Notes under the pieces: model-generated | Told to the model about the DNA's origin: nothing | The model's input: the letters and a program-made list of their open reading frames with translations, nothing else | The model's database searches: none | NCBI GenBank assembly: GCA_039545335.1 | Contig: BCIN01000007.1 | Span: 930,001 to 994,000, forward strand | Length of the DNA stretch: 64,000 bases | From: Kondoa subrosea | Lineage: Eukaryota | Direction of reading: 5' to 3' | Program-made: the position numbers and the translations under genes | In this document: one piece after another, positions 1 to 64,000 of the stretch | Numbering within the stretch: the first letter of the stretch is position 1 | How the letters are laid out: each line of letters opens with the position of its first letter

Positions 1-558
1 TCACCTCGAGTTGCGTTTGAAGATGAGGCAGTTCTACCTGAGAATGCAGAGGCTACTGAACCCGTTCAAGAACCAGAGGAAGATGATTCTGAGCAAACTG
101 AGACTTGTGAAGCAACCAAAGTCAAGGTCGAGTCGAACGAAACCACGTCAGGCGAACATGAGATTGATGAATTGGAAGAGCTTGGGGTCTCTACGAAAGC
201 TGAGGCAACTGCAGAGAGTGCGGAACCAGAGGCAGATATTCCCACGACCGGTACTGCATCTGATCCTGTCGGTCAGTCATCCACGAGTCTTATAACGATT
301 GATGCTCAAGCTTTCCTCCGTACAGATCTTTCTGTACCCTCTGCCTCTCCTATCTCTTCTGCTGTCTCACCTTCTAGCAAACCTGATTCCGGTCACGGCC
401 TGAGTCCTAAGCGAGCTCGAGAGGATGCTATTCTTTTGCCGACCGATGCGCCTGATGCGACGCATGACTTGATACCTCGTGAGTCATTCGCATTGTGTCT
501 CTGGGTGTAGCTGATATTACCTTGTACAGCAGAAGCCAAACGTGTGAGAGCGCAATAA
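1..558 (+). CDS. 3' end of an acidic, low-complexity protein (partial, runs off window start)
   Basis: Open E/A/P/S-rich frame. Intron GTGAGT (479)...TACAG leads to a last exon ending EAKRVRAQ* at 558. No recognisable domain. Confidence 0.55.
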
Positions 559-1079
559 GGCTTATTTCCTTGGCTTGAGCAAAGTCCTCGCCTGAGCAAA
601 GCTCCACTACTCTAGCTGTGATGTCCGACAATTTGTACAGCATCAATTTATCTTCTTCTATCGCGCAAGCTAACGGAAGAAGTCAAAACAAGACAAGGTA
701 ATAGTAAGCAAGAATCGCAAGATCAACCAAAGTATCGTTCCGCCCTCGAGTAACAGCAGCCTGACATTTGCGAATTTGTTTTACTGATCTTTTCTAGCTA
801 TCCTTACAAAAAATATGGCATCATCACTCAGCATTCAGCATTATAATGACATACTTATACCCAGACATGCATGGTTCGCCCTTCTTTTGGCTTTCTTCAT
901 CGACGAACTTGTAAAGAGGGTACATTTTGGTATTCGCATAGGCAATTTTTGGGATTGTATCGTTTCCGCATTCAGCTTCGAAGGCTAATGGCTTGGCCAA
1001 TGTACAATACAATGAAATGTTCACACTTGCATAACAGCCCGCGACGGTACTACTTGGATGTCAAACCGGGCCACATCTA

Positions 1080-2281
1080 TCATTCGCTGCCTGAACCTGA
1101 CCGATCGCTTGCTGATCTTTGCATACACTTCGAGATAGCTCTTTTGCGCAAGTCTCCTTTCCCACGACGAGAAGAGACTGTTCTAGCCAAAGGTGGTCTT
1201 TCTTTTGGTTGACCGGACAGAGGTGAAGTCATTCGTATCGGCGGCTTTCCAGGTATTTGAGATGCTGCTACTGTCTTTTTTGACATGAGCTTTCGCAGCT
1301 ACAAAGGGGTCAGGAGAATGACAGGGAAGCAGACGCTAGCCTGACTCACATTTGAAGGAGATTGCTTTCGTGCACGCTTACTCTTCTTTGCGTGTTCTGG
1401 AGAGTTTCGAGAGAAGAATCGGATGTAGAGAAAAGTTTCAGCTGCGCCTATGAAAAGAGAAGCAGTCATAGCAAAGCAGAGTTTCTGCGTTTGACATTAG
1501 CATGAGTGGATAGAGAGACAAAGGCTGATAACGGACTGTGATAGGTGAACGATTACCTCCAGCCCACCAAGCAGCAGTAGCTACAGCCATCATTGAAGCT
1601 AGGACATTGAAAACAGCGCCCATTTCTTTCTTTGCTTGTTTCCAATCATCTTGCTCTTGTTTCGTTTGAACGGAATTTGTTTTGGTATTCGATGCGAAGA
1701 GACCTATCCGATGTGTAGGTGTACTCGTCATACGATTGTATTCCGCTTGCTCGTTGGCTTGTCGTAAAGAGTCCATATGATCTTTGAAACTCGTTGACTA
1801 AACGAAAATGAATGAGCTTCGACTAGACTCTGCATGCGGTGACGACGGACTGATGATGATGAAGAAGAGGAGTTCGAGAGAGATGTAGCACCTATTCCTT
1901 CATCGCCTTGCTTGAGTTTCGAATCTCTTAAGAGATTCGCCATTGTATATTGCAAGCCGTCTTCTACTGTACGAAGATCATGTAACCTACCGCTGATATA
2001 GTCCAATGAGAGGACCTACATTCATCCTTGGATACCTGACCACCTGGGCGAGGTTGAGTGCAAGACCGTCGGACAGCATTCGATATCAAAGAAAGTCTTC
2101 GAGGAGCAATCAAAATCGTAGCTGATTCTGCTTGAGCCCATTCCAGATACACCGTTTCGGCCTCTTTGTCCTTTTCAAACACATCCCAGCCATGCTTCTC
2201 TATATTTCGCGGTAAAGCCCTCAAAGCTTGTAAAGCGTCTTCTCGCAATTGATAGCAGGATGCGTTCTGAGAATCGTGCAT
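1080..2281 (-). CDS. VMA12: ER V-ATPase assembly factor, Vma12/TMEM199-like (spliced)
   Basis: Segment SLRQANEQAEYNRM...DWKQAKKEMGAVFNVLASMMAVATAAWW followed by a second TM segment (FAMTASLFIGAAETFLYIRFF) matches the Vma12 layout. Confidence 0.65.
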
Positions 2282-2471
2282 GCTGGGTATAAGTGTCCAA
2301 GTAGACTACGGTATCATGCTGTTTGTCCCAGATGTTCGTGGTTTGGGTCAAGCGAGACTGCCATGATTCTCAAAATAAACAAGGCAAGAAGCGACATCAC
2401 TGCGTGTTCTAGGAATGCAATGCTTATCTATACAACAGTTGTCCGAGTATTCAGAAGCAATTCTACGTGTG

Positions 2472-3705
2472 TTACAGTGCAGTACCCTGATCGAAGCATA
2501 TATGAGCAAGGCCATCACTTTCAGCTCGAGAACACAAAAGACATACCTGTGCTATTCTAACTAGCGAGCTCATATCCAAAGAGCTAGCGCGAGATGATTC
2601 CACCGAGGATGAAGGTTCTGAGAGATGACTAAGTCGTAATATCGGTCTTGCAGACAATCGTTTCTCCTCATCTTGTCCTATCCCAGCTACTGACTTCCCT
2701 CGAGCATCAACTCTTCGAGCAATCTTCCAGACTACCAAAGATCCATAAACTTGAGTTGCCATTAAGATGAGTATGCTTAGAACCACGATGACTGAAAATG
2801 CAAGATCGAGAGGCTCTGTGTTTCTTGCTTGTTTGACTCCCCACCAGACCAGCACGTAAATGGCGAAAACGAATTTCAGAATACTGCCGAGCAGATATAA
2901 GAGCTTGCTCGGAGATGGCAAGAACAGGACTTACAAGGACTGGATCGAGGCGAAACGCAAGGCGAGTTTCACCTTGCAGGACGAGTATTGCAGTCGATCT
3001 AAGGCAAGATATAAGCTCATCATATAATTAAGAGAAATCATAGACTCACACATCAAAAGTGCAGCAAAGATAGATTGTTCTGTCGTTGCCTGGAACAACC
3101 ATATCAAGCCAGTAACCAGTAAACTAGGGCGCTGCGTCTTTGTAGAACATGCGAGTACAAAGATAATGGAAAAGATGGTCTGTTTTGAGGCATAAGAAGA
3201 AACTTTGATAGATTGATACGGACTTACCGAAAAATGATGAACCAGCATCGGCCATCTCATTTCCACCCTGTAGATCATCTCAAAGAGATACAAGCCACAT
3301 ATAAGTGTTGCTGCAACGTAAACGCAATCTATTCGTGCAAGCGAGTATTCTTCCGCTAGTAAAGGAGTTGCTGCAAGCTGGACCGCGAGAGCGAGAGATG
3401 TATAGAATATATTCAGGTCATAGATGACTGATGTACGTTGATTGGCGAAAGAGAGAGTTGGGTAGACGGTTGAAAACCGCTGGAAGAGGGTTTCGGAAAT
3501 CTTGGCTGAAAAATAGAGTATGCAGATATAGCTGAAATTGCTGATACCTGAACGAAAAGTATTAGCAGACGATTGACTCGAGAAATAGAGGAGACATACT
3601 GAAGAAAGCGATTGTCAGGGGATCGACATGTCTTGCTAAGGCAGCTTGGAGTGCTTCAATAGAAGATGAGCTGAGCGTCCCTAGATCTGAAGTAGTCATC
3701 GGCAT
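2472..3705 (-). CDS. Multi-pass membrane protein, fungal TLC-domain-like (spliced)
   Basis: Several TM segments, with YLFEMIYR...LVHHF and ATTEQSIF motifs. The C-terminal boundary is uncertain. Confidence 0.5.
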
Positions 3706-4711
3706 CTTCTACCAGCTATCGTTGTTGCTGATAACGAGAGCGAAGTAACACAACAGACCATATATTCTACAGTGCCGGACAAAGGGACAGCCCAGAAGGA
3801 GGAAACAAAAAGTATTTCTACTCAAGTACAGAGAGAGATGCAGTGCTTAGCAACGAAGAAGCGAGCAATCGACCGATGCAGGTAGCGTTAGATTCGCGGT
3901 GGGTCAACACGAACGCAAAATCAAAAGCAGAGAGCAAAGAAAGGGCAAGCTCGGGGTTAGTCATATCTGCCAAGATGAGACGTAGTTTTTGCTGTCATTT
4001 CCTGTCTAGAAGCGCCTTGGCTGCCCATAGGTAGACCACTGTAGGAAGACTTCTTCTGAAACTCGCGAAGCTGCAATTGACACAGAGCTGCACATAGCAG
4101 CCCATAGCGACTTGTTCACTGTGACCAAGCTGCAAATTGCGAGATCGTTCTGGACAAGGATGTTGTAGCCTGGGCAGTCATTCGAGAGATAGAGGGTAGC
4201 ATGGCATGATCGCCTCTGAATCCACCAGCAGAGCTCGACAAACATCTCACATACAGACTGCACATAGACAGCCGATTCAGTAGAGCTCAGGCATGAGTGG
4301 AGGCCGCCGTTCACGTTCACGTTCAAGCGATATTTTTGTGAATCTCTGCCAAAACTGCCAACGGGTCTACTGCAAAGCCTGACTCAAAGCCTCACTGTCT
4401 TTCACATTATCCATTCCTTTGGCCGAAGCAAAGACATTCCTTGGAAGAACAAAGCACTTTCGAGCGAGACAGAATCTCTTATGCGGTTTACAGCTGGCAC
4501 CGCTTGATCGACTGCCACAGCTCGTTCATCTCATCGCTGTACTGTCTGTCCTGCGTACTCCAGCACACATTCTTTGCAATCACATTTGCTCGATAGAAGA
4601 CTGAGGAATTTGGACTCCCCCAAGAACGTGATCTATTGCTTCTCTTCGAGTCTTCGGTGTTGAAGGGGCGTCTATCTCTTCTCTCTGTCCACAAGCCCCA
4701 AGTCCTCAAAG

Positions 4712-7700
4712 ATGGCACAAGCCGCTCCTTCGTCAGCTTCGATCATTCCTTATAGCAAGCAGCAAAGTCATACCACAAAATCAAACAACCCTCTGAACCG
4801 CTTGGTGCATCTTATCCTTCCGCCAAGATCGTCCATAGACTCCGCAAGCTCAGACGAAGAGTCTGGAAGTGAATCAGGCAGGCGGAGAAGATCTAGGTCT
4901 AAAAGTGCTCAAGAGAAAATCTATTCACCGAGCTTTAGTCCGCGAGTTGCTGATATAGGTAGGCATCTCTTGTTCACACATATTCTCATCTCATCGGGAC
5001 ATTGAACAGGCGAATCTCCTTATAATGTTCAAGCTCATGCAAGGACAACTAGGCAATATCGCCTTCATAGCAATACCGACACTGTCACGTCCACCTACTC
5101 TCGTTCAACAGGGCGAGCTCAATACTCACCTCATATGCCTGCTCCATCACTGCGAAACCCCTGGATTTCTGTAGATCAAGATGACCAACCCGCTTACGCA
5201 AGAGATCGGTCTGGTTCCTATGTCGAATCCCTTGGTATAGAAGCACAAGCTTTCCCAGTACGATCATCAGCTGGTTCTACTTCTCTGCAACCAGTATTCA
5301 GCAAACTTCGTTCCGAAATTCCGATACAAGAAAGATCTGAACGCGGATCTGCTAGTACCAATAATTATCAAATCCCGACTATCAGACCTGTTATACGTCA
5401 AAGAAGATCATCAATGTCTGATACTCGTTCTTTACATCAAGATCAAATTCATAGACCTAGTCAATTAGCTACCCCTTCTCCACTTCCTTCTTCATCTACT
5501 ACTGCTATTACCAATAACCAGCAACGAATTCGAGCATTTAGTAAATCCAGATCCAAACCTAGAATAGGCTTGTTTGAATGGGAATCATCGGAATCGGAAA
5601 CTGAAGAAGAAAGATTACCTGAAAATGCAATGAGGTTCAAAGAGAAAGCTGCTCGTTTAGCTAGAGATGATGAAGATAATTCAAGCGTTAGAAGAGTGCT
5701 GAAAGAAGGAGCTGATTTTCAAGCTGAGAGAGAACAACAAGGTTGGGCTTCGGATAGTGGTGGCTTGCGAAGAAGGAGAAGACGCAAGCATAAGAAGAGC
5801 AAAAATAGTCAGACTCAGAGATTAGAACCACCTGTACCTCCTCCTTCTGCTAGCGGAAGACCTGCTTTCAGAAGAACGCATAGCGCCGAGCCTGGACTTG
5901 AATCTCCTCCTATGGCTACAAGTTGCGATTTCTTCCTACCTACTCGAGCACTACGTAGTTTTGGAATCCGGAAACGGAGCAATAGCGAAAGTTCTGTCCA
6001 AGGTCCAGCACGATCAGGCTTGCTTGGTCGAAAAGCTTCTGTTGCTCCTCCACAAGCTCAGCCTCCTCGCATTAGCAGAGACATTGGTGTTCAGGTCGAT
6101 GAAGATCTGTTTCGACATAGTATAACACCTAATGCTCTCGGTAATGATCGCTTGCAAGTACCCAAAATTCAACGGCAACGGTCTGCTTCGTTCAGCGATG
6201 TTGGATCTTTCACTTCTTCAGGTCATCAAGTTGGTTATGGCTTAGCAATTACAGGTCAAGCGGAGGATCGCCAGGCTTTCATGCCGGCTGAAATCAACAC
6301 TTCAACCGAACGTTTGGCTGTGACAAGCTCTCCTTCGCAATATCGTCGCCTGATTCGATCAGAAGCCACCGGTGCCTACATAATCCCAACAAGAAGAGTT
6401 CCCTCACCTCAACCTCGATTCCCGCAACCTTCACCTATTCCTTTCCCGGAGAACGAATACTCTTCTGGCTATCTGCAAAAGAAGACTGCACCCGCTGCTC
6501 TTCCTTCTCAGCTGTCAATCCTTCCTATATGTAACAGCAGTCCGCTTCTTGGCCACAATAGTTCGACTTTCGAAGATCGATCGCTACCTGACAGATCCGC
6601 TGCACATGTGAAGACACCTATTGGTATGGCTAGCATGAAATCATCTACCAATAGTAGTGAGAAGAAGAGCACTAATTCTAGAGTCTCTGCGGAAAGCGAT
6701 CATGTGTTGAACATGGATGTTGGAGAACAAGGTTTCAAGAACCTGGTGAGTTTGTCTGCGACTTGATCAGAAGATGATACTAATAGATTTTACTTGCATA
6801 GTTCTATTCTAGTCCCCCTCCGTTGATTGAAGCAGAGAGTCCGATAGCCCCTTTGACAGAATCCAGCTCTCCTCAAAACACCTTGCGCTTCTCTTTCGAC
6901 AGTAGCGCAGCTCGTTCTGATCCTAGTACTTCGCACACCACTAATGAAGGTCACGAAGAAGACCAAACGCTTCGAGTCGTTTCTTCTGCTGAACCACCCA
7001 AGCTTTCGCCATTACGCCACGAGAAGAGTTTCTCCCAATTGATGGAAGCCCAAATCCAAGATATGCCTCATAATGAATCTTGGGTTACTGGTCGTCGGCA
7101 AGGTGGATTGAGAGAAAGTCATATTGGTAAATTAGCGGAAGACGGTTTACCACTACAAGATTCCAGATTCCGATCTGCTTTCCATGAAGATAGTTCAGCT
7201 GATGGACATGGTACTATGAGCAAAGACAACAGTGATGGGTCAATACCTTATATCCAAGAGCTTGGCATTCTTCGCTCGCCTACCTTGATTCGCAACTCTA
7301 CGGCTCATGAACATCATTGGCGTCGATCTTCTCTAGTCCCAGATCTTGATGATAGCGAAGATGAAGATCAAGCCGAAAGAGCAGCACGAGCTCAAACCAA
7401 TAGAAAGCGATCTTCTGACGAATCTGGTCGCTCATTCATTGATTTCCAAGAACCCGCTTCTCCTGCCATTGAAGATCATCGAGCAAGCTACATAGGATGG
7501 AACGAGGATGATGACGATCTGCCCGTTACGCCCGATGAACACACCTTTGGACATGCGCAGACTCTTTCTTTTCCTGCTTCAACTCACTTGAAGACCTTGG
7601 CGCAGCTCGACAACAGCAGACAATCTTATCTCTCCGTCGATAGAGCCGATTCTGCTTCCCAGTACCTCAGTACACCTTCACCGTCTGCTTTCAGAACTTC

Positions 7701-7923
7701 TCACCTATCAGGCTACAGCTCTACGACCTCTCTGGGTCGGATGTCTCAGGCCTTCCCTGCGCCGCCGTCACCTACAGAATCTCAATATGCTCGCACGCGG
7801 ACCAGCTCGATGCCTGCGCTGCCGCCAGCTAATGAAAGCGAGCGAAGAGAAAGAATGGCTTCAGCGCAAGGCAGCTCTCGTCTTCGCAACTCGGCTTCCT
7901 CACCCTGGCTTGATCTACAATAG
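4712..7923 (+). CDS. Large Ser/Arg/Pro-rich disordered protein of unknown function (3 exons)
   Basis: Three long ORFs joined by GT-AG introns near 4959-5009 and 6746-6802. No folded domain recognised. Confidence 0.7.
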
Positions 7924-8142
7924 GACAATAGGATTTCAGTTGTTTATAAGCTCTGCTCTGTTCAAATTCGTTAGCAACGGTGTATAAAGGGGTATTCATG
8001 CATTTCTATTCCATTCATTTGAGTACTTCTGCATCGGGAAATCGTATTGAGGACGTCAGGAGAATTTTTATGCTGTTCATTGTCCCTTTCGAAAAGCAAA
8101 TCTAATAAACCCTAAATACAACGATATGTCTCTTCCGCAATT

Positions 8143-11100
8143 TTATGCCATGCACCTCAAACCCGAAACAGATTTGCCAATCTCCGTGATGCCAGAAACT
8201 CGATCCAGTTGGCCTTGGAACTCTGGCTTGTAGATAGTACCCGCCAGCGGATCAACGACAGAAGGCGAGCCCGCATAGATCGGTGTAAGGCTACCAGCAC
8301 ATACACTGAAAGAAGAGAAGTCTATAACGTATAATCATCAGAAACTTGTCACAGCAGAAAGGGTTTCTAGCACTTACGATCATAATCGATTTCCACTGCG
8401 TCCCTTGGATTCCGGTCTGCTGCTGCTATGACCTGTCTAGCTTGAGCAGAGACTTTCGGATCGTTTTGTCCTGGCACATCAAGCAATCTTTGCGCAAAGA
8501 CTGCAGCGGTGGCCGTGTTTTTAGCCTTGGTAAAGGTGTTCATTGCGAGCCGAAGGGCCAGAACGAGATGCACAGGTTGAAGACCGCAATGAGTGAAGTA
8601 TGCTGCGAGTTCGAGCTGCCTCTTGATGTTTTCAGGCTGTTCTTGGGCAATTCGCCGCCTTTCGATCTCAAGTGACAGGCCCAACAGATATTCGCGACAA
8701 GTAATGATGAGCTCCCTCAGCTGTATAACATAGATGATTAGCAAGGTGTGAAGACAGGAAATCCTAATCACCTCTGTATCTTCGGCAGAAGACGATGCAA
8801 CAACCAACAGAAGTGATTGTAATATCGAGCGGAAGGTATCCGCAGCCTCGACAAACGCAGCTCTCTTGAAAGCTGCGTAGGCATTGCGAAGCTCGCCGGA
8901 CACAATTGACTGTAGAGTTCGAGCAGCGACTGGTAAAACGCTTCGGCCTTCTGACTCGTCTGGGTTGCGACGGAGATGTACTTCAAGAGGTGGTAGACAG
9001 GCATTGGCTGGCAGGTATAGACGAGAAGAGCGATAGACTGAGAGGAAGAGAGGTTTGAGAGGTGCAAAGTTGACAACTCCAACTTGACGGTTGAGGATCT
9101 GGGACGGTTTGTCAGTCGCGCACACAGCAAGGGAGATACTTTCCATACCTGCATAGCAGTTTCAAATGATCCAGCAGCTACATGATCCGCTGCCAAAGGC
9201 GAGTTCCGAACCCAAAGAGCAGATTCGCTAATTCCGGTCGTAACAACAGCTTCCTGTTCGACTTCGCCGTTTTCTTCCTCTTCCTCCCCAGTTGGCTGCG
9301 GATCCTGATCGGCCGCGAGGTCCCAGGCGTCTTCCGCTTCCTCAGCTGCAACATCATCATCTCCAGTTTCGCCTGCCCATTCATCCAAACCATTTGCGCC
9401 AGAAGCATCGACACCATTCGCTTGATACTCGAGTCCTGCACTGTCGCCATTCGCGGAAGCAGCCAAAGCACGATCGAAAAAGCTTTCAGTTGCTCCAACT
9501 ACTGGCCAATTATGATTGTAGGTGGGAGTGACTACTGCAGGAGGAGCCAATTTGGAAGGTTTCGATGGAATAGACATATGTGCCACATCTTCTTCCGAGA
9601 GTCCAGCTGCATCGAGGACCTCTTGGGCCAAATCTTCAAGACCATTCGTCTTCGCAGTCATGTAAGCCAATGGGACTGCGAGAACTTAGCACAGTGAGCT
9701 AGCAGATGATGTGCTGACTCACATAGACCAACATCCTTCAGTACCGCAACTCGCGCAGCTACATTACCCGAGTATAGCGCGTTGTGGAATCGAGACATAT
9801 GATCGCCTCTCATTTCAGCAATTTTAGACATCTTTGACAACTTGTCCGTGTTGCCGGTGATGAGATAGAGGAAAGAAAGGCGATCAAAGTTCTTTGTGCG
9901 TTGATAAGCAATTTCCACAATTTTGTGGTTGCCTTGCTTGAGCGCTTGCTGACCGAGACGAGACCAGCAGTCTTCTCGATCAATGACTTTAGCGGTCTCA
10001 AGAGCGACATCCAGATTACCACACTCAATTGCAAGGTCGAAACGAGTGGTTTTGTCCTGAACAAAGTGAAGAGCAATCTATATAGAGCTGTCAGCTATGC
10101 TTCTTAACGTCAAAGACACGATGCTCACTTCGGGGTATCCTTTCTTCTGCAAATAGGCAATAATACTCTGACCGACCAAATTCGATGTGCGAATGATATG
10201 TAAAACTTCTTCGTAATTCTGGCGAACAAGAGCGAGCTTGAAACGATACTCTGTAGGATCGATAGGAATAGTCTTGGGCTTTGCATTGCGATCTAGACAA
10301 TGGACCGATCGGCCTTTGATCCTGGTGAGGTAGACTGGCTGTTCGAGTGTCTTAATGATGCCGTTATCACTGTGAGCAGACCCAGCGACTTGAGTCACGT
10401 TAACAATAGTTCAAAAGATCTACTCACCCATTCGGTAGTGCATACTTAATGTGGTTGAGCGTTGAGTAGACTAAGATTCCGCTGTCGTCCCACGCAGCTG
10501 ATTTGATGCGAATCGTTTCGTGGATAAGAGCAGTCTGAACCAGAGATTTTGAGGCGATCAGAATAGCTGTAGGTGTCAAAAATCGTAGTTAGACCAGCTG
10601 ACATGCAAATTCGGGACACTTACTGTGCTTGCTCAATAATGCGACCATTGCTCCATCATTGCTCCAAACAGCATATTTCACAGGAGGAGTGGCCAATTCG
10701 GCCAATACTTTCTGTTGCTGAATATCGAAAAGGATGACTGAAGTAGGTGTGCTGAGTAACAAGCTAGCTGTTCCTCCATAAAAGATATCGTTCGTTTGCG
10801 AAGGACATTTGATGGTCTTTGTAATGGAGTTGTTCAGATCTCGGATTTCGATGGCTTGAGCAGTCTTGTCCAAAACAGCGAATCGATTTCGAGCGACAAA
10901 GAGAGCAGCCGCGCCTGTTCCACGTTTGCCGTCATTCGAATCTCGCACTTCTCCACCGTCTTTGGGTAAATGAACAAGCTCGTACAGACCACCATCAGCG
11001 GGCGAAGTGACGATAACAGCACGTTCAGCAGGATTGTAAGATATGCTTCGAGGTTGAATGTATTGCGAGCCAAGGCGACGTACAGAGATGACACTTGCAT

Positions 11101-12607
11101 CATTACCAGTATTGAGATCGTGTGCTCGGACGTATTTGTCACGAAGGTAGAAGAGGGTATTGCCATGGATGCTGAAAGCAGGCCTTTCTCGATCAAGCTT
11201 GAAGACAATAAGACCAGAATCATGTCCTGTGCGTAAAATGAATCCAAGAATCAGAATTATTGTCTGAAATTTGGGACAAATGTCACGCACCAGCAGCAAA
11301 AAGGTTAAGCTCCGGGTGAGCAGTCAAGACCCAGAATCGATCGTTCTCTCTTCTGAAAGTCTGAACAGCCGTCCTCTTGCTCATATCCCAGACTCGAATT
11401 GTCTTGTCTTCGGCATCGGAAATGATGAGTTCATGCTTTGGGTGGAAAAGAGCGCAAGAAACATTGTTGAAATGACCACGGCAGGTATCGACTTCCCATG
11501 CTTTCGTATCACTCATGCGCCAGAGCTTGATTTGTCTGTCATCACCGGCGGAGACTGTGCACCCACAATAATGCTATATCAGCAAATGCTGAAGTCCGCA
11601 TGTCGTGACGCACCAATCAAAGGAAGAGTAGGATGGAAAGAAGCCCAGTTCACACCGCGATCATGACCCTCCAAAACATATTTGACAACAGCATCAGTGT
11701 TACCAAACAGGTCCGCTTGCCCTTGATTAGCTCGATGCACTTGTTCTTCAAAGCTCATTGGTTGAGCTGTAGTAGTCTTTTTGCGAAGTCCAGAAATGTC
11801 CCACACTCGAACGGTTTGATCCATAGAAGCGGAAACCACATAATCTTCTTTTGGGTGGAACTGAGCGCACATAATGTAGTGATTATGACCAGTAAGGATC
11901 GCTATACATTGTCTTGATTGCCAATTCCAAATGCGAATGGTTTGATCGTCAGAAGCAGAAAGAATCCAAGCTATAATGTAATTTGAGAGGATTTTTGGGA
12001 AAGCAGTATTTACAACGTACGATGTTCGTGATGGAAGAAGACCGTTCGAACCTGTTGTATATATTAGCAGATGTATTAATAGCTGTGAAAAGCCTACGTA
12101 GTCAAGATGGCCATGCAGAACGAAAAGGCAACGTTGCGTTTTGTAGTTGAAGACGCGAATTTCTGTCAACACCATATGACGACTAAGCTCGTTAGAGCTA
12201 AATTGGCATACGACTGACTGTAATCATCTCCTCCCGAAGCGAAAATAGGTTGTGTCGGATGGAAACAGATGCCACGAACAGGACCTACCAGCTATTATCA
12301 GCCTTGTTTGCAGCTCACACGATCAGCAATTGCTTACCATCATGCTCGTCATATCTCGCAACTGCATCAATCACGTCAGCCAAGGTCTGTACGCATTGGC
12401 AACCCGCAAACTCACCAAGCGTGCCCATTTGCCAATTCCATACTTGTATCGAGCCAGAATGCAGTGAAGCAGCTAAAAGAGTAAGTTTAGGATGGAAAGC
12501 AATGCCCTTGACTCGTTGACTGGCAATGCATGAGTTCAGCCTTTGACACTGTACTTTCCGTTGCACAAAACGCACGATTTAGACTCGAATTTCGTTAGCA
12601 TCTGCAT
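8143..12607 (-). CDS. COP1: Coatomer subunit alpha (alpha-COP)
   Basis: Starts [21 protein letters not shown], has WD40 repeats ([29 protein letters not shown]), [22 protein letters not shown] and ELAAYFTHC, and ends [13 protein letters not shown]. Confidence 0.97.
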
Positions 12608-12857
12608 GTTGACGAGGTAAGGCACGCTCTACAGCGTGAGTAGAGTAGATATAGCGAAGTGAAGAGGTTGAGGTCGAAAGTGTTGGCAATATCTGGCCTC
12701 AAATCGCGACTTGTAACCGTGCTTTAGGGTATGTAAGGCCACACAGTAGCTCTGAAGACCTAGTACAGAGGCGAAACAGAAAGGAACACTTGAAGAAAGT
12801 CGGCGTGTGCAGGTCAAGCTGCGAATTTACAACTTGCTCTCTTGTTCAGTCTCAGAC

Positions 12858-13583
12858 ATGAGCAGCTTCACCCTAGACAGAGCCCTTACTACGGTTCAGT
12901 CACTTTCCGCTGTCTCCTTTGGCGGTTTCTTGTTTCTTCATATTCCTGCTTCCGCAGCTACTTCACTCGGAGAGCCTAAAGCAACTCAATTGATGCTCAT
13001 AGGCCGTGAACTTTATCAAAGTGATCTTCTCGAACCTTTCTTCTTGGGTGCAGCAGCTTTGCACGTCTCATCTGGTCTCCTTCGCCGCTTACATCGACAT
13101 GGCCTCAAGTCGTTCGCCTCTCTGTCTGTGCACGCTTTATCTGGTTACCTGATGATTCCTTTCATCGGTTTCCACTATTACTTGCATCGATATCTACCGC
13201 TCAAAGTCAACATGGCAGAAGATATCAGTTACTCTTTTACTGCTCAATTCTTGCAAGAGTATCCCGCTTTAGCATGGACTCACTACCTTGTCTTCTCTGG
13301 TGCGCTTCCTCTCTTTCTTTGGTATCCTATCTCTCTCGCATCTCTTACACGTTTTCTAATAGGTCTGGCATCCCTCCATGTTTTAGGCGGAATTCGAGCC
13401 CTTTCATCAGCAAGAAGGAAAAGAGCTGTAGTCTTTGCAAGCAACACAAAAGTATGGCAAGCTTCTTGGGCAATGTTGATGGGTACTTTAGGGATCGGTT
13501 TAGTCAGGATGAGCAGAACTGGAGTGGATGGATTTGTTAAGGGCAAGTTTGAGAAGGTATTGAGGGTTGGATTGGGTCATTAG
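12858..13583 (+). CDS. MCP1: Mitochondrial outer-membrane adaptor Mcp1-like (DUF1691)
   Basis: VQSLSAVSFGGFLFLH...LMLIGRELYQ...LEP...LHVSSG and HALSGY motifs. One probable intron at about 13300-13362. Confidence 0.75.
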   Translation: MSSFTLDRALTTVQSLSAVSFGGFLFLHIPASAATSLGEPKATQLMLIGRELYQSDLLEPFFLGAAALHVSSGLLRRLHRHGLKSFASLSVHALSGYLMIPFIGFHYYLHRYLPLKVNMAEDISYSFTAQFLQEYPALAWTHYLVFSGALPLFLWYPISLASLTRFLIGLASLHVLGGIRALSSARRKRAVVFASNTKVWQASWAMLMGTLGIGLVRMSRTGVDGFVKGKFEKVLRVGLGH

Positions 13584-14218
13584 TAGCTAGTATTGGGTAT
13601 TCTGCTCAAGGTAAGAGCGTCAAACTGTTTTTATTACATGTGCTGATTATGCAATACAGATTATAATACAGGAATAAAGTCAAGACTGGAATGGTCGCTT
13701 CACGGAAGTCATTGGCTAGGTACGTCAGTAGCAAATGGCTAGCTCCGTGATGCTGATCACGATATTTAGTTGCGGCGGATGATCTTCGTCCTGTCTTGCG
13801 GAAACGTGGCTAAGCACAAAGCGAAGGTCTGATTGCATGTGCGTCTCTTCACAACAGGAAGGATGGCAGTCAAAGCAAATTATCTGACTTGGGATGTACG
13901 GCGAACCTATAGCGGCGGATGCATGTACTTTCGCGGAAGCGGAAGGTTTGATAGGTCTGCAAGTTTGATATGAACCGGCACGAATTACTCGTGTACCTTA
14001 AATGCGAAGAGTCGCTCTTTGAGAATTAACCTTCCGACCGGTGATCACATTGCCAATGCGAGCAATTCGACCTCTTTTCCTGACACAGCCAAGAGCACTT
14101 TGCACTACTCAATATACCTCTTCAGCACTCATATACACTCATATCCAAGTCCCACACCTCACCACTGGCCAGCGAACCTTCCTCTTACCTCACACTACTT
14201 TGAACACGACACAGCATA

Positions 14219-15690
14219 ATGGCACCTAAACGAGCAATGCGTCTAAGGGCGAGCAACATTCCGCGACTACCTATAGAACTCTTAGCCAACATAGCCAAAT
14301 TTGAGAAAGTGCTCTGTCAGAAGATGATGTACCTCTCATCCCAGCTTCACGCAATCTTGCAATCCGAAATTTACAGAGAAATCGAACTCAAGTCTGCTAT
14401 AACAGCAGTATGCTTGACATCGACTTTATACGATAGACCTGGGTTGGCTTCTAAAGTGAAACAATTGAGCTTGACTGCGGATTGGAAGGAACTGCCTACT
14501 AAGGCTCAATCGTATTCATTGGAATTGTCTGCGTTAGTGACAGGTCAGTGACGGCATGGTGCTCCAAGCTCTACGCGAGCTGAGTATTGAAATTCATCTG
14601 ACAGTAATCAAGCTCTGTACATCATGCACTACTTTCATCATGTCTATACCGTGGCTGCGCTTACTTGGAACATCAAATTACAATCATCGCAATCATGCAG
14701 CAGGATTTGGGCAGTTTGGAATGGCATTAGGGCATTTAAGGAAGTTGAAGAACTTTGAATTGACTAGGGCGATAGAGAAAGGTGCTGAAGAGAACACGGT
14801 CAGCTTGGATGTGTTATGTTCGTCGAGGCTTTGCTATCAGCTGGTTCCCAGCTTATTGTGAAGCGTTGCCAACAGATGTTCTGCTGGAACGATCATTTCC
14901 TGAACTCGAATACCTCAAGTTTTCAGCTAAACGCTTTCATCCTCTATCTTTCAACCCGGACCGGATATTACAATTGAAGAAGTTCAAGTTCAGCCAAAAG
15001 TTCCCGCATGAGGTCAGTTCCAGGCTTCTTCTTAGTACGCTCGTCGTGCTTACGATGCTTCATGGAACGACAGGGCGAGATACTGGAAATGTTTGGTCGA
15101 ATGTTGACCTGTTCCTCTTTCGAATTCTCCATTAGCGCAACTCCAGCTAATTTCAACTATGCAAGAATAGCCAAAGCTTTCGGTCGTCAAGATATGGAAT
15201 CTCTTTCTATCCGATCTACTTCAGATCAACCTCTTACTGCATGGTTAAGACCTGCATCAGAAACTATGCCTGCTGTAGTTTCTAAACTGGACTTGACTTT
15301 CAATGCCATGAAGGAGAATATTTTCGCTACTATACCTTCTTCCGTCACGAATCTTGGTTTGAGGTTGGAGCAAACTGATGAAACACTTAGTAAGTTCATT
15401 CTCGTCCTTGTACGAATTATCCCTTGCCTTACTGAATGGGAATAGTGTTCTATGAATTGATGACTTACCTAAGGCAGAAAGATTGGTTACCGAATCTTGC
15501 CGTCTTACGAATCACAGCAAGAGGTTTCGTTCCAGCTACTATTATGGCTATGCCGCCTGAGCAAAAGAAGCTTTTCGGTTCAGCTATGCAAGGTTGTGGA
15601 TCAGCTGCAGTAGCAAGAAGCTTGTCGTTTCAGCTATATATTAATCAAGATGGCACCAGGCCAACACCGGAGACTGGAGGTGCATCTTAG
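14219..15690 (+). CDS. F-box-like / RNI-like lineage-specific protein (spliced)
   Basis: N-terminal LPIELLANIAKF...IYREIEL and TLYDRPGLASKVKQLSL, followed by leucine-rich repeat-like segments across several exons. Confidence 0.55.
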
Positions 15691-15926
15691 CGGAGGAGCA
15701 AGGGTGTAAATGTATGCTAGGAAGTCGCTTGGTGTGATTGATATTTATTGTTATCGGTCGACAACGCATATGTATATGGTAATACTCGATGCTACTAGAT
15801 AAAAAGACCCAAAAGCCCGCTCAGAGGATATCAAAGTTGAGAATGTCCGTATAGGTGTATAGGTGTATGTTTTGAGGTTATACATAGAATGTCCGCTGCT
15901 GTCAATCTTCTTCCCGCCATATCAGA

Positions 15927-17769
15927 TCAGAAATCGTTTTCAAGTATGCTCGAAATGGTTGCGTTGTCGTTTCTACGCATCAAACCTCCCACTAGAATGA
16001 CAATGAGAATCTTGCAGCAAGAGTCTGACAAACACTTACTTTGTGCATAGGTCTGCTCGGTGTACTTAGTCGGCTGGAATGTCATCTTCCCAGTCTGATA
16101 ATTATAAGAAGTAAGGAATCGCTCCAGGCTGTAAGACATCGTAACACAATCAGCACTCTCAACGGACTCATTCTGTCCAAAGCTTACACCTTAGCTCCGA
16201 TCATAACATCAACATCATCTCCCAGATCGTTCATCGAATCGCTGATAATACCATAGCGATAACCTTTCTTTCCCCCGAGCGCAACGGAATCGCTTTCAGG
16301 CTGGGGAAACCGTATGAGCAAGGACAATTACCACTGTTCCAGAGCTGAACTTACGAAGAACTGAGCGCTGTAAACGGACCAGCGCACCTCAGCAAAGATC
16401 ATGCAAAGTGCGGGAATGACCTACTCTCCAATGATGGGTAACTTGTTCTTTCCCATACGTAGGTAAAAGGTAGGAATCTTTGGAACATCTTTTGAGCGAA
16501 TTTGGAGCATGCCCAAATCTTCATTGTACGAAACACCCAGAGATTGGACAATCCCAACGTAGCGATTGTAGAGTTCAGTTGCCATCATCATTAAAGTAGT
16601 GCCTGTTCTTTCCGCAGTCAGAATCTGTTGAGAGTCAAGACCAAATGACTGACCAGTATCTGTAATAGCTGAACCAGAACCAAGAACTTTGTTTCCATAA
16701 AGCAGAGAAACATCCTTTGAGCATGAAAATGAGCGACAATTGTTACTGAAGAAGTTTTTGGACACACAAGACCCCAATAGCGACTGACACGCTTGTTCTT
16801 GCTCTTACTAACGGTGAACTTTTGACCAACACCGTGAGTAGTGTCGGCCTGACCGATGGTAATGACACCGTTTTGAGCAGTAACGAGTGAAGTTGGCTGA
16901 AAATAGACGGAAAAGATCGGCGCGCTGATTGCTTTTTGAGCGAAGAGGGTTTCGACAAAGGATGGAACTGTGAGGTTGAATCTAAGTCAGCGAGCGATAT
17001 ACCACAAAAATCAGACAATTACACCCACTTTGCTTTTTGGGATCGCTGTCGCTGTTCCCCTGCGACAGAGCTTTGGGACCCATGGCCATAATACCGCCAG
17101 TATCAGAGAAGCCTGATGACTCATTGATCTAAGTCATTTTTACGCGACCTAAGGCATACCTTCAGACTCTGTTGCCATACTGATGCTATACTGCTTAGCT
17201 GTCAAACCAGCTATTCGCACAGCATCTGTATACTCGCTTCCGGAAAAGTAGCCAAGTCCTGTATGAAGCTCTGAGAAATCGAACCAGCGGTATATGACTA
17301 CTACACTTACCATACTGTGCTTCAATCTTATCGCCAGTCCTTTTCGAGGTCGTCTTGGACACCTTGTATCCTTTTCTGATCCAGCTGTTGCCGGAACCAG
17401 TGTCGATTAGAAGAGAGTACTTCTTGGGAGGAGCGCCGACGAAGACAGGAGCTGTATAATAAAACATTGTGTTTTCGATCTGCTCCGATTGGACTGCTGC
17501 GCTCTTGAAGCGGTGAGCAGAAGGTTTCTTTCCTTTAGCTTTGTTGAACCTTGCACGGTCCCGATTCAGAATAGCCTTAGAAAGTCCTGGACCTCCATGG
17601 TTGGCGAGTCTATCGCACAATTGATGAGCACATTCCGACCTATACATGCGAGTGAAACGAACAGAGCAGGAGCAGATATAAGAATAGAATGCGAGGCTTC
17701 CGCAATTACAGAGATAGAGGATATAGACAAAAGATAGAGAAGGGAGATCAAAGAGCGTAGGGCAGCCAT
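15927..17769 (-). CDS. Secreted aspartic peptidase, pepsin family A1
   Basis: Signal peptide, LLIDTGSGNSW, a second catalytic DTG|TTL split by an intron, and C-terminal LERFLTSYN. Confidence 0.88.
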
Positions 17770-18183
17770 CGTTCCAGCCGTGGCTATGTTGAGGAGGTGA
17801 AGAAAGCTGAATGGTCGTTAGCAACGCGCATTATTGGGCTGAATTGACCTTCACTAGTAGAAGGAAAGAAAGAAAGGACCAAACGCAACAGAAATCCAAA
17901 ATCGTGGAGAATCATAACAATGAACGGCGACTGCAACAACAGGCGGGATCTGTCAGACAGGAGATGTGTGACCATTGATGCAAGCAGAGGGCCGAGTGAA
18001 GAGGCACATCCACAGAGGTTGCTATGGATAATATGTCAAGAAGATCGTCTCGGGAACCCTTTCTTCTCCATTACGGAATCCGCGCTCTATCTTACTTACA
18101 GAGTCTGTACTTGCCTCATTCTCTCTCTGCGGCTTCACGTCTTTCTCTCTTTATTCCTGTTTCCTTCGCGGTAAATCGAAACT

Positions 18184-20332
18184 ATGGATTCGCCTAGCAG
18201 CGCTAGTTCCTCTCTTCGTTCTTTGGCAAAGAGCTTTATCGAATGGGATGTTGACGATGTCGCTGAACTCTTTGAAGATATCTTGGGCGTGGATCGATAC
18301 AGTCCAGTTCTTCGAAGCTCAAACGTAGATGGAGCAGCTCTGGCTTGGTGTAATGATCACGATACCCTTCGTGACATGGGCATCTCGTCAGTAGGGCATA
18401 GACTGAGCGTCTTGAAAGCTATTTATGAGCTGAAAATACGAGATGGGCTTTTGCTGGCCGATCATGACTATTGTCCTCCTTGTAAGCTCTTATCTTTGTT
18501 GGTCAAGATTGACACTGATGCGAAAATCGTCTCAGATTCCAAGATTGAAGAACCTCTTTCGCAGCATAGCTCTTCATCGAATCTTGGCCAACGTACGTCT
18601 TGAAGATGTTAACATCCAATCTAATACTCACCGCTATGACAGCGCAACGGGTTTCCAGATTGGAGGAAGAGCTCGATCACGTGAGTCTCTATCTGTCTTG
18701 TGATGCATGATGCATCACTAAAGCAAACCAACAGACTAGATCTGAGCTACATGATTTACGAAATTTAGTTAAGGATTTGGCACGCAAGACGATGAATCTT
18801 GAGGTATGCCCGCTACGTACACAAGTCACTTCGCTCACAATTGAATAGGACAAGCTGCCTGGTCAACCTATTCTATCTCTTCGGTCACGACATGGAAACA
18901 AACCCAGTCTTTCTGTCGATACTACCGGAAGATCTAGTACCAGAGATATAGGCAGCACAACACCCACGCCGACAAACATTTCTATGCCAACTCTACCTCC
19001 CATCCAAGAATACTCTCGGGAACTCACTTTACCTTTGAGCAAGACCTCAGCTTCTCGCTTACAACGTCGAAGAGAAGATTCCTCTCCAGAGGTCTATGTC
19101 TCAGATGCTTCTTCACCCGAGGGTCTTACCCCTCGATCAGCCAATAATACAAATCGTCAAGCGCAATTATCAGCTGCCAGTCCTTTGGCCACTGACGAAA
19201 TCAACGGTGTTCACATAGCTTCTACGCCTCTTTTATCAGCTTCTTTCTCTTCCAGTCTACCCAATTCCGCTTCTGCTGATTTCTCACCTAAAAGTCGACC
19301 TACCTTGAATCGTTCCGCAAGTAGTACGAATGGTACACCTAAGAAATCAGGCACTCACGATACCTGCTTGCAAGTTCTACCTGCTGCTGTAAAGAAATAT
19401 TCATTGAAGAAACACTGGACTTCTTACGCTATGGTTGTCGCTTGGGATAATCAGAAGAGAGTTTTGAGCTATGATGAAAGACCTAGGATGGTCATTCATG
19501 AGTTGCGGCAGCTGGGAGAGTCGCCTTCTTGTTTAGTACAGCATGAGAGTGAGCTCAAGAGGTATGTTGCCTATTGTCTCGAGTCCGTGGATGTGGCTCA
19601 ATTCTGGTCAAAGTCCTTTGGTCAGCGCTGCCTCTCGTCGCGCTAAATTGTTCCGTCAATTCGTTGATGAAGGATCAAACAAAGTGGATACCGTGAGACC
19701 TCAAAAGTTGCCAGTGTTGATCAAGCACGGTAAATCAATACCAGAAGAAGCTAGAGACCGATTGCCTAAAACAGCAAACTATGCCTTCTCGATTACTACT
19801 TTCGCTGCTGAAGATTCAGACGATATAGATGCGGAATTTGCAGATTGTTTCGCGATCTTAGAACGCGTATGCCTAACTTTCCACGTTTATGAACCTAGTC
19901 TAAAAGGGGTATTACAGGATGCTAGCAAGCTTGTGGTCCAGAAAGGCAATGGACAATCTGGTACTGTACCGATTGGAGTGCTCCTCGAATCGTTTTCCGC
20001 CAATCCAATCCGAATCGGTAGTCGAGGTGCAACACTCAACGCTTCGGTTCTGTCAAGTCAATACGAAACATCCTGGGCTCTGGTGGACAGATCAACAGGT
20101 CAACAAGGAGAACTGGAGTTGACTAAAGGCGATAAGCTGCGCCTGTATGCTCGATGTGCTAATTGGTGTTTCGTGGCGAAAGAGAAGTCTTTAGAATGTG
20201 GAGTGCGTACTGTATCCATGATACTGTTACACTTGCTGATCTCCATGTCAGTGGGCACCTTGCTGGATCCTGACTGCCTCAAGTCAATCTCCGGAGAAGG
20301 TGGATTTGTCAAGCCCAAACAAGCGAGGATGA
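18184..20332 (+). CDS. STE50: Ste50/Ubc2-type MAPK adaptor (SAM, RA and two SH3-like domains), divergent
   Basis: SAM (WDVDDV...DGAAL...LRDMGISSVGHRLSVLKAI), RA (DTCLQVLPAAVKKY...RVLSYDERP) and SH3 (ELELTKGDKLRLY...G|WAPCW). Confidence 0.8.
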
Positions 20333-20699
20333 GAATCTCAACACAGATTCGAGATACTTGTGACGATGATTGTACAATATGAGTTGAAGTTTGTGGAAAC
20401 GTATACAAATCTGAGTACATCTCATGCCATATCATGCGACGTGAGATCATTGCAAGAGGTATGGACATTAGCATCTGATCGGCCCGCCAGAGGTCCCAGC
20501 TGCCCATGTGTTCACTGGACCCAGGTGTCATACATCCTTGAAGTCGGGTCATTGATACTTTGGATCAAGCGAGACAATCGGCGAGACAGTACCAGGACAT
20601 AACCTAATCTTCGCATCGTCGTCGCTACAGCAACAAGGTAATAGGGAGCTCGACAGAGTAGAACATGATTTAATGCAAAGATGGCAAACTTGCGGACCC

Positions 20700-23590
20700 T
20701 TACTGCTCCTCTTGAGTAGCAGCCAGTTCGGATGCTGCATCATTAACCCTCAAATCATAATGATCCCTTTCGAGCTGAGCCAATTCCCACCAGACAGTAG
20801 CTTCAGGATGACAAAGAGCGGGATCGTTCATCTCTCCTTTATAAACACCTTCAGCTGCTTTATCTTCCGTAACCAGCATACTTTGGAGTGTAGGTTCTTT
20901 AACCATCATTTTCCTGACCAGATCGACAGCTTTCAGACTGGAAGTAGGTGGCCATTGTAAAGCGCAAGTGAGGATTCGCTTAGAGAAGGCCAAGACTCGC
21001 GAAGGTGGATTAGGTGTTCGAGAAGTAATGAAAACAGTATTGAGTGTCCGGAATAGAAGTTCTGACTCGCTCGCCAGTGCTTTGAATTTCTTGGTTTTCG
21101 GCTTCGCTCCACCTTCTGCTTCGTCTTCGACGATATCTGCTTTGTGAGGTTGTTCTTCAAACGATGGTGATAGTGAAAGTGGGATAAGCATAGTGTATAG
21201 AGCGATCATGAAGTCGGCCAGATCGATATTGAGAGCTTCGCCTTGACCGGAAAGAAGATCGAAAGCTGTCGATATGCATAAAAGTTGCTCGCGTCTGCTG
21301 ATCTGAATCTGATTCTCCTCTTCTTGACCTTTCATTAGCCTTCTTAGGTTATCAAGCACATCTTTGAAGAAGTCAACATTGATTAGGTGAGCATATCGAG
21401 CTAGACCTTCGAGAGCAGGAGCGAGCAAATCAGTGTTTTGGTTGAGCTTAATGACTCTGAAGTAAAGAGCAAAGATAATCTTGAGTGTTTCAGTTTGCTA
21501 TATCTCAGTTATGAGCACGTGTTTTACTGGCATTGGAACAAAGCCAGAAACTCACATCATGATGTCTGGCCTCTTTCGAGACCTCCATTTCAGCTTCTGC
21601 ATACTCCTTTTCGACTTCTTTCCTATCCTTCATAGCTTTCCTGACCTTTTTACTGATATGTGCAGGATTCGCTTGTCCTTTCTTAGGATCTTTCTTGCCA
21701 AAGTTCTTTTTCCTTTCAGGTTTATCTATTCTCTCACCGCTTGCTCTAACTCCACCAAGGGTATCTTTGAGTCGAAGATGCAGGAAGCAGGAAAGTAAAG
21801 AAGGATGAACTCGAAAAGAACGGGATTTGATTGTTTTGCTAAGTTGGCGAGCTAGGTGAAGAGCATCCGAACCGTCGTGGTCGGTCTCGAAGACTTCTAT
21901 AATAGCATCGAGACATGTTACGGATGTCTGCGTAAGATGTTAGCTCAAACTGACCAGTTGCAACGAAACATTACTCACCTCATCCCAATCTGGCCTGCCA
22001 ACATGCTTGCAAACAATGTCCATAATATCAGTCGCAAAGTTGAATTGACTCTTCTGCGAAAGGAGTTCGCAGAGACACTTCAGAGCAACAGGTATAAGAG
22101 TCGATTTGCCTACATCAACCAATTAGTTCGCGCAACTCCAGAGCCAAAACATCAGACTCACTATCGACCTCTCGACCGCAGATATCAATGTATCGCTTAT
22201 ACGTCGCAACAAGTCCATCTTCCCAATCTCTTTGCCTTGCAACTACTTGAGAAACTCGGACTTCCTTTTCGGCTGCTGTAAGTTCACGAATTCGATATGT
22301 TCTATCCATACAGTATCTAAGCTCTCGCGCGACGCAAGAATAAACGAGAAACTCACGGGACAATATCCAAGAAAACGGCCAACAAGCTCAACATAGCCAA
22401 AGCTCTGATACTAACATCCACCAATATACCTTTATCCTCTTCTTTGTTTTTGCCCTTCTTGTTCCTCCCAGCAGCTGCCGCATCCGAGAATCGATACAAA
22501 CAAAACGCGCTCAACCTTTTGAGTAAATTCAATCCATTTTCAGGATCAGCCATGATATCTCTACTCAAAGCAGCTATTTCATGTCTCGAGGCATTGAGTC
22601 TATCTGATTTGGAAGGAAGTTCAAGAATGGAACGGATGCCCATTCGACCAAATCTAGGCCCTAACGGGTTGGACTTGGGCGCAGGTTCGACAGGATGGCA
22701 GAGTTGATCGTCTTCCTCTGAAGAAGGAATAGAAGGAGCTTCAAATCGGACTCGAGATGTAGCTTCTGTATCTTCATCTTGTCCAGTAGCCCAAGTTCCG
22801 TCCGCTTGTTTGAAAGGTAGTTTTGAAGGTAATTTAGTAGAATCTGGTGAAAGAGAACGAGAAGAACGACGCCGTTTGCTTTTCCTGCCCTCGTAAGCTA
22901 ATTCCATATCTTCGTTATCAGATTTGATTCCACCCCAATCGCCTTGTTGTTCTTCATCATCATCATCAGAAAAGATATCCGAATCATCATCATCAAACTG
23001 AGAATCCGATCCCAGAGAATCTTCTGAGCCATAGTTGAGGGAATCCTGACTCAAGCCAGACATGACACTTAATCCATCATCGTCGGAATCATCATCTGAG
23101 CCCATTAAAGCGAAATCATCTTCTTCCAAATCTTTAATGAGTACGCCTTCTGGATCATGAGCTTCTTGCTGAGAAGGTCCAGCTTGGTGAGGTATAGATT
23201 TATGCATAAGTGAAGTTTTCGAAGGAACAGTAGCTTCTTTAGGTTTGGATTTCCTATGCTCTTTCTTCAAAATCTTACGAGATCTATTCGCCGTGAAATC
23301 AGTCATCGAATACAATGACCTTTATAGATTGAGAGAACTCACTTTGTAATTTGCTTGACATCAAGACCAGCAGCGAATTGTGCAGCATTAGCCATATCCA
23401 CTTCTTCCTCATCAAACACAATCTCCTGGTCCTCCTCATCATTATCGCTTGCTGCAGCTAAAGGTATATGCATTGGAGGTCCTTTGAGTTTCTTGACTTC
23501 ATCTTTGCTAGAAGTCTTGCGCCGCTTGCTGCTATTGTTGGATCCCTTCTGTTGCTTACTAGGTCGCTTCGTACCACGTCCAGGTGCCAT
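20700..23590 (-). CDS. NOC3: Nucleolar complex protein 3 (CBF/Mak21 family)
   Basis: LSLLAVFLDIVP-YRIRELT, FNFATDIM, ALEGLARYAHLINVDFFKD and LLSGQGEALNIDLADF motifs, with an acidic N-terminus. Confidence 0.92.
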
Positions 23591-24757
23591 TCTTTACTCT
23601 CCCGACTGTTCGAGTGCAAGAAAGAACAATTTGAAAAATCTCGCCAAGCTTGCTCTGACACGATCGCGAAGTACTGAGATGTCCAAGACGCGTGAAATAG
23701 CTGCCTTCTACTACTGCGGGACTCTGTCCTGAAGCACAACCAAGCTTTCCTTTTGCCCTTCAGCTCGTGTATCTGCCAGTCAGATTTCATAAGGCTGTAA
23801 AGCTATACTCTCTGCCTGATATGATCGCCTTGATGCCTTGTACTGCTTTCATTCTTGCTCCTCAAAGAGTTATCTCCTGCCTGCCATGATCTGTGCTGGC
23901 GCGATTCGGCTTTCTTGATGCAGCGTATGATCTCTCATGATTCGCAATGTCCTATATGCCGCTACATCCACACATCCACGAAGCCTTGTAGAGGCAATCG
24001 TACGGTATCTGCATCCCACCTTTTCTTCCTGGTATTTGTAAAAGCTATGGTCGATCGGAGTCCGAGTTCTCTCACATTTGGCGGGCATCGACTTTTTCCG
24101 TGGTAAAGCCTATCATACATGACTATACAGCCTGTACTGTATTGTATGCTTGTGAAATCTATGTCGGCAGCGCTTCTGCAAAGTCTCAATCCACACCGCT
24201 GTAATACCGCTTGACAACACTCTAGGAATGTCTTGTATTGCTCGACCAACTTATCGTTCCCTCTTTTGGATGTCATCTACAGCCATCGTAGCTTCGTCAT
24301 GATAAAAATTTTGCACCGATGTGTCAGCGTCCCCAGACTTGTGTCCACTTGTTATGTTTTCACATCAGCAGAAAAAATCGCACACTATACAGCAGTAGCA
24401 CCGGACTTTGGTGGAGTGTAGTACTAGTATCTTTTCCTCGCATTGGACCGAGTCACGGTACTCGTCCGCTTATTCGGTTGTGAAAAACATTCGGACTTTG
24501 ATTGGATACTTGCGCTTCGCTGATGACAAGCCTATGCTGTAAGTATTGAATCGATTATCCAAATGCTCAAGGACTGCTGCTGTTACGTCTTGCAGCCTAC
24601 CCTTATGCGTATTCCCGTTCCGCCTCCCGGCACTTGAGAAATTATGACGCAAAGGGTGGGCCATTTTTAGATCTGTACCAAAACAGCGAGCGCTTCAGAA
24701 TTTTTCTTCTCTTCTCACAACGAGCTCTCTTTCCTTCGCACTTCACTCACTTCAAAC

Positions 24758-26291
24758 ATGGGCAGTGAGTGCACTGCTATTGGTACCAAAAGGATAGCCA
24801 CTGATTTCGACCAATAGACAACGCAATCGCCGTCAACCCTCCCAGGTTCGGTGTCCGACGTCACCTGGTGAATATCCAACTGACTTCTTTTGCCTTAGTT
24901 ACCCCATCGATATCACCGTACATGGTTCTGATTGGCTATGGGCGGCCTTCTCTTTCGTGCGTCTACTTTTTCGGTTTCCAAACGGGACTTGTACTGATCC
25001 TGTGGTGTTACTAGCTGATGGCCTCACTCTTGGTGTGCACTGTCTTCGCATTCAAGCAACCTATTGGCAAACGAGCCTTCCATTTCTTCGGTGGTAAGTT
25101 TATATTTTGACTTCGGTTCTGACGGAGATTGACGTAATGTTCTTCTGTAGTTGCTATTTTGGCTACCGCTTCCATTGCCTACTTCGCAATGGCTTCGAAT
25201 TTGGGAAAGACTGGTATCTTGGCTGAATTCCCTCGATCGGGATCTGGTTTCTACTCTGGACCTGCCGATGATGCCATCAGATCAATCTGGTACGCACGAT
25301 ACATTGACTGGACCATTACCGTGCGTGCTTGCATTTCCTATTGCAATCAATCCGCTAACCTGTAAATGCAGACTCCTCTTCTTCTTATGGAACTCCTCCT
25401 CACTACCGGTCTTCCTCTTTCCTACATCTTCTTCACTATCTTCGCGGATCTTGTCATGAGTGCGTATTTTGTTTCATAGCTCTAGGCTTGCGCTCATTCA
25501 ATTTCTCAGTCGAGACCGGTCTCATGGGTGCTCTTGTTGAATCAAGATACAAGTGGGGTTTCGTGAGTTCATGTCATTGTCTTACCCAGTCAGCACTAGG
25601 CTGACCATTTGCCGTCGCAGTTCACTTTCGGATGCGCTGCCATGCTTTTCGTCTTCTGGGTCCTCATTGGTCCAGCTCGTCGATGCGCTCGCCAAATCGG
25701 TGATGATGTATGCAAGGAATACACCAAGTCTGCTATCATTCTTGGTTTCCTCTGGTTCATCTACCCTATCGCTTGGGGATTGGCCGATGGAGGTAACGTT
25801 ATCAGCCCTGATGGTGAAATGGCATTCTAGTAAGTCTGGTCATTCAATCCTCAGTGATATATGCTAACTTAGTATTATAGCGGTGCTCTTGATGGTTTGC
25901 TTCTTGCTTCAAGCTTTCTCGAGCTGTTCTAACTTTCATGCCAGTTCTTGCCAAACCCATCTTCTTGGCTTACCACTTGTGGTCTTTGCGCAACATTGAC
26001 TACGAACGATTCCAAAGTATGTCTGACCCTTTCTCAGCTACATTGATTCATAGACTGATGTCCCTTTAGTGCAATCCGGTCACTTCTCATCCGGCGCTGT
26101 TGACAATAACTTTGTCAAGCACGAGAACAACTACTCTTACAAGTCCAACGGTCACGCCAATGGTCATGCTAACGGTCACGCAAACGGTGTAGCTAACGGA
26201 GCTGCCAATGGTGTCGCCAACGGTCATGGTACGTTTTCGTCATCTTTCTATTGAGCGCGATAATTGACCCGTGTCCACAGCAACTGCTTAA
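24758..26291 (+). CDS. Type-1 microbial rhodopsin, CarO/ORP-like clade, 12 predicted exons
   Basis: Spliced product MGNNAIAVNPP..DITVHGSDWLW...WYARYIDWTITTPLLLMEL...ADLVMI...LWFIYPIAWGLADGGNVISPDGEMAFYGALDVLAKPIF. It has 7 TM segments and the retinal-binding Lys. Confidence 0.92.
26144..26228 (+). repeat. Coding 12-nt tandem repeat, NG-H/V/A-A about 7 copies, in the rhodopsin C-tail
   Basis: SNGHANGHANGHANGVANGAANGVANGH read directly from the sequence. Confidence 0.85.
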
Positions 26292-26662
26292 GTTTAATCT
26301 TCAACAACATAGCCTCTTAACAGACGGATCGACGTCTTTGCACATAGTCTAGTATATGTCTCTTAATCCTCACACTTTATGCCCGTAATATTCACTTTAA
26401 ATTTGTAATTAACAATTGAATCGTCGTTTACACTGCTTCTGCCGTTCTTAGTGACTTTCTCTGCATCAGGCGACTCGTCGCGTACATTTCATATTGCCAC
26501 ATCACTTTGGGAATCGATGCATATACACCACATTGGGAAATTTGCATTGGCTAGCCCTATCACAGCTTCCGACCGCCCAATCAATACCTCGAGCGTCATC
26601 AGCCGCACCTATGCTTTTTCAAATTCCGCAATTTCCTCTTCTTTGCAAACCAAAGTTTCAAG

Positions 26663-28012
26663 ATGTTAGTTTGGCCTGGCTGTCTCTGAGCTATCTGCTG
26701 ACGCTGTGTAACCTTAGGTCTGACTCAAAGGTTACTGCTCCCGCTGTAACATTGGCTTAGGAATGGCGTTCTGACGTGTTTTTGCAGATTTACGTTGGAA
26801 ACCTTTCATGGAAGTAAGTCTCTCCTGTTGCTTTGCCTTTCAGTTATGCTGACTCCTCTGTGCCCTCCAGTACATCCGATGACAGCTTACGCCAAGGTCG
26901 ATAGCTTTCACAATCTCATACTCGCGTGCCATTCTGACGTTATTTCTACAGCTTTCAGGTAAGTCTTCGGAAGAAAGCATTACATTGGCTTTTGCCTGAC
27001 TTCTTGGATCTCAAGCAACTTTGGCAATGTTATTGACTGCAGTCCGTTATTTCAATGTTACAATTGCTCTTTTTCCTTATGCCAAGCGTGCTTTTTTTTG
27101 CCATTCTTGTGTTTTCAGTTGTCATGAAAGATGTAAATTACTCTTCGCCAGTGTTTGTGATTTGTCTTGGCTCTGGTTTTACTAAGAACTGCTTGTGTGC
27201 TCTCAGAGAGAAACTGGTCGATCTCGTGGTTTCGGTTTCGTCACCTTCTCTTCTCAAGGTGAAGCCGATACTGCCGTTCAACAAATGAACGACCAAGATC
27301 TCGTTCGTCATTCTTCTCTTATACAGGGTGTAGTTGCACTTCTTGTTCGTTTTGAGGCTCTTGGATGCTTTTTGCGTTTTTGATGTGTTACTGCACCCTA
27401 TTTAAATCTGGGAAAGAGGTTCTGATTATTGCTTTTGCTATCCTCTTCTTCTATCTGCTTCTACACTGCTGCTCTCCTTCGATGTGATGCTGCTACAACT
27501 CGATAATTTTGCCTGCGAACCAACATCGAAATGCTTGATCCAAACTCATCTACATCACTACTGCTACTCTCTACTGCTACATCTAATATTGGCTTGGCTC
27601 CATAGGGTATGTTTAGTGCATATCACAATCATCAGACTCTAAAACTTCCTTAGACGGTCGTCAAGTCCGCGTTAATGTCGCCAACCAAAGAGCCTCAGGA
27701 GGAGGAGGTGGTGGATTCGGCGGAGGAGGAGGAAGAGGAGGCTATGGCGGAGGCTATGGACAACAATCTGGAGGAGGTTATGGACAACAATCCGGAGGTT
27801 ATGGCCAACAGTCAGGAGGCTACGGACAGCAAGCTTCAGGAGGCTATGGACAACAGTCTGGTGGATATGGCCAGCAAGGTGGATATGGCCAGCAAGGCGG
27901 ATACCAGCAAGGTGGTCAAGGTGGCTAGTCAGTCTTTTCTCACCATGCAGCATCTCGCGAAAGCTGATATTGTGTTCCCTTTTTCTATTTAAGCGGAAAC
28001 CAAGGTTACTAG
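26663..28012 (+). CDS. Glycine-rich RNA-binding protein (single RRM plus GGYGQQ tail; GRP/CIRBP-like), built from microexons
   Basis: Spliced [52 protein letters not shown]...[16 protein letters not shown], showing RNP2 and RNP1, then a G/Y/Q tail ending YGNQGY*. Confidence 0.93.
27752..27925 (+). repeat. Coding GGYGQQ(S) imperfect tandem repeat (prion-like low-complexity tail)
   Basis: Repeated ggNtaYggNcaRcaR units of 18-24 nt. Confidence 0.85.
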
Positions 28013-28260
28013 AAGATTCTTTCAAGGCTCCCTTTTCAAAGCTTGAAGGTTTAATCGACTAGTTGTATTTCAAAAAAAGGAATTGCGCGCTTTTTCTCTT
28101 TATCTTATTGTTCTCTCGGAATCTGGTTACACAAGAATGAGTTTGGGGAGGTCTGGAATGTAAAACTTTTTCTGATTTACAAAGGGTTTTAACGGAACAC
28201 AAAGAGTTATGCTTCTTATTTATACAAATGCTATAGTTTACCGATTCATCACATCACAAC

Positions 28261-28510
28261 CTATTGTTGTTGCTGTGCCCAAGCTAGCTTTTGGGCGTTA
28301 CGTTTATGCCGATGATGTATGAACCATGGGATGCCAACTATGAGCGCCCCGGCGAGCGCGCAAAGGCTTGAGATTTGTCATGTCATGTCAGGCTAGTAAC
28401 AGCAATTAAGGAGGAAGAGCTAACACGGCAATCAAAGCTATACCAGTCTTGTTCAGACAGCGCCCATCAGGCAAAGATGGATCGTTCCATAGATCTCGGG
28501 ATTGATTCAT
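28261..28510 (-). CDS. Candidate 63-aa single-pass membrane microprotein (2 exons)
   Basis: MNQSRDLWNDPSLPDGRCLNKTGIALIAV|LCALAGALIVGIPWFIHHRHKRNAQKLAWAQQQQ* after removing a GT-AG intron at 28367-28424. Confidence 0.45.
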
Positions 28511-28741
28511 TGATTGAGTTTACGAGGCAAGACGGAGGAAAATCGAAAAGCCAATCTAATAACGCAGAGAAGAGATAAAGAGAGAAAAGAGAGCTATATT
28601 AGAAGATGCGAACTCTGGAAGAACAAAGGGGCTTGCGAGAGAGAGTTGGGAGAAGCGAGCTGAGGCATCTTGGACCCACTGAAAGCGAATGTATAAAGGA
28701 TAACATAGTTGAAGAAGGCACAGAATCAAGAGAAGCAAGAT

Positions 28742-30187
28742 TTACAAAATGCATGGAATACTGCTGAAACACCATTGTCAAGCAAGCTTAAGGCTGCCGA
28801 AAGGGCTGACTTACCGCTTGATATCTAGTACTGAGAAATGTTTATCATGCCTTGATCTCCTTCGTTTCAACCTCTTTCGCTCGCTTTTTCCCATAACAGT
28901 CCCTTTTGTGACCAGCTTTCCAATGCTTGAGTTGACACTCCTGCGAGCAGTACATAGCAGCGTGACATCTGACATGATCCGCCTTAGATTTTGGCCGAAT
29001 GGTATGGCTGGAAAGGCTTACAAGGAACAGTATTTGAATTGGTCGGCCACTGATTTCGTCTTTTCTATCCCTTCGTTGCTAGGATGCGGGCGGCAGTAGA
29101 AAGAGCAGCCTATGCAATATGTTTGGCATACAAAATCCACTCTGAGTTTGTTACGATTTGCATTCGATCTCTAGTTGTTGCTGTGCTTTCGAGTGCTGCC
29201 AAACGCTGCGCTTGCGCGCGATTGTCCGGATAAGAAGAAAACCCGAGGACGCTGGCCAATTCAATAATTATCGTATACAGCATTTGCAGACTCTCGGTTC
29301 TTCCGCGAGTTCCAGCCCAATTCCGCAAGTTGTCGAAACGTGCTAACCATACCTTCTTCTTGTTGGCAGATAGTTGTCGAAGTATGCTGTCACAGACCTC
29401 TGGTCTCTTGTAAATGCAACCTAAGACAGAATGAAGAAGGAGGACTGGCTCAAGCAGGCCTTGTGTATTGACGACGTTGATGTTTGGATCCGCCTTCGTT
29501 TTGCCCTTGCAAGCGAATTGCTCGTCAAAAGCGAAGAGAACGTGATCCACCGCTGCTTCCAATGCCATCCGAGCGTTGTCCGATTCCAAGCACTTGAGAA
29601 AATTGCTGCTAACGAGAAAATTTCTCATGTAACCCGAAATCATTTGCAACAATGTCAGAAAGAGTAATCGATCGTCCGCGCCATCAAATGAAGCTGTCAT
29701 TTCCGATTCCACACGCTCTTGAATAAAGTCAATAACGGGACTCGGATCGCTGCAGACAATCGTTTGCATAATGGCTTGTTGTAGGACGCTGGACATGATT
29801 TCGCTTCTGGGCAAGTCTTTGCAAGGTTTGATCAAAATGAGCAAATCGCACTCTACTATAGCCGCCAAATGTTTGGCTACGAATTCAGGCAGAGCCTCGA
29901 CCAAATGCGGTAAGAGGTGACCTGAATGACCGAGATCAACAGGAGCAGACATGAGATCTATAGTCAAGGGATCTGAGACACTGAGAACAGACAGCCTTGG
30001 AAGAAGACTGACCTTAGCTGGTCCAGCTTGCCAGTAGCTCTACACCAATGCGCTTTACGGCCTAATTCGTTTGCACACAGCTCTTGGAAAGGGAATATAA
30101 CAGATTGAGAGATGGCAGCGACTAGCTACTGATCGCCTGGGTAGACGAGACCAAGATCTCTTCCTCTGCGTTGTTGTCCCCTTGCAT
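28742..30187 (-). CDS. MYND-type zinc finger protein (spliced; start and one junction uncertain)
   Basis: Helical 285-aa ORF followed by exons giving CSFYC...FKYCSL|CHAAMYCSQECQLKHWKAGHKRDC. Confidence 0.7.
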
Positions 30188-30286
30188 CCAACAGAAGAAT
30201 CCCAATTGACGGGGCAGTGGACGGCCTAGCAGACTCGAATACTGCGTACTCCCACCACCCAAAGTATTCACGAGTCTTGGTTGATA

Positions 30287-32084
30287 ATGGCCAAGGAGCA
30301 CAATTATGCGATTATTGATTTATCGCCTTGCAAAGTTTATGCTGGTTTAGGCGTTTACGAGGTCATCAGACCACCGACGCACGTAAGATAATTGCTTACG
30401 GTACAACGAAAGCGTTCACGAGAGCGACATTCAGGCATTTTCTGCTCGAGTTGGTTTGAGAACGCAAGCAGCTTCAAGCTCGAGCAATGTATCGTGGAAA
30501 GATTATCTGGTTGGGCCTGCGTTGGATGAAGCAGAGCGGTTTGGAGAAGATCTGCATATTGTTTGGCCTTTGTCCGTAGGAGGAAGTCAGCCCTTGAGTC
30601 AAGCTGGCGACAAGACAGCATCAGTCGGAGGCATCAACGATTGGGTCGCTCTGGAAGCGCTACTGTCAGCGTCTTTCTCACAGAATCTACAAATCCACAA
30701 GCTGATGTCTTTCAAATTAGGCGCTACATACTATTCTCAGCTTTGGGCTTGCCAGCTCGACCTCTAGGCTTTCACATACTATTCGCAATGCAACCTGGTC
30801 TACCAAACACGACTAAAGAAGCCCTTACACAATTCTTCTTTGAAAGCCTGCATCTTTCGGCTTTCCTCATTGCAGATCGGCCAGTCGCGCAGCTGTTCGC
30901 ATGTGGAGCTGTGACGGGAGTCACAGTCGATGTCTTAGATAAGACTACAGAGATCGCTTTCGTCTACGAGAATATGGTACAAACAGTAGCAACTACTCGA
31001 GCACAAATAGGCGAACAAGATTTAGACAATTATCTCTGCTTCTTGATGCTTCAAGCCAACCCAAATCTACCTTCTGTCATCTCTCCATCTGGAACACTGA
31101 CTGCACCCGATCTCTGCACTGCTCTACTCCAAATCATTTCTTCCCTGAAACAACAATCCGCTATTCAATTCGCTTCTAAACTACTCAATCTCAACTTATC
31201 TTCCGACCTTCGCAATCAAGTATCTAACGAGGAAGAAGAAGAAGAAGGTATAACAGATGTAGCTCAAGCATTAGCAACTGGTAAAGCAGACAAAATCATT
31301 GCTCAAGCTAAAGCAGCCAAAGCTGGATTCGTCGAAACATCTTCTCAACCTTTGTCCAATCCGAACAATTGTCTTGTTCCACATCCTTTGATTAGTGGTC
31401 AAAGTATTGAAATTGGTCCAGAAAGACATCGATGGGCTGAACCGCTCTTCATGCCTTCCCTTTTACAACAAGTACCTACTTTTTCTGAAGGAGAAGAAGA
31501 AGGAAGGAAAGCAATGTATTCGGAAGAAGAAATGTTGAATAAAGCTGGAAGTGTTGCGGATTGCGTTTGGTCAGCTATGAGAATTGTGGATTATGCTTTA
31601 AGGAAATCGATATGGGAAAATGTGGTCGTTTCTGGTAATGCAAGTAAAGTGAAAGGTCTGTCAAATGCTCCTCCTTGCGCTGGCAAATCGCTCATGGGGA
31701 TGATCTGACAAACAGGCGTCTCAGCTGCTATCGTCCATTCTTTATCAAATTACCTTATTGATCCTTCCTCTGGTTCTGATTCTCAACCGAAAGCAATCAA
31801 GCTGCTGAAGCAGCCGGACTACTTCTCGGAATTCAAAGAGAGACCCGATCTGTCTGCATTCTTGGGTTCAACTATTCTAGCCAAATTGGCCTTTCAGAAT
31901 CAGGTAAAGTCGATATATGTGGACACAAAGCCATCGCTCATTTAAATTACAGGATGGAAAGCTCTTCTGCTCCAAAATAGACTACAATACAATGTGAGTT
32001 GTTTTCTGCTGTGCACTGACAGCCTCTAACTCGCATCGTAGGGGGCCGCATCTTATTCACCGACCAATTCCAAACGATGCATGA
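30287..32084 (+). CDS. Nuclear actin-related protein, Arp9-like
   Basis: MAKEHNYAIIDLSPCKVYAGLG, LTQFFFE...LFACGAVTGVTVDV, IGPERHRWAEPLF, IWENVVVSG, PDYFSEFK...AFLGSTILAK. Confidence 0.8.
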
Positions 32085-32149
32085 GGGTATTCTATGTATT
32101 CGCTGTTACAATATATATACAGATCCGGTACTACTTTGAGCTTGACAAA

Positions 32150-34604
32150 TTACTTCGCTACGTCTTCACCTTCTTCTCCCTCTGGCACTTCACTGTCAAC
32201 AATTTGCGGCAGGTTGTGCTTCTTCGGCTTCTTCTTCTTGCGCTTCGGCGCAGAAACTTCTTCTATAGGCTGCTTGACTATTAAAGTCCCGCCTGCTGCT
32301 TCTCCGCCTTCATTTGCGATACGAGCCTGCATTGTGAGTGTATACATCACATCTGTCATCTCTGTGTAAGCATGCTGCGAGTATTGCGGTTGTTCAAGGC
32401 AAACCTTGAAGTTGCTCTTTGAGGTCGCTCATCTGCCCAACTTCAGCTTGCGTGATTTGGCAAAGTCACAGAGTTACTCACCTCAACTCTCATCTTTGCG
32501 CTTTCTGCTTTGCTGTCCGCTAATTCTGCCCTCACCTGGACCATGTTTGCGGTCAATCCCTGAGTCTGCGCTTTCTCTACTTGTAACTCGTGCTGTAGCG
32601 ATCGAACGAGCTCTGACGACTTTTCTAACTTCTTCTCTAGACGAGCCTTCTCCTTCTCGTGAGACGGTATGACGCTCCTTTCCAGGTCTGAGACTCTTGC
32701 ATCTAAAGCTTCCTTCTCTGACTTCCAGCTGAACGATTCTTCCTTTGCTTCTCCTAATCGCTTCTCAACTTCTTTCCGTTGACTTCGGATCCTATCAGTC
32801 TGCTCTTCCGACTGCATTAAGCTAGAAGTAGTGATTGCCAAATCTTGTTTCAACTCTGATAATTTCGACACGTAATAAGCTCTTTGACTTTCCAGTTGAG
32901 AAGTAAGGAGGTGTGCAAATTCTTCTCCCATCCGTTCCATTTTTTCTTGAGCAGCGTTATCGGCATAATTTGGTCCAGCACCTCTATCCATTCTCAAACC
33001 CCAATCCGAACCATATTCGTTGGAGGTGGATCCGATGGAAGGTAATTCGACTAGTTTACCATCGTGTCTGTTTTGGATCAAGCGATGGACGTATGCATCG
33101 CCAGCATAATCCCAAACTCGTTGAGTCTCTAATTCCATTGCATAAAGGTGGAAAGATTGTTCATAGTGATCTGCTGCATGACCTCCAGCATATCGACCGC
33201 ATCCAACCTATGATATCTCAGCGAAACCTTCTATCAAACCAGATCAAAAGCCAAACGCACATGTCCGCAGATCAGACACATCCAAAGACTTTCTGTTGCG
33301 CCACATTCTTCACAAGCTGTTGGAGGCTGAGGTTCAGCTTCAAGAGGAGGTAAAGCACTTGCTGTGGTTGAGCGTTGTCGATTTTGCGAGTAGCGGCATA
33401 TCGGGCATTTTCCGCTGGCCCATTCTGTTCAGGTACGTTAGCTCGCCCGACAGAAGTAGTCAACTTAAGACTTACTGGAGAGGCAAGCACAATGGAAGGA
33501 ATGTTGACATGCGATGGTAATCAAGCCAGAAATTTGCGGGTCCATTCTTTCGAGACAAACTACGCAAGTAGGCAATTCGATTGACCCACTTCCTGGCATC
33601 GCAGGTGAGATTGCGCTGTCGGCTGAATCAGGCGACAATGGAAAGGTAAAAGGCGGGACAGTGGAAGAGCGGATATCGACTGAAGAGATTCGCAGGACTT
33701 GACAGATTTCGTCCTGATAGATCGCATAAGCCAGAGGTAGCTTTGAGGATTGAAACACATACATCCAGCATCGAGATGAAAGGCTTTCCGTTGAACGTCT
33801 CGAGGAAGAGTTGTGCTTCTTCTCGGGTCCTCAATTTCAGCAACGCCATACATCGATTAGGCATTTCATCTCTGTTCACAGGGTAGTTCAGGTATTGCAG
33901 ACAGCAATGGTGAAAATCCTTTACGAACCTGAGTATGCGTATTTGTTGAATGAAGTGAGCGCAGGGCTCCACAAAAACTAAGAAGTCGCTGATTGACATG
34001 ACCGGCTTCTTGATACATCAGCTCAAGCACATAGCCGTATCGAAAGACATACAGGAATGGCCAGAATCGCAAGCATGCAGCCATTGCCATGCACTAAAGT
34101 CGTCTCGTGATCTTCTTCATCAGGTGGTGCATACATGTTTGAGTCATCTTGATCTCTCAATAGATGTATGATACCGAATCCGGCATCAATCGTGCCACTT
34201 CTAGCAGAAGAAGGTGAAGCCATATCTTGCCAATCAAGAGAAATCTTGGAGAAACGGTAATCCAGCTGTCTAAGAGGAGCAAAGAGAGGACCAATGGAAA
34301 GCAAATGTCTTGGTTTGCGAGGAGAATGGAGGAGCGAGAGGAACTGCACAGGCGGACTCTTTGGTTCAAATGACAGCGCAGCAGGATTCAGCTGCACAGG
34401 TGTGTAAGGATCCGGAAGATTTGGCTCGCTGAAGTCGTTAAAGATAGCTCTGCGCAACACAGGTAGGTCCTCTTCCTTGATACGATGGTCTATTCTTTGA
34501 GGTAAGCCAGTGTCCGTTTCGCCTATGAAGGTCTTCTCTTGGGTCGCTCTTTGTTTTATGGCTAGTTGATGATCAAAGAGATTGATGATGATCCTATAAG
34601 GCAT
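32150..34604 (-). CDS. ETP1: BRAP2/Etp1-like E3 ligase (BRAP2, RING-H2, zf-UBP, coiled coil)
   Basis: [13 protein letters not shown]...[47 protein letters not shown] and [13 protein letters not shown]. Confidence 0.92.
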
Positions 34605-35040
34605 AGAGGATATCACTGGACGCCAGGTATCTGCCAAATTTTACATGACACGGTGGTTCGAAGGAAGTCTGATGGTCCCGCAATGCATGCGCTATGCAGG
34701 ATCTGTATATATTACACCTGACATAACACGAACGGACAGCTGTCTATTATATCAGACGGCAGTTTCGACCACCGCATGAATATGCTTTCTTCCTATTAGT
34801 CAGCAATATTAGAGAGCAAATGATTGCAGTAGTACTTAGGTGCTCACTGACATTCACCCTTCTGGGCCAGGAAGCTTTGATGTTTTGCGGCCTATTGAAC
34901 CAAACCCAAGTGATGCGCGATCCAGCTCAAGCGAAAGTAGGCGTGCTAGCTAATCATAAGTAGCAAGTCTTGAGCACAATCAGAATAGCTACTCGACGGA
35001 CTCACGTAGAGTAACACTTCTTCTCGGCCCATACTATCTC

Positions 35041-35824
35041 TCACTCCTTCTTATAACGGAATGTTAAGCTGACTCGCTTCCAACCTGGTCCGCGTCCTTT
35101 CGTCGATCTAGTAATCTCATGCTGCCATTTCCATCTCGAATCTCCTCTCATTACGCAAAGCGATCGGCCAGGAAGTGGCTAGGTCCTCGACATCACTACC
35201 ATACATATGTATGCACATGAACGAGAAACGCACCACATCGATTTTGCGACCAGTCTTCTTCGCAGCTGCAGCTTTTCCCGATCTCACAGATCCACCATCC
35301 GCTTCTACTAATTCATGAAATCGCATTGGACAACTTGAGAGTAAAGACAATCCCAAAACGGGTTCACCGAAAGAAAAGTTCTCAGTGTGAGCTGATATTC
35401 CCTGATTGTCGACATATTCATTGACTATACAGTATTGAGGTCTTTGATTCGAAGCACAGATGCCTTGTTCGATGAAGCAATCTAATATCCAATCCAGTTC
35501 AACAGGCATGGGATCGGCTTGCAGAGTGACTGGTTTAGCAGATCGATCTTTGTTAAAGAGACAGTAGGTTCCGCCAAAGTGTAAAGATCGCCTTTGCAAA
35601 TCGGTTCGCCATTGACAAGTACTCAGAAACCCCAAGATCTGTTGCTCCTCTTCGGCTGTAATGAATTGCTCGACAACAGAGAGACCCGGTACATTATTAC
35701 TTGCAGCGTCAGTACTAGAAGAAGCAGATTTCTGGCGCTTGGAAATTGGCGCAAAGAAGTCGGATTCGATAGAGACCGCCTTGCGTTTGAGCGATGGCAG
35801 CTTTGCTACTGGAGAGCTGGACAT
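35041..35824 (-). CDS. AlkB-like 2OG-Fe(II) dioxygenase (2 exons)
   Basis: FITAEEEQQIL, IVNEYVDNQGISAHTE, LSLLSSCPMRF, LPGRSLCVMRGDSRWKWQHEI and RVSLTFR. Confidence 0.85.
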
Positions 35825-36082
35825 CTTGAGTACTGACAATCAGATCAAAGCACTTCTAGCTGATGGTTTGCGGAAGAGCAGACTCGATTACTAAACAACT
35901 GGATACGGAAGATTGAGACGTGTAAAGAAAGCAAATGCTGAACAAGATATTATTAATACGTGCTGTGCGTGCTATGCCTTTGTGAATGTTCGTGTCCGTG
36001 AGAAAGTCCGTGAGTCATATTACCCCTAATCGTGCCGCCCTTCATTAAATAAATTTACGCTTGCAGTGTGGCTTCGCTAGTC

Positions 36083-37609
36083 TCACTGTCTACGTGGAAC
36101 TCTCCTTGATAGTCGAATTCTGGCTTGTTGTCGTCTTTGCCTTCGTATAGCGCTTCTTTCTTGAAGATCTTTACGCCAACTATGGTCCAACCAAAGAGGT
36201 AGCCGATACTGATAGATCAAATCAGTCCAGAGTGCATTCTTGCATCGATTGAATACGCACATCCAGATCAAGAACATAATGATGCCTATAATGTCAAGCC
36301 AACGAATCCCGCTGGCTCCTGCATTCTCTTGTAAAGCTTCTGCAATACTCCAAGTATCGATTATAATACCTGCAGAGAATGAATTAAAATCAGCGTACGA
36401 TTAAAGCTAGGGCATACCTGTTGTCGGGAAGATGAGAGACCAGTATGCACTAATCGATGGCTTGAATGATCCTTTCGGCCCTTTGACAGCTATGGCAAGC
36501 GACATTGTGCATGCAACAAGAAGACACCACCAAGCCCAGCCGTAAAAGAGAAGGCCCAGACCTTGAATATCTTTCTTTTAGCGATTTCACCGCAAGACTC
36601 TTAGAAAGGCTTACAAAGATTGATTAACTTGAACGTCCCAGATGCCGTATCTGTCACTAGTGCATCGTTCAACCTAGCTCGACCAGGTAAATAATCTCTT
36701 CCTATGCTCTTGCTATATTCGGCAAAGACTCGTTCTGAAGTAGCTCCAAGACCGAGAAAGCCACCACTGATGTAGGATGACATGCCAACGATCATGAATG
36801 GAGTGAGAGCGTATCTGCCGCGTGGAAGACCATTCATTGCTAAAGAGGTAAACCATAGTCCGCAGTACTAAACTTGGCTGTCAGGATCCCGCAAACGATG
36901 GAATTCGATGTACTCACGAAGATTGTCAACATCATTCCTAGTCCTAACATAATATATCCCGTCCACAATACATATATAGCTTGAGTAGCAGGCAAGATAT
37001 TGCAGATATTGTATGCTAAACTTGCTGTATATGTGACGACTGTAGGTAGGAGGAGCCAGCTAGGTGGCATATGCTGTAGATTTCCAGCCCGACTTGTCAG
37101 ACCAAAATGATTGATTGGCAGGGTTATGGAGAGGGAAAGGGCGAAGAAGAGTTGCATAAAGTACAGTACCAGCAGAACCGTATTGATCCATTTTCCGACA
37201 TGAGGAGGTCCATAAGCTGTTATTTCCACCATAGCTGTTGCGCAAGCTTGTGCGAAGGCGCAGACATAGCTGGATTCGATACTGCATATGCCAATCAAAG
37301 CTGATCCATTTAATCAAATGAGTCTACTCACGGATGCTTGAAAGAAGTCACCAAAGCTCGTGGGTACAGACAGTATCTTGCTATTATCGCAGCAGTAAAA
37401 ATGGCGAAAACAACCAGGTCGAAGATTACTACTATTCGTCCAATGATATCTATTGCCCCAAAGCGATATGCTGTCGGTACTCTTGCTAGCAGATAAGCAA
37501 ACCCAGCCGTTCCCATATTGATTGTAAAGAAGGAGAACGTAAAGCCTCGAAGGCGAGCTTTAAGCGAACTCCGATCTGTAGAGCTAGACAATCCATCTAA
37601 TTTGTACAT
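36083..37609 (-). CDS. SLAC1/TDT-family anion transporter (Mae1/Ssu1-like)
   Basis: RLRGFTFSFFTINMGTAG, SFKHP|IESSY, PSWLL and YWSLIFP motifs, with about 10 TM segments. Confidence 0.85.
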
Positions 37610-39008
37610 GGTACGTGTTGGATCTCAAGGCAGATCAACGCAGATCAGAGGGATGCCAGAGAGCCCGTTTGCACAGAGTGAAAGCCAGATTTTGCGACAG
37701 AAACTGTTGTTTTGTTGGATTTCACTGTTTTGGCCGTAAATGATATAGGTTGAAGATGCACAAAGAATGTATATGTAGGTATACTCGATCGACAAATTGT
37801 GGGACTAAAGATGGAGCAGATCGTGCAAGTTCAGGACAAGAGCCAGGGCGCGTCATCTAGAATTGCAAGCAACAAGTCTGCGATGGGCAATGTAGGCGTA
37901 GATATAGCACGATATAGCAATCAAGGTTCTGGCTGTAGGAGTCGCGAGCAGCTGCACAGTTCGAAGAGTCTGCGATTTCGAGTTGAGAATTGGGATGCGA
38001 GCATGTCTACTAGCGTCTGTGCGTCTGAAGCAAGCAGTGATATCGCTAGACAGGTAAATGGTGGTCGACGGTTGTGTAGGAAGAAGCGAAAATCTCGCAT
38101 ACTGATCGATACAATGACATGTGCTTGTGACACGAACGTGCGCAGTACGAACATAAATACTTTATCCATTTGCTTTCACCCTATCTCACCCTGTCTTGTA
38201 GCTGCCATCATATGCCATGTAGAAGTGTAGACTCCATGAATTGCAGGTTGATACAGCAGATTGAAGTGAGACAGAGTTTAGCATTTTCCCAATAATGCCC
38301 CCCGACAGCGAGGAGGGATGACGAGGCGCGCTTTTGCCTGCAGTCTTGCGATCAAGCAAGAGCCCTACATAAACACCCAGAGAAGGCTTTATTGCGATGT
38401 GAAATCACGGGCAAAGGCTTCTCCCAAAGAGGCAGAGGATTCGTGAGACTGACAATATCAGCAGCGAGGCGATGACTGCGAAGTATACTGATTGCCATCT
38501 AACAAACGCTTGGAAGGTCTCTTGAGTCTGAAGATGAATTGTTGAGACGCAATTTTGCGATGACCACACCCAGAACAGGGGCACAGCTTTCGATGATCGC
38601 AACGCCAAGAGGCTGGTATCAAATGTGCTGGACATCAAGCAAAGGATCATAAAGGAAAGCATCCAAGGCGGAGTCATTTGAACATATTAGCATTTGCAGG
38701 CAGAGACGTCCATTTCAAGTCATCAGAAAGGCCACGAGAGCCGAGCCGAGCAAGTGCGAGCTTTAGGATAGTGCGAGCGATTGTATGAACCCGCTGTTCG
38801 CACTCTTCCTTTGGAATTTCACTCAGTTTGATTTCTGTCGTTCTGTCCGGCATCCTGCTTCTGCAGATGCTGTCGTGCGAGGTCGATGGGTATAGCAAGG
38901 CCTTGATATACGCAGAAGAGGTTTTACCCAAGCAGAAGTCACGGCTCGGGAAAAGCTATGAACAGCTTGGCCTCTCTCGGCTTGTCTGTCCACGACATGG
39001 TGACCTGA

Positions 39009-41166
39009 ATGGACTCCAATCATTATCGCAAGCTAGATGCACCTGAAGATTTAGGGAAGGACTCCTCCTTCAAACTTCCTCCATATGCTTTCAATCTGCC
39101 TAGAAATCTCAGACTGCCCGTAGCTGTAGCTGCTGTATTCTTGCTTGTCATTGCTGTCTGGCACTATGCTGCCTCCTCTACGTCGCGATCTACTCAGCTG
39201 GTGCAATTCAAATCAGTACAAGATTGGTTGAAGCAAGACGGTGGGAAAGCGCTCTCAGTTGAAGCCGTTTTCGAAGAAAGAATAGCGGCATGGAACTCTA
39301 CTCCATCGCATAACACTACAGACTATATGTTGTCCAATTTCAAACATTGCTCTGCTTCGACTTCACGAGGAGGAGTGCGTTATCTAAGCTGCTTTCTGTC
39401 ATTTTTCTTCTCTTATGAATGTGTTAGTTCAATCATTGGTACTTTGGCGATGAATGGAAAGATACTTTGAAGAATCATAGCTTCATTCAAGATACTCGAA
39501 ATGCTGCAATCAATCATCTTAGTGAACTTCACGTGAACGGCTCATTTGATGCTATCAATTCAGGGGAAGGGCGTGGAGTACTTATCGTAGCAGGCAATAC
39601 AGTAGGGACATTTAATATCTATCGAGTACCAGTTCTGAAAATTTGGCCAGAATACCTTTGCTCTGGCTCAAAGTACTATCCGTTTGTTAAGAGAAAGATA
39701 TTATTCGATTCTACCAGTAGAGATCTGGTCTTATCCTAGTGAAACACCTCCAACAGAATTCGTCGACTGGGCAAGTTTGCGCAATGTTACTTTCAAACAT
39801 GTCGAAGAGGATATCAGTCGAGATGATGATGCGCCGGAAGATTACAATTGGAAGTATAGAATCAAGACATTGGCTTTACTTCAGTCGTCTTTCCGAGAAA
39901 TATTGATGCTGGTGAGGAGAAGCTGTCAATCAGAGGGATAAAGCTGATGCTTTTCGGTCTGCACAGGACTCGGATGCTTTTCCTTTATTGGACCCTCAAA
40001 GCGCGGAAGGTGTGTTCAATGCGCCAGCCTACCGCAAACATGGGTTCATGCTTTGGTGCGAGATGATGCCATCCCTTCAGCTTAAAGCTCATGCATGTGT
40101 TACTCTTCTTGTACAGGCCCAATATATGGTATGTCTTTTCATGTCTGTTCAACAGTCAAACTCGTCGCGTGACCATCTAATAGGGATCTTTGGGTGTGTC
40201 GAGGTGCAAAAATTCCATACTATCATCTGATTTATACGTTTTAGGCCGAAATGCCGCTCTGGCAAATCATAGGTGTTCCTTGCAGACGAGAATTCATGGT
40301 CGACTCTTCTGTCCTCTTAGTCGATAAAGCTCGTCATTTGGATACCCTCTATCTCTCGCTATACATCCAATCAGCTGGCTTTCCTTGGAATACTTTCACC
40401 TATGGGGATTGCGATAGTTTCCGGTTCGCTTTACTCGCACTGAGGAAACGCTGGGCTATACCTGGTAGACAAGCTGGTTTGAGTTCTTGGATCAACATAC
40501 CACAATTTTGTGGTCATACGCTATTGCATTTCGTGCGTCCTCGTTCAACTCATACGCTGGTCACCTTAATCGATACAATCGTTCACAGGACCACTTTGGC
40601 AAACCAGCTTTCATTCATGCTTTATCCGTCAAACAATTCAAATCAAAACAGATTCATCCTTTCACTCCAGGTCCAGCAGGTTCGGTATGGGGAATCAGTC
40701 GAACAGGACCCTTGGGATCTTTGAACGGAACAGCGGAAGCGGACGATTTGATCAATGTCGATGTATTCGGGAACGCGCTGTCACCGCATGAAGAAATGAG
40801 AAGGAGAGCTGCTTTGGAAAGAGGGTTCAGTTATCGATATGGGGGTGGATTACCTCCTCCTCAGCAACATTTCGGTTGGTCTTGTGTTTTATCGAGGTGA
40901 ACACAAACTGAATACAAGTTGCGGATCGCAGAAGCTTGTTTGCACTTGGATTTCAAAGATCATAGAACAGCAGAAGAGAAAGAGATCTCTCAATGGATTT
41001 CGCTTGATACAAAGAAACAAATTGAAACTGGTCAATTAGTTCCTGAATCGGAATTCGATGGTTCGGATGAAGCTTACTCGTATCAATGGGATACTATACT
41101 TTGGGAAGATGATGAGCGGTTGAAAGACTTTGAAGAGAGTTACTGGAGGACTGGTGGTGTGCTATA
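39009..41166 (+). CDS. GT71-family alpha-mannosyltransferase (Mnn2/Mnn1-like)
   Basis: Type II TM anchor, GRGVLIVAG, LPVEIW, IKTLALLQSSFREILML|DSDAFP (DxD) and YGDCDSFRFA. Confidence 0.85.
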
Positions 41167-41253
41167 GTTTGGGTTCCAGTTTGGACAATCCGGCAAGGAA
41201 GTCTAAGAGCCTGACTTCCAGAGATAGGTACGCCATGTAGCCGGTGTATCTTT

Positions 41254-42617
41254 TCAACGCTTACCCAGAGCGAACAGCCAGCTTCTTAGAAAGTCATTGT
41301 CAATAGGAAGGAGAAGAACTTCAGCTGCTTGGCGAAGATTTGGCAATCTTGTGGTGAGTCTTTTATACATCTGCTCAGGCTCCACAATATGCTCAGTCTT
41401 GTCTGTAGCTTGGCGCAAAAACTGCGACGTGAGTGAATGAAGAGGTGACATCATGTTGTTTGAGAAGCTTGCAATGCGCTATCCGCTGCTTTACCTAGGC
41501 CAAAGCAAGCGTTCGCATACTATTCAACTATTGTATAATTGCATGTCCATTGTTGTTTGCTCCGGAGCCCAGACTCTGTTCGTCATTTCGAAGAGAGGCT
41601 CGACTGTGTAGAAGTTTCGACTCTTGATTTTGACCGCCATTTTCTTGAACTCGCTCAGCTATACCCATAATGGTTTCTGGTAAGTAGCAAGTTGCATTAG
41701 CACGCCTGTGCTGACTGTGCTTACAGAAAGAGTCATCAAAGTTGGTCAAAACAAACAAACTCGTTCTGCTTAGCTGATTCTAGCGCTCGTCTCAAGCTTG
41801 TGCACTTCCCAGTAAACTCTTATCTCCTGTCACTGGGACCCTGGCTCACGGATTGACAGCTCTTCGTCCTCTTAACGCTATGTTCCATCATTTCGCTCGC
41901 AATTGCAAGCAGTGTTGTCTCGAGATGGAATGAACTTGTATGCCTTTCAACACTTTGCGCTCTCGTATTTATGCCATTACAAGAATAATCCGGAAGGGTC
42001 GGCTTTGCGCGACAGATCTCGCATCGCATTAGTAGCAGCGTGAGCAGTTTTGCCAAAACATAGGGATTTCTGCTGATACTTGCTTTCATCGCAGCCTATG
42101 GCTGGTGTGTCTCTTTCCTCATCATATACCCGACCGATCGCTGAATTTCTGCGTAGACCGTCTTTGGAATATACCTCACTGTCGGAGTTCTTCTCAAACC
42201 AACGGCCAGGATCTTCGGCATGTCAGTGATATTGTGTTACTTCGGGTTATATTGCTGATCAATGATACAGTCTCGTTCACCTCGTCGCGCTTCTCATTGG
42301 CTTCATCCTCTTCCTCATCGCTGCCGCAAGTTTGACTGCCAGACTTCGCGGAACAGACTGTGGCAATGTGACATGGCCTAGATGTAATGTGAGCTGTCAA
42401 TCATAAGGAGAGCTCTATGTATGCTGATTTTGAATGGCCGCAGATCGCCAAAGGGTGCGTATACCATCGAGATTTTACTCCGACTGCTCAGTGCGATCCT
42501 TTCTAGACTGGAGATCATGTCATGGATCACAACAGTCTTTTCCCTAATTGCGTTGGCGTTCGTATTCGCTATTGGAGTAAAAGCGAGATCTGGGTAAGTA
42601 AATTGCGCTACTCCCAT
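41254..42617 (-). CDS. Possible lineage-specific spliced gene of unknown function
   Basis: Successive minus-strand open segments separated by intron-sized gaps. No motif recognised, and the boundaries are uncertain. Confidence 0.25.
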
Positions 42618-42813
42618 TGCTTCGTCTGACGGGCTTTATTATTATTATCACGATAGACTGGGCATGCGCAAGAGTAGTAAGTCGCGCTCATATCACTTGG
42701 TCTCCGATATCTGACCATTTCGCAGCTCTCATCGACGCATAAATCACCTCGCATCGGACAATTCCCAGCAACGAGTATCGTATCCTTATTATATTTATCA
42801 TACTTCAGTAATA

Positions 42814-44330
42814 TTACGCTTTCATTGACGCCCAATCTCTGGGATATGTAACAGCATCTAATAGATCTTTTTCTCTCGATCCTTCTACTGTTCCTATCTC
42901 GGGCATATATTCCCATCTTGCGGCTAACGGCAAACTCATCAAAATGCTCTCGATTCTCGCTCCAGGCGTTCTCAGGCCAAATGATGTTCCTCTGTCGTAA
43001 ATCAGATTGAACTCCGCATATTTCCCCTTTGTCCATGTTTTAGCCAGTGTGCCGAGCATACAGAACTAAACTCACCCTTCTTATCCCTTGCCAACGTTTC
43101 TCTTCTTGTCCAAATGGCATACTCAGCCTCTTGCGAATGATGGGTTCATAAGCAGGCAAGAAAGCTTCCCCACAAGTTCGAGCTAAAGCAAAGATTTCTT
43201 CCTGATCATGTTCTGCACCTAAATCATCGAAAAAGATTCCACCAATCCCTCTCATTTCATTGTTTCGATGTTTGATTCTGAAATAATCGTCGCACCATTT
43301 CTTGAATCGAGGGTAGTAAGAGAGATCATGAGCGTCACAAGCTTGTTTGTATGTAGAGTGGAAATGAGTTGCGTCTTCTGAGAAAAGGTAAGAAGGGGTT
43401 AGATCGGTTCCTCCGCCAAACCACCAAGTTGCTGGTTGACCTGGATTAGCTGGATCTTCTACCCTGATGATCTGATACTTTAGCAGTGTTGCATTCGATG
43501 CGCGTGATCAACATACTCAAAGTAGCGATAGTTGAAATGTACTGTCGGTGCATATGGATTTCGGGGATGGATGACTGACGAGATCCCACAAGCGAAGAAA
43601 GGTAACGGGGTCTTCTCGTCATACCAGCTCTACGTCCTCCTCTCATCCTCAGTTCCACTCCTCTTTAGATGGGAACAGACTTACAAACTTTCCACCATGA
43701 TCCGCTCGCATTGCTTTCACAGCAGCAGGTGGTAAAGTTCCATGAACAACACTAACATTGACCCCAGCTTTCTCAAACACTTGACCATCTTGCAGAACGC
43801 ATGAAATACCTTCACCACCTTCTTTCCTCAACCAACTGTCTCTTAGGAAGGTAGCAGGAGGATGTTTTAATTCAGTAGAAGCAGTAGAAGAAGTGATTGC
43901 GTTGGGAGAAGATTCGATTTCTTGCAATTGAGTTACTAAGCGTGTTTGAAGTGATTTCACCCATGAAGACATTCGAGTTCGCATTGGTAAAAGAGGATCA
44001 TCGTATTCTGGATTAGGAGGAGAAGGAAAAGGTGATTTCTGCCTTACATTCAGCTTCATAGCTCAAGCGATAGAGGAAGACATACTATGCTTGATTGACT
44101 TGCAGGTGATTCTAGCTGAAGAGGTTCGCGCTGTTGAAGTAGTTCAGCAGACGCAAGCGTCCCGAAGTGAGACTCACTTTTAGAAGTACAGCTACAGCTA
44201 CGATAGAGCCAAAAGCGAGCGGCACAGCGCTGAACCAGAAAGTCGTATTTTGGGTATTAGCAGTAGACAGCCCTCGTCTATTGATCTGATGCCTGACAGG
44301 CCTTGCAATCAATGTTGGAAGTCGCTGCAT
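42814..44330 (-). CDS. HEM13: Oxygen-dependent coproporphyrinogen III oxidase
   Basis: [51 protein letters not shown] and [29 protein letters not shown]. Confidence 0.97.
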
Positions 44331-44968
44331 TGAAGCAGAGCCGGAGAAGATCTGTCTAAGGATTAATGTTTGGTGACTTCGTCACATCGGGATGAGACGC
44401 GAGTTTTGGCAATGGGTGTCACGCCGAGTCGCGTTCTCACGTTATCCTTGCAGGCTCTTATTTATCGATACATTACACATACATGATGAAGATGAATCGA
44501 GCACAATTACATCAACTGAAAGAAGCAGCGGAAGGCGAAAGATCATTACTTGATTCGGGAATCTCTGACTTCATTGTACTAAAATGGCGAGCCTGAATTA
44601 CGAAAACAATAAGAACAACATTACATCTGATGAGTTGGAGAGAAAGCTCACGACATAACACAAAGATCTGTAACGTCTTACATCTTCTGTGGTATCGCAG
44701 GACTGCCATGGTATCATCTCCTACCTCTCTTGCATCCTCTAGGCTTCGAAATACTGATATCAAATGATCCGGTGTATAAATCCAAAAGAAGAAGGGATAT
44801 CCAGGGTACTGCAATTTCATGATATCTTTGCTCAGGATATCGTTGTAGACGGATACAGCTATATTGATGCTCAGAAAGCGCGTGGACAGCAGCTGTGAGG
44901 TTCCATCGATTCAGTATCAGTAGAAATCAATATAAATCTTGCTCACATATAGGACGCCTCGAGTGCTT

Positions 44969-45892
44969 TCAACTCCATCTCAAGCTCAGTCCTCTCAAAC
45001 CAGCAAGAGCTTCCATTTGCATTCTGAACCAAGCTCCCCTTATACCCCAAACCTCATCATTGTGTCCTTCAATTTCCTCATGCCGTTTGCTCTCAATCCC
45101 TTCATCCATATCCATATTCACATCAGATTGCGCTTCTGATGGTTGATATGTTTTAGCGATGACCAACTCTTGTAGACTAGCCAAACAATTTAGGTTTTGT
45201 AAAGACAGGTAGAAATGAGTTTGAGGAATATCAGTCGATCCATAGATATGAAGCGACCGGAGAGAAGATGGTAAAGAATTGAGGAAAGTGGTATTGAAGA
45301 CGACTTGATCCACGTGTAGCTCTTGTAGATTCGTACATGTGCTCAGGAGAAGATTGAGCTTCGAAGCAAGTATAGGTTGGGAAGGGTATTGAGCTATTCT
45401 GATAGTTTGAACGAGGTTTGCTAATGCTGGAGATCTGAGTAGGAAAAGCAAGTGATGTGTGGGTGCAGAAATATGTACGGAAGCTCCGCAGAAGAGGAAC
45501 TTGCGAATCACCTGCAATGCTTTGGCCGTTGTCTTCTCGCACAAGACGGGTCTAGTGCATGTCAGAGACAGACGATAGATGGAACCTCTGAGTTCTTGGC
45601 GAGCTTGTAATGTCCTGGCTAGCCTGACCAAGGTTGAATCAACCTGACAAAACAGGAGTCTTTGCTGTTCTGCCATACCGGGTCCGATGGTATATGTTCG
45701 CTTCCGCAGATTATCATAGGCTTCATTGGTATAGTCTACTGTGATGTCCCAATACAGAAGTCTGAACGCGAGCTGTGCCCAGAGCTTGTTCACCAAGCAA
45801 AGAGATCGGAGTGTCTTCTGCCTGTCTGGCCAGCCTGCCACTTCTGCTATGATCATAGCGCTGCATTCAGCTGGTAAATTCGAGATGTGCAT
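44969..45892 (-). CDS. F-box-like / RNI-like protein
   Basis: ISNLPAECSAMII...LRSLCLVNKLWAQLAFRLLYWDI F-box-like motif, plus CTNLQELHV and LPSSLRSLHI repeats. Confidence 0.65.
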   Translation of the reverse strand: MHISNLPAECSAMIIAEVAGWPDRQKTLRSLCLVNKLWAQLAFRLLYWDITVDYTNEAYDNLRKRTYTIGPGMAEQQRLLFCQVDSTLVRLARTLQARQELRGSIYRLSLTCTRPVLCEKTTAKALQVIRKFLFCGASVHISAPTHHLLFLLRSPALANLVQTIRIAQYPSQPILASKLNLLLSTCTNLQELHVDQVVFNTTFLNSLPSSLRSLHIYGSTDIPQTHFYLSLQNLNCLASLQELVIAKTYQPSEAQSDVNMDMDEGIESKRHEEIEGHNDEVWGIRGAWFRMQMEALAGLRGLSLRWS

Positions 45893-46460
45893 GTTTGCCG
45901 TTCGAGAACAACAGTCAGCACCATGTTTCGAGATATCTCTCCTCTCGAGCCTTTCTTATGCTACGCGCTAATAATACTCTCCAATGCTGCACTGGAGGAT
46001 CTACGCAGCTTACGACTCAGCTTTCTGACCGCTGTCTCAATTGATTCATTGCGCAGGGTCAAGCTATCTCTATGCAGACAGCCTTTGCTTCCACTGTAAC
46101 TGTATTGCTAGAAGATGGCCTATACGACTGCACGATGCTTTCCGTGTGGCCTCGTACCCCTTCTTGATTTCTTGCTTCAGAACTCTCGCTTCCGTCAATT
46201 TTGACCGAGATCATGTGTGGTCATCTAGAAAGTCTGCGCACGAATATCCTATCACACTTGCGGCGCAGATTCATCGGAGATTTCCGCTTTTCTCTCGTGG
46301 TTACCGGCTGTCAGATGTCGTAAAACGAATTCCATCGGGAGACTAGGCATGTATACACACTAGCAGTAAGTCCTGAAAGAATGTCTGGGCATTCTTCTTT
46401 TTCTTCATACTGTACAACTCTGCATTCTTTCTCCTTTGCCTCTTCAAAAGTACGATAGTC

Positions 46461-48233
46461 ATGTCAGGTTTGCCAGATGCAGCAATCAAATCGCTTGGAG
46501 CCCGTTTCGTTGGCTGTGGGTCTTTTCCTCCGAGCCTATTTATGTCTAGCTGATTGGCGAACAGATATAACGAGCTCGGCATTAGAAAGTACTTCATGCC
46601 TGCCACTTCCATCGGGCAACTACTAAATGAATCTCGTTGTTCCAGGTGTCATCCTTGTGAGCCTTTCACCTCATTCTATACGTGGAGCATTATTGACAGC
46701 TTTCTGATAGTCGCTGGCTTGGCAAGTAGGTGCATCTATCAGGGATGCATGCGAGGTCTCATCGTCGACGATAGTATTACTATCACTTCAATAGTCAGTC
46801 ACGCAACATTCCTCGATCCATCTCTCTAATCTTTCCTGCGTGACCAGGTGTCGACCAAAGATGGCTGCAAATGCTGGTTGGCTGGGTCGTTGCTTTAACC
46901 CTTGCCAATACGATAGCCAATTGTATGGCGGTCTATGACATTCATGTCACTCACTGGCTGGATGTTTCTTACTTCGGGTACCTTTCAATGCTCTGTGGTA
47001 TAAAGATGTGTGCTAAAGAAGGATTGGCTTGGCAGTTATCTACCACCGTATGTTGCTAGAGCTTTTACCCAACTCATAGTGATGTGAGTATAGATCTTTG
47101 GCTGTTGATCCGACATTCAATGGGTACGTTGCAAGCTTAGGCGCTGGCAGAGTCTTCGCTAAACATCTTCGCAGATTGATCACCGCATGTGAGTGTGTAT
47201 ATAACAAGACAAACTAGACTCTGAGCTAGTCAGCAGCGGTGCAATTCTACTTCTGCCGTCGCTGCTATCTCTTCATGCCAAAGCATTCGATTCTCACCAA
47301 AGCTTTCGTTGGCATCACTGGACTTATTCTGTTGTGGATTGTAGCCGGAGGTGCTACTATTTCTTATTTGGCGTGGCCAAGGCCGAACGATGGCGGAGGT
47401 AAGGATCAGATCTGATTGCTTGGAGATAGCCATAACTAAGCATTGTCTTTCCTTCATCACAGTCACTGGTGTTTTAGCTGGAAGCATTCAAGGTTTATAC
47501 GCCGCGTGGCTATCAGCTTCAGTCTTTCTGGATGTCTTGGTCTCCAGTGTACTGCTTTTCCAGCTGTACAGCGCCCATGACCGCACGACATACGATGGGA
47601 CCAAAAATGTTATCATCAAAGCTGGTCTGATGGTCAGTAACAATTCCTTTTCGCTTCTCCGCTTAAGTAACTGGTTTATTGCTCAGATTATGAACACGTA
47701 CGCCTCTCTGCCTGTTTCTTGAATGCGTTCTCAATATGGCAACAGAGCTATTCTCGCTGCCGCTCTGCAGATTGCTGCGACCGTGCTCTTCTTTGCTCGG
47801 AAAGATGTACTTTTCGGTAGTGGTACATTGGTGCGGTCTCTCATTGTGTTTGCATTGACAGATTCTCTACTTTGCGGCGCTTTATGAAATCATCGCAAAG
47901 GTTTACTGCAGTTTGTAGCGATCTAAAAAGAAGCAAAGCTTTTCTAATACATTCTTCTGCAGTCTGCTTACTTATCCAGCTCGTGTCTCGTAAAGCTCCT
48001 TCGAACGGGACGTCTAGCTCGAAAGGGAGCAAAGTACGTAATCGAGCTGGTAACGGAAGGGATGAAGAAGTAAGCTCCTCCGCTGCATGCATGTGGCCGT
48101 TGCAACAATCTTACATCATCTCAATCAGCACACCGATAGACTTGCTCCTGTCTACAACTCCGACTGGAATGGCGGAATCAAAGTACATACAGCGACCATT
48201 GTCACCAAAGAGAAGGGGGAGGATAGTTTCTAG
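46461..48233 (+). CDS. Multi-pass membrane protein, DUF6534-like, tandem copy A (many microexons)
   Basis: MSGLPDAAIKSLGARFVG...YYYHFNSVDQRWLQMLV...VQFYFCRRC...WLSASVFLDVLVSSVLLFQL...KEKGEDSF*. The family assignment is by recall of the WL..s...DvlI pattern. Confidence 0.7.
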
Positions 48234-48812
48234 GACAGCCTGCTAGACTGAGTCGGTCACCTTCTCACCCATCTCCAATAAAGGCTCACTCTATTTCAGT
48301 ATCAAGCCCTTAGCCCTTGCATCTCCAGGCAGTGTCATAATTGTGCTGACTCAGCTGCATCTATCATGCATCGATCTCGCAGAAAATGCTATCCGACCGC
48401 TGATGGCTTGCCGGCATTCTGCGCTCTGACTACGATTTTGCGAGGACTTGGATACTTTATTGCGTGCTGGCTACGCGATCGCTGCTCCTCTATAGAGGCT
48501 CTATCTCCAATTCCTGAGTCTACGCTTGCTACTGGCCTGGTTATGTTTCTTTCCCATTGTTCCGATTTGTGCACACGCATCTATCGATTCTCGATTGTCT
48601 GAAATTACATTGGTACATAGAGCTACCCAAGCAGAGCCACCGTATGCATCTGAAGGGAGATGATGCGACCGCTTTGCTCTGTCTAATCCGGCCGGGAGCG
48701 CCCAAGAGGTCTATGCAGATGTCGCGGATCCTCAGAATATCTGGGCGAAATAGGACTACAGGCTTCTTCTCCTCCAACCAGTTCGCTCTGTTCTCTTTGT
48801 ATACAGCACAAA

Positions 48813-50706
48813 ATGTCAGCCCTACCACCCGCAGCCATGGAATCACTTGGAGCCCGTTTCGTTGGCTGTAAGTCGCTGCTTGAGCGCCTGTCGTTCCATT
48901 AGCTGACTCGATTGACAGACTTGACGAGCACTGCTCTGCAGAGTAAGTCTTCTGATCGATTCGATTTGCAAACCTACTGAATTGCCTTGTCTTGATCTCA
49001 GGCGTCGTTCTGGTGGGCCTCTTGACATAATCCACAGCTTTTGCAATGATAACAATGCTTGACAGTCATTGGCCTGGCATGTACGCGCTATCTATCGATT
49101 GCATGCTAGCTCTGATCACTAGGAATGCTACAGTATTACTATCATTTCAACAGTCAGTCATATAAGTTCGTTTGTGTCACGCCGCTTATCTATCTGCGGA
49201 ATCAGGTGTGGATCAGAGATGGTTACAGTACCTAGGTATATACACAGTGTCCACGAGACTGTTGGAAAACTCACTTCAGTGATTCCTAGTTGCATGGGTG
49301 ATTGCTTTAACCATGGGAAACACCCTGGCCAATTGTGTCGCGCTGTATGATATCCATGTTGCCCACTGGTTGGATATTACGTACCTCAGGTAAATTCCGA
49401 TCGCTTGATCTGGAAGACTATTGCTGAAGAGCAATGTTGCACAGTTATTTGCCACCGTACGTCTGTTCTGTACGTTTTGAGCTCGATCTGACCAGTATGT
49501 AGATCGCTTACCGTGGATCCGACTTTCAACGGGTGCGTCAGAAGCTGTCAAGGATCGGTTGAGCTTTCGCTAATCACCTCTACAGACTTATCACCGCTTG
49601 TAAGCATTAGTTGGGTTCCACTGGATTGGACCTGATCAAACGAGCAGCGGTCCAATTCTACTTTTGCCGTCGTTGCTACCTCTTTATGCCAAAGCAATCG
49701 GTCTTTACCAAGATCTTTATAGGCTTTGCGGGCCTTCTTTTGCTGTGGATCGTCGCTGGTGGTGCAACAATCTCTTATCTGGCTTGGCCCAGACCAGGAG
49801 ACGCGGGACGTAATTTGCCCCTTTACGATTGTTATACTCAGCGTTAACTGTCTATACGACTACAGTGGCTGGAATCTACGCCGGAAGAGTTCAAGGTGTA
49901 TATGCGGCTTGGCTATCAGGCTCAGTCTTCTTGGATGTCTTGGTCTCCAGCATTTTACTCTTTCAGCTTTACGATGCACATGATCGCACCACTTATGATG
50001 GTAAGGAGCATTATCATCAAAGCTGGGCTCATGGTCAGTAGAATTTGCTAAGTCGGTCTACATAGGTACAAGGAGCATTATCATCAAAGCTGGGCTCATG
50101 GTCAGTAGAATTTGCTAACTGCCAGTCTACATAGAATCAACTGAATGGCGTATGCTCAGATTATGAACACGTATGTTCCATTTATTTCATTCATCCGCTT
50201 AAGGTCACGGCTTCCTTGCAGAGCTATTGTTGCAGCCGCTTTACAGGTCACTGCGACCGTTCTCTTCTTTGCTCGAAAAGATGTTCGTTCTCGCAATTGT
50301 CTCGACCTCTCAAGACTGATATTTGTCACAAACAGGTTTTGTATTTTGCTGCGATCTACGAGATCATTGCGAAAACCTACTCTAGTAGGTCGCCGTTTGC
50401 TAACGAGCATGGTGTCATACTTATCCATTCTTGTTTAGTTTGTTTCCTCATTCAGCTCGTATCTCGCAAAGCACCTTCTGAGGCAACTTCTACCTCGAAA
50501 GGTACCAATGTAAGGAACCAAATTGGCATCGGAAGAGAGGAAGAAGTAAGCTCCTTCGCTGCCCATTCCTGTTTGTCACGCTCATCAGTATTTTTCGTCA
50601 GCACTCTGACAGACTCGCTCCTGTCTACACTCCTGACTGGAATAGCGGCATTCAAGTCCATACACAAACGATCGTACACAAAGAGAAAGAGGAAGATAGC
50701 TTCTAG
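48813..50706 (+). CDS. Multi-pass membrane protein, DUF6534-like, tandem copy B (two extra introns relative to copy A)
   Basis: MSALPPAAMESLGARFVG...WLSGSVFLDVLVSSILLFQL...KEKEEDSF*, colinear exon by exon with copy A. Confidence 0.7.
50001..50134 (+). repeat. Imperfect direct tandem duplication (65-nt and 69-nt units) spanning an exon-intron junction
   Basis: aaggagcattatcatcaaagctgggctcatggtcagtagaatttgctaa is present twice, and each unit ends gtctacatag. Confidence 0.95.
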
Positions 50707-51995
50707 CCTCTACTATCACGAGTTTGTCATCTCCTTTCTACACACAGTTCCAAGCTGAACTGATTCCGTCCGATAGATTCTGGTTGTGTCGGTATGTCAA
50801 CGTACGAGGCTTGACTCTTCTGCAAGATGGATGCAGTGGGTAGCAGTTGCACTTGTAATTGCATACAAATGTTGTTGTTTGTGCATCGTCGTTATATCTT
50901 GTTCGGGATATCGACAACATGTTATCTTGAACTTGTACGCATACAGATCGCGTCACATCTGGTCAGACCGGGGTGAGGGCGACCTTCTTCACTGTTTATC
51001 TTGCGGCTTTGATAAGGCAAACATCAATGAAAGCCTGATTTCTTTGCACAGAGTAGATACGAGAGGATACAGCTCCTACCAGAGTAATCGTTCACAAATC
51101 ATCATGCGGTAAGGTAAAGCCAATGGATTTGTGAAGGACTTGCTAGCGGAAGCCACTTCAACAGTCAATTTGATAAGATTCACACGAGATCAAGAGAAAA
51201 TCGAGACATGCTGGAAATGGGTCGTGAACTTTGATCGCCCAAAAGCAAGACATTTCATTTCTCTCGAACCGCAAAAAAACACCTCAACCTTGATCAGTAC
51301 CTGCTCCTGCGCTTGCGTTGCTGTTGTGGTGAACAGAATATTGTTGTGATTCTTTGCAAGCGAATGAAGAATGTGTAAACCAAGGTCGAGAAAAACCGCT
51401 TCGGAAGAATAAAGATGGCGCTGAAGAAGATATAGGGCGATCAAGAGGAAACTCGTGCTAGCCAGCCATCGCCTTTTGTATGACGCGCTATTGTTGTTGT
51501 TTGTTGGAAGCGACAGCTAGCGAGACGAGCCAATGACCCAGAAATTGCTAGACCGAATGTAGATCTTGACAACAGCGAAATAACGAGGTACGATAGATAA
51601 GAGGGATACTTCTGTGTCTTGACGTTGCCAAAATTGAAAGAGTAGGTTCGCGTGCCAACGCTTTCTCTTGTCTAGAGGGGTATAATAAACATATGAGACA
51701 GGACCGCTTAATGCCAACAAATATTCCCTGGTGATCTTGATGAAGTCGTACAGTAATTGAAAGATAATAATTGAGACCCAAAAAGCCAGATGAATGCAGC
51801 GAAAGAAGAAAAGGCAAGAGAAAGCGTTGACCGAGCGAGAATTTGTAGCATATGCCGAGAAGAAGTATTTCAGAGAAGAAGATAGGAGTGTGCTGTTGAG
51901 AAAGAACCATCGATCTGCCACTGGATGTTAAGCAATCTGTACTGCTGCAACAGATAGAATCACACACCCTTGAAAGCCGAACTCAAGCGGAATGC

Positions 51996-54288
51996 TCAAG
52001 CAGAAGGTGCCTGCGCGCCATTCTGCCCTTGCTGCCTGTTTCTCTGCTGTTGACCTCCATTCTGCCTCCTTCCGTTCGGTGGACCATTGCGATATGGTGT
52101 GGGTGCGCTGCCTTGCTTGTCCAGCGGTGCCTCAGATTGGGTCTTTGCTTGGAAAGGAGGGATAGAAGGTTTACTAGAGCCGTTAGCTGCTTGCTGAGCG
52201 TAAGAACCAGATCTTTGCATCTGTTGAGGTCGAGCTTGATCCTGAGATTGATTTCTTTGTGGTTCAGGTAAAGCGGAAGAAGGAGGTGCTTGAGCTTGTT
52301 GCGATGTAGAAGACGACCGCTGAGACTGTTGTCTTTGTTGTTGTTGACCTTGCTGTCTTTGTTGAGGTTGCTGAGGCTGACCGTTTGAAGACATGGTTGG
52401 TGTAGGAGCAGCAGGAGGAAGAGGTCTTTCTGGACCTTGATCTATAAGACCAGGAGCGACGTAGAGGGCTGGGTCAATGTTCTAAGAGGCACAATGAGCT
52501 TCCGAGCACTATTTGCCAGGCATGTCACATACAGCAGGTATTGGCTGAATTTCAGTTCCGAGTTCTTGTTCTATTCTGTACAGGTTAAATCGATCTTCGT
52601 AAGTAATCAAATCTTGTAGACCAGAATATCAGTCCTCTGCAAACAATCTGCTGTGAAGGTAGACTCACTGATTGCCAAACCGAGATGTCCGAAACGTCCA
52701 GATCGACCAATACGATGTAGATATGTTTCAGCGTTCCTATACTCAAAATCAGTGTTTCAAGCTCGATAAATATTTATCACGGCGTACTTAGGGAAATCAA
52801 AATTGATGACACTGAAATGCTAATTAGTCAACTTCGCAAACATGGGCTAGAAGGAACTCGCGTGTTGACAGAAGGAATATCGATACCTCTTGTCAGTAGA
52901 TCAGAGCACACCAAATTCCGACACGCTCTATACAACCGGGGAAAAGAGTAAGATCTAATATCTAGTACTCTCTTCATCCGACGCACCCATTTCTGAAATC
53001 ATGGAACACTCTGTTTCGATGCGCTTGAAGCATCCTGGCATGAGAAAAGAAACAAGAATAGCCTAATTCGGTAATCTTCTTCGCGAGCAATTCCACTCTG
53101 TTTGTAGAATTGCAGAAAATGATGGATTGATTGATTTGAAGTTTGCCAAACAGAGTATTGAGGCAATGAACTTTCTGCTTCTCTTCCAAAAATGCATAGT
53201 ATTGAGTGACACCTTTCAAAGTCAATTCGTCCATGAGATTGATTTCGTGTGGGTTGACCATATGCTTGTCTTTGAAGTCTTTGACTAGAAGAGGGAAAGT
53301 AGCGGAAAAGAGCATAACTTGACGTTCTTTGGGTAAGAGACCAAGGATTTGTTCGATGACGACTGATTGTCTCTCTCTCAGCAAAGCAGCCAAGACACTT
53401 ATGATCTATTCCCATACCTGTGAATTCTGGTGATAACAGCTTGTCTGCTTCATCCATGACGAAAGTCGGGCATTCAGAAAGATCAGCAATCCCTCTACTC
53501 CCTAAATCTAGAATTCGGCCAGGAGTACCAACAAGGATGTGAACGGTTTCGCTAAGACGCAGGATATCATCTTTCAAAGTCGTTCCTCCCGTTGCGACCA
53601 TAACATTGAGATTGAGATGTTTGCCTAGAGTTTTGCAGACTTGAGAGGTTTGTAAGGAAAGTTCACGAGTAGGGACAAGAATCAGAGCTTGAATCTTTGG
53701 TTTCTTTGGATTGATCTTCTCTAATGTTGGAATCACGAATGCACCAGTTTTACCTGTTCCGTTCTACGGAAGATAACGATATCAAAATCGCTCCAGCGTG
53801 ACCTTCCTATTTCGTAACCTACCTTCGCTCGAGCCAAGATATCACGGCCAGTCAAAGCTATTGGGACTGTAGACACGGTTCAGTACAAAAGACTGCAGCC
53901 TAGCTAGGCGAATGACTAACTTGATTCTTCTTGAATAGGCGAAGGCGCTTCAAAGCCAGCTTCGTATATGCCCATCAAGAGCTGTCCACCAAAACAAGTT
54001 GTCATCAGTACTGAATCTGATCGGTACGCCGTCCAACGGACCTCTCGCTTGAGGAAGTAATCTTTTGGAACAAGTATGAGCATCTTTTTGCGAAATACAA
54101 CTCGGATATAGCTGGGCTGACCTTCAAATTCATTGCCTTTACGATTTGTGACATCCTGTAGACCATACACACTCAGACTAAAGGCCTGAGATGAGGTAGC
54201 AAAGACTAAAACGAACGCTTGTTTGCGGTCTTAGATCTTTCGGAGGTAAATTCAGGCTGCTCTTATCGAGCTGTGATGTAGAAGCCAT
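51996..54288 (-). CDS. DHH1: DEAD-box RNA helicase Dhh1/DDX6 with Q-rich C-tail
   Basis: [55 protein letters not shown] and [13 protein letters not shown]. The last exon includes the 51996-52394 Q-rich ORF. Confidence 0.97.
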
Positions 54289-54600
54289 TGCAGAAGAGGT
54301 CAAGGGGAGCTTGAGAAGCAAGCTATGTCAATTTGGTTGAGTCTGTGTTCGTTGTGAGCAGAAGAAACTCGACGAAGGGTTACCAATTGGCTCGCAAAGC
54401 TAGGAGAGAGGCAACAACAGCCTGTTCAAGTCGAAGCTAGATGATCGGCGCAGGCTAAGTATAAAATACAAGTAAACTGGAAGTGAGACATGCATGTATT
54501 CTGTCTTTTTCAACCTTGAGAAGTGAAAGCAATGACAAGGTCCTGATACTGAAGAACCTCCTCCCATCTATGAAACATGAACACTGAATATAGTTCTCCT

Positions 54601-57600
54601 TTAGGCATTGCCCATCTTCACATCGCTTAAAGTCTGTGCAAGTTCGCTCTCTCGATGAGCCAACTGGACAGGCTCAATCATAGATCGGAACGTACCCTGA
54701 AAGCTTCCTTGTACGCGTCCAATAGCGCTTTAACCCTATTCCGTTCCGCCGTCAAGTTCTCATCTTCATACAACAAATCCCCAAACAAGCTTTCCCTATA
54801 CAAAGAAGTGACCAATCTGTTTTGCACTGAATCTTTCGAGTTGTTGACAAGTAAATGCATGATAGCTTTCGGAATCAGATCTTGGATGGTTTGCCGAACA
54901 ATATTGAAGTAAGTCGCAATCGATAATTGGATGAAAGAAGTTTCCAACTCTTCTCTTTCCGACATTGAGTTCTCTTCATCTTCGAGCTAAGTCACATAGT
55001 GGATTAGTAAACTTGCATTTGGAGTGAGATCGAAGAGAGGAACTTACTGGCTCTAACATATGTTTGTCCAAACTCTTCATGTCAAAAGCAGCAGCAGTCC
55101 CTTCCAAACCTTTTCTCCCTGCTAATGGATTGTCACTTCTTGCAGTATCCATCATTCCTCTTCTCGAAGAAGAGGTAGCATGTGAAGGTACGACTGGTAA
55201 AGTTTGTCCCCCATTCGTTCCGCCAAAGAAATAGTTGAGGAAAGATTCTTTGCCTGGTTGTGAAAGAGAAGGTTGAGAAGAATGGTGGTTGAAGCCAACA
55301 GGAGAAATAGGTCGATGCTGTTGACCTAATAGTGCCGCTGATCGATCATTGACCGACATGGATGGCGCGCGATGATGTGCTTCTGTTGAATAACCTCCCG
55401 CTGCTGCTGAGCTTGGTCGACCATTAGATACTTTGGGTGCTCTCAATCGACCGTTGGGCGGTTGTTGTTCTGGTTCTTCGTCCGACGAGGATGATTGACG
55501 AGGTTGAGCATCTTCTGCTTCATGTGCCTGTGCGGTTTTGAAGACCAACTAAGTTACACATAACAAAGTCTGGCTTCTTAGCGCACCTTATGCTGCTCAA
55601 GCCTTTTAGCGGCTTCTTCCTGTCTAAGCTGTTTCGAAGTCTTGAGCTGACTTTTCTGCGTTTGCAAAGTAGTCTCGAAATCAGGATGGTTGATGTTGAT
55701 GTAAGCAGCTTGAATGGAGATCAAGCTTTGAACATAATCGGAAGTAGGACCTAATCTTTCCCTCAACAATTCTGAAACGACTTCAATAAGTTGAGCATGT
55801 AATCTTGGATATCGTTGAAGTTCTTGCGACGTGCAATTATGGCAGATCTTCATCAATTCTTCGTATACCAGTTCTACGCAGCGAATCGAAGGTGGTTCGA
55901 GGAGTTTAATTTGAGGTTTCACTAATAGATCGAAAGCTACACCAGCTCGAAACAGAGTTGGTCGAGGACCTGTTGAATTTCTGATAGCAGTTCGAATGTC
56001 TTGTAGCGTAAGATTGTGAGTTGGGTTAATGGATTCTAGAGCGTGACCGAACACGTCATTAAAGATGTAGTAGATTCTTGCTCCGCCGCAAAGCTCTTTC
56101 GTCGAGATATCTGGTGAGGTACCATCGATGGAAGCGACAAAGTCTCGGACGAATTGCGTCATGAGTTTCAGTATTAGTGTTCCGCGATGTTGTTCGCCCA
56201 TGAAAGCAGAGTCGCCAAAAGCGTTAAGTTCTTGCTGTGTTTGACCCATTACTGTAGGTCCAAGCAAAAGTAGCATCAGAAACCAGTCTGACTACCGAAT
56301 CATTGACCTACGAGTGTTCAACCTTGCTTTCATATCCGGCAATTTATCCCTAATATGCGAAAGCAGGACTTGATTCAATGTCTTTGCTAGGTATTTCGTT
56401 CCACATCGATGAGCAATATTCCGGTACCCAGCGTGGCTCCGAAAGAATTCCGTCTCAGATTCCAAAGCTTGACTCATTGGTTTATCAGCATTGATGTCTT
56501 GCTGACTTCTGTTGACTACGCCTATGAAGCCTAGTTTGAGAGGATAGACTCGACCGGTAAGAACATCAAGAGCGTTGGTTCCATTGTCCATAAGATCGAG
56601 TTTTGTCAATACACCAATCGTTCGTCTGCCTTGCGGATCAACTTGTCTTGCTATTCGAAGCGAATCAGAATTGGCTAGATCCACATTTGCAGGCGATATG
56701 GCGAGAATCACGCTGCAGCACATCGTCAGCACGCATTTGATTCGAGAGATTTAAAGCTTACCAGTTCGGTTTGGAAATATAGTCTAGTACTAAAGCTCTG
56801 ATTTGTCTTTCAATGTCCGACGGCTGAAGAAATGGTCAGCCTTCTCGAAATGCCTGTTAGACGAGAACTGACTTGATCACCGACGGGAATCTGTGAGAAT
56901 AGGTCAGCAATCTCGACAATCTTCCGGATCAAGGGAATCATACCTTTGTCAAACCAGGCAGATCCACTAGTGTAAGGTTGAGGACTCGTTCGGAATAAAG
57001 CTTGAGGTGAACTGTGAGTTGGCCAAATACGCCATCAATAAAAATTGATTTGAACATTCTGCTAACCCACTTGGTAATCTTGAAATCCCTTTGTTGGCTC
57101 CAGTAACCCTTTTTGTCTCGTTCTCAATTTCTTTCCTCACTTCCGCAAAGTCATAAAACCTGGCATGAGTATGCAAGAATTCTGCATATTCTCGAACAGG
57201 TATAGTATCAGAAGTGCCGGAAGTGGGTTCAGAATGTTGATGGACCGCATCAGCTGAAGAAGGAGAGTTGGAAGGAGGTAGATGTATCAATTGCAAGATC
57301 TTTTACCGGAAAAGGGACGTGTTAGTACTGCTGATCTCTGTGTTTAGCGGATTTATAGACTGACCAAAGGCCTTCTGGTGACGATACCTGATCCACGAGG
57401 TAGGAAATCAATGCCGACAATGTTCTGTTCACCCAAGTGCTGAGCGTGAAATGCGTGTCTACGAGGATCAAGGGCAAACCTCTAGAACGCTGCTTTTGCC
57501 TGACGATTGGGATCCCACAACGACTATCTGAGGTAGGTCCACGCTTTCTCCTCCTATAGAAGTCTGTTCAGCGCAGTGTTCGACCTGGGAAATCCAAGAA

Positions 57601-57667
57601 AAGGCGGACCAATGCCATGGAAAGTCTCTTGAAGCTTGTTGACAATTGAAATTAGGTCGTTATCCAT
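54601..57667 (-). CDS. DNM1: Dynamin-related mitochondrial fission GTPase Dnm1/Drp1
   Basis: [40 protein letters not shown], insert-B FLNYFFG and GED ([14 protein letters not shown]). Confidence 0.95.
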
Positions 57668-57909
57668 TGTATGGGTGTAAAGAGGCCAGCCCTAGAACAT
57701 GAAACACCTGCTCGACGTGTGAAAGCGAGCCTTGCATTTTCACAACCTTGTCTCAGCACGGCGGCTGTTCCAAGACTGGCTGAATACCACGAGCACTGGG
57801 TCTATACCATCGCTGTCTATCTCTGGATCATCACCCTTGCCTTAGTCTTACGCGAGAAATCCGACTTTGTGTCTTGTTGTTTTCGTTACATTTCCCTATT
57901 CTATAAGCC

Positions 57910-59302
57910 ATGGCCGTCGCAAGAGCTCAAGAGTGTGTCCAAGTCCCTCTATTAACGCTATTCAGCCTTATGCTGTGCCTCTGTAGGCTTCTGACAGCAT
58001 TCGGGTCTGCTTCTCTACATTCGAATGATCTTCGAACTCGCTCGCAAGATGAAGAAGCAACTAAACCTAACCCACTAGGTATCTCGCAACGAGAAGCATT
58101 GACTGAAAACTTCACAATGCTTACATCTATGTCGGATGACTTTCATATCAACCCTAACAATCTGTCAAAGCTGGACAGTGAAGTCAGGGAACACAAGGTC
58201 AGCAGCTGTGTCATATATCAGAACATGAATTCGAACCTCATGACGGTTCGAAATAGTCTTACTTATCTCAAGTCAAGTTCAGCTGGGCGGAAAACAATAT
58301 CAAACGGCGATTTGTGCAGCATATCCTAGTTGAAGATTCATCAACAGCTATCACTAACGCAGATAATGTAGCATTAGGTATGTCGTATAGATCTCAATAG
58401 CAAGTGATGCTAAAGTTTTCCCCAGAAACGGAACGGGGGATCAAGAAAGCTAGATTGAAGAAGATGAAGACGGAAGCAGAACAATTGCAAGCAAGCTTTG
58501 TGCAGAGCGCAAATTCTCTCGATGCAGGTAAGTTGACTGCGCTCTATGCCCCGCTTTGATTCAGCTCCAATCTCGGTCAATAGGTATGAACGCTCTTACT
58601 CCAGCTTTAGAAGAAATGCAAACCCTGTCAAGATCAATAACGAGCATGGAACTAGAACTAAGCATGCTTCGAGCTTCTCAAGCCTCAAATCAAATGACCG
58701 TTCCTCAAGCTACTTCAATCCTCGATACCCAAATTTCCACACTTCAAACTTCTTCTCACAAACTCACTACTGCTCGTTCTTCTCTTCTCGAAGCTCAATC
58801 TCGGCATGCTCAATTGAAACAACGTTTAGAAACTTTGCAAGCGGAAAAAAATCAAGCGGAGAAAGCGGCTGAAGTAGTCAAGAAATCAACTAAAGATTTC
58901 GATGGAAGTTTAGCTAGGAATTGTAGATGGTATACTACTGCTATGGACTTGCTCAAGGGTTTGTTGGGCGTGAAAAGGATTGAGAAAGTGAATGATAGTT
59001 TGAGGATATCGTATGCTTTGGAAGAGGGTGAGTTGGCCGTGCTTCTGCTAAACGCGGATATTGATCTCCTTTCTTGTAGGGAAAGAGATTGTATTGGATT
59101 TAAGATTCGATGGCACGACTGGACAATTTATTGGTGCTGAAGTGAGTGATGCCAAGGGTGAAACGAACAAGACTAAGCATGTCCTTAGCTGCTCAATTCA
59201 GCCGAAAGCATTCAAGATTTGTCGAAACGAGCTGTCGCTACCGGAGATGTGCGAAATCTCGTTACCGAAATCATGGCAAGATGTGCTGTTGCGACAGGAT
59301 AA
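57910..59302 (+). CDS. Coiled-coil protein, probable kinetochore Sos7/Kre28-like
   Basis: Spliced EHK|SYLSQVKFSWAENNIKRRFVQHIL...DNVALE...KKARLKKMK resembles the Sos7 pattern recalled as HYKELFSKLRFSYLEQVTKEKF. A long coiled coil follows. Confidence 0.5.
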
Positions 59303-59643
59303 AGTAATTGATACTTTGGGGGTTTTGTATCTGTATTACTGTATGGCTTGTTTTGTAGGCTTCAATGTGTTACATCTCATGCACTTCCAAACTCGGGTAG
59401 CTATAGCCTCTGAGACATTACTATTTTGTCCCAAACCATAAAAGCAGTCTTCAATCCCTCGTGCTGAGCTTTCTTCTGTGCTGCCTTGTTCGTGCTTTGA
59501 TTCGTCGCTTCATATATCTTCTCGCTTTCTCTCTCCATTTGCACTGCGAGGCTAAGTATGATACGTTCGGGCTGAGTAGTTCGGATCTTTGAACCTTCTC
59601 TTACTATCACTGCGTCTCAACTCTCCTTCTTCTTGTGTCAACG

Positions 59644-60578
59644 ATGCAGTCTAGCAGAGATCCTAGAGACTATGAAATCAGCTGGCTAGAAGACATTGAT
59701 GTTGAGTATTCTTCTTTCCTGTCCGGATTGGAGCTCATGTACCGCAGACTCTTTGCTCGAGGAGATCTCGGTCTGGCTCGGGGATGCTTTTGCTGAAGGT
59801 AGCACAATTCATCTAGTCATTCGTACTATCTGACCACGTTTGGTAGACAAGACAATGCAATACTTGGTTGGGCCAGATGACTACGCCAACCGTACTACGA
59901 GGATGCTCTACTATGCGGCACAATTTTACGCTCGCCGTGGCACTGGTCAAGATCGATTCATTTCGAACGCTACTCACACAGCCTTTCGGTTCTTTAAATC
60001 GCCAGGAGTGAAAGGTGCCAAACTCGACAGAGAGACGTAACTCTCTCTTTGATGACCTTCACCTCTTCTCACCGGTGACATCAGTAATCCTTATTATGCA
60101 AAGTTCGCAGTCAGAATAGACTTCGCTGGATATGAGGCCAGAATAGCTGCGGTAAGCAAGTACCTCTCACCTCGATCTACTATGCTTACTTCTATATTAG
60201 ATGGAACCAGGGGACCGCGCAGCTCACCAAGCAGCATTTGGCGAGAACTCTGCTGCTACTTCTGTTCGGACAGGGTTTCTTGCTGTTAGGCAGGATAAGA
60301 CCGGTCAAGAGATTGGTACTGCTTTGCAGGATTTCACCGAAAGAGAGGTAAAGCCTGTCTAGTGGTCCACTTGATTCCAGTCGCTTATTCCTTTTCCTTT
60401 TTAGGCTGCCAAATGCGCCGCGTACTTGCGATTCTCGGCAGAGGAAGCACTGTCACCTTGGTACACTCAGAGAGGCTATCAAGTCAAATACATTCGAGAG
60501 CCAACTGCAGTAGAAGCAGAAGCTGGCATCGGCAAATTGCACTACCTTCAAATGGATTATAATACAGCTCGAATATAG
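59644..60578 (+). CDS. GNAT-fold N-acetyltransferase-like protein (spliced)
   Basis: LGDAFAE|DKTMQYL, a motif A-like FLAVRQDKTGQEIGTALQ, and a motif B-like YLRFSAEEALSPWYTQRGYQV. Confidence 0.55.
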
Positions 60579-60843
60579 AACTTGTATAATTACGATGCAT
60601 TCTCACTTTACTACTTCGATCTCTATTCGCAATTGATTGCTCACGATGCACAGGCTGCATTCAGACCTGCGTTCGATCAGTCAAACGAGAGCTCGGTATC
60701 TGCTTTATTGTATATGCCTGCTCAGACTCTGCGCGTGCCATGGCTGTCTGCTCCATGTTCCGTCACCACTTTTTCGTCGACAGAAGCCAAACCATCCGAC
60801 TCGGTTTGCAATCGCCAAAGTCGTACATAAGCTACACAACACA

Positions 60844-63413
60844 TCAGGAATGCGTATATGTAAGATGATTATTAAACTGACTACCGTCCTCCTCCATCAG
60901 CGACTTATGTGTACCTTCCTCAATTACTCGACCGGCGTCCATAAAAAGGACGAGATCTGCAGAATCGGTGATGCTTTGCCAGCGATGACTGATATAGAGT
61001 ATCGTCTTCTGTCCCTTTAGAGCAGCAATCTCTTTGAACAAGGTGTGTTCGCTCTCGGGATCCAAGTTGCTAGCCGGCTCATCGAAGATGAGCAGCTCAG
61101 AAGCCTTTGCAAAGGCTCTGCTGAGTACGATCTTTTGCACTGCAATGTAATCAGATCCACATGAAACAGATTCAACACACCAAGGCTTACCTTCTCCTCC
61201 ACTAAACCGCGAGCCTGGCTTGTAATCATGCGACAACAGCTTTGAAATAGCCAGGCGTGTTTCCTCCTTGCTTGTATCGAGATCGGAAGGAATCAGAGAG
61301 CGGCTGCCCGGAGCAAGAGCTTTCTCGTTCTCGTCAATAATCCTTAGGCGGTCAGAGATTGTCACTGGGTGAAGTCCTTTGATACGCGTTCGTACGCTGA
61401 GCTTGTCAAAATCACCGGCAGTACAAGCGCTGCGTAATTCAGTAAGCAGGAATTGAGCTTCATATGCGATTGATGCTTACTCATAACCTTGTTCCAAGCG
61501 TTTAATGAAGTTTTGTGCACCAGCGGCTTGTGCTACTCTTCTGACCACGTTCGAATTGTCATAATCCTCAAAAGCAATATTTTCTTTGAGAGTAAGGTCG
61601 AATAGAGCGGCAGACTGTGGCAGAACAGCCATGGATTTGGCTAAACTGCCAGCCTTAAGCTGTTTGATATCTGTTCCGTTGATCAAGATTTCGCCTTGCT
61701 GAACATCATAAGCCCGAGAAAGTACAGAGATCAAGCTTGATTTGCCGGCCTGTGATCGGTTCTTAGTAAATACGCAGGCTGATTCAACTAGAACTCACGC
61801 CGTTGAAGCCAACGACAGCAACCAGCGAGCCTGCTGGTATATTGAAGGACAAGTTCTTCAATACTGGCTCTTTCTGCTCCTGATTTGGGTATGAAAATGT
61901 CACGTCGCATACTTGTACAGATAGACCAGCTTGCGGGGGATCAAGAGTCGGCAGCGATTGACTGCAGCTTTCTTTATCTGAACATTCAATACTGAGCTTG
62001 ATGTATTCATTGAGAGCGGTAAATTGTTGCATCCGGCGACCAAGACGTTCATAGGTCCTATTGATGATCTGAAGCTCGTGCGCAAATTGCCACGATGTAT
62101 GTTCAATCACAGCAAATGCAACCGAAGTACTAGCAGCGAGCGACCCATGTCGTCCCAGCCAGGCCACTAACAGCTGTTTCAAGCGATTCATCAGAGTTAA
62201 ATTCGCGAGGCTTATGAAACCTCGTACGAGCTGAAATCCGCAGCGTAGGCTGTGCAAGGTTTCACTTCTTGCTCTCTCAGCGACTTGGTCCAATTTGGTA
62301 CGTTTTGAAGTCACAGATGGATCTAAAGATGATGCCGCTGACCGAAAGCTGGCACTTATCCATGGCGCGATACCTGTAAAAAGCCAATGAGCAGATGACA
62401 AGAAAGCGAAGCATTAGCCCTTGCCTAATAACTGAACATCTTTCGCCAATCGCTCGTTCGTGCCTATATCGAAAAGCCTCCTCATTCGGACCAAGGTAGA
62501 ATTTGACACAGAAAGAGCTACAGACGCGCTAGCCCAATTTCGATTCGCAAATGAATTGTACACTGGTTCTTCTAGTAACCAGTAGACGGATAGCATAAGT
62601 ACAAGAGGTACGCAGGATCGAGGAATGAGCGATATGATTGTAGCGAGGCGCAACATGTAGGTCATGAGCCTTAGCAGAAATCAAAGAGAGCTCAACTGAC
62701 GGTAGCATCAGCCAATGAGCAGCAATGGAAATGACAGTCTCGGGAAATAAGGAGTCTGTGCTGTCTTCCGGAACCGCGAGCTGCCTGCTTTCTGCGAGAA
62801 GATCCCGAGTACTTTCTCTTTCTCCAAGTTCCAGACCAATATTGGCTGCAGCAGCCAAGATGGAATCTTGTATAGCAATGTTGTACAAAACTTTGAAACG
62901 ACCAGTATAGAAGACAAGTTTCGATTGGATAGACTTCTTAACCAAGGTTAAACCGAGCCATAGGATCATATACAGCAGAAAAGAACCGAAACTAATTTGG
63001 CCACCTTCAAAAACAGCTTGCGTCTGTACGAACAATCAGATTTACGATCTGCGTTCGACAAAGGTAAGATTGACCAGAACCAGGATCTGCATTTTGCAGT
63101 ACAATTGTAGCACTGGGTGAATGGTGTCCAATGTTATGCAAGCGACAATGGCAAGGATCAGGTGAGGTTCGGTATGCCATATTCCTGCGTTCATCGACCA
63201 TGCAATACGTAAGAACCCCCCTTGAGCTACTAATTTGGCGATTGCTGCTCTGCGAAGTTCACGGTATGTCCATGTAGTCAGCTTGATATACTGCGTTACT
63301 CTAAAGGTCAATGATCACTGTGACGAAAGATCAGAAGTATGAGAAGCTCACCTTTCTGAACCGTCGTCGCTATCTCGGACAAGCCAATGAACCAAATCAT
63401 CCTCATTGTCCAT
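60844..63413 (-). CDS. Half-size ABC transporter (ABCB/MsbA-like, TMD-NBD)
   Basis: Walker A GFNG|AGKSS, Q-loop VLPQ, signature FSGGE|VQKIVLSRAF, Walker B LLIFDEPASNLD and H-loop ISHR, with N-terminal TM segments. Confidence 0.88.
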
Positions 63414-64000
63414 CTTATCCTTATTCTGGCTGACTGAAAACATACGATCGCCTTATGACGAGGCTAAATTCAAGAGAGAGGGAATAGTGGTCCGTTCCGG
63501 ATGAGAGAAGAATATGATCACATAGCAAAGCTGACTAAAGACCAATTTGCAATATGTAGGCGAGAGCAGGCTGTTCTTGTCATTGTTCTCGTCATTGTAA
63601 AATGCACCGCAAGACAGACCGAAACACTCGGTCTCGGGCAAAGCAATGCAAGCTGCAGGTATGAAATACTTAGACACATAGCTCCAGTCGTGTCAATGGA
63701 ATCCTGCGGAGTCTCTGAGATTTGCAAGTCCTTGCTTCGGCTAAGAACAATAGGCAATGTGGACCACGAAAGGCGACGATCTCTTGCACTCAAGACCGCA
63801 ATCACAAGAAAGACGGAAGAACTACAAGTATGCCATCTGTACGAGCAGAATGTATTTCAAAGGCTTGCGAAAGTATATAAAGAAAATCATGACAAAAGCT
63901 GAGGCATACGCATGATGTACATCTTGCTCAGGGCTCATCTTGGAAATTTGTAAATGATATCGAAGAGCAGCCAAGTATCAGAAACAGACCACAGGAACAT

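Follow-up and report, generated by a model that had tools for sequence, protein, structure and literature searches.

A candidate spliceosomal intron arising from a donor-side tandem duplication in one of two paralogous fungal-type membrane protein genes

In one of two neighbouring paralogous genes, 65 nt that are lacking from the other gene form the upstream copy of a tandem repeat made up of the end of an exon and the beginning of the following intron. This copy is probably a functional new phase-1 spliceosomal intron, a prediction based on signals and reading frame in the genomic sequence. All positions given here refer to the whole stretch of DNA analysed, 64 kb in length (hereafter the window). 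Recently gained spliceosomal introns with a recognisable source are described in PMC4974935 as few, so that the mechanisms of intron gain are known from a small number of examples. At the locus reported here both copies are legible, the paralog shows the uninterrupted state and every proposed intron signal is traceable to its origin. If the two-step course of events set out below is also true, a single locus would show the whole path from a duplication to a committed intron, with the source still legible.

The paralogous genes and their exon-intron structure

Two tandem paralogous genes, A and B, are located on the + strand of the window, which is eukaryotic and contains many short GT-AG introns. 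They appear to encode fungal-type membrane proteins, with several hydrophobic stretches in each, and the pair was revealed by direct repeats about 2.4 kb apart together with pairwise alignment. The exon-intron structures are our own predicted models, built from the open frame, the GT-AG borders and the colinearity of A and B. The genes and the parts of them that bear on the studied site are as follows:

46461..48233, + strand: paralog A, with 16 exons, 15 introns and 324 codons; no intron at the studied site
48813..50706, + strand: paralog B; counting 50001-50065 as an intron, it has 324 codons in 18 exons, with 17 introns
47598..47686, + strand: homologous site in A, with an uninterrupted exon end (47598-47632) and then an intron (47633-47686)
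49866..50000, + strand: exon 12 of B, ending in phase 1 inside codon 203
50001..50065, + strand: repeat unit 1, 65 nt, proposed as the new intron (phase 1)
50066..50134, + strand: repeat unit 2, 69 nt, consisting of 35 exonic nt and the first 34 nt of the old intron
50066..50100, + strand: proposed new exon 13 of B, 35 nt, colinear with 47598-47632 of A
50101..50159, + strand: the old intron, which is intron 13 of B (59 nt); its homologue is intron 11 of A (47633-47686)
50160..50170, + strand: micro-exon of 11 nt that fixes the downstream frame; identical in A (47687-47697)

Modelled without 50001-50065, the B protein aligns with that of A without gaps, and 254 of the 325 columns, stop included, are identical. 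Compared with A, B bears the mark of long and strong purifying selection (dN 0.132, dS 1.869, dN/dS 0.071), and dN/dS across the 121 codons 3' of the site is 0.098. Each of the 15 introns of A has a counterpart at the same place in B, where GT-AG is kept at all 15, and the shared introns are identical in 519 of 880 columns. Two introns are present in B in addition to those of A, one at 49236-49289 and the proposed one at 50001-50065.

The former (49236-49289, + strand) is a 54-nt, phase-1 intron of the form GTATAT...CCTAG that is specific to B, and B meets a stop if it is not removed. The five exon bases preceding it are also CCTAG, forming a short direct repeat. The possibility that this intron is a local duplicate too was rejected, since the alignments with its flanks scored 13, against shuffle means of 13.4 and 13.3, and there was no other copy in the window. 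It corresponds either to a gain in B or to a loss in A.

Both genes are strongly fragmented, with 975 coding nt split over 16-18 exons, and six tiny exons of 11-19 nt are conserved in the two paralogs (on the + strand in A at 46646-46656, 46711-46725, 46775-46793, 47036-47047, 47175-47188 and 47687-47697, with counterparts in B). These tiny exons would probably be missed by automatic annotation. Intron 3 occupies the same codon position in both genes (46657-46710 in A and 49013-49065 in B). The open frame of A requires the acceptor TGATAG, located 11 nt downstream of a TTGACAG that aligns with the acceptor of B, and the acceptor of this intron may have undergone a small slide between the paralogs. 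Elsewhere in the window, imperfect tandem repeats of 18-66 nt were detected at 27697-27915 (TRF scores 72-180); their units contain GGAGGCTATGGACAACAA, and the array looks like a low-complexity coding repeat rich in Gly, Tyr and Gln.

A, a close paralog of B, lies 2.4 kb upstream, and no third paralog was found in the 64-kb window by tblastn. No orthologue from another strain or species was found, an exact 27-letter pattern conserved between A and B having yielded 0 loci over metagenome contigs. As to the protein family, the one lead is DUF6534 (PF20152) of the Basidiomycota, which was obtained from an Atlas search with one exon (rank 2, score 0.93), with 169 shared features and the family on 58% of the members. 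Right-frame translations of single exons matched nothing in Pfam at E up to 1, apart from chance-level viral names well below the cut-off; as these exons encode just 42-56 residues, this is weak evidence. In a search of 5.8 billion clustered proteins, which comprise longer proteins, no relative was found for a 53-residue exon of B at E up to 0.001 or for a 56-residue exon of A at E up to 0.01. This blank contrasts with the good conservation between A and B, and it has two possible readings: few members of the family are present in that collection, or the word filter does not cope with queries this short.

The tandem duplication in paralog B

The original prediction, made from the sequence of this locus, held that paralog A is uninterrupted at the site and that in B the last 35 nt of the exon and the start of the following intron are present as a tandem copy. 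Our analyses bear out both statements. The exon of A runs through 47598-47632 directly into its intron. In B, TRF reported an array at 50003-50134 (period 67, 1.9 copies, 93% matches) with a score of 234, the highest of any tandem repeat in the whole 64-kb window. The local alignment of unit 1 with the next 135 nt scored 109, as against 13.8 +/- 2.2 for shuffled sequences, and 0 of 1000 shuffles reached 109.

The two units are identical in 63 of 69 columns, and their differences form two clusters. Unit 1 lacks the CA at its positions 4-5, so that GTACAAGG, which is kept in unit 2, becomes GTAAGG; the comparison of the units thus agrees with the 2-nt loss that had been claimed. The second cluster, unnoted by the earlier reader, lies just after the branch-like motif and comprises a 2-nt gap and 2 substitutions. 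The 49 nt between the clusters are identical in both units. The microhomology at the repeat borders amounts to 1 nt only.

The extra 65 nt of B are a local tandem copy and therefore represent a gain in B rather than a loss in A. Judging from 2 substitutions in 65 nt, compared with a dS of 1.87 between the genes and with 519 of 880 identical columns in their shared introns, the duplication event appears to be far younger than the A/B split, and some time may have elapsed since it took place. In the 64-kb window, blastn found no copies of unit 1 beyond itself, unit 2 and the homologous site in A. An introner-like element or a transposon insertion was considered and rejected, as extra copies of this kind are lacking within the 64-kb window. 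No minus-strand open frame of at least 40 residues crosses 50058-50134, and no Rfam family was found in 44000-53000; an explanation of the site through the opposite strand was rejected.

Reads had been named in the original prediction as the means of excluding an assembly artefact, and they confirm the duplication. We used Logan contigs, built by a different assembler from that of the window, from the only two runs in which the stretch was found (X1 and X2), both of them DNA runs of one sample from one study. The sample is possibly the source of the window, and the two runs therefore do not represent an independent strain. In both runs, the contig graph breaks as expected for a true tandem repeat: the flank contig stops at 50032, and another contig continues from 50089. 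The shared 49-nt contig (50003-50051) has a depth of 309.5 against 143 in X1 and of 122.4 against 53.4 in X2, that is, 2.2 and 2.3 times that of the flanks. The 78-nt contig that bridges unit 1 into unit 2 (50022-50099) is at flank depth (149.3 in X1 and 53.7 in X2). A junction between the units at full depth argues against an artefact, and equally against the admixture of an allele with a single unit.

In favour of an artefact, assemblers sometimes mishandle tandem repeats that are shorter than a read, and X1 and X2 share a single sample, possibly the window's own source. However, besides the single-copy depth of the junction contig in both runs and the raised depth of the shared 49-mer, the two units differ in 6 columns, which would not result from collapse or stutter. 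The sole joint that skips the region, a joint in X1 omitting 112 nt, is paralog A laid on B: it occurs on the same 78,007-nt contig, and the intervening letters are those of the intron of A. It is thus extremely improbable that the genome contains a single unit and that the second one is an error of assembly or sequencing. The duplication is confirmed as real for this sample, and an artefact is excluded for it.

Splice signals and reading frame of the candidate intron

Donors (-3 to +6) and acceptors (-10 to +1) were scored with matrices derived from the other 31 introns of A and B. These reference introns (n=31) are taken from our own models and, given that the 15 A/B intron pairs are homologous, are not independent of each other. 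The relevant signals in unit 1 are the following:

50001..50006, + strand: proposed new donor GTAAGG, 5.3 bits, derived from GTACAAGG by the 2-nt loss
50034..50039, + strand: copy of the authentic donor GTCAGT, 7.0 bits, inside the proposed intron and a possible competitor
50047..50052, + strand: GCTAAG, a branch-like motif with its second A (50051) as the possible branch point
50061..50065, + strand: proposed new acceptor CATAG, 3.6 bits, from inside old intron sequence

Four of the 31 reference donors score lower than GTAAGG (reference range 2.8 to 9.0 bits, median 7.0), and intron 10 of A has the identical donor hexamer. The undeleted form in unit 2 scores -1.4 bits, below all the references (0/31 lower), and the loss of CA raises the donor from this value to 5.3 bits, from below to within the reference range. 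The CATAG acceptor exceeds 2 of the 31 references (range 2.0 to 8.4 bits, median 6.4), and 6 of the 31 reference introns end in TAG. Both new splice sites of the candidate intron are weak for this gene pair, though within range. The proposed intron has a GC content of 0.43 and, at 65 nt, is just longer than any of the reference introns (46-64 nt).

The branch-like GCTAAG had been placed about 15 nt before the terminal CATAG. The motif is indeed present, but the distance needs correction, as the second A stands at 14 nt from the end of the intron (50065), against 23 nt for the ACTAAG in intron 10 of A. The claim that the old intron was the source of both the acceptor and the branch-like motif also holds, their equivalents in unit 2 being GCTAAC (50114-50119) and CATAG (50130-50134). 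GCTAAC is nearer to the usual fungal branch consensus than GCTAAG. The second cluster of changes turns the former into the latter, which could help or harm. The same cluster removes a CAG that stands between the branch motif and the acceptor in unit 2 (50123-50125), and this loss may help the splicing of unit 1. The argument is a weak one, because chance might place two clustered events in stretches that matter for splicing.

The earlier interpretation was borne out in part: a local tandem gain in B with GT and AG borders, an in-range donor and a coherent frame was upheld, whereas the splicing of the unit, a loss of the 2 nt after the duplication and a very young age would be its predicted parts. 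It had missed a competitor, the donor at 50034, which is stronger than the new donor (7.0 against 5.3 bits). This site lies only 32 nt from the new acceptor (50034-50065), and the two are therefore too close to pair. Joined to the old acceptor, donor 50034 gives a 126-nt intron, a frameshift and a stop at residue 268. The resulting message would differ from that of the new-intron route solely in lacking the dinucleotide CA after GATGGTA.

The consequences predicted for the reading frame were reproduced: removal of 50001-50065 gives a frame of 324 residues that is gapless against A, and its retention leads to a stop within unit 1. We also considered the paths to the 11-nt exon at 50160, with introns limited to 45-135 nt and with GT donors and AG acceptors admitted only if they were no weaker than the poorest site among the 31 reference introns. 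Four such paths exist, and one of the four is open, namely the removal of 50001-50065 and 50101-50159, which leaves exactly 324 codons. An unscored enumeration, with GC donors and any AG allowed, was uninformative (251 open solutions), and the scored version was used instead. The removal of 50001-50065 is the sole plausible route to an open frame colinear with A.

In-range donors are generated by 3 of the 34 possible 2-nt deletions in the copied exon part and by 3 of 1009 when the coding sequence is counted in together with the copy, and other frameshifting deletions would just break gene B. The position of the 2-nt loss would thus constitute the strongest argument for a functional rather than a merely broken allele. 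Both 2-nt indels lie near the ends of unit 1 and may have been left behind by an imprecise duplication, in which case this coincidence would weigh less. What can be read directly in the DNA is the duplication together with its signals and the logic of the frame; that the spliceosome uses the new sites sufficiently to keep the gene working is what we infer from them.

Course of events and alternative explanations

We propose that a 69-nt piece of B, consisting of 35 bases from the end of the exon and 34 from the start of the intron after it, was duplicated in tandem, and that the junction of the copies would have set an AG directly before a GT. The upstream copy (50001-50065) would now be removed from the transcript as a phase-1 intron. 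Its signals would be GTAAGG, which exists only through the 2-nt loss from the exonic GTACAAGG, the branch-like GCTAAG and a TAG acceptor, of which the last two would both have originated within the old intron, in its 5' half. The downstream copy would give the new 35-nt exon, followed by the old 59-nt intron, such that the same 324-residue membrane protein would be encoded.

In the order of events that we put forward tentatively, a perfect duplication would have come first and would have lengthened the old intron, with unit 2 buried within it. This state would have been harmless because the upstream copy of the true donor, spliced to the old acceptor, yields the original message. The loss of CA would then have shifted the frame of the copied-donor product, which put an end to that route, and would also have brought the GT with which unit 1 begins up to a working strength, and the gene would have been committed to an intron with two sites that had never been splice sites before. 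A later loss of the competing CAG before the acceptor would represent a first step of optimisation. Such a two-stage path, in which a harmless duplication is followed by one 2-nt deletion committing the gene to the new intron, and later by optimisation, would be a donor-side variant of intron gain by tandem duplication; we consider it a real possibility, with less than an even chance.

The same arrangement may have been generated in one step, an alternative that concerns the order of events and not splicing. An imperfect copy would have come from a single repair event, GTAAGG and the changes before the acceptor would have been born with the duplication, and no intermediate would ever have used the copied old donor. 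The differences between the units are confined to two tight clusters, 3-4 nt from the left end and 7-14 nt from the right end of unit 1, the intervening 49 nt being identical, and the 1-nt microhomology at the borders is of the kind seen in end-joining rather than in slippage between repeats. These features make a one-step origin a realistic prospect, not far below an even chance. However, a perfect duplication would be harmless at once through donor 50034 and the old acceptor, so the two-step path involves no harmful intermediate before the deletion, and time explains the two substitutions equally well.

The other main alternative is that B is a young null allele or pseudogene, broken by the duplication and the 2-nt loss, and that the resemblance of unit 1 to an intron is accidental. 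Unit 1 would then remain unspliced, with a stop inside it, or donor 50034 would be spliced to the old acceptor, with a frameshift. The scores of the two donors (7.0 against 5.3 bits) and the position of the new acceptor near the bottom of the range are consistent with this scenario, as are the close paralog 2.4 kb upstream and the indels near the ends of unit 1, which resemble those of imprecise repair. A decayed pseudogene was rejected, as it would require several disruptions and B has none besides the site: its 16 other introns are GT-AG, and there is no further stop or frameshift. In a fresh null allele, further defects would not yet have had time to accumulate (63 of 69 columns identical), so the otherwise intact state of B says little. 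Against it, the deletion hit one of the few positions (3 of 34) at which a loss yields an in-range donor right where unit 1 begins, and the alternative intron of 126 nt is twice the length of any of the 31 references (46-64 nt), compared with 65 and 59 nt by the new route. B has, moreover, long been under strong constraint (dN/dS 0.071), which makes a tolerated loss less likely. We regard a null allele as unlikely, though it deserves serious consideration.

Several features speak against a new intron. Its donor and acceptor are below the reference medians (5.3 against 7.0 and 3.6 against 6.4 bits), a full-strength copy of the old donor is located inside it, its branch-like motif is GCTAAG rather than GCTAAC, and its length exceeds that of all other introns in the set. 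The indels near the ends of unit 1 may be repair scars, and the data come from one sample, in which the allele could be a private null and A could cover for the lost B. If the new intron is confirmed, the locus would show that a frameshifting deletion which gives rise to a splice site can do no harm or can even be of advantage. If it is refuted, the locus would show that a fresh null allele can closely mimic an intron, a reason for caution with gene predictors.

Comparison with known cases of intron gain

Intron gain by tandem duplication is already known, and PMC4974935 lists vertebrate ATP2A1, two fission-yeast genes and a potato RdRp gene as cases. In the classic model, as outlined there, a duplicate within a gene sets an AG beside a GT and one copy becomes an intron, the protein remaining unchanged, and the same would apply to B. 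However, the classic model copies a purely exonic AGGT piece, whereas the copy in B spans the exon-intron border and becomes a predicted intron. Unlike in the model as presented in that paper, AG and GT meet at the junction of the copies in B, and a further 2-nt loss was needed for an in-range donor. The fission-yeast cases share with the B locus a fungal setting and a short piece, copied in tandem within a gene, that turned intronic or, in B, probably did so. They differ, as reported, in having multiple copies of a 24-bp exonic AGGT piece, with support from expressed sequence tags, while B has one copy of 67-69 nt that includes intron sequence.

In Drosophila (Lehmann et al. 2010, PMC2891723), duplications containing a proto-splice site with one copy intronised have likewise been proposed, and the new introns are also described as having weaker sites. 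However, the cases set out in that paper were inferred from proto-splice-site scores, the source having faded, whereas the source in B is still identical in 63 of 69 columns. A recent intron difference through local duplication in an intron-rich fungus, as in B, is also reported for Cryptococcus CNN00420 (Sharpton et al. 2008, PMC2395259). For this gene and for Arabidopsis TOUCH3, as cited in PMC2395259, the account is that of a whole existing intron copied together with its flanks, which amounts to propagation. In contrast, neither of the splice sites proposed in B was previously a splice site, so the process there would be one of creation.

The closest likeness is to potato PGSC0003DMG402000361 (Ma, Lan and Niu 2016, PMC4974935), in which, as in B, the copy crosses an exon-intron border, a formerly exonic GT serves as the donor and further signals come from the parental intron. 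According to its description in that paper, the potato copy involves the acceptor side (intron 1 and exon 2) and inherits a true branch site, pyrimidine tract and 3' site. The copy in B, by contrast, involves the donor side: the true donor is inherited but would be bypassed, and a cryptic branch-like motif and an AG from the 5' half of the old intron would be used. The potato intron is reported there to have been detected in transcripts, whereas that of B is predicted from genomic sequence. No donor-side case of intron gain by tandem duplication was found in the literature searched, and we make no claim that none is in print. The B locus, as a candidate intron, would be the donor-side mirror of the potato case, with the inherited true donor bypassed, and if confirmed it would provide the donor-side counterpart to that acceptor-side gain.
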